Source: an uncultured Spirochaetota bacterium
GTDB lineage: Bacteria > Spirochaetota > Brevinematia > Brevinematales > JAOACQ01
Length of the DNA stretch: 64,000 bases
Direction: 5' to 3'
NCBI GenBank assembly: GCA_963835575.1
Contig: CAWIGG010000006.1
Coordinates: 96,001 to 160,000, forward strand
Shown here one piece after another: positions 1-64,000 of the stretch (the first letter of the stretch is position 1; each line of letters opens with the position of its first letter). The notes beneath the pieces are model-generated. The model was given only the letters and a program-made list of their open reading frames with translations, did not search any database and was not told the origin of the DNA. The position numbers were made by a program, and so were the translations under genes.

Positions 1-72
1 ATAATAAGGGAAGCAGTATGAAAAGTGCTGTTTTCATTACATTATCTCCTTTTTTATGGGAATAATCGTATT

Positions 73-280
73 AAGGGCAGTTCCAAAAACTAAAAATTTA
101 TCAGATATTTCCACAACAGGTTTTGGAACTGCCCCGATTAAAAAATTCCTTGTGAATGCAAATGGCGCTACCGTATAGAGTTCGCTGGTCGGCTTTCTTT
201 TCAGACAGCGAACTCGAGCGGTAGCATGAACTCATACAATAGCGGCAGTTCTAAATATTTGAGTTTTTAGAACTGCCCTT
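73..280. mobile_element. 208-bp MITE-like element, copy 1
   Basis: Terminal inverted repeats AAGGGCAGTTC(C/T)AAAAACT; internal TIR copies and hairpin GCTACCG..GAGTTCGCTG..CAGCGAACTC..CGGTAGC; diverged copy of the same length at 56464-56671. Confidence 0.75.
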
Positions 281-560
281 TAATAATTATGATCTATATG
301 GGGAAAATTATACTTGAGGTCAAGATTAAAATCAAAAATCGATGTTTAATCAAAATAGAGCTTCCGGTTTTTATTAAATAAATTCCCGGTTCAGCCTGAA
401 ATTGTCAAAATAGAGTTGAATGATACGGATTTAAAAAAAAGACGGGAACTGATCGTTCAAACAGGGCCGGGAAAGCGGTTCTTCAGACGGCCTGCAAGTG
501 AAAGTAAATTTAAATTCTTTCTTATGTTTTCAATATTTTAATAATTAGAAAACATTCTCT

Positions 561-1067
561 TTAAAAAGTCAATGCGAACACGGTCGCGCTCACGTTCATA
601 TTCTGTGTCGACGTGCCGTCCCAGGTGGAAATAGCCCAGACCTCCGCCATTGACAATAATACGGAATAGATATAATAGAGATCATCATCGCTGTAAATTA
701 AATAATTAAAAACATTCGCGCTGATAAAAGCGAGGTCCCATAAATTGTTTTTAAAAAACAGATTTGCCACAGGATTCATTTCATTGTTTCTGATATCCAA
801 ACCGTCGACGATATGGGTTTTGTAGAGGCCCGGTTTTGTATATACATAAATGTCCTGATATATAAGATAAACCGCCTGGCTGTAATTGAACATCTTCAGA
901 AGCTGATAGTCGCTCCGGGTTTCGCTTTTTTGTACCGGAGGTTCGGCCAAAGTTTCCATTATTGCTGTCTGATTATCGCTTAAAATACCAATATCTTCTA
1001 ATAAGAACCCGTTTTGAACGGGATGAAGCGTTAAAAGGGAATTTATAATCAAATTTGTAACCGCCAT
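561..1067 (-). CDS. hypothetical protein
   Basis: 168-aa ORF with GGGGAG RBS upstream of ATG; C-terminal Phe. Confidence 0.65.
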   Translation of the reverse strand: MAVTNLIINSLLTLHPVQNGFLLEDIGILSDNQTAIMETLAEPPVQKSETRSDYQLLKMFNYSQAVYLIYQDIYVYTKPGLYKTHIVDGLDIRNNEMNPVANLFFKNNLWDLAFISANVFNYLIYSDDDLYYIYSVLLSMAEVWAISTWDGTSTQNMNVSATVFALTF

Positions 1068-1218
1068 AAAAGGCTCCCCGAAAACCTTCCTTAATTTGAT
1101 TAAAATTCCTTTCGCGGCTGTTAGTAAAACTCATTTACATTTGAGAGGATTTTCTATACTATATACGCATAAAACAGTCCATTGACGAATTATGTGATAA
1201 AAGAAACAGATAATGATA

Positions 1219-2863
1219 CCCGGATTATTCACCTGAAAAAAAGTATAAAAAAAGCCGCGTAACTTTACTCTTTATGATATAATTAATTGCGACCTAAAAA
1301 TACCCCAAAGAGGAGATACGCGGTGAAAACAGTATGTCATAAACAAGAAGAAAAATCAAGCGGTTTTGCCTTTTTAGGCAAGACTATTGAGATGGACTGG
1401 AACGGCGGCGACATATCCACTGACGGCGGGCTGTTTCTGGTATCCGGGCTCTTAAAAAAGACCGGAATTATCAATAGAATATCCGGTTGTATTGAGGATT
1501 GCAGGGACCAGGACCGGATAATTCATGAAATGAGTGAATTGATCGGACAACGGGTCAGCCAAATGATCATGGGGTATGAAGACACCAACGACGCGGGAGT
1601 ATTACGGTATGACCCGATGTTTAAATTCGCGGCAGGGCGTTTACCTGAAAGCGGAGATACCCTGTCCAGCCAGCCGACGCTGTCCAGGCTTGAGAACAGC
1701 ATAAACCTTCGGGATATAACGAAGCTTGATTTCTGTATGACGGACTGGTACATTGACAGCTTGATAGAGCGTAAAGCGGAAAGTGTTGTTCTTGACATAG
1801 ACGGCACGGATGATCCGACGCATGGTAAACAGGAAGGAAGCCTGTTCAACGGTTTTTATGAACAAACGATGTACTCACCGCTGATTGTTTGTGACGGAGA
1901 TACCGGAGACCTTGCGGCGATTAAACTGCGGCAGGGAAACGCGGGTCCGGCAAAGGACGCGCTTGCTATGATCAGGAGAATTGTTTTGGCAATAAGGAGG
2001 CGACAACCGGAGATCCGGATAATCCTGCGAGGTGACGCCGGATTTGAAAACCCGAAGATATACGAATATTGCGAACAAAATGATCTCCATTATATTCTGG
2101 GAATAAAGGGTTACCGGAGATTGGAGAAGAGGACAAGAAAGCTATCCCGCAGGGCAAAGACATATTTTCAAAAAAGCGGGAAAGAAAAGACGCTTCATAC
2201 GAATTTCAAATACCGTGCACAAAGCTGGGAAAAAGAACGAATGATTATCGCCCGGATACGCTGCAATGAATTGGGACAGGACACCCGTTATCTGATAACC
2301 AATTGGAAATTTTCAAAGGCAAGGTATGCATACAGATTCTATGCGAAGCGTGGAGATATGGAAAACCGGATCAAGGAACTGAAAAAGGATATGAATCTTG
2401 ACCGTTTGAGCTGCCATCGATATATGGCAAATTATTTCCGGCTGATTCTTGCGGGTTTTGCCTATCAATGCATGCAGCGCTTAAGGAAGGGATTGAAAGG
2501 TACAGAATATGAGAAAGCGCAAGCCGACACTATACGGTTAAAAATTCTGAAAGTTGCTGTACAGGTAAAAGAAACAGTCCGGAGAGTATGGCTGCATTTT
2601 TGCTCAAGTTTCACTGAAAAAGCGGTATTTCAAAGGCTCTCGGACAGCTTTGCGTAATGAAAGCCTTTCTGGATGTTTTTGACTCCGCTTAAAGAAGGGG
2701 GAAACTGCGCCCTTGTAACTGCAAAAAACAGATTTTTGAAAAGTTAGAAAGGATTGGACGGAAAAACGGAAGGTTAACTGACAAATTTATGCGGCCGCTT
2801 GAACAGCCGGGCAGTTTTTTATAGAAAATACACCCTCTGTGGGGGTGAGATGAATAATGCGGG
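1219..2863 (+). mobile_element. IS1380-family insertion sequence, copy 1 (1645 bp)
   Basis: TIR CCCGGATTATTCA / TGAATAATGCGGG; matches reverse copy at 51872-53516; only 3-bp ATA shared by the flanks. Confidence 0.93.
1323..2657 (+). CDS. IS1380-family DDE transposase
   Basis: Motifs GGDISTDGG, LDIDGTDD..HGKQEG, LRGDAGF, RGDMENRIKE; likely GTG start after GAGGAG (ORF track begins at 1287). Confidence 0.95.
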   Translation: MKTVCHKQEEKSSGFAFLGKTIEMDWNGGDISTDGGLFLVSGLLKKTGIINRISGCIEDCRDQDRIIHEMSELIGQRVSQMIMGYEDTNDAGVLRYDPMFKFAAGRLPESGDTLSSQPTLSRLENSINLRDITKLDFCMTDWYIDSLIERKAESVVLDIDGTDDPTHGKQEGSLFNGFYEQTMYSPLIVCDGDTGDLAAIKLRQGNAGPAKDALAMIRRIVLAIRRRQPEIRIILRGDAGFENPKIYEYCEQNDLHYILGIKGYRRLEKRTRKLSRRAKTYFQKSGKEKTLHTNFKYRAQSWEKERMIIARIRCNELGQDTRYLITNWKFSKARYAYRFYAKRGDMENRIKELKKDMNLDRLSCHRYMANYFRLILAGFAYQCMQRLRKGLKGTEYEKAQADTIRLKILKVAVQVKETVRRVWLHFCSSFTEKAVFQRLSDSFA

Positions 2864-3945
2864 ATAAAAGTCCAATATTCTGAAAATTAACTTATGAAAT
2901 CAATTAAGAAAGGGAAACTTGAAAAACGCTCAGTTTAACATGAGAAGTGCGTCAATATGCCGCAGGTCCCATGAAAAACATCGAAAATCTGTATGCCAGT
3001 TATGCCTGAAATACCGGGTAAGGCTATCAATCCAGGTCTTTTTTATTCACCTCAAAGATCAATGTCTTTTCCGCGATCTGCTTGACGGTTTTTCCCACGC
3101 AGCCGCGGGGGATCAGCCAGCAGACAGCCCTTTCGCCTTTAAAATACTTCATCGCCGAAGTCAGGGCTTTTTTAAGCGAATAAGGTTTGGTCGAGACAAT
3201 ATTGGTCATGATCATCAGCCAGTTGACGGAGTAGTGGCTGATGTTTGAGCCCTGCTTTAAAAGCTGCGTGACGGAAGGGCCGGACGTCTTCTTTTTCGCG
3301 TGGCCGAAATCAGGCGCTTCCGCTTTCCCGACAGGGTTGAGCTTTACCGCCCTGCAGAAATCGGAGGATGCCCACTCTGCGACAGCTTTAGAAGAAGCGA
3401 TTTTGGAATAATTACAGCCGTATATATCGATGATCAACTCAAAAGCGGACGAAAAACCCTCTTCCACTGGAAGCTTGAAATCTTTTGAAAAGACTTTTGA
3501 GACTTCTGTCATTTTAGGGAGCAGAACAGTGCCGGCGGGCAGAAGCTTTTTATTGTCCTTAGCAAGACAGGCTTCATATATAAAGCTTTTCTTGCGGATC
3601 TCCCTGACATCTGAAAACGACCCGCGGGGAACATGCCAGCAAATGCCGTTCATGGCCCCGTAATAAGACAGTGTATAGGAAACGGCGTCTTCAACCGGAA
3701 GATAGGCGCATGTAAAACAGTTCGCGCATCCTGTCGCTCCATACTGCCTGTAATTGATGGCGCTAGTCTCTATATACTGAACGAGCGTATCGCCCTCGCC
3801 GAATTCCCGGTTTGAGACCATGGGCTCGCCGTAGGCGATCATATTGATGGCCTCGCATGTTTCTCTGCTCCATCTCGCTATTCTGGAGACGGAAGGGATT
3901 TTTTTGCTGCCGAGCGCGATGTCCATGACGGCTTCCTCGCCATAT

Positions 3946-4818
<873 letters not shown>

Positions 4819-4942
4819 TTTATTTTCCTTTTCAAAGCCTTTCCAGCCGGTTTAAACAAAAAACCCGGTTTAAAAGGCCGTATTAAACGGCTTGATGAAA
4901 ATGAGATAATTCATTTACTCATCATCAAAAAAGCCGGACATA

Positions 4943-4971
4943 ATTTTATTATAATAAGCGGAGAATGTCAA
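4943..4971 (-). promoter_or_regulatory. sigma70-type promoter of speE
   Basis: TTGACA-17 bp-TAAAAT on the minus strand about 125 nt upstream of the speE ATG. Confidence 0.55.
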
Positions 4972-5136
4972 GAAGGGGGAATTGAAGGGTAAATTGATAT
5001 TGTGAATAAAATTTCATTTTTTCTTTTTGGAGATGGATCAGAAGGATATATAAAAAATAAATTTGAAAATATTTTCACAGTTAATTAAAATAAATATAAA
5101 TGATTTATCTATGATCAATTAAAAAGGAGGGAATTT

Positions 5137-6552
5137 ATGCGTATTATTATTTTGAGTTTTCTTACGTTTATGTTTCTCCTTGTCCTGGGCGGTTGTTCCC
5201 TGAAGTCCGGGGGCGGCGGGAACTCGGGCGGAACGGGTACACAGAATTCTTCATCGAGCGTAGTTTCTCTGTCTTTTCCGGCCGGAACGGCCGGTGTTTC
5301 CACTAATATCGGAAGCCTGACAATTTCAATTCCCTCAGGCGCGCTGGACCACAACGAAACAATAACGGTCATTCCGTATTTTTATTCTTCAGAACTGGCG
5401 GCGGTCAGGGGGATCAGCCCGTTCCCTTCCGGAGTGCAGTTCCTGCCCGACGGCCTTTCCTTCCTGAAGCCGGTAACCATTGAGATACCGACCGAACTCC
5501 CCATGGCCACAAACTCGAATTACGGGATTTTTCTATTTAACAGCCTTTCCAACCGGTGGGAACAGCAGACAAATTCAGGGTTCTGCTTTGATACCGAAAT
5601 AGTCCGTTATCAGATAAGCCATTTCTGCACATACGGCGTTTCCCCATGGACCGGTGAAGGTCTCGGGACTTTCGGCCAGGTTCTTGAAACCTCCGGCGGG
5701 GATGCGGCCTATGCCGCGTTAAAGGCTTCCATTCTTCAGGGCGGAGCGATCTTCCAGATGAAAAAGAAAGTCGGCGGGGACACCTACCAGGTCTGCGGCG
5801 TCGGGTTTGACGTCCAGTACAGCTACAACGGCGACGAAGACCAGTATCTTGAAACAGTGGGCGACACCTCTTCGACAACCACCTATCTGAACTACAGCGA
5901 GGACCGTATTGCTTCCGGAGGCCAGCTGGTCTATACCGCCCTGGTGACGCTTTACTGGAAAAAAGTCGATCTGGAAAAATACAAGGTTGATATGACGTTT
6001 AGTGTTACCAGCTCGACTTTCGACCTGGGGGGCGGAGACAGCACCACGCTTTCGGGATACAGCGCCTCATTGAGCTTTACCGTCACGGTCGACCCTTCGA
6101 CAAACGGCGTGTTTGTCATCGGCATGGACCCGAACTATCCGGCGCTGGAATACAGTCCTATGAATCAAAGCCTGGGAGGCTGGACGCTGTCGACGTCGGA
6201 TTCCGATTTGTGGTTCCAGAACCTCCAGTGCCCTTCAACCCTGGACCTGGAGGATGGAATATTCGGGGAAATCACCACGGCCCCCGGAACCAGTTATTTT
6301 TTTATTTTTCCTGATGATAACATTGCCTCGGTGGAGATGTGGAGCGCTGATGAGCATGGAAATCCGGTGTATGCCACGAGTCTTTACCTGTGGGCAATAT
6401 TAAGGCAGTTTACCGACGAAACAATTGAAAACGACGGGTTCCCCATGGTTCTTTCCGACGGCTGGAGTTCAAGCGGGTCCGGCGTCATGTACGGGGATAT
6501 GGGAAGTATTTTTAACGGCAGTTATACGATCAATGTCTCCAAAGTGCAGTAA
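5137..6552 (+). CDS. lipoprotein with ZU5-like N-terminal region
   Basis: AGGAGG RBS; lipobox LGGC; Gly/Ser linker; ISIPSGAL...PDGLSFLKPVTIEIP...ISHFCTYG pattern. Confidence 0.8.
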   Translation: MRIIILSFLTFMFLLVLGGCSLKSGGGGNSGGTGTQNSSSSVVSLSFPAGTAGVSTNIGSLTISIPSGALDHNETITVIPYFYSSELAAVRGISPFPSGVQFLPDGLSFLKPVTIEIPTELPMATNSNYGIFLFNSLSNRWEQQTNSGFCFDTEIVRYQISHFCTYGVSPWTGEGLGTFGQVLETSGGDAAYAALKASILQGGAIFQMKKKVGGDTYQVCGVGFDVQYSYNGDEDQYLETVGDTSSTTTYLNYSEDRIASGGQLVYTALVTLYWKKVDLEKYKVDMTFSVTSSTFDLGGGDSTTLSGYSASLSFTVTVDPSTNGVFVIGMDPNYPALEYSPMNQSLGGWTLSTSDSDLWFQNLQCPSTLDLEDGIFGEITTAPGTSYFFIFPDDNIASVEMWSADEHGNPVYATSLYLWAILRQFTDETIENDGFPMVLSDGWSSSGSGVMYGDMGSIFNGSYTINVSKVQ

Positions 6553-6696
6553 AGCATCCGGAGAATGTGACATAAATTCAAGGCTTCATATCCTTCTGTC
6601 ATTAAAACGGCTTGACCGGCCAATATTATAGCCTTTGCTTAATTTGACAATTTACTACAAGTGTAGTATATTTTATCCTATTTTGAAGGAGAAAAA

Positions 6697-7455
6697 ATGC
6701 ATAGATATTTGAGGAAGGGGATTTTATTATTGATTCCATTATTGCTTGTTGTCTTCGGATTGTCATTCGGCGAAAGCCCCGGTACCGATCCTCTCTGGCA
6801 GAAAGCCGTTGAAATTGCCGGTAAAAACACAAACTGGATCCCCGGAAGTATGGTTATAAAAAACTATGTGCTGGAAGACAATGGTAATGTCAAGAAAGCC
6901 GAGGAAATAACAATGAAAGTATACCTGGATGAGAGCAATCAGCTTAAATCGGATATGGTAAAATATCTGGAAAACGGTGTTGACGTGACGGAAAGAAAGA
7001 AAAATGATATTGAGCAGGCGCAGAGGAGAAATAGGAGTACCAATCAAGGTCAGGGGATGGTTGTGGGCTTTGATAATTTGATTCCTTTCATGCCGGGCGA
7101 ACAGACAAATATCTCGCTCAGCAATACCGGCCGGAAAGTGACCTATGAAAACAGGGAATTCATCATTTACGACTATAAAAGAATAATGATTAGAGGCGAA
7201 AGACAGATTGGCAGGGCCTGGCTCGATTCTGTAACAGGCATACCTCTGAAAATCGTTTATACCGTCGATCCGCTTCCGCAGTATGTATTCAGGATAACGA
7301 ACGAGGTGGTGTTTCAGACCGGCAGAAAAGGCGGATGGTATCCCGAAAGACTGACCGTGGACGGCTCCGGAGGATTCATTCTGTTTAAAATGAATATGAA
7401 CAGCACGACATTCTTCTCAGATTTCTGGAACCAGGATAAAGTTAAGAAGAAATAA
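6697..7455 (+). CDS. secreted hypothetical protein
   Basis: AAGGAG RBS, signal peptide, beta-rich 252-aa ORF. Confidence 0.8.
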   Translation: MHRYLRKGILLLIPLLLVVFGLSFGESPGTDPLWQKAVEIAGKNTNWIPGSMVIKNYVLEDNGNVKKAEEITMKVYLDESNQLKSDMVKYLENGVDVTERKKNDIEQAQRRNRSTNQGQGMVVGFDNLIPFMPGEQTNISLSNTGRKVTYENREFIIYDYKRIMIRGERQIGRAWLDSVTGIPLKIVYTVDPLPQYVFRITNEVVFQTGRKGGWYPERLTVDGSGGFILFKMNMNSTTFFSDFWNQDKVKKK

Positions 7456-7544
7456 TCAGGGCAAAAGTTAATAACCAAAGAGATGTGAATTTCACCAAGA
7501 AGAACGGACCAATTTTTCCTGGTGCCGCTTCAATATTGAATCTT

Positions 7545-7571
7545 CCGCTAAGCCGCGCGAAGTCACGCCAA
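7545..7571 (+). repeat. solo triple-unit arm of the CGCTAAG type
   Basis: CCGCTAAG CCG CGCGAAG TCA CGCCAA matches the left arm at 16671-16698. Confidence 0.55.
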
Positions 7572-7603
7572 TAATTAAAAAGTATTCTTGAAAAATTAAT
7601 AAT

Positions 7604-7685
7604 TTCACACAGGGCCCACAGAGTTCGCGGAGCTATAATAAAGATTAACTTGAAAACTCTGTGTCCTCTGTGAACTCTGTATGAA
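7604..7685. repeat. empty triple-unit inverted-arm cassette (CACAGAG type)
   Basis: Left TTCACACAGGG CCCACAGAG TTCGCGGAG; right CTCTGTGTC CTCTGTGAA CTCTGTATGAA; 24-nt spacer. Confidence 0.7.
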
Positions 7686-7713
7686 AAACAAATACCAATC
7701 TATCCTTCTTTTA

Positions 7714-9641
7714 CTAATAGTTGGAAATCCATTCCGCGCAGCAGATGTTGCTGTTGGAAAGATTGGTCCCGTACATTGCGATAATATTATCGTAAATCGC
7801 TTTTGCCGCGGCAGAAGAATTATGGTATGGGCACAGGCAGATCCCTTCATCTTCCTTTACTATGATAATATGGACAGCCGTACGGCCCGACCAATAGATC
7901 GCCGATTACGGTCCCGGGGCTGACCTCCTGGCCGGCTGAAACTTTGATCGCGTTCAATTGATTTGTCAGGAACCCTATCGCCGCGCTTGGTTCGAAGACC
8001 AGGCTGACTGTATAGGAACTGTTAATATAAATATTCACTGAAACCATAATCTGGTAAGGCGGAGTGGAAAGGCTGTTGGTATTGTAATTGATATATTGTA
8101 TAGTCCCGTAAGTCGGCGATATGATAGCGCTTTTTGTCAGATTGGTTTTAATTTTGAGGTCGATGCCGTTATGCGGCTTGCCCGGGCCGCTCCAGTCCGG
8201 GGTCGCGAACGCGGCCACGTAATCAATATCATCCGGGTGCGCGTAATGAAATTCCAGCGGCATAAATGTGAATTCCTTAAAGCCGCCGGGAACATCTGGC
8301 AGATTGTTCGTGTCCCTGCCGAAGGCTAAAACGGTACCGTTTGTTACGCTGAAGTCGGAAGGCCTCGGTATGTCTCCCGGCTGGTTGACTTTATAGAGTA
8401 AAACGCCGTTTGACAGCTGGTAGATCCCCGGAAATGTTTTGCCGTTATAATTTGTGTCGCTCGCGGATGTTATTGTAAAATTTATTATTTTCGGGACGGT
8501 GTTCGTGTTTAAGTTTATTATTCCCGCGAAGAGCATCGTATTCGCGTTATTTCCCAATAGACAGTAATTTCCGGAAAGCGTCATATGCCAGGTTTTACCG
8601 TACCAAACGCCTTCCAGTTCTGTTTCAGACGCCGGCTTCATATTTCCCATGCCGTTGCCATGGAATTGAGAGGCCGAGCTGGGGATTTCCGATTCGGCGG
8701 GAGTGTCGGTAATGATGTCGAAATATTCCCCTCCGGCGACCATGGCGTCAACATCCCCTTGATAAAGAGAAGAAGTTGAATTACTGCCTGCGTCGCTCAT
8801 GCCCTGTAATGTTGATACGTCCGCGTCCGACGGGAAATCGAAGTATTTTTCAGCAGGGACAGAGTTATTATCCTTGATTTTAAACAGGAAGGTATTGCCG
8901 CTTCCCTTTGATATGCCGCTGCCTGCAAACCATGCCCGGTAGGAAGCGGCGCCGCCGTTCCATTTGCCTGTCAGGAGTTTGGTGAACCGGTGAGTATTTG
9001 TGTTCCCCTCCAGGTGTGTTCTTTGGGAATAAGCTGAATTCGTATATTCCACATAGCATACCAGGTCTATGTTTATATTGCCCGTTCCTTCATCAAAGTA
9101 TCCCTGCATGATGCCGCGCTCCCTCTGGCTGGAGGAATATTCACGGTACCAGCTGAGAAGGCAGTAATCAACGGTCCCGTCTTTTTTACCAGCGAAATAG
9201 TTCGCCTGGTCAGCGCTTTCCCGGTTCAGGATTTTATTATAAGTATTATCGGTCCTTCAAAAATTATAAGGAGATGTGAGTTTGATGTCCCCTGCTGAAG
9301 TGCCGCCGGTCATACATTCGTTATAAAATGATCCGGCCTGATAGAGGAATTTGTAGATGTTGTCCAGCCCGGTTTTGTTTGTGCCGCTGTCGGTACCGGG
9401 ATCATAGTCTTTAAATGTATTGTATAGTTCAAAGATCGGTCCTCCCCAATTCCAGTTTGCTCTCGACGCTTTTGATGAGCCTTCTTGAAAATCAGGAGCG
9501 GCGTTTTTAGCGGCCTCAAAAAAAATATTTTTCTGCGTATTATTATTGCCGCTGGTGCCGGTATTATTGATATTGTTTTATGCATCCTGTAAAACAAAAT
9601 GTAATTAACGCCGGAATAATCAGAGAAAGGGATTTTTTCAT
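7714..9641 (-). pseudogene. frameshifted lipoprotein gene with C-terminal M23 peptidase-like region (includes ORF 7847-9109)
   Basis: ATG 9641 with signal MKKSLSLIIPALITFCFTGC; coding sense continues across frameshifts near 9575, 9255 and 7875 to TAG 7714; HNGID motif present. Confidence 0.7.
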
Positions 9642-9826
9642 ATTCAGCCCCTCTATTAAATTGTATATCAGATAAATTACACAGACGTATGATGGAAGAG
9701 TAATTTATAGACATTTTATTATATAATAATAATCCCGGCGAAACAATAAAAAAACAGGAATGTTTAAAAACAATTTTAAATCAAATTTCCATTTTATTTA
9801 CTTTCCTTTATGACTTTATTAAAATT

Positions 9827-11746
9827 ATGCCTGAAAGATGGGGTTTTATTATGCGGTTGAAACATATTAATAAACACGTCCGGTTTTTTCATCTGATTAT
9901 TTTATGCTTTTTTTTAACGGGATTATCTTTCGGCGATGCCTGGAAGCTGGTCTGGAGCGATGAATTCAACAGCAATCAGATCGACAGGACAAAATGGAAT
10001 TTCGCGCTCGGGGGCATCGGCTTCGGAAATAATGAGCTGGAGTATTATACCGACAGGCCGCAGAACGCCTCTGTGGAAAACGGCAGTCTGATCATAAAAG
10101 CCGTAAAAGAACCCTATATGAGCTGTTCTTATACTTCGGCAAAAATGACGACGCAGAGGAAAGCATTCTGGACATACGGCCGGTTTGAGATAAGAGCGAA
10201 GCTTCCCTCGGGCAAAGGCATCTGGCCGGCATTCTGGCTGATGCCGGAGGATTGGGAAAGCCCGAATAGCGAATACGGCGGATGGCCTTCATGCGGCGAG
10301 GCTGACATTATGGAGCTGATCGGAAGCGATCCTTCGACTGTATTCGGGACCCTTCATTATGGGGTTCCCTGGACTCACACGGGAGGTTCAAACACATTGC
10401 CCGCCGGGATGAGCTTTTCCGATGATTATCATATCTTCGCCCTGGAATGGGAACCGGGAGAATTCCGCTGGTATGTTGACGGCAGGCTTTACCTGACGCA
10501 GAACAGCTGGTTCGGCAGGAGGGAGACGGAAGCTTATGAATACACATACCCGGCCCCTTTTGACCGGGATTTCTTCCTTCAGCTTAACCTGGCCGTCGGC
10601 GGGAACTGGCCGGGCAGTCCCGGCAGTAATACGCGGTTTCCTCAAACATTAGCAATTGATTATGTCCGTGTGTACCGGAAGGACAATTACCCGCCGCTGA
10701 AGGAAAGGAAGGCGCCGGTTATCACTGAAAGCGTTGTACCGCTGAGGCCGGCGCTGCCTGATGGAAATCTTATCTATAACGGGAATTTCGATGAGACAAA
10801 CATAAAAGAATACCCTCTTTACAGTGTTGTCGAGGATTCCATGATTTCGGACACAGCGGCAAACGGTTACTGGCAGTTCCTGACCGGCTTCGCGGGCGAG
10901 GGGACTTTTTCGATTAATAAAGGCGAATTCAGGGCCGGCATAAAACTGCCGGGCAGGGAAAGCTATTCCATCCAGCTTGTCCAGATCCCCATCCTGCTTG
11001 AGAAGGAAGCGGCATATAAGCTGTCCTTTGACGCCCGGGGGGAAAAACCGCGTACGATCATGGTCAAGCTGACGGAAATCGGCGGTTCCTGGACGGCTTA
11101 TTCAGGCCTGAAATTTTTCAACCTGACAACTAAAATGGAAAATTACAGCTTTGTCTTTACCATGAAAGGGGAAACGGATAAAAGGGCGCGCCTGGAATTC
11201 AATATGGGCCTGGACCTGTCATCCGTTTATCTTGATAATATCAGTTTTACAAAGATAAACAGCGCGAAGCTGGAAAAAACGCCTTTACCGGACGGCAATT
11301 ATATTTACAACGGCACGTTTGACCAGGGATCAAACAGGATGGTTGAGTGGCATTTGACGGCAGACGGCGGAGCTTCAGCAGAAGCTTCTGTTGGAAGTGA
11401 AATTCAGGAACGGAACGCAAAAATCACGATAAAAGATCCGGGGAAGGAAGCATCTTCCATAATGTTCTATCAGGAAGGACTGAGAATTGAAAAGGGAAAA
11501 TCGTATATCGTCCGGTTTTCCGCGAGGTCTTCAGAGAAGAGGAGCATCCAGGCCGGGTTAACCGGGAGCGGCAATGATCCGCGGTCTTATTACAATCAGA
11601 CGGTAATTCTTTCGCCCGATATGGAAATATACGCGCTTGAATTTAAAATGAAACAGGAGACCGATAAAAACGCGCGGCTGGTTTTCCGGCTGGGAAAAGA
11701 AAACCCGCAGGTTATTATTGACGATGTCAGTATGTTTGTAAAATAG
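9827..11746 (+). CDS. GH16 beta-1,3-glucanase-like glycoside hydrolase with two CBM4-type modules
   Basis: WKLVWSDEF, GIWPAFW, catalytic GEADIME, LNLAVGGNWPG; two NLIYNGNF/NYIYNGTF modules; signal peptide (start may be 9851). Confidence 0.92.
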   Translation: MPERWGFIMRLKHINKHVRFFHLIILCFFLTGLSFGDAWKLVWSDEFNSNQIDRTKWNFALGGIGFGNNELEYYTDRPQNASVENGSLIIKAVKEPYMSCSYTSAKMTTQRKAFWTYGRFEIRAKLPSGKGIWPAFWLMPEDWESPNSEYGGWPSCGEADIMELIGSDPSTVFGTLHYGVPWTHTGGSNTLPAGMSFSDDYHIFALEWEPGEFRWYVDGRLYLTQNSWFGRRETEAYEYTYPAPFDRDFFLQLNLAVGGNWPGSPGSNTRFPQTLAIDYVRVYRKDNYPPLKERKAPVITESVVPLRPALPDGNLIYNGNFDETNIKEYPLYSVVEDSMISDTAANGYWQFLTGFAGEGTFSINKGEFRAGIKLPGRESYSIQLVQIPILLEKEAAYKLSFDARGEKPRTIMVKLTEIGGSWTAYSGLKFFNLTTKMENYSFVFTMKGETDKRARLEFNMGLDLSSVYLDNISFTKINSAKLEKTPLPDGNYIYNGTFDQGSNRMVEWHLTADGGASAEASVGSEIQERNAKITIKDPGKEASSIMFYQEGLRIEKGKSYIVRFSARSSEKRSIQAGLTGSGNDPRSYYNQTVILSPDMEIYALEFKMKQETDKNARLVFRLGKENPQVIIDDVSMFVK

Positions 11747-11802
11747 TTTTTTTATTAGAAATAACTAATCATAGAGTATAATTCTTAAGTAATATGTGTT
11801 GT

Positions 11803-12354
11803 AACCACAGATTACACAGATGTCACAGATGATAATTTTGAAAGTATCAGTGTAATTATGCTATAATTGTGAATATGAAAAAAGAAGAAAGTAAAGATCG
11901 TCGGGCTTATGGGATTATTGGTGCGGCTATTGAGGCACACAAAGAATTAGGATCAGGATATCTGGAAGCAGTATATTAGGAAAGCCTTGAATTAGAATTT
12001 AAACTCAGAAAAATCCCTTATATATCTCACCCCATTCTTAAGGTTTTTTATAAAGATATTGAACTGAAAAAATATTATGTGCCTGATTTTATCGTATATA
12101 ATGAAGTGATTCTGGAAATTAAAGCGGAAAGATGTTTGACGAGAGTAGATGAGGCGCAAATAATAAACAGTTTAAAGAATTCGGGAATGAAAGTAGGTTT
12201 GCCGATTAATTTTGGTGAAAGCTCATTAAAATTCAAACGTTTTGTTTACTGAAACATATTTCATATTTCGTTTATTGTTAATAGAATGAATTCGAATTGA
12301 GATTTAATATTGATACCACAGAAATAATCTGTGAAATCAGTGAAATCTGTGGTT
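11803..12354 (+). mobile_element. GxxExxY cassette bounded by triple-unit inverted arms (CACAGAT type)
   Basis: Left AACCACAGAT TACACAGAT GTCACAGAT (11803-11830); right ATCTGTGAA ATCAGTGAA ATCTGTGGTT (12327-12354). Confidence 0.6.
11875..12252 (+). pseudogene. GxxExxY protein gene with in-frame TAG
   Basis: Translates MKKEESKD..HKELGSGYLEAVY*ESLE..PDFIVYNEVILEIKA..EAQIIN..INFG; TAG at 11977-11979 where the paralog has CAG; absent from the ORF track. Confidence 0.88.
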
Positions 12355-12444
12355 TCAGCCAAAAAAATTAAAAACTGAAAAAGTATACTATATAAGGATA
12401 TAATTCTATATCTTTTTCTGCCGATTCTATAACAGGAGTAGAAA

Positions 12445-14247
12445 ATGGCAAACGGTCAGGAAAACGGGATACTGGAAGCCTCGCAGGAATATTCCAGGAT
12501 GGCTGAGCTTCTCAAGGCGGAACGGGAGCCGGAAGCGGCCGCAATGGTCAAGCAGATCCTGGAATCCGGCGACAGCCTGCAGGACAAGATCCGCAAGATC
12601 GAGCTTATTGACGCGCAGGAAATCGGCAAAGTCATCGATGAAGCCCCTCTCAGTAAAGAGGAGGTTCAGGAGATCATCCGGAATAAGCATGTTTCCACCG
12701 ATGAGGTTGCCCAGAAGAACAGTGAAAAGATCAAGATAAAGCAGATGAGGAACCCATTTTTCTTCTATTTCTTCAAGGATTATAAGAAGATCCGTGAATT
12801 CGGGAAATATTCGGGATTTATCCGTTTCGGATTGAATATCTCGGGGATCAAATTTAATTATAATCCCGTAAAATCCCTTTTTGCCGGATTGAAGAAGGAC
12901 GCCGGCGAACTGATCAATGTTTTGAACTTTGTGCTGGACAAGGGCTGGATGGATCTGGACAAGCTTGATTACAACCTGATCATCGTATTCAAACGCCTCT
13001 GCGAAGCCTTAACCGCGGTAAAAGCGCCGAAGTCTTCCTATTCATTGAAGCAGATGCTGGAGAATTATAAAGAGATTGAAACGTATTTTTTAACCTGTCA
13101 ATACCAGGTTGAATATCCCGATATCATCCGTTCCAGCATTATCCAGGTTCTGGAAAAACAGCACAGGCCGGCCGGACTAGTCGAGCTGGCGGAAATTCAG
13201 GTGCGGCGGATTTTGTTTCAGGACGATGCGCCCTGCCTTTATAATTGTATCCTTGCCCTGAATATGAGCGAATACCGGCGTTTTATAAAAATAGGCGATA
13301 TGATCCGAAACCAGCAGGGCGGCGTTATCAATACGTTTTCTTTTGACTGCACGGCCCTTATTCAGCAGAAGATCAACGTTTATATTAATGATAAAACAAA
13401 GGCCTGGCAGAACCTTCTCCAGGAAAAGGCCGAGATCGGCAAAATCCAGTATTTTCTCAAGCATTTCATCCGGCAGGATTCCTCGGGCTACAGAAGCTAC
13501 AGCTTCACCCTGCTGACGGATTTTTATGATTTTTCCTTCTATGAAGTAAAAGAAGAGAGCTTTAGTTATGATAAGAACAATACCGCCAGGCTTGCCCTGA
13601 AATTTTTCGGCAAGTTTATGAGCGAGTTTGAGAATTTCTTTATTGACAGGATCGATATAGAGGGTTACGGGCCCGTCAGGGTTTTCAGCAGGGAGGTTTT
13701 CCAGCTGGAGATCGACAAGCTGAAGCGCGGGCTCGGCAAATTTTCGGACGCGAGCTATACATATCCCATCATTTCGAGGCGCGAGTTTTTTGAGCAGAAG
13801 ACCTCCAAGAAGGAAGTCATGCCGCCGCCGCCGGTGCTCACTTTGATACAGACAGCGGATTCCCTTTCCGATATACTGGTCGGCATCGGCACCAAGCTGG
13901 GAAATATCCATATCAACCAGAAAAAAGGCCCTTCCGCCAACGGTTCTCAGAGCAGTCTCGCCCCTCTCGAGATTTCCGTAACACGGTCGCATAATGTCAG
14001 TATTCCCTACTGGTCCAACAGGATCCTCAGCGCGGGATTTTTAAAAGACAAGTTTTTTTCCGACGCCGTGGCTACAATAGCCAGCTTATGCTTCCTCTCC
14101 GCCATATACTTTTATAATATGCGTCTCTATTCCATTCTGGAAAAAGAAATGAAGATAAGCAATATGATCGCTGAAACGCGAAAAAGCCTCGAGAGGCTGG
14201 CCGATGTGGTGACGTTTGAAAAAATCAGGAAAACGCAGTCGATTTAA
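12445..14247 (+). CDS. hypothetical cytoplasmic protein (600 aa)
   Basis: AGGAG RBS, long ORF, host-like codon usage; no motif recognised. Confidence 0.85.
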   Translation: MANGQENGILEASQEYSRMAELLKAEREPEAAAMVKQILESGDSLQDKIRKIELIDAQEIGKVIDEAPLSKEEVQEIIRNKHVSTDEVAQKNSEKIKIKQMRNPFFFYFFKDYKKIREFGKYSGFIRFGLNISGIKFNYNPVKSLFAGLKKDAGELINVLNFVLDKGWMDLDKLDYNLIIVFKRLCEALTAVKAPKSSYSLKQMLENYKEIETYFLTCQYQVEYPDIIRSSIIQVLEKQHRPAGLVELAEIQVRRILFQDDAPCLYNCILALNMSEYRRFIKIGDMIRNQQGGVINTFSFDCTALIQQKINVYINDKTKAWQNLLQEKAEIGKIQYFLKHFIRQDSSGYRSYSFTLLTDFYDFSFYEVKEESFSYDKNNTARLALKFFGKFMSEFENFFIDRIDIEGYGPVRVFSREVFQLEIDKLKRGLGKFSDASYTYPIISRREFFEQKTSKKEVMPPPPVLTLIQTADSLSDILVGIGTKLGNIHINQKKGPSANGSQSSLAPLEISVTRSHNVSIPYWSNRILSAGFLKDKFFSDAVATIASLCFLSAIYFYNMRLYSILEKEMKISNMIAETRKSLERLADVVTFEKIRKTQSI

Positions 14248-14412
14248 TTGATCATATTAAAATGAAGTTTCTGCGGACGCGGAATAATTTAAAACAGAAC
14301 TTTCTTATATTCAGGCCCGTTTTATAATATCTTCTTTCCTGCGGCAGGACAAATCATCCTTTTCTTGTATTGCGTGAATCATTTATTCTATACCTGATTG
14401 GTGCCCGATAAT

Positions 14413-14456
14413 AAAAACAGGCGGCTCAACGGGAGGGTATCCGTCCGGCCGCCTGT
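14413..14456 (-). terminator. intrinsic terminator on the minus strand
   Basis: ACAGGCGGC...GCCGCCTGT stem with inner ACGG/CCGT stem followed by a T run on the minus strand. Confidence 0.6.
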
Positions 14457-14727
14457 CTATAGAGAGGTACTTTCTGATGAAGAGAATCGCGGTTTTCTAA
14501 TTATTAATTAATGGAGATTAATTGTATGAAGACGAGGGGGTTGTCCCTGTAAAGCCGTAATGGAATCCCGCCGGCGCATCGGTTCTGCTTCGCGGCGGGC
14601 TAAGTATAGGCTTTTGCCGCCGGCGGGTATCTATATAAAATTTTGGGGCAACCCCATGAGACCCTGAAAAAAACCTCCTTTGTTTATTTGTTTTATAGGA
14701 AAGATTTTCAAATACTACATTCGTAGT
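14413..14727 (-). ncRNA. candidate structured non-coding RNA
   Basis: Lies between a promoter and a terminator; no substantial ORF behind the AAGGAGG; nested stems GGGGTTGCCC/GGGACAACCCC and CCCGCCGGCG/CGCCGGCGGG. Confidence 0.4.
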
Positions 14728-14762
14728 ACATATAATATACTACGCGTGTAGTATTATGTCAA
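14713..14762 (-). promoter_or_regulatory. promoter overlapped by two palindromic operators TACTAC-N4-GTAGTA
   Basis: TTGACA (14762-14757)-17 bp-TATATT; palindromes at 14713-14728 and 14738-14753. Confidence 0.7.
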
Positions 14763-14900
14763 GTGTTTTTGAAAATATTTTTTCCTCCGGTATTGACAAA
14801 ATTGAATATTGCTTTTAAATAAATGTAATTAAATTAATGGACGCGGATTATCGGAAGACCGGATAATCTGCAAAATTATTAATATTCGGGAAACTGTTTT

Positions 14901-15491
14901 ATGTGTAAGGAATTTAGGTATTCAATACTTCATCTTTTAGCTGTGTTTTCATTAATTTTATTAATACTGAGCGCCTGCGATCTGCTTCAAGACCCCCCTT
15001 CCGACCGGCAGAAGACGCTGGGAGAATGGATGTATAACAGGGTAGTTTACATTGACGGCAGTTTTCAGACATATAACGGCAATATTATTACAATTACCTC
15101 CAGCGGCGGATCGGTCACAGTTTATACCAATTCTTCTTACACAGCTGTTGTTTTTAATGAAAAAAATTCATGTCTCTGGGAGACCTGTAATACAAACGGG
15201 AATATTATAACAAATACGGGAACCTGGTCCATAAAAGAAACGGACAAATTGCTGACTTTAACGAAGGTTAATTACACGAATATCCTTTTTATTTTTACTA
15301 ATGTTTATTTCGTTTATAATTATGCCTATACCTATGACTTTATTGATGATAATACTATAAAAATTACTGCTGAAATTGACAGCTATAACTGCATCTTTGA
15401 GAATAATACGCCGACAAATTATTCGACAAATAATATTGATATCTTTGCCGCCGCCGGGGTGAATTATGTTGAGATCGGAAAGATAAGATAG
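14901..15491 (+). CDS. lipoprotein, possibly lipocalin-like
   Basis: Lipobox LSAC; LGEW and GTWSI motifs. Confidence 0.75.
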   Translation: MCKEFRYSILHLLAVFSLILLILSACDLLQDPPSDRQKTLGEWMYNRVVYIDGSFQTYNGNIITITSSGGSVTVYTNSSYTAVVFNEKNSCLWETCNTNGNIITNTGTWSIKETDKLLTLTKVNYTNILFIFTNVYFVYNYAYTYDFIDDNTIKITAEIDSYNCIFENNTPTNYSTNNIDIFAAAGVNYVEIGKIR

Positions 15492-15592
15492 GATCCGGTA
15501 TAATATAGTAAAGCGGATTAAAAAAATAAAACGGGAGAAATGTTATTTTAGAGATAATTATTTCCGTCATCATCGCTATCTTTGTTCTGGCA

Positions 15593-15952
15593 GTGGTTAA
15601 TTTTGTGGTCAGGAAAAACATCTCCTTTGCCAGGAGGAATTATAAAACAAAAAACGTGGAGATCAATCTAAGCAGGACCCCATGCCCGGTCTGCGGCACA
15701 ATTATAAAGGAAGGGGAAAGGGTCAAAACAACCGCTTATTCCCTGGGAAAGGAAAAGCTGGTCCTTGTTTACGGCTGTCCCGCCTGTTATCCCCCCGGTA
15801 AAGTCATAAAAAGAATATGCCCGGTCTGCAAAAATGAATTGAGAAATAAGGATTATATCCTGGCCAAAATGTGGGAAGAGGAAAACAAACTCCGTCTTCA
15901 TATCATGGGCTGTTCGATATGCAAACCGAATTCTTTTGTTGTAAAAAGCTGA
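15593..15952 (+). CDS. membrane-anchored Cys-rich (zinc-ribbon) protein
   Basis: Four CxxC pairs (CPVC, CPAC, CPVC, CSIC); frame stays open upstream to about 15530 and encodes a transmembrane helix; true start unclear. Confidence 0.75.
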   Translation: MVNFVVRKNISFARRNYKTKNVEINLSRTPCPVCGTIIKEGERVKTTAYSLGKEKLVLVYGCPACYPPGKVIKRICPVCKNELRNKDYILAKMWEEENKLRLHIMGCSICKPNSFVVKS

Positions 15953-16103
15953 ATTCCCCCGTTCCGCGGACAGTAAAAAATTAAACTTCAGGGCTGGCAA
16001 TTTTTCCAAACTATAATATAATTATTGGGCTTTTGAATTATTGATTAAAAAAAATATATTCAATCTGGCTGTCATTTTTCTGTAAGGATAGAGGAGGCTT
16101 TTT

Positions 16104-16655
16104 ATGCTAGTACCGGCTGTATTAGGCGGCATTGTTGTAGTGATATTGCTCTGGGTGATGATGGCTTATAACGGTTTTATCAAGCTGAGGAACCAGGCGG
16201 ATGAATCCTGGAGCGGTATAGACGTCCAGCTCAAGCGGCGCTATGACCTGATCCCGAACCTTGTGGAAACCGTCAAAGGCTACGCCAAGCATGAGCAGTC
16301 CACTTTCGAGAAAGTGGTCCAGGCCAGGAACGCGGCCATGAGCGCCCAGAAAGTGGAAGATAAAGCCCAGGCGGAGAACATGCTTTCAGGCGCCCTGAAA
16401 TCTATTTTTGCCCTCGCTGAAAACTATCCGGAGCTCAAGGCGAACCAGAATTTCCTCGATCTGCAGAAGAACCTGGCGGAAATTGAGGACCAGCTCCAGA
16501 ACGCCAGAAGATATTACAACGCCGTTGTCCGCGACTATAATATCCAGTGCGAAAGCTTCCCGTCTGTCATACTTGCCGGCATGTTCGGCTTCAAAAAACG
16601 GGCCTTCTTTGAAATAGCGGAAGCCGAAAAGCAGAATGTCAAGGTGCAGTTTTAA
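16104..16655 (+). CDS. lemA: LemA family protein
   Basis: YN..IKLRN..DESWSGIDVQLKRRYDLIPNLV, AENYPELKANQNF, ARRYYN. Confidence 0.96.
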   Translation: MLVPAVLGGIVVVILLWVMMAYNGFIKLRNQADESWSGIDVQLKRRYDLIPNLVETVKGYAKHEQSTFEKVVQARNAAMSAQKVEDKAQAENMLSGALKSIFALAENYPELKANQNFLDLQKNLAEIEDQLQNARRYYNAVVRDYNIQCESFPSVILAGMFGFKKRAFFEIAEAEKQNVKVQF

Positions 16656-16670
16656 AGGGAACTGGGTTAT

Positions 16671-17141
16671 CCGCTAAGCCACGCCAAGGAACGCTAAGAA
16701 GAATATATAATTGGTAAAAAAAATGGCTGAAGATTTATTATTTAAGGAAGAAGTTTTTAAAATCATGGGTTGTGCTATGAAAGTGCAGGATGAGTTAGGG
16801 AACGGTTTTCTGGAAGCGGTTTATCAGGAAGCTTTAGAAATTGAATTAAAGCTCATGCAAATCCCTTTTGAATCTCAGAAAAGACTGAGAATTAATTATA
16901 AAGGACAGCTGCTTCAAAAAGAATATATTGCCGATTTAATATGCTTTGACAAAATAATATTGGAATTGAAAGTTGAAGAGAAGCTGACTTCTATTGATGA
17001 AGCTCAGATTTTAAATTATTTGAAAGTTACGGGTTTATCGCTTGGACTCATTATAAATTTCGGATCAAAGAAGAAACTTGAGTGGAAACGTTTTGCAAAC
17101 ACTCAACAATAACCTTAGCGTATCTTCGCGATCCTTAGCGG
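16671..17141 (+). mobile_element. GxxExxY cassette bounded by triple-unit inverted arms (CGCTAAG type) inserted between lemA and the DUF2207 gene
   Basis: Left CCGCTAAG CCA CGCCAAG GAA CGCTAAG (16671-16698); right CTTAGCG TAT CTTCGCG ATC CTTAGCGG (17114-17141); lower GC than lemA. Confidence 0.65.
16723..17112 (+). CDS. GxxExxY protein (PD-(D/E)XK nuclease-like)
   Basis: LGNGFLEAVYQEAL, ADLICFDKIILELK, EAQILNYLK..G.IINFG (ORF track start 16711 TTG). Confidence 0.93.
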   Translation: MAEDLLFKEEVFKIMGCAMKVQDELGNGFLEAVYQEALEIELKLMQIPFESQKRLRINYKGQLLQKEYIADLICFDKIILELKVEEKLTSIDEAQILNYLKVTGLSLGLIINFGSKKKLEWKRFANTQQ

Positions 17142-17175
17142 GAGCCCCGAAAGTGTTATAGGGAAGGAGTTGTTT

Positions 17176-18900
17176 ATGAAAAGATTTTTTATATTTATAT
17201 TTCTGTTTCTTTCAATATCCCTTTCTTACGGCGAATATTTCAGCATTAAAGATTACAATATCCATGTCAAAGTCCTGAAAGACGGTGTACTGGACATTAA
17301 CGAAAGAATTTCCGTCACTTTTACCGAGCCCAGGCATGGTATTTTCAGGGATATTCCATACGGCTATACTATCACAAAGGCGCAAGGAGGCGAATCGGCC
17401 GAATATCCACTTCTTTTCGGGGATCGATATCAGGACCTTCTTTATGACATTTCGGTCCAGAACTTTCATTATCAGGTGGAAAAAAACAATGCCATGATCC
17501 GCATCCGGATCGGTTCCAAAAACGCTTATGTGGAGGGCGACCAGGTTTATATTATCAATTATAAAGTTTATGGAGAGGTCCGGAGATTCAACGATTATTC
17601 CGTAATTTACTGGAACCTGACCGGCAATGAATGGCCGGTTGAAATAGATTATGCGGTGTTCTCAATGGAACTGCCTTCCTCAGTCCCGTTAAGCTCAAAG
17701 GATTATAGAATTTATTCCGGGGTATACGGCTCGAAGGAAAACGACGCCTGCTATTATAAATATGAAGCGGATGAGCTTTCCGGAAGGACAATCCGGGCTT
17801 TAAATCCGAATGAGGGAATAACCGCCTGGATCAAGCTTCCGAAGGATTATTTTGTAAAAAATGATATACTGGACAAACTTTTATGGCTTCAGAACAACTC
17901 GGGGCTGTTCGCTATCATTATACCTTTTTTAGTGCTGATCATCGCGTTTCTGGTCTGGAACAAATACGGGCGCGATGTAAAGATCGTGAAAATGGTCCAG
18001 TTCAAACCGCCGGAAGATATGACGCCTGCGGAGGCGGGGGTCATCATCGATGATGTGACGGATAACAGGGATGTTCTGTGCCTGATCTATTACTGGGCGG
18101 CGGCCGGGTATCTGGAAATAGAAGAGCTGGAGAAGGGGACGCTCTTCAAATCAAAAGACTTCAAATTGATTAAAAAGAAAGAACTGCCGGACAACGCTAA
18201 AGAATACGAGAAAACCATGTTCAATGGGCTTTTTGAGGGAAAAGAGACGGAAGTCCTGATCAGTTCGCTCAAAGACACTTTTTATACGACTTTCGACAGC
18301 GTTAAAAGCCAGCTCAATGATTATATCGGCAGTCAGGCTTTTTATACGCCGGGTTCGCGCGGCCTCCGCGCTCTCTTTATATTCCTTGCCATGGTCTTTG
18401 TTTTCGGCGGATTTTTCCTGACGTTTTTTGCCGGATGGAGCGCTCTTTATATCGCTTCGGGTATTGTATCGGCGGTCATTTTAATTATTTTCGGGATTTA
18501 TATGCCAAAGAAGACAGCTAAAGGCCTTGAGAAATACAAAGTCCTTGAAGGTTTCAAACTTTTTATTGAAAAGGCTGAAAAGCCGAAGCTCGAGGCCCTT
18601 ATGAAAGAAGACCCGAATTATTTTGACAGGACGCTTTCCTATGCCATAGCGTTCGGAATGGGCGATAAATGGGCCGCGAAATTCGCCGGCATTATCACGC
18701 AGCCGCCTTCGTGGTACCATGGGCACAGCTTTACCGCTTTCTCCACGGCGTATTTTATCAGCTCGCTGAACTCGAGCATCTCCGGTATGAGCTCGACGAT
18801 GACATCCCGCCCTTCCAGCAGCGGCTCAAGCGGCGGCGGCGGATTTTCCGGCGGAGGAGGCGGGGGCGGGGGCGGGGGCGGGGGCGGAGGCAGCTGGTAG
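17176..18900 (+). CDS. DUF2207 family membrane protein
   Basis: Signal peptide, HGIFRDIP, YWNLTGNEW, TPAEAG, YAIAFG, C-terminal SSGGGGFSGGGGGGGGGGSW. Confidence 0.93.
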   Translation: MKRFFIFIFLFLSISLSYGEYFSIKDYNIHVKVLKDGVLDINERISVTFTEPRHGIFRDIPYGYTITKAQGGESAEYPLLFGDRYQDLLYDISVQNFHYQVEKNNAMIRIRIGSKNAYVEGDQVYIINYKVYGEVRRFNDYSVIYWNLTGNEWPVEIDYAVFSMELPSSVPLSSKDYRIYSGVYGSKENDACYYKYEADELSGRTIRALNPNEGITAWIKLPKDYFVKNDILDKLLWLQNNSGLFAIIIPFLVLIIAFLVWNKYGRDVKIVKMVQFKPPEDMTPAEAGVIIDDVTDNRDVLCLIYYWAAAGYLEIEELEKGTLFKSKDFKLIKKKELPDNAKEYEKTMFNGLFEGKETEVLISSLKDTFYTTFDSVKSQLNDYIGSQAFYTPGSRGLRALFIFLAMVFVFGGFFLTFFAGWSALYIASGIVSAVILIIFGIYMPKKTAKGLEKYKVLEGFKLFIEKAEKPKLEALMKEDPNYFDRTLSYAIAFGMGDKWAAKFAGIITQPPSWYHGHSFTAFSTAYFISSLNSSISGMSSTMTSRPSSSGSSGGGGFSGGGGGGGGGGGGGGSW

Positions 18901-19051
18901 AAAGAAATAATTCACAGGAAGGCGGGAAGACGGGAAGACGGGAAGGTTTTTAATGATTTATTTATTTTCATTGCCGTTCAAGTTATAAATTTATTAAACT
19001 GTGATTTGCTAGAAATTTGAAAGAACCGGAATTTCACACAGAGTGCACAGA

Positions 19052-20752
19052 CAGACTGTGTGAAAAAGGCGGTGTAAGACAATAAAGGCGGAGAAAAATC
19101 CTCAAATTTATTTTAATAAGGTATAATATGTAATCAAATTTGAGGTGTGTAAGATGAACCATATAACAGGAGAGCCAAGAGACCAGATAGTACTTTACGC
19201 GGAAACTATTGATGGTTTGATAGAAGAGAAGAACCCTGTAAGAATTATAGACGCATATGTGAGCAGACTAAACATCAGGAGGTTGGGATTCAAAATTAAA
19301 GAGGCGAAAAAAGGGCGTCCATCCTACACAGCGGATGTATTGTTGAAAATATATATTTACGGATATTTGAACAAAGTCAGGACCACGAGGAAATTAGAAA
19401 ACGAATGTAAAAGGAATACGGAACTGATATGGCTGACCTGCCGCTTAGCGCCTGATTTTAAGACCATAGCGGATTTCAGAAGGGATAATATTAAGGGCAT
19501 AAAAAACATTTTCAAAGAGTTTTTGAAAGTATGCCGCAAATTAGAACTGCTGACATTTAAATTAACAGCGACAGATGGAACGAAAATAAGTGGGCAAAAC
19601 AGTCTGGGTAATATTTATAGGCGGGAAAGCATTGAAGGAGTTGAGAAAAAGATTAATGAAAAAATAGACAAATATCTTTTGGAATTGGATAAAAATGATA
19701 AATCGGAAGAAAACGAGTTTGAGTTTTTATCCAGCAACATTGAAAAAAAGCTGGACAGCCTCAAGACAAGAAAAGAAAAAGTAGAAGCGATAAAAAAAAT
19801 GTTTGAGGCCGATCCGGAACTTGAAATCGTTTACGGGAATGATCCCGACGGCAGAATTGGGAAAGATAAAGGGAAAACGGATGTTTTGTACAACGCGCAG
19901 ATAGCAGTGGACGAAAAGAATAAATTGATTGTCGCGGTGGATGTAACCAATGAAAGTAATGATGTTCATCAAGCGGGAAATATGGTTAATAAAGTTGAAG
20001 AAATAAAGAAAGAACTTGAAGCCGAACCGGGATTAAAAACCATACATGTCCTGGATGCCGGATATTATTGCGAAAGTGAGATATTACCGCTTACAGACGG
20101 GGGTCATGAAATCTATATTCCAAGCCCGCGCGATGAAAAAGAAAAAAAGTCCAGGTACAAAGAGCAGCAGAAAGAAAGTATCCCGGCAAAAGGATATCTG
20201 GCAGAAGATTTCAAGATTGATAAAGAGAAGAACCAGTTGATTTGTCCGCAAGGATTACGATTAAATAATCAAAGTGTATATCAGGATAAAAACACGGGGA
20301 TTACTGTAGCGGAATTCAAGTGCAGGAACGAGAATTGTGAGAAGAAGCATTTATGCACAAAAAGCAAAGAAGGCAGGACGGTAAAGTTATCGGTGCGAAA
20401 GGAAGATATGGATAAATTCGATGAGAAGGTCCGAAGTGAATTGGGGCAAAAGATTGTTGCAATCAGAAAAGAGTTGGCAGAACATCCATTTGGAACAATA
20501 AAAGGAAATTTTGGTTATAATAATTTCTTGCTGAAGGGGATTGATAAAGTAAAAAGCGAGTTTAATTTCACGGCATTTATCTATAATTTTAAAAGAGTTC
20601 TGAATATTGCTGGTTTTGATAAGTTATTAGCCGCAATATAGTCTGAATTTCAATGATTATCAGTAATTTTTTATTCAGGCTCTTCTTTAAAGTAAGCAGG
20701 AACCTTTAGATGCCTGATCTTATAAATGTATTCTCTTTTTTCACACAGTCTG
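19052..20752 (+). mobile_element. IS1182-family insertion sequence
   Basis: TIR CAGACTGTGTGAAAAA / TTTTTCACACAGTCTG; 3-bp duplication AGA. Confidence 0.9.
19154..20641 (+). CDS. IS1182-family transposase
   Basis: GRPSY..LLKIYIYGYL..TRKLE, PDFKTIADFR, TDGTKI, YNAQIAVD, LDAGY, AEHPFGTIK (ORF track start 19145). Confidence 0.95.
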   Translation: MNHITGEPRDQIVLYAETIDGLIEEKNPVRIIDAYVSRLNIRRLGFKIKEAKKGRPSYTADVLLKIYIYGYLNKVRTTRKLENECKRNTELIWLTCRLAPDFKTIADFRRDNIKGIKNIFKEFLKVCRKLELLTFKLTATDGTKISGQNSLGNIYRRESIEGVEKKINEKIDKYLLELDKNDKSEENEFEFLSSNIEKKLDSLKTRKEKVEAIKKMFEADPELEIVYGNDPDGRIGKDKGKTDVLYNAQIAVDEKNKLIVAVDVTNESNDVHQAGNMVNKVEEIKKELEAEPGLKTIHVLDAGYYCESEILPLTDGGHEIYIPSPRDEKEKKSRYKEQQKESIPAKGYLAEDFKIDKEKNQLICPQGLRLNNQSVYQDKNTGITVAEFKCRNENCEKKHLCTKSKEGRTVKLSVRKEDMDKFDEKVRSELGQKIVAIRKELAEHPFGTIKGNFGYNNFLLKGIDKVKSEFNFTAFIYNFKRVLNIAGFDKLLAAI

Positions 20753-20967
20753 AGAGAGCACAGAGTAAGCTATAATTCTTTATCTGCATAAGATTAAACA
20801 ATATCCCTTTGTACTCCGTGTTCTCTGTGCGGGAAAAATAATTTTTTAGGATTCTGAAACATTATTTTTTTGCTGTCTAAATTGCAATTTCAAATCTGGA
20901 AATTAAATTTTATTTCTAAAATCTCCAGATTTTTCTTCGTGTCTTCCCGCCTTCCTGTAAAACCCGT

Positions 20968-21363
20968 CTATTTTTCTTCGACCTTTTTTATGATGATGTA
21001 AATTCCCGCTCCGATGATCAGCTCGGTAAAGAGAAGAAGGAGCCAGTTCAGGAGCGCCGGATAGCTTCCGGGAAGGCCCACGGCGAATTTCGAGAGAATA
21101 ATGCGGGCAATCCAGAAGATCAGGATAATGTACATTGAGGTCCGGAGAAGCTTCTTATCGACGGCGGTAAACATGCTGACAAGCAGTATGATGCCGGCGA
21201 AAAGCTCCACAATACCGAAGATCACTTCAAGGGCCAGGGTGTATCTGAGCGTGAAATAACTTTCCTCAATGCCTGGAATGATCCCCAGGAGCCCTAATAT
21301 CAGAAAGAACACCGCGATGAGAAAAATGAGAAGGTTGATGGGAGTGACTTTGTGTTTAGCCAT
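20968..21363 (-). CDS. small integral membrane protein (about four TM helices)
   Basis: AGGAGG RBS; hydrophobic segments. Confidence 0.8.
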   Translation of the reverse strand: MAKHKVTPINLLIFLIAVFFLILGLLGIIPGIEESYFTLRYTLALEVIFGIVELFAGIILLVSMFTAVDKKLLRTSMYIILIFWIARIILSKFAVGLPGSYPALLNWLLLLFTELIIGAGIYIIIKKVEEK

Positions 21364-21411
21364 GACGGCCTCCTTTTTATTTATTGCCTATTAATCTAAT
21401 CTAATCTAATC

Positions 21412-22125
21412 TTAATCTAAATACTTCTTCCTGTCCGTTAAAAAATCCCTGTACACTTTGTAGTAATCCGTTTCCTCATAAACAATTTTCTGTATCGGAG
21501 CGCCGTTAAAGCTGTAAATCTCGGCGCCGGGATAGGCCAGGATGATGGGGGAATGCGTCGCGATGATGTACTGGACATTCCCGGTATTGACGGTCTCTTT
21601 CATTATCTTCAGGAGTTCGATTTGCCGTTTGGGCGAGAGGGCGTTTTCGGGCTCGTCCAGGAGGTACAGCCCCTTCCTCTGGTAGCGGCTTTTAAAGAAA
21701 GCCAGGTGGCGCTCGCCATGCGAGCGGGTGATCAGGGAATCGCCGCCGAAATAATCGAACATCGCTTTGTCGGAGCGGGCCCATTCGTCCAGGTACTCGG
21801 CGAAGTATTGAAAGATCTCCGAGGCGAAGAAAGAGCCGGGCACTTTATCCTTTTCCCATTCGATGTCGATGTAGCGGTATAGTTCCTCGGCGTATTTATT
21901 ATAATAGAAGGTCGGGCGTTCCTCGTCCCTCCAGATATGGATGCCGCATTTTTTGGCCAGCGCCTTGAGCATCGTGGATTTGCCGGTCCCGTTTTCTCCG
22001 ATGAAAAAAGTCACCGGCGTCTCAAATGCCATGGAATGGGTGTGGTTGAAGATGTCCAGGTTAAAGGGATAGACATTATTGACAGGGTATCTTTCGCTGT
22101 GGATATGGACTTTCTTCAGGTGCAT
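21412..22125 (-). CDS. ABC-type/AAA family ATPase
   Basis: Walker A GENGTGKST, SHGE signature, Walker B LYLLDEPE, ATHSP. Confidence 0.92.
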   Translation of the reverse strand: MHLKKVHIHSERYPVNNVYPFNLDIFNHTHSMAFETPVTFFIGENGTGKSTMLKALAKKCGIHIWRDEERPTFYYNKYAEELYRYIDIEWEKDKVPGSFFASEIFQYFAEYLDEWARSDKAMFDYFGGDSLITRSHGERHLAFFKSRYQRKGLYLLDEPENALSPKRQIELLKIMKETVNTGNVQYIIATHSPIILAYPGAEIYSFNGAPIQKIVYEETDYYKVYRDFLTDRKKYLD

Positions 22126-22187
22126 GGAGGCTCCTTCTAATCGGAAAAGTATTGTTAGTCGAATAACTTATAACTTTAACAAAAGGC

Positions 22188-22335
22188 CCGTCATTGCGAG
22201 CATCAATTTATCTTCTTTGCCGCTGATTATCGTGCGAAGCAATCTGTAATTTCATAAAGTCATCTTTATTTGCAGACAGTTTGCTTCGCTCTAAAATTAT
22301 CAGCAAGGCATAAAACAGGATGCTCGCAATGACGG
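22188..22335. repeat. REP-like palindromic element
   Basis: CCGTCATTGCGAGCATC...GATGCTCGCAATGACGG outer stem; inner GCGAAGCAA/TTGCTTCGC stem. Confidence 0.75.
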
Positions 22336-22373
22336 CTTTTATTTAACATAATCATTTTACGTTCGAAAATCCT

Positions 22374-23864
22374 TTATTGATTTAAGAATTCCTTTTTGAT
22401 TTTCCCGAATTCGTCCTTGCCGCAGGCCAGGGCCGCCGTGGCCGGCGCCGCTTTTTTTACGGCCTTTACCATTTCGGCTGAAATTTCCCTGATGTCCCAC
22501 TGGGCGTGGCTGTCCATGCGCAGCCTTGCGATATGATATATTTCCCTCAGGCTCGCTTTAACCAGAATTCTCCGCCTGTGCGCGTTTGTCAGAATATATT
22601 CCGCGGCGGTGCCATTATCTTTATTGAGACTGTCATACGCCTTTTCAGTTTCTTCCATAACTCGGGTAAAAAGGCCTTCCTGCCCTGTTTCCTTTATTGA
22701 GGGCGGGATTGTGAAGCCCAGCGAGGGATCGTAAGGCTGTTTAAGCAGGGTCATCATCCGGTGCCGCTTCATCTGGGCGAAGGCGCTGGAGCTGATTATG
22801 ATCTCAAAAAGAAAATCGGCCGCCTCAAATTCCCTGAAGAGCGTGTCATGTTCGCCCAGGCCGCTTAAAAGCTCTTTTATAAATTTCATCTGCCCGGCCT
22901 GTCCCATTTTTTTTGCCCCGGCCAGACAGAGGCTGTAGGGCTTGCCGGAAGAGGTATGCAGAAGCGCCGCGATGATTTTCGAATCAGGGTCTTCCGTATG
23001 GTCCAGAAGCGTTACGGCGGGATTTTCTTTCTGCCCGCTGTCCGGTATTATTTTTCCCGCCAGGTCTGCGAGCTTCTGCCGGCCGTCTTCAAGAAGTCCG
23101 TCGGATACTTCCATGCCGAACTGCTTTTTAAAAGCTTCCGGATCGGACAGTATGATGAGCGAGGGAACGATGCCCCGGGCGTTCTCGTAAAGTTTATTGA
23201 CGAGTTCGCGGACTTCGCTTAATGGATGGTATTTGAGCTTCCTGATGATGTATTCAAGGTTCCTCGCGTTCGCCGAAAAACCGAGCTGGCATTCCGTGGC
23301 CATCGGCAGGGCATAGCGCGCGTCTTCCTTGGCCCATCCTTCTATTATATTCTGCCCGGATTTTGACTCGAGCATTTCCGGGCTCTGTTTTTTCTGAAAT
23401 TCATGCAGGACTGGAAAAAGCTTTTTATAGGCCTCAACCTGATTGACGACTGTATTTCTGAAAAGTTTTTCGGCATCCTTATTGAACTCGGCCGGCATGA
23501 CGTAATCGCCTTCCAGCGTGATGTACCGCTGGGACTTTTCCGTGTAGGAACAGAGGCGGGCTTCCTCCAGCGCTTCGACAGCGAGCCTGGAAAGCCCGAG
23601 TATGTCAAAATTAAGCATTGCATGCTCGGCCACGGAATGATGTCCCATCTTAAAAACGATATTTTCGTTCGATTTTCTGGCCTTGTCCACTTCCTCCCGG
23701 GAATCGGCGCGGAGCTCGGTCACAGGGCGCGGGTCCCTGCTGATCCTGGCGTATGCCGCCGAGATGGTTTCGGGAGTGATGTTATTTTTTCCGTCCCATC
23801 CGTCTGTTTTAAGCTTTTCCAGAACGGTTGTGTCCACATTATATCCGGCCAGCTTTACTTCCAT
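22374..23864 (-). CDS. thyX: FAD-dependent thymidylate synthase, tandem two-domain form
   Basis: MGHHSVAEH, SYTEKSQRY, EDARYALP, second domain KRHR and HAQWDIR; ATG after GAGGA (ORF track start 23876). Confidence 0.88.
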   Translation of the reverse strand: MEVKLAGYNVDTTVLEKLKTDGWDGKNNITPETISAAYARISRDPRPVTELRADSREEVDKARKSNENIVFKMGHHSVAEHAMLNFDILGLSRLAVEALEEARLCSYTEKSQRYITLEGDYVMPAEFNKDAEKLFRNTVVNQVEAYKKLFPVLHEFQKKQSPEMLESKSGQNIIEGWAKEDARYALPMATECQLGFSANARNLEYIIRKLKYHPLSEVRELVNKLYENARGIVPSLIILSDPEAFKKQFGMEVSDGLLEDGRQKLADLAGKIIPDSGQKENPAVTLLDHTEDPDSKIIAALLHTSSGKPYSLCLAGAKKMGQAGQMKFIKELLSGLGEHDTLFREFEAADFLFEIIISSSAFAQMKRHRMMTLLKQPYDPSLGFTIPPSIKETGQEGLFTRVMEETEKAYDSLNKDNGTAAEYILTNAHRRRILVKASLREIYHIARLRMDSHAQWDIREISAEMVKAVKKAAPATAALACGKDEFGKIKKEFLNQ

Positions 23865-23974
23865 TATTTTCCTCACATATGATGTTCTTATTAAGCGGAT
23901 TATTATTTATAGATTTTAGAAGCTTCTGGGTTTATCAGCATGATAATAAAATTTTACTTTAAAACGCCGTCCGG

Positions 23975-25003
23975 TTAATCCAGCGCTGTGATATTTAAAG
24001 GCGGTTTATCAATGACTTCAAAATGCACGCTCGTTTCCTTGAATAAATCCTCGTATGTTTTATCCGGATAATAGGTGCAGGTAATAAACCTTTTTATTCT
24101 TGCGTTGACAACCATCTTCGCGCAGATGATGCAGGGCGAATGGGTGCTGTAAAGCGTCGCGTCTTCCGTGCTTGAGCCATGAAGCGCCGCGTGGATGATG
24201 GCGTTCTGCTCGGCGTGGACCGCGCGGCAGACTTCATGCTGTGTGCCGGATTTGATCCCCATCTGGTCACGGAGGCATCCCAGCTCGATGCAGTCCTTGA
24301 CGCCTGAAGGGGCGCCGTTATAACCCGAGCTGATGATATGGTTGTTTTTGACGATGATGGCGCCGATATGGTGCCTGATGCATGTGGAGCGCTCCGCGAC
24401 AAGAAAGGCCATTTTCATAAAATACTCGTCCCATGTCGGCCTCTTGTAAGGCTGGTAATTCAGCTCAGTCAGGATGCCGTCAATCTTTTTATAAAGGTCT
24501 TTAATAGTACCGTCGTTATCTAATTTATAATCGGCGAGTTCGAAGCATTTGCCGAGCTGCTGGGCTTTATCGTCCCTGGAGTTTTCCCTTTCCTCTTTCT
24601 GGATAAATTCTTTTATTGTCGATCCGTCGCCGGCCCTGCCTCGTTTGAGGGCCCGTTCAAACCTTTTATTGATATCAGCCGTCACTCCGATGAGCTTAAA
24701 ATCGGCCAGGTTATTCCTGAGCACCTCGATCTCATAAGTATTCCTGATGCTGTCGACAATGGCCTGGGGCGAATTTTTTATTTTAGTGATTGTCCTCTTG
24801 GCCAGAATGGAGGGGCCTTCCTTTTCCCTCAGGTCATTTCCGATGGCGATAAGGTTGTCGCGCGTCGGTTCCATGCCCCTGTGTTTTGCCTCTTCCCGTA
24901 TGATATCGGACAATGAAAACGCGATAAACTTCTTTTTTTCAACCAGGTATTTTATCGCTTCGCCTTTTCCTGCCGCGTTCGGCCCTGTAAAACCTAAAAA
25001 CAT
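23975..25003 (-). CDS. P-loop nucleotide kinase-like domain fused to dCMP deaminase
   Basis: N-terminal GFTGPNAAGKG, DSIRN; C-terminal RPTWDEYFM, ERSTC, GYNG, HAEQNA, PCIIC. Confidence 0.9.
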   Translation of the reverse strand: MFLGFTGPNAAGKGEAIKYLVEKKKFIAFSLSDIIREEAKHRGMEPTRDNLIAIGNDLREKEGPSILAKRTITKIKNSPQAIVDSIRNTYEIEVLRNNLADFKLIGVTADINKRFERALKRGRAGDGSTIKEFIQKEERENSRDDKAQQLGKCFELADYKLDNDGTIKDLYKKIDGILTELNYQPYKRPTWDEYFMKMAFLVAERSTCIRHHIGAIIVKNNHIISSGYNGAPSGVKDCIELGCLRDQMGIKSGTQHEVCRAVHAEQNAIIHAALHGSSTEDATLYSTHSPCIICAKMVVNARIKRFITCTYYPDKTYEDLFKETSVHFEVIDKPPLNITALD

Positions 25004-25028
25004 GCCGTCCTCCAGATTTTTAAATATT

Positions 25029-25152
25029 TAGTGTAGTTCTAAAAACTGACAAAAACATAAGAATTAAAAATGTATTATTCCACAAGTAAAATATTTTTGG
25101 TATTTCCCAAAACACCAATTTGATATATTGGTGGTTTTTGGGAATGCCCTTA
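25029..25152. repeat. degenerate short relative of the 208-bp MITE
   Basis: Ends TAGTGTAGTTCTAAAAAC and GTTTTTGGGAATGCCCTTA resemble the AAGGGCAGTTCYAAAAAC TIR. Confidence 0.45.
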
Positions 25153-25249
25153 ATAAAAACGGGAATTATTAAGAGATATTTTATAGTGCGGAATGGAATT
25201 TTACAAAATAATCGAATGGTTTTTATTAAAAAAATAATAAATAGGAAAA

Positions 25250-27569
25250 CTATTGAGACGCGGCTTTTTTCTTTTTTTCTTTTTTTGCCTTTTTTTCCAG
25301 ATAAAGCTTGGAATCGGCTTCTTCCATCATTTCTTCAATGGAATAATACTTTCCGGGCAAATAAGGCGCCGAGCCGACGGAAAAGTCAAGCGTATACGGC
25401 TTGCCGGAATTTTGATTATAGTCTTTAATGAATTCCAACATTCTTTTTCTGATCTGAGAAAATTCCTGGATGGTTGAATCAATTGCAAGAACAGCGAATT
25501 CGTCTCCGCCCCACCGGCCTATGATATCTGTCTGGCGGAATGTTTTGATAAAAATTTTCGCTGTTTCATGGATAATGGAATCCCCTTCTTTATGACCGTA
25601 TGTGTCATTAATAAATTTTAAGCTGTCGATGTCGATGAAAAAAAACAGGAATTCGCGGGGTCTCCTCTTCGAAAGATCAAGGTGCTGTCGGGCCAGAGTC
25701 ATAAATCCCCTACGGTTGTATAGGCCGGTCAATTCGTCCAGAACGGAAAGCTGTTCGAGTTTTTTATAGGAGTTTTCAAGGGCCTGGAGTGTTTTTTTAA
25801 GCTCTTCTGAGATTTCATTTTCATGCTCGAGGAGCAAAGCGCCTTTTATGGCTCCGGAAATCTGGCTCCGTAATTCTTCATAGATAATATCATTGTTCTT
25901 GATCATGCTGAGCACAATGTAGCCGAAATGCTCGTTTCTCAGGAAAAGCGGCATAACAGCCGCGCTTACCTGCTCATTTGAATTTATAAACCCGGGCGGT
26001 ATTATTTTATTTGTCTGAATAACCGGGTTTGAATGATTGACATGCTTGCCGCCGCGATAGTCAAGCAGTATTTTAGACTCCTGCGGGATTTCCCATTTCA
26101 GCTTGCCGTCCCACCGGATATCGCTTTTATATAAACATAATAAAAATTTCTCTATTCCAAGAATGTCGAACTGGGAAGTCAGAACTTTGATCAATTCTTG
26201 AATATTAAGAGTTGACATAATGGATTGACTGATCGAATAAATCAGGAGTTCCTGATTTCCTCTCTTTTTTAATATATTATACTGAACACGGTTCAGAAAT
26301 GTGCTGTAGAGAACCTGGGCTTTAAGAAAAATATCCTCTGTTTTATTTAATTGTTTAATATCCTTGAGATAAGGGATAATAAGCTTGCGGATAATGATTA
26401 ATGCCTTTTGCAAGAAGGAGATGTCGACATCCTCTTTTATAAGCTGTTTGAGGATCTCCTCCATGCCCAGAAGAAAAAAGCTGCTTTCCGAAGGAGCGGT
26501 GATATCCTGTTTTAATTTTTTTAAAAGCCGGCCTATCAGGGCAGTATGCGACTGATTATCAGCAAAGAAATCCTGAATTTCTTCGAAAATCTCACTGAAA
26601 ATTGCCGGATCAAACTCATTCGGAATTTTACCCTGTATTTCTTCCCGGGAATCTTCTTTTTGATCTGTTTCAAGAGAAACACTGTTCAAAAGTTCATCAG
26701 AACATCCGCAGGACTGCCGGATAACCAGTTCGGGTTGGAAGGGAAACGATTTCAGGAACATCCCGGCCCTCCATGAGGTCTAATAAAAGATCAACGGCTG
26801 TTTCTACCTCTTTTTTAAACGGCTGGCGGACAGTAGTGGCCGGCGGATGCGTAAATTTTATTTCCTCAATATCGTCAAATCCGGTCACTTTAATGTCCCT
26901 CGGAATTTGATAATTCATTTTATCAAGCGCCGTCATAATTCCCAGCAGCATCTCATCGTTGGCCGCCATGATCACATCCGGTTTTACTTTACGCTTTTTC
27001 AGCAGTTCTTCAACCGCGCGGAAGCCTGAATCAAACACAAAATTTCCCGGAGCGACAAGGGAAGGATCAAAATCAATATTATTTTCTTTCAGGGCTTGTT
27101 TATAGGCCTCAAATCTGTTATCGGCTTCCTGGAATTTTTCAGGGCCTCTTACAAAAGCGATTTTTTTTGCGCCATGCTCTTTGATAAGATGATGAACGAC
27201 TTTTTTGATGCCGATCGATTCGTCAATGATCACGCTGGGTATTCCGGGGACCTCACTGACTAAATTGACTAAAGGGATCTTTTTGAAGTGGTTGAGAAAT
27301 GAGAAATATTGTTTCAATTCAATATAAACGGATAATGTAGCGTTGGAAATAATTCCATCAACTGAATATTTATTCGCGAGGGAATAAATAATATTAAACT
27401 GGGTATTAAAATTATAAGAATAGCAAAGAGATTTGCCGGGGAAGAAAAGAACATTAATATCTCTTTTCCTGCAGACATCAAACATAAGAGGCCAGATAAC
27501 ACTATGGTAAGACCCATTAAACTGGTTAATGAAAAAAGCAATTGTTTTACGGCCGTTCTTTTTCTTCAT
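25250..27569 (-). pseudogene. LacI-type sugar-binding sensor fused to a GGDEF diguanylate cyclase, split by a 1-bp frameshift (ORFs 26697-27569 and 25250-26761)
   Basis: Removing one C from ACCC (26732-26734) joins VPEIVSLPT to ELVIRQSCGC; DELTGLYNRRGF and RWGGDEF motifs; may be a sequencing error. Confidence 0.75.
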
Positions 27570-27783
27570 TGCGGGTTAAATCCCCCTAATTGTATTATAT
27601 TATTTATGTAAAATTAAATCAAGAGCATTTTATTAACTGACACGAATCAATGAACTGTTAATAAAGACTGCTTTTTTTTCATATAAAGATAGTATCATTA
27701 TAAGGATATTATAAAGTTATAAGCAGAACTGGTATAAAAATGTAATTTTAAGAATGATTCTTGATTTAATAAGAGACATTTCG

Positions 27784-28788
27784 TTAGGCGGAAACATTTT
27801 TCAACATATTCATCTGTTCTTCATTCAGATGTATATCCAGCGATTTGAGGTTCTCCTCGAGCTGTGCCCGGCTGCTGACGCCAACAACTGGAATGACCTT
27901 TGGCTGATGATGAAGAAGCCAGGCCAGGACCAGCAGGCTTTTTTTAACTCCCAATTCCAGGGATAAATCATCCAGGGCATTCAGCCGGGCGCCGGTATCC
28001 GGGCCTTCAAAAAAAGGCCAGTGGTCGTATGTCTTCCGTTTTTCGGGATTGTCATAAACGCCTTTCAGAAGCGGCGAGTAAGCGGTTAAGATTATATCAG
28101 GATTTTCCCTGAGGTAGTCCAGAAGCTCATCGCCGGTATGGGGATAGATGCCGAAGTCGGAGCCGGGTTTAGGCCTGAGATAGGAATAGCGGAGCTGGAC
28201 GGCGCAGAAAGCCGCCCATCCGTTTGACCCGCTGATATTCCGGGCCTTTTCAATGCGCCACGCGCGGTAGTTGCTGCACCCTATGTGCCGGATCTTTCCC
28301 TCTTTAACTAGGCTGTTCAGTGTTTCCAGAGTTTCTTCAAGAAGAACGTTCCGGTCGTCTATATGGGTATACAGGAGGTCGATCCTGTCTGTTTGAAGTC
28401 TTTTCAGGCTTCCCTCGACGGCCTTGCGTACCGCTCCGGAGGAAAGGCCTTCGAATTCCTTTGGAAAAAGGTCCCATTTTATTTCTCCTTTTTCATCCCT
28501 TATCGCAGCCGTATCTTTCGGCCTGGCGCCAATTTTTGTCGCCAGGAAAATTTTTTCCCTGCTTTTCCTTTCCTTAATCCATTGTCCGATAACCGTCTCG
28601 CTTTCATCGCCTGAGCCGGCCCACCAGGCGTAGTTATCGGCCGTGTCAATAAAATTCCCGCCCGCGTCCAGAAAGCAATCGAGGATCGAATATGACTCAT
28701 CCTTTTTGACGGATGTTCCCATGATCATGCATCCCAGGCAGATCCGGCTGACCATACGGCCCGTGCGGCCGAGTTCGATTTTATCCAT
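27784..28788 (-). CDS. aldo/keto reductase
   Basis: ICLGCM, FIDTADNY, SLKRLQTDRIDLLY, GKIRHIGCSN, AYSPL (ORF track start 28794). Confidence 0.95.
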   Translation of the reverse strand: MDKIELGRTGRMVSRICLGCMIMGTSVKKDESYSILDCFLDAGGNFIDTADNYAWWAGSGDESETVIGQWIKERKSREKIFLATKIGARPKDTAAIRDEKGEIKWDLFPKEFEGLSSGAVRKAVEGSLKRLQTDRIDLLYTHIDDRNVLLEETLETLNSLVKEGKIRHIGCSNYRAWRIEKARNISGSNGWAAFCAVQLRYSYLRPKPGSDFGIYPHTGDELLDYLRENPDIILTAYSPLLKGVYDNPEKRKTYDHWPFFEGPDTGARLNALDDLSLELGVKKSLLVLAWLLHHQPKVIPVVGVSSRAQLEENLKSLDIHLNEEQMNMLKNVSA

Positions 28789-28847
28789 ATACACTCCTTT
28801 TCAAACCTTTCCAATAAATTAATTATTCTTCTTTAATATTTTCAATT

Positions 28848-28962
28848 TTCACAGGAAGACGGGAAGATACAGAGATCAATTTATGACAAACCGCCTTATT
28901 CCTTCCCGCCCCTTCAATGCGCTGCGCTTACTCAGGACATCGCTTCCCTTCTTCCTGTTAAA
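28848..28962. repeat. empty GGGAAG-type inverted-arm cassette with an interrupted right arm
   Basis: Left TTCACAGGAAG ACGGGAAG; right CTTCCCGC [about 33 bp] CTTCCCTT CTTCCTGTTAAA. Confidence 0.55.
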
Positions 28963-29020
28963 TGTTGTAAAGCGGGCAAAAATATAATGGATATTCTTAA
29001 CTTAATAATAACTAATATTC

Positions 29021-30540
29021 GTAACTATCCAGCCACTAAAAAATAGTCACATGAAATATTTGCATTGAGCATGAAACCATGCTATTCTATAGCATGAATG
29101 AAGATAGAAGAGAAAAAGACTGTGCGGCCTGCTTAAAACGATTTGAAGGCATCATTGCTGATTTACAAAACCAGATAAAGGAGCAGGGTTTAATCATTCA
29201 AAGACAAGCGGAAAAGATTAAGAAATTGGAAGAACAGCTTAATAAGGACAGCCATAACAGCAATAAACCGCCGTCTTCCGATAATCCATTCCAAAATACA
29301 GTAAAGAATTTACGGAAAAAGAGCGGTAAAAAACAAGGCGGCCAGTTTGGACATAAGGGAAATACTCTGAAGAAAGTAGAAAGCCCTGATAAGATCATAG
29401 AACATCAGGTTGAAAAATGTTCCTGTTGTGGAATTGATTTAAGTTCCGAATCAGTTAAGCGGACGGAAAGAAGGCAGGTGTTCGATATACCTCCGATAAA
29501 AGTGGAAGTTACCGAACATCGCTCGGAAGTAAAAGATTGTCCGCATTGCGGTGCGAGAGTAACGGCGGAGTTTCCGGAAGGCATAACCAATAAGGCACAG
29601 TATGGAAAAAACATTAAAGCGCATCTGGTCTATATGAAAACATATGGGTTGATACCCTATGAAAGGCTTTCGGAATACGCCGAATGTTTATTGGGAGTGC
29701 CGCTCAGCAAGGCAACGATTGAAGGATTTATCCGGGAGACCTACAATAAATTAGAAGAGTATGAACAGAAAGTCATAGAACTGATACTAAAAGAAGTGGT
29801 TCTTCACTGTGATGAAACCGGTATTCGGATAAAAGGGTTATTAAAATGGCTCCATGTTGCCTCGAATGAACGTTTTACCTATTATTTTTCTCATGACAAA
29901 CGCGGCACAGAGGCGATGCGTGCGATGGACATTCTCACAAGATTTACCGGTATTATTATCCACGATGGATGGAAAAGTTATCTGGAATTCTTATGCCGTC
30001 ATGGATTGTGTAATGTACACCATTTGAGAGAGCTAATCTGGATACATGAGGAAATGGGTCAGGAATGGGCTAAGGAGATGGGTAATCTTCTTATAAGGAT
30101 TAAGAATGATAAAGAGGCAAGTTTTCCAATACCGGCGGAAAGGATTATAGAATATGATACGGAATATGACCGGATCATCGCGAAAGGATTTGCTGTAAAT
30201 CCAACGCCTGAAAAGCCGGAAGGACTTGTTAAACGCGGCAGAAAAAAGCGGGGCAAGGTTTTATGCCTATTAGACCGATTAAGAAAATATAAAGAATCTG
30301 TCCTTTTATTTATGCGGGAAAAAGATGTTCCATTCAGCAACAATTTGGCGGAACGGGATATCAGAATGATAAAAGTCCAGCAGAAAATATCAGGTACATT
30401 CAGAAGCTGGAATGGAGCGGCTGCCTTTTGCAGAATCAGGGGTTATATATCTACAGTAAAAAAGATGGGCGTCAGTGTTTATCAAGCCCTTATTGACGCG
30501 TTGAACGGCTCCGCTATTAAATATGCGGCTGGATAGTTAC
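29021..30540 (+). mobile_element. IS66-family insertion sequence (single-ORF type)
   Basis: Perfect TIR GTAACTATCCAGCC / GGCTGGATAGTTAC; 8-bp target duplication TAATATTC (29013-29020, 30541-30548). Confidence 0.95.
29079..30536 (+). CDS. IS66-family transposase
   Basis: NSNKPPSSD, GGQFGHKG, zinc ribbon, HCDETG, HGLCNVHHLREL, NNLAERDIR. Confidence 0.95.
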   Translation: MLFYSMNEDRREKDCAACLKRFEGIIADLQNQIKEQGLIIQRQAEKIKKLEEQLNKDSHNSNKPPSSDNPFQNTVKNLRKKSGKKQGGQFGHKGNTLKKVESPDKIIEHQVEKCSCCGIDLSSESVKRTERRQVFDIPPIKVEVTEHRSEVKDCPHCGARVTAEFPEGITNKAQYGKNIKAHLVYMKTYGLIPYERLSEYAECLLGVPLSKATIEGFIRETYNKLEEYEQKVIELILKEVVLHCDETGIRIKGLLKWLHVASNERFTYYFSHDKRGTEAMRAMDILTRFTGIIIHDGWKSYLEFLCRHGLCNVHHLRELIWIHEEMGQEWAKEMGNLLIRIKNDKEASFPIPAERIIEYDTEYDRIIAKGFAVNPTPEKPEGLVKRGRKKRGKVLCLLDRLRKYKESVLLFMREKDVPFSNNLAERDIRMIKVQQKISGTFRSWNGAAAFCRIRGYISTVKKMGVSVYQALIDALNGSAIKYAAG

Positions 30541-30744
30541 TAATATTCTTTTTATCAGTCAAACTATTCTTTTAAATATATTTCAATGTCAATAGAATTA
30601 AAAAAATGTTTTCATGCAAATTAACACCGCTGCACCTTTCATAAAAAATGACAATTTTGCCGGATTTTGTTATAATACTTCAATTGCGTTATTCCATAAA
30701 GATATAATTGTGTAAGTCTCGATGGAGTACATTCAGAGGACTTT

Positions 30745-33700
30745 ATGCCCAAAAGGACAGATATCCATAAAATCCTGATCATAGGTGCCGGGCCGATCGT
30801 CATCGGCCAGGCCTGCGAATTCGACTATTCAGGCACACAGGCCTGCAAGGCCCTCCGCGAGGAAGGCTTTGAGGTCGTGCTGATCAATTCCAACCCCGCT
30901 ACGATCATGACGGACCCGGAAATGGCCGACAGGACCTATATCGAGCCGATCACGACGGAATATCTCGAGAAGATCATAGAAAAAGAGCGGCCCGACGCGC
31001 TTCTGCCCACGCTGGGCGGCCAGACTGCCCTGAACGCCGCCGTCAAGCTTTATGAAGAAGGGATACTCGATAAATACAAGGTTGAAATGATCGGGGCCAA
31101 TTACGAGGCGATAAAAAAAGGCGAGGACAGGGAGGAGTTCAACAAAGCGATGAAGCGGATCGGGCTCAAGGTGCCGGACAGCTTTATCATTCATTCGCTT
31201 GATGAAGCCCTTGCCGTTGTCGATAAAATCGGGTTCCCGAACGTCATCCGCCCGGCTTATACCCTCGGCGGCACCGGCGGCGGGATCGCGTACAATATTG
31301 ACGAGTTTAAAGAAGTCATAAAAAGAGGACTCGACGCGAGCATCAAGAACGAGGTCCAGATCGATAAATCGCTCCTGGGCTGGAAGGAATATGAGCTCGA
31401 GGTGATGCGCGACAAGATGGACAATGTCGTCATTGTCTGTTCGATCGAGAACTTCGACCCGATGGGCGTCCATACGGGCGATTCCATTACAGTAGCGCCG
31501 GCGCAGACCCTGACGGACAGGGAATACCAGAGGCTCAGGGACTATTCCATCGCCATCATCCGCGAGATCGGCGTCGACACGGGCGGGTCCAATATCCAGT
31601 TTGCCGTCAGCCCGGATAACGGCGATGTGATCGTCATCGAAATGAACCCGCGCGTTTCGCGGAGCTCGGCGCTGGCGTCAAAAGCCACGGGCTTTCCCAT
31701 CGCAAAAATCGCGGCGAAACTCGCCGTCGGCTACACCCTGGATGAGATCCCCAACGACATCACAAAAGAGACGCCGGCCTCGTTCGAGCCGACGCTGGAT
31801 TATGTCGTCGTCAAAATCCCCCGCTTTAATTTTGAGAAATTCAAGGAAACAAAACCCGTCCTCGGCACGCAGATGAAATCTGTGGGCGAGGTGATGGCCA
31901 TCGGGAGGACTTTCAAGGAAGCGCTTCAGAAAGGAATGCGCTCCCTTGAAAATAAATACACGGGATTGAACGACTATCTTTATGGAAAGGGCGATATTTC
32001 TCTGGAAGAGCTTAAGAAAATACTGCCGGAAAAGCTCCGCATCCCCAATCCCGAGAGGATCATCGCGGTCAAGGACGCCATCAACGCCGGGTTTACGCCG
32101 GATGAAATATTTAATTATTCAAAAATCGATAAATGGTTCCTGTTCAACATAAAGGAAATTGTTGATATGGAATCAAGCCTTAAGGGAAAGAAGCTGGAAG
32201 AGCTTGACCGGGACAGTATGAAAGAGATCAAGCAGTACGGGTTTTCCGACTGTCAGCTTTCAGACCTTCTCGTTGGGGACCCGGGCGAGCTGAAGGTCAG
32301 GAAATACAGAAAGTCGCTCGGCGTGGAGCCGACGTATAAGCTCGTCGATACCTGCGCCGCCGAGTTCCAGGCAAAGACTCCTTATTTTTACTCGACGTAC
32401 GAGGATGAGGACGAGGCGTTTCCCACTCAGAATAAAAAAGTGATGATACTGGGCAGCGGCCCGAACCGCATCGGACAGGGTATCGAGTTCGACTATGCCT
32501 GCGTGCATTGTTCTATGGCCCTGCGTGAAGAAGGCTATGAGACGATCATGGTCAATTCCAACCCCGAGACCGTATCGACCGATTACGATATCTCCAGCAA
32601 GCTCTATTTCGAGCCGCTGACATTCGAAGATGTTATGAATATTTATGAAAAGGAAAAACCGCTGGGCATTGTGCTTCAGTTCGGCGGGCAGACTCCGCTG
32701 AAGCTCGCGGTGCCTCTGACGAAGGCCGGCGTTCCCATCCTGGGAACTTCGTCGGAATCGATCGATATAGCGGAGGACCGCGACCGTTTTCATGACCTGA
32801 TCGAAAGGCTCGGTTTTAAACAGCCGCCTTCAGCAACGGCAAAGAATTTCAAAGAGGCCGCGGAGATAGCCGAAAGGATAGGCTATCCCATACTGGCGCG
32901 CCCTTCCTATGTGCTGGGCGGCCGCGCGATGCTGATCGTTTACGGCAGGGAAGAGCTGGAAAAGTATATGAAGGAAGAGGCCGAGTCTCTGAAGGACGGC
33001 CCGGTTTTAATCGATAAATTTCTGGAGAACGCGCAGGAAATCGATGTCGACGCCATCGGCGACGGAAAAGATGTCGTTGCGGCCGGTATCATGCAGCACA
33101 TCGAACAGGCCGGCATCCATTCCGGCGACAGCGCGATGATCCTTCCGCCCATCACGGTGGATAAAAAAATGCTGAAGGAGATCGAGCGCCAGTCCATCGC
33201 CGTCGGCAAGGCCCTTGAAGTCAAAGGCCTGATGAATATCCAGTACGCCATAAAGGACGGGGATCTTTATTTTATAGAGGTCAACCCTCGCGCTTCCCGC
33301 ACCGTTCCTTTTGTCAGCAAGGCGACGGGGGTCCAGTGGGCGAAAATGGCTTCAAAGGTCATGGTCGGACACAGCCTTAAGAGCCTCGGCATCACAGGCT
33401 ATAAAGAACCGTCCTATATTTCCGTCAAGGAAGTGGTGATCCCGTTCAATAAATTTCCCGATGTCGACGCCGTTCTCGGGCCCGAAATGAAATCGACGGG
33501 CGAAGTGATGGGCATCGATACCGGCTTCGGTACGGCCTTTCTGAAAAGCCAGCTGGCGGCCGGGGAAAAGCTTCCCAGGGACGGGACTGTGCTTGTCACG
33601 GTGAACAACCAGGACAAGCCGAAAATCGTCAGGCCGCTTCAGAAGCTCCGGGCCCTCGGATATAAAATCATTTCGACATCGGGCACGGCGCAGTATTTGA

Positions 33701-33975
33701 AGGACAATAAAATAGAAAGCGGTGTTGTCCTGAAGCTGTCGGAAGGCAGGCCGAACATCATCGACGAGATCAAGAACGGCGCCGTCCAGTTCATCTTCAA
33801 TACGCCGGCCGGCAAGGAAGCCCACGCGGACAACACCTATATCCGCAAAACGGCGACAACTCTTAAAATACCCCTCTTTACCACAATACAGGCTATGGTG
33901 GCCCTAGCCGAGGCGCTGGAAGCGCTTCATCATAAGCCGGCGGATGTTAAACCCCTGCAGGAATATTATAAATAA
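30745..33975 (+). CDS. carB: carbamoyl-phosphate synthase large subunit
   Basis: [30 protein letters not shown], duplicated ATP-grasp halves, C-terminal MGS domain. Confidence 0.99.
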
Positions 33976-34020
33976 AACAATTTATAAATAATATTTTTTA
34001 ACTTCACAATAGGATAATTC

Positions 34021-34089
34021 AGGCCTCACCCCCGTCCCCTCTCCAAATTTGGAGAGGGGTGCCGAGCTTTGCGAGGCGGGGTGAAGCCT
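34021..34089. repeat. REP-like palindrome downstream of carB
   Basis: CCTCACCCC..CCCCTCTCCAAATTTGGAGAGGGG..GGGGTGAAG. Confidence 0.7.
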
Positions 34090-34180
34090 CAAAGCCTTTT
34101 TCAATTTATTTATTGTTTTGATAAAATAGTGCGCTTGCTATAAAATAGCAGAATAAAATATTTATATTATAAAAATAGAT

Positions 34181-35380
34181 ATGAAAGAAAATAATATTCC
34201 GAAAAGAAAAAACCATTGCCCGATAATCCTTCTCCATGGCTTTCTTGGCTTCGGGCGTGACGAGGGCCTCGGCATCCGCTACTGGGGCGGCCTGCAGGAC
34301 ATGCAGGAGATTTTGAGGAAAGACGGCTATGAAGTCTATACGGCGTCTGTCGGGCCTGTATCAAGCAACTGGGACAGGGCCTGCGAGCTTTACGCATGCA
34401 TCAAAGGCGGCAGGGTGGACTACGGCGCGGCGCATTCAAAAAAGTACGGTCATCAAAGGTTCGGAAGGTCATATCCCGGACTCTATCCGGAGTGGGGAGA
34501 AAAAGACAAAAAAACGGGCCGGGTCAAAAAAGTGCATATTCTGGCCCACAGCCAGGGCGGTCAGACCGCCCGGATGTTGGTCCAGCTTCTGGAAGCCGGT
34601 TTCCCGGGAGAAAAGAAAAAAAGCAAAGGCGGCTTCAGCCCGCTCTTTAAAGGCGGAAAGCGCTGGGTTTCCGGCCTGATGACGGTTAGTTCCCCGCACG
34701 ACGGTACCACTTTGGCATCACAGTTCAAATATGATAATCCCGTCTTCAGGAAATTCCTCAGTAACCTGATATTTCTGGTTAAAAAACCGGTATACGATTT
34801 CAAGCTGGAACACTGGGGCCTTGTCCGAAAAAAAGGCGAACCGGCGCTGGATTATATAGACAGGATTTTCAGCGACAGGAACTGGTACTTTACTGATGAC
34901 GGCTGTTTTTATGATACAAAGCCCGAGGGAGCGGCTGCGATGAACAGGTGGGTCGCCGCCAGGCCGGACGTTTATTATTTTTCATGGAGCACCATGGATA
35001 CCAAAGATAAAAAAGGCTGGCAGGTTCCCGGGTTCTGGATGAACCCCTTTATCAGGAGATCGGCCCGGCTTATCGGTTCCTATATGCAGAAGGGAAACGG
35101 GCTTGTCGCTGTCGACAGCCGCTGGTTTGAAAACGACGGCGTCGTCAATACCATTTCCATGAACGGGCCCAAGATCAATTCGAAGGATAAAATCATCAAA
35201 TATAATGGCAGGCCCCGGCCCGGCGTCTGGAATGACATGGGCCGTATCGGCTCCACGGACCATATCGACATCATCGGCTTCAAAACGCTCCCATGGTACA
35301 GGCCTGATGGGTTCAAAAGTCTTACCGGCTGGTACCGCTATAACGCCGCTCTTCTGGCGTCGCTCCCCGAGCGGGATTAA
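34181..35380 (+). CDS. lipase (alpha/beta hydrolase)
   Basis: PIILLHGFLG, SSNWDRACE, nucleophile AHSQGG, ENDGVV, DHIDIIG. Confidence 0.92.
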   Translation: MKENNIPKRKNHCPIILLHGFLGFGRDEGLGIRYWGGLQDMQEILRKDGYEVYTASVGPVSSNWDRACELYACIKGGRVDYGAAHSKKYGHQRFGRSYPGLYPEWGEKDKKTGRVKKVHILAHSQGGQTARMLVQLLEAGFPGEKKKSKGGFSPLFKGGKRWVSGLMTVSSPHDGTTLASQFKYDNPVFRKFLSNLIFLVKKPVYDFKLEHWGLVRKKGEPALDYIDRIFSDRNWYFTDDGCFYDTKPEGAAAMNRWVAARPDVYYFSWSTMDTKDKKGWQVPGFWMNPFIRRSARLIGSYMQKGNGLVAVDSRWFENDGVVNTISMNGPKINSKDKIIKYNGRPRPGVWNDMGRIGSTDHIDIIGFKTLPWYRPDGFKSLTGWYRYNAALLASLPERD

Positions 35381-35539
35381 TATTTACATTTGAAAATTTT
35401 CAGTTCCGTTAAAATATGCTATAATGATTCAGATTCTGAATTTCATACAGCATGACAATGTAATATGGCTCTATCACCCTTATTAACGGTCCTGCGCCTG
35501 ATATTGCGTCGTCTGATAGATAATCCCGGGAGAATTATT

Positions 35540-37363
35540 GTGAATAGAAAAAAATCAATCTGGATTTATACTGCAATTTATTTTATATTGATTTTATTTG
35601 TATTTTTTATAATAGAAATCTCTTTGAGGCTGGCCGGAGCGGGTTACAGCACGGATTTTTTTCTCAAGACAACTGTTAATAACAAGCTATACCTGACGCC
35701 TAACAGCCTTTTTATGGCGCAGTATATGACAAAAAACAATGTCACGGTACCCGAATGCCCGCCTTTTTATTTTCCGGCCGAAAAGGGGTCTTCCGTATTC
35801 AGGATTTATGTCATCGGGGAATCGACAAGCCAGGGGTTCCCTTATTCGAAGACTGAGGCGTTCCCCTACCGGATGGGACAGATGCTGAACAGCCTTGAAT
35901 TGGGGAAGAAGGCTGAAGTAATCAATTTTTCCATGTCGGCCGTAAATTCCCACATCGGGCTCGTCCTGGCAAAAGAAGCCGTCAAATACCCGCCCGATCT
36001 GGTCATCATCTATTTCGGGCATAATGAGTTCATCGGAATCGGCGGGGCGGCAGAGTTCAATTCCATTGGATTTCAAATTAATACTCTCCTTTCACAACTC
36101 CGAATTTATCAGCTCATAAAAGAAGCTGTTTCCGGCTTCGGGAATCAGGAAAGAAACGATTTGATGACCGAAATGGCGCGGAAACAGGGGATAATTTACG
36201 GTTCGGATCTATACCGGAAAACTGTCAGCGATTTCAGCAATAATTACGAGGGAATGATCAAACTTTTTCAATCCCGGGGCATACCGGTGATCGCCTGCGG
36301 TACCGCGGCCAATCTCAAGGACTTCCCGCCGGTCATGGGCGGGTTCCTTCAGAGCAATACCGGACCTGATCTGGAAATGATCATTAATAAAAATCCAAAG
36401 GGACCTGATAAGGAAAAACTGGATGCCGTCATAAAAAATAATGCCGGGGCCTGTTTTATGGCGGGAAAACTATTCTTGAAAAATAAGAACACCCAGCTCG
36501 CGCGTTTTTATTTCCGGAAGGCCTGCGACCTGGATAGTCTCCGCTTCCGCGCTTCGTCGGAAATACAGGCCGCCGTTTCCAGCCTTGCGCAAAAATACGG
36601 CTGCCTGTATATTGATATGCAGGCAATACTGGACGGCTTTGACAGGGACGGGATCAGCGGCGACGCCCTCATCCTCGAGCATGTCCACCCGACTCTTGAA
36701 AGCGCCGGCATTATGGCGGAAAAACTTGCCGATATGATAATCTCTAATTATTTTAAAATGATGCCGCCGGTAAAATACAATATTACGCTTTATTCAACGC
36801 TGGTCGAGAAGGAATCCGCCGCCGGCAAACTGCGGAACCTCTTCAGCGTCTATCCTTTTACGGCCGTTAAATATTTCAACCCGAAGGGTTTTGAAGGGCT
36901 CTATGATATCAGGATTGACCCGCTGAAAAAAGGACGGCTTCTGATGGAGCCGAAAAAAGGCATTGATACAAATGAGCTGGCGCTGGTCTCGAAATGGCTT
37001 TCGCCGGGCGATACCCTGGACGATGTCCATGTAAAGTTCGGACATTATCTTTTTGCCGGGAAGAACGGGAGGCAGAGGGCTGAAATGGAGTTCCGGACGG
37101 CGTTCGAGGAAAATCCCCTGAATTTTTACGCGGCGAATAACCTGGCCGTGATGAGGCTTACCGGCGGGGATATTGACGGCGGCCTCGAAATGCTTGAAGA
37201 TCTTTATACAAGGAGATTCAGAGACAAAGAGTTCCTGGAAAACCTCTGGCTGGTCTATTCTAAACAGCAGAAATTCGAGGAATCAAAAAAAATAGAAAAA
37301 ATACTGCTCCCTCTGGGGGCGGATTTGAATTCCATTCAAGAACTCCTGATTATAGGGCTTTAG
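35540..37363 (+). CDS. membrane-anchored SGNH/GDSL-like protein with TPR-like repeats
   Basis: N-terminal TM, IGESTSQG, YFGHNE, EHVHP; GTG start after GGAG (ORF track start 35465). Confidence 0.8.
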   Translation: MNRKKSIWIYTAIYFILILFVFFIIEISLRLAGAGYSTDFFLKTTVNNKLYLTPNSLFMAQYMTKNNVTVPECPPFYFPAEKGSSVFRIYVIGESTSQGFPYSKTEAFPYRMGQMLNSLELGKKAEVINFSMSAVNSHIGLVLAKEAVKYPPDLVIIYFGHNEFIGIGGAAEFNSIGFQINTLLSQLRIYQLIKEAVSGFGNQERNDLMTEMARKQGIIYGSDLYRKTVSDFSNNYEGMIKLFQSRGIPVIACGTAANLKDFPPVMGGFLQSNTGPDLEMIINKNPKGPDKEKLDAVIKNNAGACFMAGKLFLKNKNTQLARFYFRKACDLDSLRFRASSEIQAAVSSLAQKYGCLYIDMQAILDGFDRDGISGDALILEHVHPTLESAGIMAEKLADMIISNYFKMMPPVKYNITLYSTLVEKESAAGKLRNLFSVYPFTAVKYFNPKGFEGLYDIRIDPLKKGRLLMEPKKGIDTNELALVSKWLSPGDTLDDVHVKFGHYLFAGKNGRQRAEMEFRTAFEENPLNFYAANNLAVMRLTGGDIDGGLEMLEDLYTRRFRDKEFLENLWLVYSKQQKFEESKKIEKILLPLGADLNSIQELLIIGL

Positions 37364-37385
37364 TTGATGAAGGGGGCTTTTTCTT

Positions 37386-39056
37386 ATGAGAAGAAAAATA
37401 TTTCTTCTTTGCTTTTTACTCATACCGGCTGTGCTTGCCTTTTCCGATCTGACAAGGGATTTGATCATGGCCGTCTCAAGAGGAAAATTGAAGGATGTGC
37501 AGAAGCTTATTGAAAAAGGCGCCAAGGTCAACGATCAGTACATCAAAGACAGGACGCCGCTCCATTGGGCGGTCCTTCAGCCGAATATCAAAATTACCGC
37601 TTATCTGATCGGTAAAGGCGCTGTGGTGGACGCCCGGGATAAAAACATGGCCACTCCTCTGCATTATTGCGCCCTTAAAAAAAATCTTGATATGGTCAAG
37701 CTCCTGGTGATGAAAGGCGCGGATATCAACGCCCCGGATAAATACGGATGGACCCCGCTGCATTATTTCACATACTATGAGGATGTCCTGGCCGTTAAAT
37801 ATCTCATCGTCCAGGGGGCCGTCCTGACGAACCAGTCCACGCAGAAAAATATCGATATCGACGAGAAATCAACCCCGCTTGATATCGCGATAAAGAAAAA
37901 TTATTCCAATATAATTACGGCGCTTGAAAATCCGGATAAATACATGAGGCTTTCAAAAAGGCCGGTCCTTTTTGTCTCCTGCGCGAAAAACCTGGGGCCG
38001 GATAATATCCTGATCGCCCCCAGAAAGGGCTTTCTGAATTTTACAGTGGAAAACAAGGGAGGATTTGAGGCGTATAATGTTACGCTTGAGATGGAGAAAA
38101 TCTCGAACTGCGGCGGGCTGACGCTGGAAAATCCCCCGGTTTTCGATCTCTGGAGCGGATGGAAGAGGGATTTTTCCATCGGAGTGGAGGCGGCCCCGGA
38201 TATAAAAGAAGGAACGGCGCTTTTCAGGGTCTACGCCCATGAAACGAATTCTTTTATTAAAAGCGAGGATATGATGCTGGAAATTCCCATAATGCCGCCC
38301 CAGCCGCCGGCTTTTGAAATAAGCGCATCAATGGATGAATCCCCGGACAAAGCTTTCCATGCCCGGCAGAAGAGCCATCTCCGGGTCGCGGTATTAAACA
38401 AAGGCAGAGGTTATTCTGAAAATACCCTTCTGCAGATAACGCCTGTCAAAGGCTGCGAAGAAATAGCTTTCAGCTCTGTCAGTAATATACCGTTCTCTCC
38501 GGGCGAGAAAAAATACTTTGACCTGACGGCGGAAACCTCATCTGACCTCAAGGACGGGACCGCGGAGTTTCTTGTTACGGCGCAGGACCCTTATTTTCAA
38601 ATAATGCAGTCTAATCTCATAAAGGTTGAGACAAAAAGGCTCTTAAAGCCGCTTCTGGCTGTTGAATTCCTTACTGACATGAAAATTGAACAATACAGCG
38701 TGACGAATTCACTCTCATCCAATCAGGGGGAGGGAGTAACCAATATAGTCATGTTTAAAACCAATATAGAGCCGCTGATAAAGATTTTCAACCGGGGCGA
38801 GGCATCGGCCAGGGATCTTTCATTCGACCTAAGGGTTTACGCCATTGAGACCAATAATCACAGGGAAACGAATCTCAATCAGGCTTTTCATTACAGCGTT
38901 CAGGAAATAAGGACAAATGATTTCATGATCCTGCAGGTACCGCTCTTCCTGACCAATTATCTTGATTATATGAATAATGTCTGGAATTTATCCGGAAATG
39001 ACGGGGAAAAACTTTCTTTTATTAATGCCAATCTTTCTATTGAAAATATGAAATAA
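37386..39056 (+). CDS. secreted ankyrin-repeat protein with C-terminal Ig-like domains
   Basis: Signal peptide; TPLHWA, TPLHYCA, GWTPLHY, TPLDIA repeats. Confidence 0.88.
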   Translation: MRRKIFLLCFLLIPAVLAFSDLTRDLIMAVSRGKLKDVQKLIEKGAKVNDQYIKDRTPLHWAVLQPNIKITAYLIGKGAVVDARDKNMATPLHYCALKKNLDMVKLLVMKGADINAPDKYGWTPLHYFTYYEDVLAVKYLIVQGAVLTNQSTQKNIDIDEKSTPLDIAIKKNYSNIITALENPDKYMRLSKRPVLFVSCAKNLGPDNILIAPRKGFLNFTVENKGGFEAYNVTLEMEKISNCGGLTLENPPVFDLWSGWKRDFSIGVEAAPDIKEGTALFRVYAHETNSFIKSEDMMLEIPIMPPQPPAFEISASMDESPDKAFHARQKSHLRVAVLNKGRGYSENTLLQITPVKGCEEIAFSSVSNIPFSPGEKKYFDLTAETSSDLKDGTAEFLVTAQDPYFQIMQSNLIKVETKRLLKPLLAVEFLTDMKIEQYSVTNSLSSNQGEGVTNIVMFKTNIEPLIKIFNRGEASARDLSFDLRVYAIETNNHRETNLNQAFHYSVQEIRTNDFMILQVPLFLTNYLDYMNNVWNLSGNDGEKLSFINANLSIENMK

Positions 39057-39157
39057 ACCGGGCATCAGCTCTTGAAACTTCTTTTCAGTATAAAAAATGT
39101 GATAAAACCGATGACCGCGGGAAGCTTTGAAGAAGAGGGGGCTGGATGGAACTGTCC

Positions 39158-40039
39158 TTAAAATGCGACGGTATATTTCTTTAAGAGTTTAAAGGGGGCG
39201 TAGCTGAGTTTCGCTTTCCTGAGGCCTTCAATGCCCATGTCCTGTTCCCGGTTAACAAAGGGGAATTTTTCCGCGGCCTCCTTCTGCATAAAGAGCTGGT
39301 TGATGATCTGAAAGCTGCCGGTATAGGCTGAATCCGCTTTTTCGAAATGGATGACAAAAGTCGTTTCGTTCAGCCGCTCGCCGAATGAAAAGGCCGCCAG
39401 CTTTCCTTGAACAAAAATCAGGCCTCCCGAGGCGTTCAGCCTGTCAAAATGGCCGATAAATTCCTGAAAGGCGGAATACTCGTCCAGAATGCTTTTGTCC
39501 ACTGCATGTTTTTCACCCATCCAGGTTTCAAAGAGCTCGAGGCATTGCTTTTGATATTGCGCTTCATAACGTTTATACTCAAACGGGTAATTTTCCCTGA
39601 ATTTTTTGACAAACCCTCTTTTCCCGTCGAGGCGCCAGCCTTTGAGAGTTGCAAGCGATGAGGATTTATAAATATAATCAAAGCTGTTCCTGTCGGCGAG
39701 GACCGTACAGCCGGGCTTTTTGATGTATTTTTTCTGGAATTCCGGCACAAGCTCGATCAGGCGGATATCGTGCTCCCTTCCGTAATCGATGAGGAAATTG
39801 AGCATTTTTTCACAGTCCTCGTACCCGATCGGAGGCAGGAAATACGGCCGGTCTTCCTTATCGCGGGCCGTCATAAGAAGACCATCCTCATAGACGGTAA
39901 ATTCGATATTTTTAGGTTTTGACCAGATGAAAAGATTGGTAAAAGTATATTCGGATATTTTCGGCAGATAAAGGGAAAAAAAGCGGTCGAAGACCGGTTT
40001 ATCTTCCATAGTAATGCTTTTAAAATTCAAGAGGTCCAT
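39158..40039 (-). CDS. DUF2156 family GNAT-like protein
   Basis: SEYTFTNLFIW, DYIY, IHFEKA, NREQDMGIEGLRKAKLSY. Confidence 0.9.
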   Translation of the reverse strand: MDLLNFKSITMEDKPVFDRFFSLYLPKISEYTFTNLFIWSKPKNIEFTVYEDGLLMTARDKEDRPYFLPPIGYEDCEKMLNFLIDYGREHDIRLIELVPEFQKKYIKKPGCTVLADRNSFDYIYKSSSLATLKGWRLDGKRGFVKKFRENYPFEYKRYEAQYQKQCLELFETWMGEKHAVDKSILDEYSAFQEFIGHFDRLNASGGLIFVQGKLAAFSFGERLNETTFVIHFEKADSAYTGSFQIINQLFMQKEAAEKFPFVNREQDMGIEGLRKAKLSYAPFKLLKKYTVAF

Positions 40040-40051
40040 ATTAACTCCGGT

Positions 40052-40378
40052 TTATTTAGTTTTTATGACTGTGTCTTCTATCCAGGCAAGATAATCTTCT
40101 GAGCCGCCTGTAATAGGCGTCGCGATGATTTCTGGGACCTGGTAAGGGTGAATTTTCTTGACGGCTTGTTCTATTTCGTCGAATAAATCCTGTTTGGTTT
40201 TAATAATCAAAGTCCATTCTTTTTTCTTTTCCCTTTTCCCCTTCCACCAATACAGGCTCTTTACAGGCCCGCCGATCTGCACGCATGCCGCAAGCCTTGC
40301 TTCCAGCAGGGCGTCCGCTATTTTATACGCCGGTTTTTTACTATTGACCGTGACCCTGATTTCTATATAATTGTTCAT
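40052..40378 (-). CDS. cutA: divalent-cation tolerance protein CutA
   Basis: RLAACVQ, SLYWWKG, HPYQVPEI, YLAWI. Confidence 0.95.
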   Translation of the reverse strand: MNNYIEIRVTVNSKKPAYKIADALLEARLAACVQIGGPVKSLYWWKGKREKKKEWTLIIKTKQDLFDEIEQAVKKIHPYQVPEIIATPITGGSEDYLAWIEDTVIKTK

Positions 40379-40435
40379 ATGAACCCTTAATTGATGTGCG
40401 GCACATCAGCTTTTAAGAAATTTTAATATTGATTA

Positions 40436-40574
40436 AAGACCTTTGCACGGTAAACTTAAGTTAATTCGCTACCTGATAAAACTTTAGGCAATAAATTGCC
40501 GCTTTAAACTGGACTTTTGCACGGTTTCTATTTAATTATCCGTTAATGGTTTGCGGAAACCGTGCAAAAGTCTT
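40436..40574. repeat. 139-bp MITE-like inverted-repeat element
   Basis: AAGACCTTTGCACGGT ... ACCGTGCAAAAGTCTT with a third copy GACTTTTGCACGGT at about 40512. Confidence 0.6.
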
Positions 40575-40622
40575 GATTAAATATAATAAAAAGAGAGTAA
40601 AAAGTGAAATTATCAAGTTTGT

Positions 40623-41309
40623 CTAGACAGTTTTTAAGCATTTCTCCTTTATCTTGAACGCATCGTTCAAATGAACGACCTGATGCCGCGCGGCGGGCAT
40701 CAGCAAAATTCCGGCCGTCGTTTTTCTGCCCCAGAAATCGATCAGCCAGACGGAATCTTTGTCTTCCAGAACGCCGCCTTCATCCAGAATCCGTTTGAGC
40801 CGGTCCGGGGCCGGTTTTTTTTTCATGTCTTCATACTTTAATCCGCCGATGATATGCCGGGTCTGCCGACCCACGGCCATGCGGTAATTCCGGAGTTCCG
40901 TCCAGTTGATTTTTGCGCTGAAATCAAGGATTTCATCCCTTGTCATGGCATTGCCCGTGTCCCGGACGGATGTGTTCAGCCGTTTGTTCCAATCACCGCT
41001 GTTTATGACCTGGCTGTCTCCTTCTATAAGGATATTAACGGTGATGTCCTCGATGCGCGTGATATGCCAGATATTCCATGCGATTGTCAGAGCATGGCCG
41101 GCCGGCAGGGCGCGGAACATGCTTTCCGTCAGGCCGTCCCACAATTTGTCCTCGAAGGTTTGCGTTTTACTGCCCGAAACGTCCGAAGCATGAAGCAGCG
41201 CATGCATTTCCAGGCAGAGGGAGACGGCCTCAATAAATCTTCCGGGGTTGTTGATGATTTCTTTCAGCCGTGATTGTTTCGGATTCCATTGAGCGGCGGA
41301 TATTGTCAT
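40623..41309 (-). CDS. DinB-like family protein
   Basis: TIAWNIWHITRIED and RHQVVHLN His motifs. Confidence 0.75.
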   Translation of the reverse strand: MTISAAQWNPKQSRLKEIINNPGRFIEAVSLCLEMHALLHASDVSGSKTQTFEDKLWDGLTESMFRALPAGHALTIAWNIWHITRIEDITVNILIEGDSQVINSGDWNKRLNTSVRDTGNAMTRDEILDFSAKINWTELRNYRMAVGRQTRHIIGGLKYEDMKKKPAPDRLKRILDEGGVLEDKDSVWLIDFWGRKTTAGILLMPAARHQVVHLNDAFKIKEKCLKTV

Positions 41310-41333
41310 ACTGTTTCCTTATTTACTGAAGAG

Positions 41334-42836
41334 TCATTTTGTCTTGAGATATTTATTGTAGATCCATCCCATCACCTTGTTTTTTTCATCGTAAACATAG
41401 CTCCATTTTCCCTTTTCGGCTATCACCAGCACCTTGTCTCCCTTCACAAGTACCGACGCTATGTAATATTGAGTATAGTTTTTGGACTCTTCGGCGGTCT
41501 TATCCCAGTCCTTGAAAGATTCAAACTCTATACGTCTCACGGCGACATAGTCCCCCGTCAGGACAGCCTCCGCCGGATCCTCAAGCGACAGCCGGAGCGC
41601 CGTTCTGTCCATCGTGATTTCGAAATCATCCTTTTTTACCTTGATATAACCCCGGTTCATGGCGTAAGCGACAACATTTGAAGCGCTTTCGATCACGGGA
41701 AACATCAAGGGGTATACTCCATTGCGGTTTTTTTGGTAAATAATATTGCCGTCTTTGTCTCTGAAATAATCGCCGAGATTACCGTTTTCGTTGGCGGGTA
41801 TAGTTATATACTTCCCATCCTGTCCCTCGTTTGATATAATATAAAAATTAATATTGTTTGAAATTAAGCCTTCCTGATATTTTGATGTTTCAATTTCGAT
41901 AATAGCGGTATCATTGTCGTCTGTTAAATAATAATAAGCTTTGACAGCATCCCCTTTCTTAAGTTCCGTAAACTGGATGTTGGTCAAGCCGGGATCTGCA
42001 TCTGAGGAATAGATTGAAAAGTAAACGGGTAGGGGCTTGTTGATCACAATTTTATCCCTTATGGACACCGCTTCGCAGTTTCCGCTGTCCGGATTAAGGA
42101 CAAGAATCCCGTTTTTCCCCAAAAAAAAGATTTTGCTGTTAAAATAACCGGTATCGATCAGATCGACCGCCATCGGCAGCCTGAAGAAGGCGTTTCTTTT
42201 TTCATTGAACAGGACATAGTTGTCTTCAGGAAGGTCCAATGTGCCCATTCCGGCCGTTTTCTTTCCGAAAATGATCAGGTCGACATTGCGGAATTTATAG
42301 AATTTTTTAATTTCGCACTGTGTATCCATCTCGAAGTCGACGCGCTGTCCGGTGCCGGTATCGAAAAAAGTGCAATCGCATTGAGCAGAATCGGGACTAA
42401 CCCCGACGTTTGCTACAAAAAGGAACCTATTGTTGACAAGAGCAAATGCCGGCGGATAATCGGGGGTGAATTCAAATTCGCCTTTTATCGCGGAATTTTT
42501 TGCCTTGAAAGAGTATTTGAGAAAGTATCCTTTGAATGAATAATTCAATACGCCGTCCTTGAAACGGTAAGTCCCGGTATAACTTTCCCGGTCCTCTTTT
42601 TTTATCTCGTAACTTTGAATCGAGCTCGAGCCTTTATATTCGTTCTTTTTTGCCAGGTTTTCCAGGAACAGCGTTTTATCGAGCCTTCCGGGAGACCAGT
42701 ATATTTTTGCGTTGGTGACCAGTAAGGATGATTGCAGGGAATCGGAAAAACCGATTTTTTTAGGACTTACAGGATCGCCGTAAATCATGGAAATACAATT
42801 GATAAGTATCATAAGCGGGATGAAAATGAATTTCAT
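41334..42836 (-). CDS. secreted protein with C-terminal SH3b-like domain (paralog of 42986-44524)
   Basis: AGGAGG RBS and signal peptide at 42836 (ORF track start 42968); C-terminal GDKVLVIAEKGKWSYV...GWIYNKYL. Confidence 0.82.
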   Translation of the reverse strand: MKFIFIPLMILINCISMIYGDPVSPKKIGFSDSLQSSLLVTNAKIYWSPGRLDKTLFLENLAKKNEYKGSSSIQSYEIKKEDRESYTGTYRFKDGVLNYSFKGYFLKYSFKAKNSAIKGEFEFTPDYPPAFALVNNRFLFVANVGVSPDSAQCDCTFFDTGTGQRVDFEMDTQCEIKKFYKFRNVDLIIFGKKTAGMGTLDLPEDNYVLFNEKRNAFFRLPMAVDLIDTGYFNSKIFFLGKNGILVLNPDSGNCEAVSIRDKIVINKPLPVYFSIYSSDADPGLTNIQFTELKKGDAVKAYYYLTDDNDTAIIEIETSKYQEGLISNNINFYIISNEGQDGKYITIPANENGNLGDYFRDKDGNIIYQKNRNGVYPLMFPVIESASNVVAYAMNRGYIKVKKDDFEITMDRTALRLSLEDPAEAVLTGDYVAVRRIEFESFKDWDKTAEESKNYTQYYIASVLVKGDKVLVIAEKGKWSYVYDEKNKVMGWIYNKYLKTK

Positions 42837-42985
42837 TTTGATCCTCCTGAAATTTAATGGCTTTCCGGTAAAGATTTTCACTTTTCCATTCAGGGCATAT
42901 TTTGACACAAGCTCTTTGGTCCATTTTTCAAGCTCCATAGTTTTATCTCCTTGTAGCAAAGGAGCCAAAATATTTATAAACGGAA

Positions 42986-44524
42986 CTATACTTTCGCTTT
43001 AAGGTATTTATTATATATCCATCCTGATTTTTGATTCTTGACATCATTCACAAAGCTCCATTTTCCCTTTTCGATCAAAACGAATACCGTGTCACCGGTC
43101 ATAAGTCTTGATAGGATGGGATAGTTTGAATATTCCTTCGAATCGTCCGCGGATTTTTCCCAATCCCTGAAGGCTGCCGGATCGAGATTTCTCAGATAGA
43201 CATTATCCCCGGTCAGGGCGGCTTCCTTAGGCTCCTGGATCAGGATTTTAAAATTCTGCCTGTCGGCGTTAAAATCGATACCTTCCGGGTTCGGCTGGAT
43301 TAGGCGGCGGTTCATTTCGAAATAGACTTGGTCCGGCGTCTTTTTAGTCAGAGGGAACGAAAGCGGGTAAATCCCCCTGCGGTTATTCTCATAGATGACG
43401 GAGCCGTTCGTGTCACTGACATAATATCGGTGAAATGAGTTGTTCAGATCGAAGACAACGGAATAGGAATCGTTCAGCCCGGCGGTATGATTGGTTATTA
43501 CAGAAATAAAATCGTTTGAGACCGTCCCTGTCCAATGATAAGACGTATCGATTTCGATGAGAGGATCGCCGTCCCGGTTGGTCGTATAAAAATAAGCCCT
43601 GATATCATGGCTGTCAGGGCCAATATGTTCCAATTGAAGGTTCGTAAATCTGAAATTAAGAAGCGGGTAGCCGTTCGTATCGCTGTATTCGTCATAGACA
43701 GGTAGGGAAACCGGTATAGTATTATGGATTGTCAGTCGGCGGTCCAGGGTCATAAGGGTGCTCTCCCCGCTCAGGGGATTGAAGGCAAAAAGCCCCCGGG
43801 TCGTCACGAAAATCAGTTTATTGTTATCATTCCGGGCATCCAGAAGGTTTCCGGGCACCGGAAACCTCATGAAGACATTCTTCTTTTCGTTGAATATGAC
43901 ATAGTCGTTTAACGGTATCAATATGCGGTTGATGCTCCGATTGCCGGGATTTCCGAAAACAATGACCGTGATGTCTTTGAATTTCTCGGCAAGCTTGATC
44001 TCGGCCCGTTCCATACCGAAGCGCAGATTTTGTCCTGTGACAATATCATAAAAAGCACAGTCCATCAAATCGTAATCGGGATCTATTGCCCGCGAAACGA
44101 CCATAAGAAGTCTGCCGCCGATCAAGGCGAACTCCGGCGGCTGAGAGCTGTCGGTCTGAAATTCCCCTTTGATGATATTTCCATTCTTCATTTTAAGGCT
44201 GAATTTGCCGGATATTCCCTTTACCGAATAATTCAGAACGTCAGAGCCGAAATTGTGCGATCCCGAATAATCTTTCGAGCCTTCTGTAGCCGGGCTGAAT
44301 TTGTTGATTTTTAAGCCAGTGAGGGCGTTCTTTTTGGAAAGGTACTCGAAGAACAGGGATTTATCGAGCCTTCCGGACAACCAGTAGATCTTGTTATTCG
44401 TGACCTCGAGAGACGCCTGAGAGCACTCCTGAAAGTCGATGGTTTCCGTAGTCATAACATCGGCGATCGAAAATGTTGCAGGAATCAGCATAATGACGAT
44501 GATGGGAATTAAAGAAAGTCTCAT
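42986..44524 (-). CDS. secreted protein with C-terminal SH3b-like domain
   Basis: Signal peptide; shares KIYW..GRLDK.LF.E.L.KKN and EA.LTGD...GWIYNKYLK with its neighbour. Confidence 0.85.
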   Translation of the reverse strand: MRLSLIPIIVIMLIPATFSIADVMTTETIDFQECSQASLEVTNNKIYWLSGRLDKSLFFEYLSKKNALTGLKINKFSPATEGSKDYSGSHNFGSDVLNYSVKGISGKFSLKMKNGNIIKGEFQTDSSQPPEFALIGGRLLMVVSRAIDPDYDLMDCAFYDIVTGQNLRFGMERAEIKLAEKFKDITVIVFGNPGNRSINRILIPLNDYVIFNEKKNVFMRFPVPGNLLDARNDNNKLIFVTTRGLFAFNPLSGESTLMTLDRRLTIHNTIPVSLPVYDEYSDTNGYPLLNFRFTNLQLEHIGPDSHDIRAYFYTTNRDGDPLIEIDTSYHWTGTVSNDFISVITNHTAGLNDSYSVVFDLNNSFHRYYVSDTNGSVIYENNRRGIYPLSFPLTKKTPDQVYFEMNRRLIQPNPEGIDFNADRQNFKILIQEPKEAALTGDNVYLRNLDPAAFRDWEKSADDSKEYSNYPILSRLMTGDTVFVLIEKGKWSFVNDVKNQKSGWIYNKYLKAKV

Positions 44525-44534
44525 TCAAATCTCC

Positions 44535-45320
44535 TCATATCCCGAAATCGTATTCGATGGAAACCCTTCCGTTTTGATGCTTTTTAAAAATAAGGGATGC
44601 GAATGAAGATTCCACTGCTTGTTTATAATCTTTTCGTATTTTTAAATACTGAAGATCTGCGGTGCCGGTATGGGGAAGGGATAACGTATGCCGGGCGGCC
44701 TCAAAATGATAGTTTGTGAATTCTTCATCATTATTCAGAGCCAAATTGCTCTGATCAGCCGGGATATCGGTGCTTTTATTTATCGATTCCGTATAGTATT
44801 TTGTTATCAGATAGGCTTCCTCGATTGTTCCGGCCGGGAGATAAATAATATATCTGCCCCATTCCCATCCCAGATCCGACTTGACAACGATGCCGTTTTC
44901 GTAAACGTCCACCGTCTCGGTCTGGGACGATTCCCCGGTATCGCCGGTATCGTCCAGCAATACATGGTCCCGGAGCTTGAAATTGTTCGAGATATAGCTG
45001 ACGAGGTCCGGGCAGGTTTTTTCCGGCGGTTTGAACCTTGTCAGATAGCCGCCGAAAACATAGCCGGTTTTATTGTCATAACGGACTTTTGCCCAATTTC
45101 CGGCAATGCCGTCGTCCATCAATTCCGTCTTTCCGGTTTGTTCAAGAAGAGTCACTTTGCCTTTGAATGGTATTTTTGCCAGGAGCTTGCTTTCTTTACC
45201 AGGCTGTTCCCTCAAGGAAAGGTATGTCGAGCACAAAGCATAATATTCGTTGCTTTGCTTCTTATCTTCGCCGCTGCAGAATACCGGGAAAAGGAAAAAA
45301 AGAATTATGAAGAACCTCAT
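44535..45320 (-). CDS. secreted SH3b domain protein
   Basis: Signal peptide; LSLREQP..S..LAKIP..GNWAKVRY..GYVFGGYL. Confidence 0.88.
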   Translation of the reverse strand: MRFFIILFFLFPVFCSGEDKKQSNEYYALCSTYLSLREQPGKESKLLAKIPFKGKVTLLEQTGKTELMDDGIAGNWAKVRYDNKTGYVFGGYLTRFKPPEKTCPDLVSYISNNFKLRDHVLLDDTGDTGESSQTETVDVYENGIVVKSDLGWEWGRYIIYLPAGTIEEAYLITKYYTESINKSTDIPADQSNLALNNDEEFTNYHFEAARHTLSLPHTGTADLQYLKIRKDYKQAVESSFASLIFKKHQNGRVSIEYDFGI

Positions 45321-45662
45321 TTTATCCTCCTACGAAAAATTAAAAAATGAAGGGACATGGTGTACCGGGTCTGCCGGAATAGCGCATGAAATTACATCGC
45401 ATCTGCTATGTTTAAAATAATTCTGTTTTCAACCGTAATGGATTCGTTTAAATTATGATAATGCCCGATTAAATGATCCTTCAATATTTCACAAGCCCTA
45501 CTATGAGTGTTATCGCTGACCAAATGTGTAAAGGAATAGGCCTTATTGAAAATAAAATTATACGCTTCTTCCAATTTGATCTTTTCTTTCCATTTCCAAT
45601 CGGCTCCAGCTTTCTCAATATTGGGTTTTTCTACAGATTCGTTGAGCGAAGTTGTTGGCCAT

Positions 45663-46448
45663 CTATACTTGAGCTTCTACTTCCAATCTTTTCATTTTAA
45701 CATGACAAATATTATTTTTATCTAAAGGATATTTTTGAATATAATCTTCAGCAATTTCATTAATTAAAATATTCTTCTCATTTTCTTGGACTCTTTGGAT
45801 ATAAGACGAAAATGCTGTTCTAATCCAGTCAAATAATCCTTCTTTTCCAATTTGCGTCATATCTTTATCTATTAACTCGACTCTTTTAGCTTTTAAGCCA
45901 GCTTCTAATATCCAGTTCATATATTCATCTTTATCAAAATACCAAAATAGATTTGTAAAATCTTTAAAATAACTTTTCCATTTCTCCTTTTTAATAATAT
46001 TTTCTACTATTGCAATTAAATCTTCTTGATTTCCTTTTCCACCCATCTGTAAAAAAACTTTTCCATCTGGTTTTAAAGCTTTTTTTATTTTTTTTAAAAC
46101 AGTTAACTGATCATTTATCCAATGAAGTGTTGCTGTCGAAAAAATAATATTAAATTCTTTTTCAAAATTAATATTCCTTGCATCTATAAATAGAAAATCA
46201 ATATTTTTATAATTTGATTTATTATATTTATTTTTTGAATAATTTATCATTTCTAATGAAGCATCTATTCCTAATATAAAACCTTGGGGAATTAATTTTG
46301 ATATTTCAGCAGTAATTATTCCATCACCACAACCAATATCTAATATTTTTTCAGTTCCTTTTAATGATAGTTTAGATATTAATTCAAAAGCCCAATATTT
46401 TTGTTGAGATGAACTTTTATTATAATCTTCAGGATTCCACTTAATCAT
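45663..46448 (-). CDS. class I SAM-dependent methyltransferase (trans-aconitate methyltransferase-like)
   Basis: W.PEDY, ILDIGCGDG, GIDAS, IFSTATLHW. Confidence 0.9.
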   Translation of the reverse strand: MIKWNPEDYNKSSSQQKYWAFELISKLSLKGTEKILDIGCGDGIITAEISKLIPQGFILGIDASLEMINYSKNKYNKSNYKNIDFLFIDARNINFEKEFNIIFSTATLHWINDQLTVLKKIKKALKPDGKVFLQMGGKGNQEDLIAIVENIIKKEKWKSYFKDFTNLFWYFDKDEYMNWILEAGLKAKRVELIDKDMTQIGKEGLFDWIRTAFSSYIQRVQENEKNILINEIAEDYIQKYPLDKNNICHVKMKRLEVEAQV

Positions 46449-46478
46449 TTAATTAACCTCCAAATCGCCAACAATTTC

Positions 46479-46641
46479 AGCTAACGGTGCGGCTTGGCGA
46501 CGTTTTGCGGTCCGAAGGACTGGCGCGACTTTTGCGTCCCACGCAGCAAAAGTCGTGACAGAGCCAAATGTGTCCGCAGGACCGAGGACCGCCCGGAGAC
46601 CGCAGTCGAGGACGGACCGGAGCGCTAAGCCGTCGTTGTGC
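46479..46641 (-). other. attC-like recombination site (163 bp)
   Basis: On the minus strand R'' GCACAAC ... R' GTTAGCT; GC-rich imperfect palindrome with CGACTTTTGC/GCAAAAGTCG stem. Confidence 0.75.
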
Positions 46642-46651
46642 GAAGTTGGCA

Positions 46652-47116
46652 TTAATTTTTGATAATTAATAAGTCTTCATTTGATGGTATTTCACCATTT
46701 TTATATTTATGTAAATCACAGTATAATAGCAATAAAATTATTGAACCAAATCTCAATTGTTTCCAGTTTTTTCCTTTTGATTCATCAATTAAATCTTTTG
46801 CATATTTAGCTAAATTTGGACATTGATCAGCTAACTTTCTTGATTCTTTAATTATAAAACCTTCATTTCCATTATTTATATGGTCTTGAAATTCTTTGAT
46901 AAATTCATCATCTTTAATATTATTTTGAAATCTTATTTTTGATGTTATTTGCATTGCGAGCATTTCTGCATCTTGTAAATTTGATAATTTACTTTGAACA
47001 TCAATTACATTAATATTTTTAATTTTTTCCCGGCTCATTTTTTTCATAACATTAGTAATTACCATAATTAGTATTATAACAACAACTATAAAACCTAATA
47101 CATAAATAAGAGTCAT
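46652..47116 (-). CDS. hypothetical membrane-anchored cassette protein
   Basis: GGAGG RBS, N-terminal TM helix, very low GC. Confidence 0.8.
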   Translation of the reverse strand: MTLIYVLGFIVVVIILIMVITNVMKKMSREKIKNINVIDVQSKLSNLQDAEMLAMQITSKIRFQNNIKDDEFIKEFQDHINNGNEGFIIKESRKLADQCPNLAKYAKDLIDESKGKNWKQLRFGSIILLLLYCDLHKYKNGEIPSNEDLLIIKN

Positions 47117-47200
47117 ATATCAAAACCTCCAACTAAAATTAATGCCAACTTCGCACAGACGGTGCGGCTATACGACGTGGCGGTGGTGTTTTTCTAATGT

Positions 47201-48100
47201 CTATTCTTCAATAAAATAATCCGTATCTACTTTGCTAATTTTAAAACTTCTTTTAATAGAAACACCCACTTCATTTTCAATCATTAATTCTGTCAATTTC
47301 TTTCCATCAATTAAAATTATAGCACAATCAATATTTTGTGCATATTCAAGTGCTTCTTTTGAAAATGAGGATGTTGTAATAAATATTCCTTTTTTAGCTC
47401 TTTTGCCTTGAAGTGCACCAACAAATTTTTGTATTTCTGGACAAACAACAACATTATCCCATTTTTTAGCTTGAAGATATATTTTATCTAATCCCAATTT
47501 ATCTTCCTTAATTATTCCATCAATACCTTCATCATTAGTTTTTTGAGTTACTTCACCATTTTCAATATCAGAACCACCATAACCAATTTTAATTAATAAG
47601 TCAACAACTAATTTTTCAAAAAAGTATGAAGAACCATCTTTTATTTGATTAATTAATTGGAGTGACAATTCATCCGTTATTTGTTTAAAGCCAATTTCAA
47701 TTAATTCATCTGGAGTTTTTTCCAATATTTCTTCACTGGTTTCTATGGAATCATCTTTATCTGGATTTTTATTTTTTGAAAAAGCAGGAAATTCTTTTAA
47801 AAATGAAATAGTTATTTTAACCGGTGGGCTTTTTAAAACCTTTTTACCGGTAATAGTAATTTGATATTCTCCTCTGCGTGGTGATGATATTAAATCAGCC
47901 TTTTTCAAATATGCCATAGCCCAGGCAACCCTATTATAATAAAGGGGCTGAGTACCGGAAGAAATCTTTTCTTTTTGTTCATCATCAGATATTTTAAAAT
48001 GGTTAATCATTTCTAATCTGATATCTCTATGTGTTTTTATTGTATCGTTCTTTAAAGCATTGAGCATTGGTAACATAATAGACTGAAAATCAGGTATCAT
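47201..48100 (-). CDS. mrr: Mrr-family restriction endonuclease
   Basis: MIPDFQSIMLP, NRVAWA..YL, FFEKLVVDLL..IGYG, DEGIDG, YLQAKKW, GIFITTS. Confidence 0.93.
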   Translation of the reverse strand: MIPDFQSIMLPMLNALKNDTIKTHRDIRLEMINHFKISDDEQKEKISSGTQPLYYNRVAWAMAYLKKADLISSPRRGEYQITITGKKVLKSPPVKITISFLKEFPAFSKNKNPDKDDSIETSEEILEKTPDELIEIGFKQITDELSLQLINQIKDGSSYFFEKLVVDLLIKIGYGGSDIENGEVTQKTNDEGIDGIIKEDKLGLDKIYLQAKKWDNVVVCPEIQKFVGALQGKRAKKGIFITTSSFSKEALEYAQNIDCAIILIDGKKLTELMIENEVGVSIKRSFKISKVDTDYFIEE

Positions 48101-48174
48101 AAGTATTTCTCCTTGAAAATATAATTCACCAGCCCACCGCCAGGTCGTCTAACTAATAATATATGAATAAAATA

Positions 48175-49125
48175 CTATCCCGGCATCAAATATCCGCCGC
48201 TTTTTCTGAGTATTTCTGCGTAGGCGGCGACGCCTTTTTCAAGAGAAGTGAATTCTTTCGAGTAGCCGGCATTGCGGAGCTGTGCGAGATCGGCGCGGGT
48301 ATAGCCCTGGTATTTACCCTTAAGCTCTTCGGGGAAAGGAATGAACTCTATTTTTGAGCCCGGGAACGATCCCTCCATTATTTCGGCGATTTTGAGAAAG
48401 CTCTCGGCCTGTCCGGTGCCGCAGTTAAAGATGCCTTTCTTTGAGGGGTTTTTCCTGAAAAAGAGATTGATGTCTACGATGTCTTTCACGAAAATAAAAT
48501 CCCGTAAAAAATCCGCGCTTCCCTCAAAAAGCCTGATCCGGCTTTCTTTCATGATCTCATTATAAAAATGATAGACGACGGAAGCCATTCTGCCCTTGTG
48601 GTTTTCCTGCGGGCCATAGACATTGAAGTACCGGAGGCCTATGATCTGGCTCCTGCTTCTATGAATGATCTTTCTGACATACTGGTCAAAAAGGTATTTG
48701 GAAAAGGCGTAGATATTCAGAGGGTATTCACAGCTTCTTTCCTCTTTAAAGCCTTTTTTACCGTCGCCGTAAACCGAAGCGGAGGAAGCGTAGATAAAGG
48801 GGATCCTGTTTTCCAGGCAGAAATGGAGGACAAGCTTGGAATATTCGTAATTATTTTCCATCATATATTTGCCGTCCTGTTCCATCGTGTCGGAGCAGGC
48901 ACCCTGAAGAAAAATGCAATCGATCTTTAATTTATTGAGATGGTTTAAACTCCTGACGAAATCCAGTTTGTCCATATAGTCGGCGAATTCCAGGCTGTTG
49001 AGGTTTTTATGCTTTTCACTATTCTTAAGATTATCAACAATCAGAATGTCCTTTTCAGACTCATCATTCAGGCCCCTGACAAGGTTAGATCCTATAAAAC
49101 CAGCTCCTCCCGTGACGACGATCAT
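48175..49125 (-). CDS. rfaD: ADP-L-glycero-D-manno-heptose 6-epimerase
   Basis: MIVVTGGAGFIGSNLV, GACSDT, YASSASVYG, LRYFNVYGP.E.HKGRMAS, YQGYTRAD. Confidence 0.97.
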   Translation of the reverse strand: MIVVTGGAGFIGSNLVRGLNDESEKDILIVDNLKNSEKHKNLNSLEFADYMDKLDFVRSLNHLNKLKIDCIFLQGACSDTMEQDGKYMMENNYEYSKLVLHFCLENRIPFIYASSASVYGDGKKGFKEERSCEYPLNIYAFSKYLFDQYVRKIIHRSRSQIIGLRYFNVYGPQENHKGRMASVVYHFYNEIMKESRIRLFEGSADFLRDFIFVKDIVDINLFFRKNPSKKGIFNCGTGQAESFLKIAEIMEGSFPGSKIEFIPFPEELKGKYQGYTRADLAQLRNAGYSKEFTSLEKGVAAYAEILRKSGGYLMPG

Positions 49126-50540
49126 GATTTTCCAGCCTCCATTTTTTTGATGGTATTTGTTGTCGAGTATCCTTTTAGAAAGGGAATAATAGCGGTCCGC
49201 CCGGCGAATTCTCTGCCGATGACATCTTCCGCTTTATAATCGCCGCCTTTGACCAGAATGTCCGGCCTGACGGAGCGGATCAGCCTGGCTGGAGTATCTT
49301 CGCCGAACAATACAACGGCATCTGTGACTTCCAATGCCGATAGGACTTCCGCCCGGTCGTTTTCATTGTTAACCGGCCTGCTTTTCCCTTTCAGCCGGCG
49401 GGTTGAAGCGTCGGTATTGAGGCCGATGATAAGGACGTCGCCCATTTCTTTGGCTTTTCTGAGGTATTCAACATGGCCGCGGTGCAGGATGTCAAAACAG
49501 CCGTTTGTAAAGACTATGGTTTTCCCGTCTTTTTTCCATTCTTTAACCTTGTTTAACAGTTTCGGCAGAGGCATGATTTTGCTTTCTTCTTTTTTCTCAA
49601 AGGATGTGACCAGCTCCTTTTTATTTATTGGGACAGTGCCGAACTTGCCGACGACAATACCGGCGGCCTTGTTGGCCAGTCTGACCGCGTCAGCAAGATT
49701 CATGCCGCATGCGATGCCGGCCGACAGCGCCGCTATGACCGTATCGCCGGCTCCGGAAACATCATAAACGTCCCGCGCTTCCGTCGGAATATGAAAGACA
49801 TTTTTCGGCATGATCAGGCTCATTCCCCGTTCAGAGCGGGTGACAAGAAGGTTATTAAAAGAATATTTCTTTAATATTTCCCTGCCGTGTTTTTCTATCT
49901 CGGCGTCATTGTTTTTAATGTCTTTTCCTGAAATCTCCCCGAGTTCTTTGAGGTTCGGGCTGACGAGAAAGGCATTCCGGTATTTTTCCCAGTCATTCCC
50001 CTTCGGGTCTATAATGACTGGTTTTTTGTATTTTCTGGCAGCCGCGATTATTTTTCTGCAGAGGGCCGGTGAACAAAGGCCTTTCGCGTAATCGGAGATA
50101 ATGACGGCCTGTACCCGGCCGATCAATAAATCAAGTTGCTTTTCTATTCTATTAATGAGGGCTTCCGAAGGTTCCGCGGCCTCTTCGAAATCCAGCCGCG
50201 CGATCTGCTGGTGCTCGCCTACTATCCTGAGTTTTGTGATGGTTGGAGTATTGGTCTGAATGAGGAGATCTTCAATATGGATTTTTTTCAGAAGGCCGGC
50301 CATGATTTTTCTATTCCCGTCTTTGCCGGCCGTACCGATCAGGAATGACCTTGCTCCCAGACCGGCGATATTATTCGACACATTGGCCGCGCCGCCCAGC
50401 GCGTAGCGGCAGCTCTGGATTTTCACTACTGGCACAGGCGCTTCCGGTGAAATCCTGCTGACGCGGCCTGTGTAATACTGGTCGAGCATCACGTCGCCGA
50501 TGACAAGAATGGCCGCCTTTGAAAAATCAGGTATGTTCAT
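49122..50540 (-). CDS. hldE: bifunctional heptose-7-phosphate kinase / heptose-1-phosphate adenylyltransferase
   Basis: GDVMLD..RISPEAPVPV, DVSGAGDT, FTNGCFDILHRGH, LVKGGDY. Confidence 0.97.
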   Translation of the reverse strand: MNIPDFSKAAILVIGDVMLDQYYTGRVSRISPEAPVPVVKIQSCRYALGGAANVSNNIAGLGARSFLIGTAGKDGNRKIMAGLLKKIHIEDLLIQTNTPTITKLRIVGEHQQIARLDFEEAAEPSEALINRIEKQLDLLIGRVQAVIISDYAKGLCSPALCRKIIAAARKYKKPVIIDPKGNDWEKYRNAFLVSPNLKELGEISGKDIKNNDAEIEKHGREILKKYSFNNLLVTRSERGMSLIMPKNVFHIPTEARDVYDVSGAGDTVIAALSAGIACGMNLADAVRLANKAAGIVVGKFGTVPINKKELVTSFEKKEESKIMPLPKLLNKVKEWKKDGKTIVFTNGCFDILHRGHVEYLRKAKEMGDVLIIGLNTDASTRRLKGKSRPVNNENDRAEVLSALEVTDAVVLFGEDTPARLIRSVRPDILVKGGDYKAEDVIGREFAGRTAIIPFLKGYSTTNTIKKMEAGKS

Positions 50541-50604
50541 AGAACGTCCTTTGTTAAATATTATTCAAATTGTCATAAATTATAAATATCGAACAGCTCT
50601 TCTG

Positions 50605-51741
50605 TCAAATTAATTCCCGGAGGATGCCGGTGTCAAAATCCATGCAGGCCATGCTGCCGCAGCCGGTTTCACATGGAGAACAGGGTTTGTCCAGAGAGAG
50701 TACGTTAATATTTCCGCCGAGCGGGCCCCATTGTTTTTTATCTCCCATACCGCAGTAAAAGACGATCGTTTTTGTCCCGCTCCAGCCGGCCAGGTGGGAA
50801 GAAAGGCTGTCCACTGTCACGATCAGAGAGGCTTTCTTATAAAGCAATGCAAGCTGTGGAATATTAAACAGCCCCGCCGCGTTTAATGATTTTCCGGATG
50901 ATATTTCCCGCGCCAGTTCTTTTTCATCACCGCTTCCTGTTATTATTATCTGAAAGCCTTTTTTCTCAAGTATATTGACGACTTCCTTCCATTTTTCATT
51001 GGACAGGCTTTTAATCCGGAGGCCGGCTCCGGGATGAACTACGGCGGTCCCGGCAGACCTTTTTATATTCTTTTTCCAGAAATCGTTCACAAAAGAAAAA
51101 TCTTCTTTTGAGGGGCATATTTCATAACGCAGATTTTTTATATCAGCGTCGATTCCCAGCGGCCTGAGCACCTCAAGAAAATGCTCCGTTTCATGCCTGC
51201 CCCTTTCCCAGCCGGTCATCAGGTTCAGAAAAGGGCCGAAGCCGGCGGTCCCATGGCCGATGGTATATTTAATTCCGCCGAGCAGGGCAAGGCTTAACAG
51301 ATTCCCCCGGCGGGAGCGCATAAAAAGCCCCAGGTCATAATTTTCCTTCCGTATCGCTTTCAGCGCTGAAAAATATGTCCGCATGTATTCCAGCCATTTT
51401 TTTAAGCGGGCGCTTTTACTCCGGTTCGCAAAGGAGTGGTTAATGATATGCCTTTTTTGTATATAGGGATTGTTTTCAAGGACCTGTAAAGCCCATTTTC
51501 CGCAGACGATATCGATAGCAGCGTCAGGGAATCTTTTTTGTATAAGAGGGAAAACACTTGTTAAAAGAAGCATGTCGCCGAGATGGTCGGGCTTGATGAC
51601 GAGGATCTTATTTACTTTTTCAGGTATTTTCCCGCCTGATTTATGAAAGAAAAAACCGAGAGTATTATCAACCAGGGCCAGGAAAAAGCGAAGCCATGCT
51701 TTTTTTGTGAGATAGCGTGCCTTCTGACAGGTGCAGTTCAT
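50605..51741 (-). CDS. glycosyltransferase family 9 (heptosyltransferase-like)
   Basis: DHLGDMLL, HPGAG, TVDSLSSHLA, C-terminal PCSPC..C. Confidence 0.92.
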   Translation of the reverse strand: MNCTCQKARYLTKKAWLRFFLALVDNTLGFFFHKSGGKIPEKVNKILVIKPDHLGDMLLLTSVFPLIQKRFPDAAIDIVCGKWALQVLENNPYIQKRHIINHSFANRSKSARLKKWLEYMRTYFSALKAIRKENYDLGLFMRSRRGNLLSLALLGGIKYTIGHGTAGFGPFLNLMTGWERGRHETEHFLEVLRPLGIDADIKNLRYEICPSKEDFSFVNDFWKKNIKRSAGTAVVHPGAGLRIKSLSNEKWKEVVNILEKKGFQIIITGSGDEKELAREISSGKSLNAAGLFNIPQLALLYKKASLIVTVDSLSSHLAGWSGTKTIVFYCGMGDKKQWGPLGGNINVLSLDKPCSPCETGCGSMACMDFDTGILRELI

Positions 51742-51871
51742 TCTACTGCTTCTCCTTGGTAATAATTATACATAATCTGATTATAAGTGAATAGTCTAAG
51801 TATGATTTAAAAAAAATTCAATTTTTCAGGATTCCTATTAAATACAGGGTTTTACAAAAAGAATCCTCTAT

Positions 51872-53516
51872 CCCGCATTATTCATCTCACCCCCACAGAG
51901 GGTGTATTTTCTATAAAAAACTGCCCGGCTGTTCAAGCGGCCGCATAAATTTGTCAGTTAACCTTCCGTTTTTCCGTCCAATCCTTTCTAACTTTTCAAA
52001 AATCTGTTTTTTGCAGTTACAAGGGCGCAGTTTCCCCCTTCTTTAAGCGGAGTCAAAAACATCCAGAAAGGCTTTCATTACGCAAAGCTGTCCGAGAGCC
52101 TTTGAAATACCGCTTTTTCAGTGAAACTTGAGCAAAAATGCAGCCATACTCTCCGGACTGTTTCTTTTACCTGTACAGCAACTTTCAGAATTTTTAACCG
52201 TATAGTGTCGGCTTGCGCTTTCTCATATTCTGTACCTTTCAATCCCTTCCTTAAGCGCTGCATGCATTGATAGGCAAAACCCGCAAGAATCAGCCGGAAA
52301 TAATTTGCCATATATCGATGGCAGCTCAAACGGTCAAGATTCATATCCTTTTTCAGTTCCTTGATCCGGTTTTCCATATCTCCACGCTTCGCATAGAATC
52401 TGTATGCATACCTTGCCTTTGAAAATTTCCAATTGGTTATCAGATAACGGGTGTCCTGTCCCAATTCATTGCAGCGTATCCGGGCGATAATCATTCGTTC
52501 TTTTTCCCAGCTTTGTGCACGGTATTTGAAATTCGTATGAAGCGTCTTTTCTTTCCCGCTTTTTTGAAAATATGTCTTTGCCCTGCGGGATAGCTTTCTT
52601 GTCCTCTTCTCCAATCTCCGGTAACCCTTTATTCCCAGAATATAATGGAGATCATTTTGTTCGCAATATTCGTATATCTTCGGGTTTTCAAATCCGGCGT
52701 CACCTCGCAGGATTATCCGGATCTCCGGTTGTCGCCTCCTTATTGCCAAAACAATTCTCCTGATCATAGCAAGCGCGTCCTTTGCCGGACCCGCGTTTCC
52801 CTGCCGCAGTTTAATCGCCGCAAGGTCTCCGGTATCTCCGTCACAAACAATCAGCGGTGAGTACATCGTTTGTTCATAAAAACCGTTGAACAGGCTTCCT
52901 TCCTGTTTACCATGCGTCGGATCATCCGTGCCGTCTATGTCAAGAACAACACTTTCCGCTTTACGCTCTATCAAGCTGTCAATGTACCAGTCCGTCATAC
53001 AGAAATCAAGCTTCGTTATATCCCGAAGGTTTATGCTGTTCTCAAGCCTGGACAGCGTCGGCTGGCTGGACAGGGTATCTCCGCTTTCAGGTAAACGCCC
53101 TGCCGCGAATTTAAACATCGGGTCATACCGTAATACTCCCGCGTCGTTGGTGTCTTCATACCCCATGATCATTTGGCTGACCCGTTGTCCGATCAATTCA
53201 CTCATTTCATGAATTATCCGGTCCTGGTCCCTGCAATCCTCAATACAACCGGATATTCTATTGATAATTCCGGTCTTTTTTAAGAGCCCGGATACCAGAA
53301 ACAGCCCGCCGTCAGTGGATATGTCGCCGCCGTTCCAGTCCATCTCAATAGTCTTGCCTAAAAAGGCAAAACCGCTTGATTTTTCTTCTTGTTTATGACA
53401 TACTGTTTTCACCGCGTATCTCCTCTTTGGGGTATTTTTAGGTCGCAATTAATTATATCATAAAGAGTAAAGTTACGCGGCTTTTTTTATACTTTTTTTC
53501 AGGTGAATAATCCGGG
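51872..53516 (-). mobile_element. IS1380-family insertion sequence, copy 2 (1645 bp)
   Basis: Reverse complement of 1219-2863; 4-bp target duplication CTAT. Confidence 0.95.
52078..53412 (-). CDS. IS1380-family DDE transposase
   Basis: Translation identical to copy 1 (ORF track start 53448). Confidence 0.95.
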   Translation of the reverse strand: MKTVCHKQEEKSSGFAFLGKTIEMDWNGGDISTDGGLFLVSGLLKKTGIINRISGCIEDCRDQDRIIHEMSELIGQRVSQMIMGYEDTNDAGVLRYDPMFKFAAGRLPESGDTLSSQPTLSRLENSINLRDITKLDFCMTDWYIDSLIERKAESVVLDIDGTDDPTHGKQEGSLFNGFYEQTMYSPLIVCDGDTGDLAAIKLRQGNAGPAKDALAMIRRIVLAIRRRQPEIRIILRGDAGFENPKIYEYCEQNDLHYILGIKGYRRLEKRTRKLSRRAKTYFQKSGKEKTLHTNFKYRAQSWEKERMIIARIRCNELGQDTRYLITNWKFSKARYAYRFYAKRGDMENRIKELKKDMNLDRLSCHRYMANYFRLILAGFAYQCMQRLRKGLKGTEYEKAQADTIRLKILKVAVQVKETVRRVWLHFCSSFTEKAVFQRLSDSFA

Positions 53517-53659
53517 CTATTTATGGTTACCCGCAATTTATCCGCTTAATACGAAATTTAACAGTCTTTTGAGAAATTCATTTTATATAAAGAGGGGCAT
53601 AGCTGGCGGCAAGCGAAAAAGGCGCAAAACCGGTTATAAACCATCCTCCTGCTCAATTC

Positions 53660-54313
53660 TCAAAATTTCATTGCCAAACCAAAAGTTGTTGAGGCTGTAC
53701 CGGCGGCATTATTATTTAAAATATATTTGTCAGAATAAAAATTATTTGAATTTATGGATCTGGATAAATTCACATATATACCCAGGAGATTTTTATCCAA
53801 AAACTCGAAAGGATAAAAAATAAAGTGCAAATATATTCCATAATTCGCGTTATTCAAATGATAATCGGTGAGCCTGCCGGCATCTGTAACTTTTTCGTAA
53901 AAGAACCAGGAGCCGAACATACCGATGCCGAAAACAAGCCATGGATTTCCATCTTCCCGGTTAAAAAAGTGAAAATTGTAAGTGAGCGGGATAGTCAGCG
54001 CATGTAAGAAAAACGTCCTTGTTCCTGAAATGTTATTTAAACTGTCGTTATAAATAAAATCCTGGTTATAATATACATAATCCAGGCCGGTTTCAATATG
54101 ATTGCCGTAAATATTTAATTCAGTGTGTAAACCGATATTAGCGCCCAATTTTGTGGCATGGCTTACATTAGTTGTTTCAGAAAACGGCAAAGAACCTGTC
54201 AAACCTCCCCAATTGCCTCCGGTATATATGATGATGTTCTGCCGGGCGGCTAATTTTTGAGAAAACGTCAATATTATCAATATCAATACTATTTCAGCCA
54301 ATTTGTATGCCAT
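53660..54313 (-). CDS. outer-membrane beta-barrel-like protein
   Basis: GGAGG RBS, signal peptide, alternating beta strands, C-terminal Phe. Confidence 0.75.
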   Translation of the reverse strand: MAYKLAEIVLILIILTFSQKLAARQNIIIYTGGNWGGLTGSLPFSETTNVSHATKLGANIGLHTELNIYGNHIETGLDYVYYNQDFIYNDSLNNISGTRTFFLHALTIPLTYNFHFFNREDGNPWLVFGIGMFGSWFFYEKVTDAGRLTDYHLNNANYGIYLHFIFYPFEFLDKNLLGIYVNLSRSINSNNFYSDKYILNNNAAGTASTTFGLAMKF

Positions 54314-54331
54314 TATTTTCCTCCAGATTAT

Positions 54332-55030
54332 TTAAAATCTATAACCTATCTCAATGCCGGGAAGGGGTACAAATGTAAAAGGGCTTCCCATCCTGTCTAT
54401 TTCCCGAAACCTTTGCGGAGCGCTGCTGTCGTGAAGATAGGCCAAATAGTCAGCCTCAAAAAAAACAGAAACGTATAGGGGTAAACTAAACAAGATAAAA
54501 TCAAACCTATAGCCTATATCGCACATAATATACATTTGAAATCCGCTCGCGAGAAAGTTGCCATTATTATCGTAATATGCGATGTATTGGGGGCTTAATG
54601 ACAGACTTACAGAAAGATTTTCCCAAATGTACCTTGTATAACCGATCCCGGACAAATATGTCCAGATATAACCCGGATAAGGTGTCAAAAGCAGCAGATC
54701 GGAAAATACACCGGCAAACTTGGATGCGCCAAGGCCGAATGTAATTGAATTTTTTGTATCAAAACAATATTCAGCGCCGAAACTATAAAAGGGCTGAAGA
54801 ACTCCATCAACCGGAACGAAGCTGAATATAAGATCGCCCGGAGGGAATCCTATATACCAATGATAATTGGTTTTTACCGTATTTATGGTAATAGAATCAT
54901 TAGTCGTCATATTATTGGTTGAAAGATTATCATTAAAATTTGAATTATTCTGCAGAGCGTTTAAATTCTGAATACAGAGTAATACCAGCACTGTAAACAT
55001 GCTTGACGCCAATATCTTATTCCGTGCCAT
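54332..55030 (-). CDS. outer-membrane beta-barrel-like protein
   Basis: Signal peptide, internal and terminal IGYRF motifs (ORF track start 55039). Confidence 0.75.
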   Translation of the reverse strand: MARNKILASSMFTVLVLLCIQNLNALQNNSNFNDNLSTNNMTTNDSITINTVKTNYHWYIGFPPGDLIFSFVPVDGVLQPFYSFGAEYCFDTKNSITFGLGASKFAGVFSDLLLLTPYPGYIWTYLSGIGYTRYIWENLSVSLSLSPQYIAYYDNNGNFLASGFQMYIMCDIGYRFDFILFSLPLYVSVFFEADYLAYLHDSSAPQRFREIDRMGSPFTFVPLPGIEIGYRF

Positions 55031-55310
55031 AAATATCAAGCCTCCATTTTAAATTAACATGTGACTATATCATTAAATCTTGTTGCAATCAATAGGTATT
55101 TTATCCTACGGAGTTATTTTTTCTGCCCATTGGAGATTTGCATTAATTATTAGCGATAATAGAATGTTTTACACCTTAATTAATTTAATACCCTTGTTTA
55201 TTCATATAAAACTAGAGCGACAATCGAATTATAAGTGTGAAAACGAGGTATGAAAATAAAAGATACTCTTATTAAGTTTTTAATTTTGCATAATCATGAA
55301 AGTTTACAAA

Positions 55311-56333
55311 TTATTTACATACGGCCTTATGGTCCGTCCGGCGTAGTTCCTCGGCCGCCGTTTCCGGCAGGACCGTGTTGACATAAAAACCGCCGGCATA
55401 CTCCAGCCCGCCTTTTTGCTTGAGCTGGGGTATGGCGCTGACATACCAGTGATAATATCTTTCCTCTCTTTCATAATAGCAGAGCGACTGGAAAACATAA
55501 TTAAAATCGGGATTTTTAAGAAGAGAGTATAGTTTGCCGAATGCCGTGATCATGCTGTCCGAAAGGGAGCCTATTTCCTCCGGCGTTATGCAGAGGAAGG
55601 AAGGCGAGTGCTTTTTCGGCACGATCCAGAAATGATAGGGCGAAAGCGCCGCGTAAGGCGAAAGGCAGACAAAATAGTCGTTTTCATAAAAAATCCTGCC
55701 GCGTTCTGAATACTCATTATTGAGAATATCGCAGAGCATACAGCTGTCATTCAGTTCATGATAGCGCTCCGCTTCGCGGAGCCGTATCTGTATTTCAAAC
55801 GGCACGACAGGAAGCCCGTAAATCTGTGAATGGGGATGCTCCAGCGAACCGCCGGCTTTGATGCCCTGGTTTTTAAAAATGACAATATGCCTGACATACT
55901 CATTTTCCCTGATCTGCCCGGCGCGTTCTAAATAGATCTGCAGGAGCGAGGCCATTTCATCGGTATTGAAAAAAGCTAAAGTGGTATTATGCTTTGGAGT
56001 TTCAACAATGACGTCCTGAATACCGAATCCGTCTATTTCCTTGCAGAGGGGGCGGTGCCTCTTTTCCAGCTTTATATGGCGGTCGACACTGGAAAATTTA
56101 TTTTCCAGGATCCTTATCTGCCATTTTCCATTTTTTTCAATCCTTGAAACTTCCTTGTTTTCCTGAATTTGATTGCCGGGGCAGAAAGGGCAGGTATCTT
56201 TATATTCCGGGCGATGTTTCAGGATACTGATATTATCAAGCTCTTCATGTTTGAGATCCATCGGCCTTAGGGCCCTGTTCGGAGCGAAAATGACCCAGTC
56301 GTTGGTGATCATATTCTTCCGGTATATGGACAT
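55311..56333 (-). CDS. galT: galactose-1-phosphate uridylyltransferase
   Basis: WVIFAPNRALRP, CPFCPGN, FKNQG..AGGSLEHPHSQ, HWY. Confidence 0.92.
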   Translation of the reverse strand: MSIYRKNMITNDWVIFAPNRALRPMDLKHEELDNISILKHRPEYKDTCPFCPGNQIQENKEVSRIEKNGKWQIRILENKFSSVDRHIKLEKRHRPLCKEIDGFGIQDVIVETPKHNTTLAFFNTDEMASLLQIYLERAGQIRENEYVRHIVIFKNQGIKAGGSLEHPHSQIYGLPVVPFEIQIRLREAERYHELNDSCMLCDILNNEYSERGRIFYENDYFVCLSPYAALSPYHFWIVPKKHSPSFLCITPEEIGSLSDSMITAFGKLYSLLKNPDFNYVFQSLCYYEREERYYHWYVSAIPQLKQKGGLEYAGGFYVNTVLPETAAEELRRTDHKAVCK

Positions 56334-56463
56334 TCTTTTCTCCTTTTTAAATGTGAAAATTAATCCGGGAATTTAATCTTATTAACGGTGATATTATAAA
56401 CATGTGTTTTAAGTATATCAATAAATAATAGATCTGCTGTTCCGATTATTAAGCGAATGTTTT

Positions 56464-56671
56464 AAGGGCAGTTCCAAAAACTCAAAATCAATCAGATATT
56501 TCCAACATAGGTTTTGGAACTGCCCCGGTTATAGAACCTCTTGTAAATTTAATTGCCGCTACCGTATAGAGTTCGCTGGTTGATGATCTTTTCAGACAGC
56601 GAACTCGGGCGGTAGCATGAACTCATATAATAGCGGCAGTTCTAAATATTTGAGTTTTTAGAACTGCCCTT
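56464..56671. mobile_element. 208-bp MITE-like element, copy 2
   Basis: Same length, TIRs and internal hairpins as 73-280; extends to TTAA at both ends. Confidence 0.75.
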
Positions 56672-57014
56672 AATTATATATCTGACAGCATCATTTCCCC
56701 GGCTTTTGAAGATTACCCTGCAAAACACCTTTGTGTCTATAAAAAAAGCGCTAAAAGTTTTAATATTTTGATATTATTTCTTGAAAAAAACAGATAAAAT
56801 ATATTTTTAAATAATTTCATTTATTTGACCTGTATTCCGGTATTATATATAGAGAGAAACAAGAGAGTTATTTATGGGGATTAAGGCTTTATCCGATTCT
56901 GCCGCGGATGACGGTTTCTCTCCGGCAGGCTTTTCCTCCTATTTTCATGAGAAATGCGATAAACCTGCCGTTGCCTTTGGGGCGAACGGCAGGTGTTTTT
57001 TTCTCCTCTCCTTG

Positions 57015-58689
57015 TTGCCTGTCGGTTTTTATAACATGCTTCATGGACATACGGCAGGGTTCCCGTTAAAATAAAACGGGAGAAAAAGATGGCAAGATTT
57101 GAAAAGAACAGCCTGGAGCAGGGTGAGTTCCTCGCGATCAATATAGGCGAGCAGTTTGATGAGAATTCCAGAGAATTTATACTAAAAGAATTCATCAAAA
57201 ACCGTATTAAACTGGAGGATTTCGCGGCTTACTATAAGAACAACCATAGAGGCAGAGAGATTAAAAATCCTCGGGATGTGATCTGTGCGGTACTCTACGG
57301 TTACATTACGGGAAATCGTATCAGCCGAAAGATAGAAGATTTGCTGAAAAAACACATTGGGTTTATGTATGTTTCAAACCGGCTGAAAATTGACCATTCG
57401 GTAATTTGCGAGTTCAAGGTACTTTTTCAGGAAAAGATCGAGGAGTTGTTCAGCCAGCTTTTATATATACTCAACGAAATGGGGTCTATAGATTGGGACA
57501 TGGTAGTGGGTGACGGCACAAAGATCAAGGCCTACGCGAGTAAGAATAAGAATGTGGGAAAGAAACATACCCGGAAGCTGATGGACACTTACCAGAAGAT
57601 GGCGGAAAAGATTGTGAAACAAGACCTGGAACTGGAAGAATCTTACCGGGAAGGCAAGCTGGAGCAGCCTTATTACGAAGCGGAGAAGAAGCGGGTATCA
57701 AGGCGGAAAAAGATTTACGATAGTGTTTTGAACCAAATCGATGAATACAAAAAACAGGTAGAGAGAGGGGAAAAGACAGACGAAGAATTCACCAACCTGA
57801 CTGATCCCGAAAGCAAGCTGATGTCTGGAAATCCGCATAGTGTGTTTATACAGGGATATAATTCGGCGATGATGGTCAGTAATAATGATGTGATTATAGA
57901 TTTTGAAGCAATCACAACACCGGAAAAACAGCATACGGAAGAAATGGTAAAGAGGGTGGAACAGAAAAAAGCGGAATTAAAAGTTGATAAGGCTAGCAAA
58001 TACCTTTTTGATTCGGGTTTTCAGGACATGGAAGAGACAATCCGGATGGTGGAGGAAGGAAAAGACCTTTATGTGGATACGAAAGAGCGGGATTTCAGTG
58101 ATAAATCACAGAAGCGAAGAGACTTTAAACTGGAAAAGATTGATGACGAATATATCCTGGGATGCCGGGGCGGCCGTAAGGAAAATGGGTATTTAGATCG
58201 AAATAACCAAAGATATACATTTTTGTATTCACGGAAGGGCTGTGAAAGATGTCCATTTTTCAGTGAGTGTTATAAAAACATCAAACCGAAAACACAGCAA
58301 AAGACAGTAATTTTCAGTGAGTTTGAATTGAATAATCGGTCTAAGATTGATGCTTATTTAACAAAACTTTACAGCGAAGAAGGGCAAAAGATATACAACC
58401 GCAGGATAGGTAAAGAACACGTATTTTCAAACATCAAAACACAGAAGGGTTATGTTCAGACAGTTTACAGAGGTCAACGGAAAGTGAATTTGGAGCTATG
58501 CTGGGTATCCCTTGCGCATAATTTTATGAAATATGCCCAATATTTGAGAAAATAGAGAGGATTTTGTATAGTCTGAGTATCGATTATTCGAAATTTATTA
58601 TTAAAATCAGCTAAGCTGACAAAATTTTTATTTGCCCGCTTATTGTAAGGGGCTGGTTTGACTCCGAAAATGAAATAACCGACAGGCAA
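57015..58689 (+). mobile_element. IS1182-like insertion sequence
   Basis: TIR TTGCCTGTCGGTT / AACCGACAGGCAA; no target duplication seen. Confidence 0.8.
57089..58555 (+). CDS. IS1182-like transposase
   Basis: LYGYITG.RISRKIE, DHSVI, GDGTKIKAYAS, NLTDPES, QGYN, FDSGF, EHVFSNIK, AHN. Confidence 0.9.
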   Translation: MARFEKNSLEQGEFLAINIGEQFDENSREFILKEFIKNRIKLEDFAAYYKNNHRGREIKNPRDVICAVLYGYITGNRISRKIEDLLKKHIGFMYVSNRLKIDHSVICEFKVLFQEKIEELFSQLLYILNEMGSIDWDMVVGDGTKIKAYASKNKNVGKKHTRKLMDTYQKMAEKIVKQDLELEESYREGKLEQPYYEAEKKRVSRRKKIYDSVLNQIDEYKKQVERGEKTDEEFTNLTDPESKLMSGNPHSVFIQGYNSAMMVSNNDVIIDFEAITTPEKQHTEEMVKRVEQKKAELKVDKASKYLFDSGFQDMEETIRMVEEGKDLYVDTKERDFSDKSQKRRDFKLEKIDDEYILGCRGGRKENGYLDRNNQRYTFLYSRKGCERCPFFSECYKNIKPKTQQKTVIFSEFELNNRSKIDAYLTKLYSEEGQKIYNRRIGKEHVFSNIKTQKGYVQTVYRGQRKVNLELCWVSLAHNFMKYAQYLRK

Positions 58690-59001
58690 GCCGGAAAAAA
58701 GAGGCTGTATTATAAAGATCCTGATAGACCAGAAGATAATTATGCCGGTCAGAAGCGCCTTCCCGATCTGAGAGGTTAAAAGCTCTTTTGAGTAAAAGAA
58801 AGGTAAATAGGCGAAGATCAGCCAGAATAATAAAACGGAGAAGTTTGACGTATTTAATAACTGCTTTATGACTCTTTTTTTGATGGCTGGCAGTTCTTTC
58901 AGATTTTCATCCCAATTGAACGTTTTTGGGAATATAATATGGGATAGAGCGCAGATCAAATGAAAAACGCCCCCGATTTTTATTAATAGTTCATTGGGCA
59001 T
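58690..59001 (-). pseudogene. membrane protein gene truncated by the IS
   Basis: TM-rich ORF 58474-59001 runs into the IS end after IIQPLFSG. Confidence 0.65.
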
Positions 59002-59044
59002 TGGCAGTTCCTTTTTTATTCATTATTTTTAATTCCGGCCGCCT

Positions 59045-59626
59045 TTACTTTTTATACATATCCTTAAACTTCTGATAATAAAATTCATGGTCTTTGCGCG
59101 GCAGGGTCTGCGATTCTCCATTTGAGTTTTCATCCAGACGGGCAAGCATCTTTTCGATTTTTTTTAATTTTTCCTCCGAATCGAAAGCCCAATCGCTTTC
59201 CGGATATTCCCGCAGGACTTTTGTGAAAAAAGATTTGGCTTTGGCCAGATTATCTTCGGTTTCATCAGCGGTATGGCGCTCCGACGCCGAGAAATGAGTG
59301 AAGAAATAATGATACTTTGTATAATATTTATTAAAATATTCCAGCCCTTTTTTATATAAAACAGCGTCCCGGTCCGAATCTTTTTTGATCATGCTGTCTT
59401 TAGCCGGCTTTGCTTTTGCCTTCTTTTTTAAATCATCAAAACCGGCGGCGATTATTTTATAAGCCTCATTTATCCTTGCCATGATCTTTTCCTGCTTCTT
59501 TTTCTGTTCATGGTTTGTAAAGTGGTCGGGATGGTTCTGCCCGGCAAGCCTGCGGTAAGTTTTCTTGACATCGTTCAGGGTTGCGCCGGGAGTCAGGCAG
59601 AATAGTTTTATATACTCATTAATCAT
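59045..59626 (-). CDS. DnaJ (J-domain) protein
   Basis: KKTYRRLA..NHPD..MARINEAY; C-terminal TPR-like YPESDW. Confidence 0.9.
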   Translation of the reverse strand: MINEYIKLFCLTPGATLNDVKKTYRRLAGQNHPDHFTNHEQKKKQEKIMARINEAYKIIAAGFDDLKKKAKAKPAKDSMIKKDSDRDAVLYKKGLEYFNKYYTKYHYFFTHFSASERHTADETEDNLAKAKSFFTKVLREYPESDWAFDSEEKLKKIEKMLARLDENSNGESQTLPRKDHEFYYQKFKDMYKK

Positions 59627-59996
59627 ATTTCCTCTTTTTGTTTATTATAAAGTTTCATCTTCTTTTTGTACAGCGGTCATCACAGGCTATTTTGCTTCCG
59701 CGGCAAAGGTTGCCGGACACTACATCAAGTTCATTGCCGAATCCGCTTCGTTCTAATCGGGTACAGGCCCCGAACATGGATGGAGAAATTTGGGGATAAA
59801 TAAAAGAGATAATCGGTCCTTGGGACTTCTGACAGTTTGAAGCGGTAATTTCTTTTAAACTCATGGATTTTAATCTTTACAGGCAATTATTAATTTTTTA
59901 TTTTTTTGCATTTATTGATACGCAAGAATAAAATATCAACCAATGGAATTATAATTTTTCTTATCATTCATTAATAATTTTTGGAGGTAATTACTT

Positions 59997-61859
59997 ATGA
60001 AAAAAAGAGTGTTATTGTGTTTTTTGACTGCGATTTTAGCGCTGACAGTATTGTCAGGATGTTCGATTCAGAAAAGTATTAATGCGGATTCGGGTACCGA
60101 TTCAAATCAAACCTCGGAAATTGATACCCCTCAATTAGCTATTGTCGGCTGGACTTATCTGAACCCGGTAGCTTATTGGAGTTTTGATCAAAATGAAGGG
60201 AATTTTGTGCGGGACAACTCGGGAAGCGGAGCGGATGGAAATATTGCCGCAGGAGACGCAACCTGCGGCGTTGAAGCGGGAAAATTCGGCAGGGCGGCTT
60301 ACTTTAACAACGATACCAGGGCAGGCGACATATTGGTAAAAGACCAGCCGGGATTTCAAATCGCGAATCAGATGACAATCGCCGTATGGGTCAGACCTAT
60401 GGAAAATCCCATTGGAGGGGGTGAGAATATTCTCAACAAATGGTATGACTGGGGCGACGCTTACTGGTTCGGCTTAAATGATCAGGGGAAGATTGAGTTC
60501 GCAATCTCCTTTGAACCGGGGTTTGAAAACGATTTTAGGGTTATCTCAACCCAGCCTTTGCCGTCAGGTGAATGGACGCATTGTTCCGGGGTATATAATG
60601 GACGTGAACTTATTCTTTATATCAACGGCGTGGTGGACAGCAGAACGGTCCTTCCAAGCGCATACCAGGGAAAATCCATCAGAAAATCAAATCATGATAT
60701 TCACATCGGCAACTACCCCTATCTGGGATACAAAGGATTGAAAATGCTGCTGGATGAGCTGTGGTTTTTTAATTGTTCGTTAAGCCAATTTCAGGTAAAT
60801 AAAATTATGACAACCAGCCCTTCTCAGATAAAATGGTCCGTAAAAAATCCCGGATTCACTCCTCCAGCCGGCGTTTACAGTGGACCCGTGAATGCTGCAA
60901 TCAGTTGTGTGACATCCGGGGCAACAATCATTTATACCACGGACGGATCCACACCCTCGTCAACACATGGATTAACCTATTCAGGCCCTATTGCCATTGA
61001 AAAGAATACCACCATCAGGGCGATTGCTTTAAAGAGCGGCTGGATAGACAGCCAGGTTGTCAGCGCGAGATATATATTACTGTCGGAGCCTAAAAATTTA
61101 ACCGTGAATTTGAAAACAATGTCGTCAATAATATTAGTTTGGAATAAGCCTGACTATACCGGGTCCGGATATCCGGGATATATTGTCACATGCAAATCAT
61201 CGGACGGCAGTTACCACATAATAGCAACAAATTATGCAAATTATTTCATTATCAATAGTCTAAAATCATCCCAAAATTATATTTTTACCGTTAAAGCCGT
61301 CGATTTTTTGGGATATACATCCTCAGCGGCCTCAATATTCGTCACAACATTAAAACGTTCTTCACCCATGTTCAATTATCCGATTAGCAATGCAACGGCT
61401 TTAGGATATTTTATTGACACAGGCGCAGATCTTTACGCGCCGACAAACACCCCGTGCTATGCAATTGCAGATGGCGGAATCAGCATCTTCAGTAGACCTG
61501 CTTCAGCAAATAAGATATTGTATATAACCAATACTCCTTTCTTATGGACTGACTGCACAGGTAAAAAATTTACAATCAAAGGATATTCCTATGCTCATTT
61601 AAACGCATATAGCTCTGACTTGTATCATGCCGCGTATAGCGATAAATTTATTAAATACGGAACATTAGTAGCTTATAGCGGCGCGGCTAATAATACACCT
61701 CACCTTCATTTTACTTTTATAACCGGGGAAGAAAATTTTCATGAGATTCGCGATCCGGATAATAACTTATTGAGGCGTATTACCTGGGGTAATTATCTTA
61801 ACCGCGACCAGGTGTATGAGCTTTTAGGATTGGAATACGGCATGAATTTTACCAGATAA
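59997..61859 (+). CDS. lipoprotein with LamG, Fn3-associated, FN3 and C-terminal M23 peptidase-like domains
   Basis: GGAGG RBS, lipobox LSGC, VAYWSFD..LYING..LDEL, IIYTTDGSTP, YAHL..PHLHF. Confidence 0.87.
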   Translation: MKKRVLLCFLTAILALTVLSGCSIQKSINADSGTDSNQTSEIDTPQLAIVGWTYLNPVAYWSFDQNEGNFVRDNSGSGADGNIAAGDATCGVEAGKFGRAAYFNNDTRAGDILVKDQPGFQIANQMTIAVWVRPMENPIGGGENILNKWYDWGDAYWFGLNDQGKIEFAISFEPGFENDFRVISTQPLPSGEWTHCSGVYNGRELILYINGVVDSRTVLPSAYQGKSIRKSNHDIHIGNYPYLGYKGLKMLLDELWFFNCSLSQFQVNKIMTTSPSQIKWSVKNPGFTPPAGVYSGPVNAAISCVTSGATIIYTTDGSTPSSTHGLTYSGPIAIEKNTTIRAIALKSGWIDSQVVSARYILLSEPKNLTVNLKTMSSIILVWNKPDYTGSGYPGYIVTCKSSDGSYHIIATNYANYFIINSLKSSQNYIFTVKAVDFLGYTSSAASIFVTTLKRSSPMFNYPISNATALGYFIDTGADLYAPTNTPCYAIADGGISIFSRPASANKILYITNTPFLWTDCTGKKFTIKGYSYAHLNAYSSDLYHAAYSDKFIKYGTLVAYSGAANNTPHLHFTFITGEENFHEIRDPDNNLLRRITWGNYLNRDQVYELLGLEYGMNFTR

Positions 61860-62108
61860 ATAAAACTTGCTGAAAAAAGATCATTTTTAGAAAGAAAATG
61901 CCGTTTCGACGGGCTCAATCCATGTATTATAAGTATCCGGCTTTACTCATGGTTGATTGCCCGAAGGCGGATCATTAGTGCGGTGCACCGCGGCCGGGCA
62001 TTCTTCAGCGATGGCAAGGCGATGTCCCGGGCTTGCCGGGGGAAGGGGGGAAGAGCAATGCCCGTGCCGTGCAGGACGCAGTTTCGCCCCCGCTTTGTAT
62101 CGCATAAA

Positions 62109-62741
62109 TCAATGTGTAAAAAAAATGACATTAAAAGCCAAACCAATAAATAGAACACCACAGGCTTTATTTAAAATAAACGATGTTTTTTTATCCTTTC
62201 TGAGAAATCTTAAAATATCTGATGAGAATATGGCAAGTATTAAACACCAGGCAGTTCCTGTGGTAATAAACGTAAAGCCCAGGAATAAAAATGAGAATAC
62301 GCCATAATTATTGATCGGATTTATAAATTGCGGTAAAAAAGCCAGAAAAAACAACGCCACTTTAGGATTTAACAAATTGGTTAAAAAACCCTGACTGAAT
62401 ATCTTGAAATCACTCATTCTATTTTTATTAATCACATTATCTTGAAATAAATCAGAGCTGCTTATAATAGTTTTTATGCCCAAGTAAATTAAATACGCGG
62501 CGCCTGAATATTTAATAATATTAAAAGCTAATGGAGAAACCTTTAATAATGCGGCTAATCCAAGAGCGGTAATTACATTATAACATGACGCACCGGCGCA
62601 AATACCAAGAACAGATAAAATACCGGCTTTTTTTCCTTGAGCGATACTTCTGCCGACAATATAAATAGTATCCTGGCCCGGTGTGATATTTAATAATATT
62701 CCTGCAAGCAAAAAAGCAATATAATTTTGAGTGCCAAACAT
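62109..62741 (-). CDS. LysE family translocator
   Basis: NITPGQD, GAAYLIYLG, GFLTNLLNPKVALFFLAFLPQF (ORF track start 62780). Confidence 0.93.
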   Translation of the reverse strand: MFGTQNYIAFLLAGILLNITPGQDTIYIVGRSIAQGKKAGILSVLGICAGASCYNVITALGLAALLKVSPLAFNIIKYSGAAYLIYLGIKTIISSSDLFQDNVINKNRMSDFKIFSQGFLTNLLNPKVALFFLAFLPQFINPINNYGVFSFLFLGFTFITTGTAWCLILAIFSSDILRFLRKDKKTSFILNKACGVLFIGLAFNVIFFTH

Positions 62742-62789
62742 AAAAACCTCTAAAAAATCGCGGTCAAAATGCCGGCGCAAAGCGGCCGC

Positions 62790-63359
62790 TTAAAGCCTTA
62801 GTTTTTTACTAATTTTTAGTACATTTTCACCCAATATCTCAGCCTGTTTTAATCTTTTTTCCTGTTTTAAAATATCGCCGGGCTCGGACGCGACAGCCGT
62901 CACGCCGTTTAATTCGCCGGGGACGCAGATCATGCCGCATGACAGCATCCAGTTATAAATCGCGTTTATTGTTATCGTCTGGCCGCCGCTGCTTCCGCGT
63001 CCGACCGCCATGGCGCCGCCGGCTTTTCCCCGCAGCGGTCTTTTCATGGAAACTCCATAATGCCTGTCCAATACCGACATCAATTGCGAACTGATGTTCC
63101 GCGAGTAAACCGGACTTGCCACAATTATCGCGTCGCACCAGTCAAACGCGTCATAAAAATAATGCATATCATCTTCAATCCGGCATTTTCCTTCAGCCCG
63201 GCATGTTTCGCATCCGTCACATGGCCCAACTTTCAACTCGCTCATTTTCAAATGCTTTGTTTCCCATCCGTCTTTTTTGAATGGGTTCAGCGCATAATCA
63301 ATCAATACGGCGCTGTTCCCATTTACCCGCGGCGTTCCTGAAATTCCTAAAACATTCAT
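62790..63359 (-). CDS. flavodoxin family / iron-sulfur flavoprotein
   Basis: GISGTPR..GNS, CDGCETC....C..EDDM, ASPVY. Confidence 0.92.
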   Translation of the reverse strand: MNVLGISGTPRVNGNSAVLIDYALNPFKKDGWETKHLKMSELKVGPCDGCETCRAEGKCRIEDDMHYFYDAFDWCDAIIVASPVYSRNISSQLMSVLDRHYGVSMKRPLRGKAGGAMAVGRGSSGGQTITINAIYNWMLSCGMICVPGELNGVTAVASEPGDILKQEKRLKQAEILGENVLKISKKLRL

Positions 63360-63553
63360 TTTTTACCTTCTATATATAATACTTGTTACAAACATAATAC
63401 TTTAATATAAATATTCTGTAAAATCAAGCGGGGAATTAAGCATGATAAAATAGAATTGATTCCGGCAAACCGGTTTATTTGACTATAGCCAGCCTGCTGG
63501 TTATATTACAAACTGATAATTATTATTGTTAATCAATATTATGGAGGCTTTCC

Positions 63554-64000
63554 ATGAAAAATACTATTTCCATTGTCTTCTGCCTGGCCCTGTTCTTTTA
63601 TGCCGCAGGGCTCAATGCTCAAACTAATATCCCGGGATATAAAATAGCCAACCGTTTTCAAATAGAAGGCGGCGGCGGCTGGGACGCACTGACAGTTGAC
63701 AGCGCAAGCGGCAGGGTTTTCCTCTCCCATGGAACCATGGTGCAGGTCCTGGATGAAAAATCCGGAAAGCTGATAGGTACTATTTCCGGAACGCAGGGAG
63801 TCCACGGGATCGCGCTGGCCCCGGATTTCAACAAAGGGTTCACCAGCGACGGCAGGGATAACACCGTCACGGTTTTCAATCTAAAAACACTGGAAATAAT
63901 CGAAAAGATTCCCGTTACCGGCAGCAATCCAGACGCGATCTTCTATGACACATTTTCTCATCTGGTTTTCGTCTTTAACGGCAGAAGCTCAAACGCGACA
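63554..64000 (+). CDS. YncE-like beta-propeller protein (partial, runs off the window)
   Basis: GGAGG RBS; MKNTISIVFCLALFFYAAGLNAQ signal; GGGGWDALTVD..GRVFLSHG, GVHGIA, GFTSDG. Confidence 0.88.
   Translation, partial: MKNTISIVFCLALFFYAAGLNAQTNIPGYKIANRFQIEGGGGWDALTVDSASGRVFLSHGTMVQVLDEKSGKLIGTISGTQGVHGIALAPDFNKGFTSDGRDNTVTVFNLKTLEIIEKIPVTGSNPDAIFYDTFSHLVFVFNGRSSNAT

What the first reader, a model, noticed from the sequence alone, without database searches (positions are those of the whole stretch)
16671..17141. Candidate undescribed mobile cassette: GxxExxY nuclease-like gene between inverted arms of three tandem units, inserted in an operon
Seen: the gene is tightly framed by three CGCTAAG-like units at 10-bp period and their inverted counterparts. 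The 3-nt linkers between units do not pair, so the units look like repeated binding sites or a periodically bulged stem. The cassette begins 16 bp after the lemA stop and ends just before the DUF2207 RBS. The same design appears five more times in the window with other units (CACAGAT, CACAGAG twice, GGGAAG twice), and four pairs have TATAAT inside the left arm. No transposase or clear target duplication is present. Established: GxxExxY proteins are PD-(D/E)XK-like and of unknown function, and lemA is commonly adjacent to DUF2207 genes. Inference: a minimal mobile or self-excising unit in which the protein recognises the arms in DNA, or the arms pair in mRNA to loop out the insert. I cannot verify novelty without a literature search.
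Basis: partly seen in the sequence, partly recalled or inferred. Interest (0 to 1): 0.82.

Follow-up and report, generated by a model that had tools for sequence, protein, structure and literature searches.

The report
Nuclease gene with cognate repeat arms
A small nuclease gene of unknown function sits between two mirror-image arrays of a 7-base word, and it is one gene-carrying copy of a repeat system with about 480 arms at gene junctions of this genome, in which each nuclease subfamily travels with its own word, which gives this protein family a testable DNA target.

Summary
A GxxExxY (PF13366/TIGR04256) gene with an intact Cas4/RecB-type active site lies between inverted arms of three 7-nt units, in a lemA-DUF2207 gap that is 520 nt here and about 8-70 nt in six other genomes. 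The genome holds 481 such arms in 8 families (reversed control: 2), mostly gene-less inward pairs, and 9 GxxExxY genes; 6 families have a cognate gene. Across phyla 101 of 143 homologues have flanking inverted repeats (displaced control 0 of 119), and arm word follows the protein tree. Six GxxExxY cassettes in two congeners sit at junctions that are tight in relatives, so they were inserted lineage-specifically. Best reading: a REPIN/RAYT- or Ssn/NTS-like nuclease-plus-repeat system on a different nuclease fold; binding and cleavage are untested. Not found in nine literature searches; this scan noted the class before on other DNA (25 findings).

The parts
16104..16655 (+). lemA, upstream host gene
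   Evidence: PF04011 E 9.1e-65
16648..16661 (+). left copy of a 14-nt imperfect direct repeat (possible old target duplication; may be chance)
   Evidence: D3; not enriched family-wide
16659..16670 (+). family-conserved leader outside the left arm
   Evidence: consensus of 77 left arms
16671..16698 (+). left arm: three 7-nt units, period 10 (family A)
16706..16711 (+). TATAAT box 11 nt before the ATG; unit 2 of the arm lies where a -35 box would be
   Evidence: sequence; not called as promoter; not family-wide
16723..17112 (+). GxxExxY nuclease gene, 129 aa; invariant E31, D71, E81, K83, Q95, Y99
17114..17141 (-). right arm: three inverted units, period 10
17142..17146 (-). family-conserved end outside the right arm (here with substitutions)
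   Evidence: consensus of 67 right arms
17152..17165 (+). right copy of the 14-nt imperfect direct repeat, running into the DUF2207 ribosome-binding site
17176..18900 (+). DUF2207 membrane-protein gene, downstream host gene
   Evidence: PF09972, PF20990
11806..12351 (+). second cassette, CACAGAT arms (period 9) around a GxxExxY pseudogene (11875-12252, TAG at 11977)
7546..7572 (+). solitary family-A right-type arm
7608..7681 (+). gene-less CACAGAG arm pair
18915..20957 (+). GGGAAG arm pair enclosing a CACAGAG pair (19036-20829) whose left arm is split by an IS1182-like element (19051-20751)
28852..28957 (+). gene-less, decayed GGGAAG arm pair

Best explanation
The feature is the gene-bearing form of a nuclease-plus-repeat system. 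Shown: gene and arms are inherited as one unit, insert just after a stop codon at operon junctions, and decay to gene-less arm pairs that keep the units while the interior erodes. Inferred: the GxxExxY protein is an active Cas4/RecB-type nuclease that reads the C-R-C-N-x-x-x units as tandem binding sites (position 4 and linkers free), brings or marks the two ends, and nicks DNA at or just outside an arm, most likely on transiently single-stranded DNA in the transcribed orientation. Having no covalent-transfer chemistry, it depends on host repair to paste the released piece at a new nick, often next to or inside an existing arm. It also acts in trans on gene-less pairs of its own family. Events are rare and old, as for REPINs.
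For: Intact catalytic set invariant in 38 homologues; fold closest to Cas4 SSO0001 (Foldseek E 7.3e-5); dN/dS 0.03-0.09 in 9 of 11 pairs, other 2 saturated. Flanking inverted repeats at 101 of 143 loci against 0 of 119 displaced and 67 of 2000 cross-locus pairs; triple-unit pairs at 86 of 143 against 0 of 119. Arm word needs 31 changes on the tree against 54.4 shuffled and 48.7 shuffled within phylum; nearest other-phylum protein shares the word in 28 of 75 against 9.2 expected. Two closest homologues among 5.8 billion proteins are paralogues of this genome at unrelated sites with the same arm family. Empty orthologous junctions in congeners. Gene-less CACAGAT pairs keep the promoter and first codons of the gene; other gene-less pairs share interiors at unrelated sites. 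Right arms are followed by a left arm or remnant in 10 of 67 cases against 0.5% background, and 45 of 481 arms are stacked on an arm of another family. No covariation of partner arms.
Against: No binding or cleavage data. Co-inheritance follows from linkage alone and does not prove recognition. No recent copy, no general target duplication, no sharp ends. Hydrolytic PD-(D/E)XK nucleases do not rejoin DNA (own knowledge), so a step is missing. Some spread is passive: CACGAAG pairs lie inside IS1182-type miniature elements and three copies in G257 ride in a larger repeated segment. Some cassettes are stably vertical at one site (L036/L039, L040/L043, L132/L140). Six of 23 relatives with 3 or more arms had no gene found. 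42 of 143 homologue loci fall under the repeat score, this locus (26) among them.
Confidence: 0.55

Rival explanations
1. Domesticated Ssn-like system: the protein binds and cuts at the arms for a host purpose (limiting recombination or incoming single-stranded DNA), while the arms are spread by other machinery such as IS elements, recombination or an unidentified transposase.
For: Strong purifying selection on old copies; units conserved while interiors decay; precedent of SsnA/NTS (PMC11893778); passive carriage seen; IS110 copies sit in arms 6 of 6 and IS1182 copies 5 of 7.
Against: Patchy distribution (22 of 61 relatives have a match), many pseudogenes (3 of 9 here), cassettes at different sites in congeners and clades mixed across phyla; family-A pairs have no transposon ends beyond the arms.
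Confidence: 0.22
2. RNA-level element like a 23S rRNA intervening sequence: the arms pair in the operon transcript into a long bulged stem that is cut out or that shields the host message, and the protein acts on that RNA or is a passenger.
For: The arms pair in the predicted minimum-energy and centroid folds; family-A left arms lie in the sense direction 33 to 14 (p 0.008); the left-to-right strand pairs about 2 kcal/mol better than its reverse in 32 of 37 pairs.
Against: Cognate partners match no better than permuted ones in any of four families and pair no more stably (-33.6 against -34.9 kcal/mol); in-register equals out-of-register identity, and G:U-type (27) and A:C-type (26) mismatches are equal in 207 unit pairs; whole-region fold z = -1.08; many pairs lie between convergent or divergent genes; no Rfam match; right-arm orientation bias is not significant (27 to 17).
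Confidence: 0.13
3. The arms are only operators: the protein represses its own promoter, and the module is a selfish or addiction-like passenger moved by generic horizontal transfer and illegitimate recombination.
For: Here unit 2 overlaps the -35 position of the TATAAT box; arms sometimes enclose other AT-rich genes, including a nucleotidyltransferase-HEPN pair.
Against: Does not explain a mirror arm after the gene, hundreds of gene-less inward pairs (85 inward same-type neighbours against 8 outward), or head-to-tail and nested stacks; the TATAAT box is not family-wide.
Confidence: 0.07

Closest known systems
REPIN/RAYT (REPtron) systems (10.1101/2022.05.22.493013; PMC3733652; PMC8266576)
   Same: Enzyme gene flanked by inverted repeats; hundreds of intergenic inverted pairs with conserved ends and variable spacer; singlets; several divergent enzyme genes each with its own repeat family; repeats targeted by IS elements.
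   Different: Enzyme is a PD-(D/E)XK nuclease, not an HUH tyrosine transposase; arms are tandem direct units, not palindromes, and lack GTAG/CGTC tags; the gene itself occurs at many sites and crosses phyla, whereas RAYTs are described as immobile and vertical.
Ssn (SsnA, GIY-YIG cd10448) with NTS/SRM repeats (PMC11893778)
   Same: Small single-domain nuclease flanked on both sides by its cognate repeat, which is also dispersed in hundreds of copies; no transposase; enzyme-repeat pairs diversify together.
   Different: Different fold; repeat is a three-unit array and not a 20-50-nt hairpin; activity here is untested.
ORF-bearing 23S rRNA intervening sequences (PMC4990558)
   Same: A 400-500-nt insert with a small ORF inside long inverted arms, acquired horizontally.
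   Different: Sits at mRNA gene junctions, not in rRNA; ORF is a nuclease, not S23p/four-helix bundle; arms show no covariation.
Cas4 / lambda-exonuclease / RecB-type nucleases (PDB 4ic1, 3slp, 4r5q)
   Same: Fold and E...D...ExK...QxxxY motif set.
   Different: 129 aa, no conserved cysteines for an iron-sulphur cluster, no CRISPR or helicase context, paired with repeat arms.
Insertion sequences with MITEs; transposon ends with several binding sites (Mu, Tn7; recalled, not from a call)
   Same: Autonomous-like and deleted non-autonomous forms; three tandem sites per inverted end.
   Different: No transposase, no general target duplication, no identical copies, ends not sharp.

Membership tests
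GxxExxY protein family (TIGR04256 / PF13366) | Score above curated cut-off over the whole model | tested here: met
   143.1 bits against 35; 139 bits against 22
Cas4/RecB-type PD-(D/E)XK nuclease | Fold and catalytic E, D, ExK, QxxxY residues | tested here: met
   invariant E31, D71, E81, K83, Q95, Y99; pLDDT 92; 4ic1 E 7.3e-5; Z 7.4, rmsd 5.2, 104 aligned
Cas4 proper | Conserved cysteines of the Fe-S cluster (recalled feature) | tested here: not met
   no cysteine among invariant or near-invariant columns
REPIN/RAYT | HUH tyrosine transposase gene between the repeats | tested here: not met
   enclosed gene is PF13366; only two weak PF01797 hits in the genome, flanks not inspected
REPIN/RAYT | Each half is a palindromic REP with a GTAG-type tag | tested here: not met
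   arms of 7 of 8 families fold no better than shuffles; family A modestly (-4.1 against -2.2); GTAG beside 4 and CGTC/TGTC beside 7 of 481
REPIN/RAYT | Many intergenic inverted pairs, conserved ends, variable spacer, singlets | tested here: met
REPIN/RAYT | Each enzyme copy linked to its own repeat family | tested here: met
REPIN/RAYT | Enzyme gene immobile and vertically inherited | tested here: not met
   cassettes at different junctions in congeners; clades mix phyla; some vertical cases exist
Ssn/NTS | GIY-YIG cd10448 protein | tested here: not met
Ssn/NTS | Gene flanked on both sides by a cognate repeat that is also dispersed | tested here: met
   101 of 143 loci; 481 arms; paper reports 42% for Ssn
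Ssn/NTS | Site-specific cleavage of single-stranded DNA at the repeat | not testable with these tools
   needs biochemistry
23S rRNA IVS | Located in an rRNA gene, ORF of the S23p type | tested here: not met
   lemA-DUF2207 junction, no Rfam match in the window
23S rRNA IVS | Stem conserved by pairing | tested here: not met
   no covariation
23S rRNA IVS | Excision from the transcript by RNase III | not testable with these tools
   no sequencing run was listed
Insertion sequence / MITE | Transposase gene inside the ends | tested here: not met
Insertion sequence / MITE | Target-site duplication | tested here: inconclusive
   12-of-14 repeat at this locus, no enrichment in 89 pairs, copies old
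Insertion sequence / MITE | Near-identical dispersed copies | tested here: not met

The most novel reading that the evidence does not exclude
GxxExxY cassettes are a class of mobile element whose only enzyme is a 130-residue PD-(D/E)XK nuclease that reads a three-unit code at both ends, mobilises itself, gene-less derivatives and occasionally foreign cargo genes into operon junctions without a transposase or recombinase, with many orthogonal protein-word pairs (at least six coexisting in this genome).
Probability: 0.3. Interest if true: 0.88.

Novelty: new variant of a known kind. Interest (0 to 1): 0.7.

Why it matters
GxxExxY/PDDEXK_3 is a widespread family listed as function unknown (PMC3424549 table). 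The arms give it a specific candidate substrate, with built-in cognate and non-cognate controls in one genome. If the protein cuts or moves the arms, this is a third enzyme fold, after HUH RAYTs and GIY-YIG Ssn, paired with a dispersed bacterial repeat, and bears on the open question of how such repeats spread without a transposase. Arms occupy 262 of 1775 long intergenic gaps here and are landing sites for two IS families, so they shape this genome. Very small nucleases with orthogonal 7-nt words could also be tools.

Tried and rejected
Homodimer prediction gave no answer. No solved structure by sequence (best E 0.022). No Rfam family. General target duplication rejected. Stem covariation and wobble bias rejected. 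Family-wide leaderless promoter rejected. In-genome paralogous empty sites: 2 candidate pairs found, both filled. Three near-identical copies in G257 looked like recent moves but share long flanks. Replichore bias looked at by eye only, no clear pattern. Viral contigs gave 8 loci, not analysed apart. Part was cut from view; only visible junctions are cited. Literature: nine answered full-text searches plus one search found no description of GxxExxY with repeat arms; subscription papers and bioRxiv supplements are not covered.

Full report
Observation. The inverted pair 16671-16698 / 17114-17141 (28 nt, 79%) is the best inverted repeat in 16500-17300. Each arm is three 7-nt units at period 10; the mismatches fall on five of six linker bases and on position 4 of the middle unit. 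The enclosed ORF is PF13366/TIGR04256, between lemA and DUF2207.

Protein. In 38 aligned homologues E31, D71, E81, K83, Q95 and Y99 are invariant, the motif set of RecB/Cas4/lambda-exonuclease nucleases (motif names from own knowledge). The model is confident (pLDDT 92). Foldseek ranks Cas4 SSO0001 first (E 7.3e-5); the wide search gives restriction-like folds at Z 7-8 with no clear winner. Selection is strongly purifying: dN/dS 0.03-0.09 in 9 of 11 pairs, the other 2 saturated. PMC3424549 lists the family as unknown (one passage read).

Genome-wide system. The 4.39-Mb genome holds 9 GxxExxY matches, 3 broken. By eye 8 show both arms and the ninth a left arm with a decayed right arm. A tight unit pattern finds 286 triple arms against 0 in 2 Mb of Markov sequence; eight family patterns give 481 distinct arms against 2 in the reversed genome. 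Only 15 of 392 loosely defined arms fall inside crudely called genes, and neighbours within 600 nt are inward and same-type 85 times, outward same-type 8 times. 262 of 1775 gaps of 100 nt or more hold an arm. Families A, B, C, D, E and one of the AAG types have a cognate gene here; the CACAGAG and CACGAAT families have none found. Family A, to which the finding belongs, has distinct left and right arms; left arms lie in the sense direction of co-directional neighbours 33 to 14 (p 0.008), right arms 27 to 17 (p 0.17).

Gene-less copies are derivatives. Several CACAGAT pairs keep the promoter box and first codons of the GxxExxY gene, and groups of family-A and family-D pairs share interiors at unrelated sites. 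Interiors are far more diverged than units. No whole element has a near-identical copy at a second unrelated site; the long high-identity hits were an IS110 beside arms and one duplicated segment. Right arms are followed within 40 nt by a left arm or remnant in 10 of 67 cases (background 0.5%), and 45 of 481 arms abut a same-direction arm of another family, giving mirror-ordered nested stacks, some around AT-rich foreign genes.

Insertion. Of 29 other lemA loci, six show lemA next to DUF2207, with gaps of about 8-70 nt and no GxxExxY gene, against 520 nt here; none is from the same genus, whose lemA genes are distant. In 63 metagenomic lemA loci with at least 600 nt downstream none has the gene, 10 have DUF2207. 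Congeners (about 74% DNA identity) give cleaner tests: the paralogous cassette on C4 spans 616 nt against 70-82 in 4 of 4 congeners; the C2 cassette 556 against 33-52 in 4 of 4; three gene-less sites 421, 246 and 651 against 112-121, 22-26 and 342-371 in 5 of 5 relatives including another genus. Conversely 4 of 5 cassettes of G002 lie at junctions of 3-19 nt in this genome; the fifth and the one G004 cassette tested had no tight orthologous junction. One junction holds a family-B pair here, a CACAGAT pair around another ORF in G002, and nothing in three others. Inserts begin shortly after a stop codon and carry 20-60 AT-rich bases beyond the arms; ends are not sharp. The two nearest homologues among 5.8 billion proteins are this genome's own paralogues (78%, 72%; next 69%), with homology confined to the cassette, but dS is 2.0-3.2: the moves are old. 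A 12-of-14 direct repeat flanks this cassette, yet 3 of 43 family-A pairs reach that range against 4% by permutation, so it is not evidence of a duplication rule.

Family survey. From 167 loci, 164 had a profile hit, 144 were full-length with enough flank, 143 distinct. 101 of 143 have an inverted-repeat score of 28 or more, against 0 of 119 displaced flanks and 67 of 2000 cross-locus pairs; 86 of 143 have matched triple arrays against 0 of 119. On a FastTree tree of 141 proteins (two duplicate G257 copies left out; 66 of 138 forks open) the arm word of 84 labelled rows needs 31 changes against 54.4 +/- 2.4 shuffled and 48.7 +/- 2.4 shuffled within phylum; the nearest protein from another phylum has the same word in 28 of 75 cases against 9.2 expected. 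Nine phase-shifted word types were labelled by hand, and all handle genomes were treated as one phylum. Our protein groups (support 92) with lentisphaeran, delta-proteobacterial and one unclassified protein that have the same period-10 word. In 61 related genomes, tallied by hand, 17 of 23 with three or more arms have a gene at E <= 1e-7, against 2 of 38 with fewer; this is partly circular and kin are not independent. Linkage explains co-inheritance without recognition.

Sites or stem. Cognate left-right partners match no better than permuted partners in families A-D (p 0.81, 1.0, 1.0, 0.34), in-register unit pairs equal out-of-register pairs at every position, and G:U-type and A:C-type mismatches are 27 and 26. 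Cognate duplexes are no more stable than permuted ones. So units are conserved as sequence, with position 4 and linkers free. For an RNA role: the arms do pair in the predicted fold (z -1.08 overall), and the left-to-right strand is about 2 kcal/mol more stable in 32 of 37 pairs. Single arms are not hairpins in 7 of 8 families.

Mechanism. I commit (0.55) to a nuclease that reads the units and nicks beside the arms, with host repair completing rare insertions, acting also in trans. Shown: anatomy, co-inheritance, lineage-specific insertion, decay series, selection. Inferred: binding, cleavage, single-strand preference, causal role in spread. Against it: no joining chemistry, passive carriage in IS1182-type miniature elements and in a larger repeat in G257, vertical cases. 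Rivals are a domesticated Ssn-like role (0.22), an RNA intervening sequence (0.13) and plain operators (0.07).

Known systems. It works like REPIN/RAYT and Ssn/NTS but fails membership in both on enzyme fold and repeat structure. Papers seen: PMC11893778 abstract, first part of Results and Discussion; 10.1101/2022.05.22.493013 abstract and introduction; PMC3733652 passages; PMC8266576 and PMC4990558 abstracts; PMC3424549 and 10.1101/2021.01.26.428298 one passage each. No supplements were read. The term GxxExxY occurs in 3 held papers, 2 listed, neither about repeats by the passage or listing seen; the other searches found no description. The scan's own notes record the class in at least 25 genomes; they are leads, and gave me the Ssn paper. 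The host phylum name (spirochaete) comes from a scan note and was not tested.

Verdict. Real, widespread, apparently undescribed pairing of an uncharacterised nuclease family with its own repeat code; this copy is an old insertion, not a shown self-excising unit. New variant of a known kind; interest 0.70.

Noticed in passing
window 19051-20751; genome-wide: IS1182-like element, 1701 bp: 5 of 7 full copies sit in or at the centre of CACAGAG arms; the window copy has a 3-nt duplication, the others show none. About 100-bp miniature elements share its ends, and several CACGAAG arm pairs are enclosed by these ends.
   Followed up: partly
G000 C2:670498, 1052417, 1646240; C5:166014, 351036; C6:240857: All 6 copies of an IS110-family element are inserted at the same position between units 1 and 2 of GGAAG-type arms.
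   Followed up: partly
L314 (G000:C4:995501-997800); L328: Mirror-ordered nested stacks of four or more arm families around an AT-rich DUF2971 gene; similar one-sided stacks at C5:413119-414967.
   Followed up: partly
L311, L312, L313, L315; L295 (G002): Arm pairs enclosing other genes, mostly AT-rich: ClpP-like SDH protease, two unknown proteins, a nucleotidyltransferase-HEPN pair, and a broken membrane-protein ORF in G002; cargo capture or later insertion not distinguished.
   Followed up: partly
G000 C5:37894, 148078, 431974; C6:334849: A different small inverted-repeat element of roughly 60-250 bp lies inside the interiors of four arm pairs.
   Followed up: no
L063, L085, L088 (G257): Three 98%-identical GxxExxY cassettes inside what looks like a remnant of an IS91-type transposase gene (family recalled from its cysteine motif, not tested).
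   Followed up: partly
L042, L078, L095, L135: A GxxExxY clade with a different, longer flanking repeat that the triple-unit pattern misses.
   Followed up: no
window 46467-46642 and 45640-48153: Long GC-rich inverted-repeat-like tract between AT-rich genes (methyltransferase, unknown, Mrr); resembles cassette boundaries.
   Followed up: no
window 21364-21410: Short 5-nt tandem repeat between an AAA ATPase gene and a small unknown gene.
   Followed up: no
window 1287-2657, 52078-53448, 29079-30536, 57089-58555: Further transposase genes: two DDE_Tnp_1_4 copies, one IS66, one second IS1182-like.
   Followed up: no
G000:C6:2181-2498: One four-helix-bundle (PF05635) gene in the genome; flanks not inspected.
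   Followed up: no
L183-L190: Eight viral contigs carry GxxExxY genes, several with arms.
   Followed up: partly
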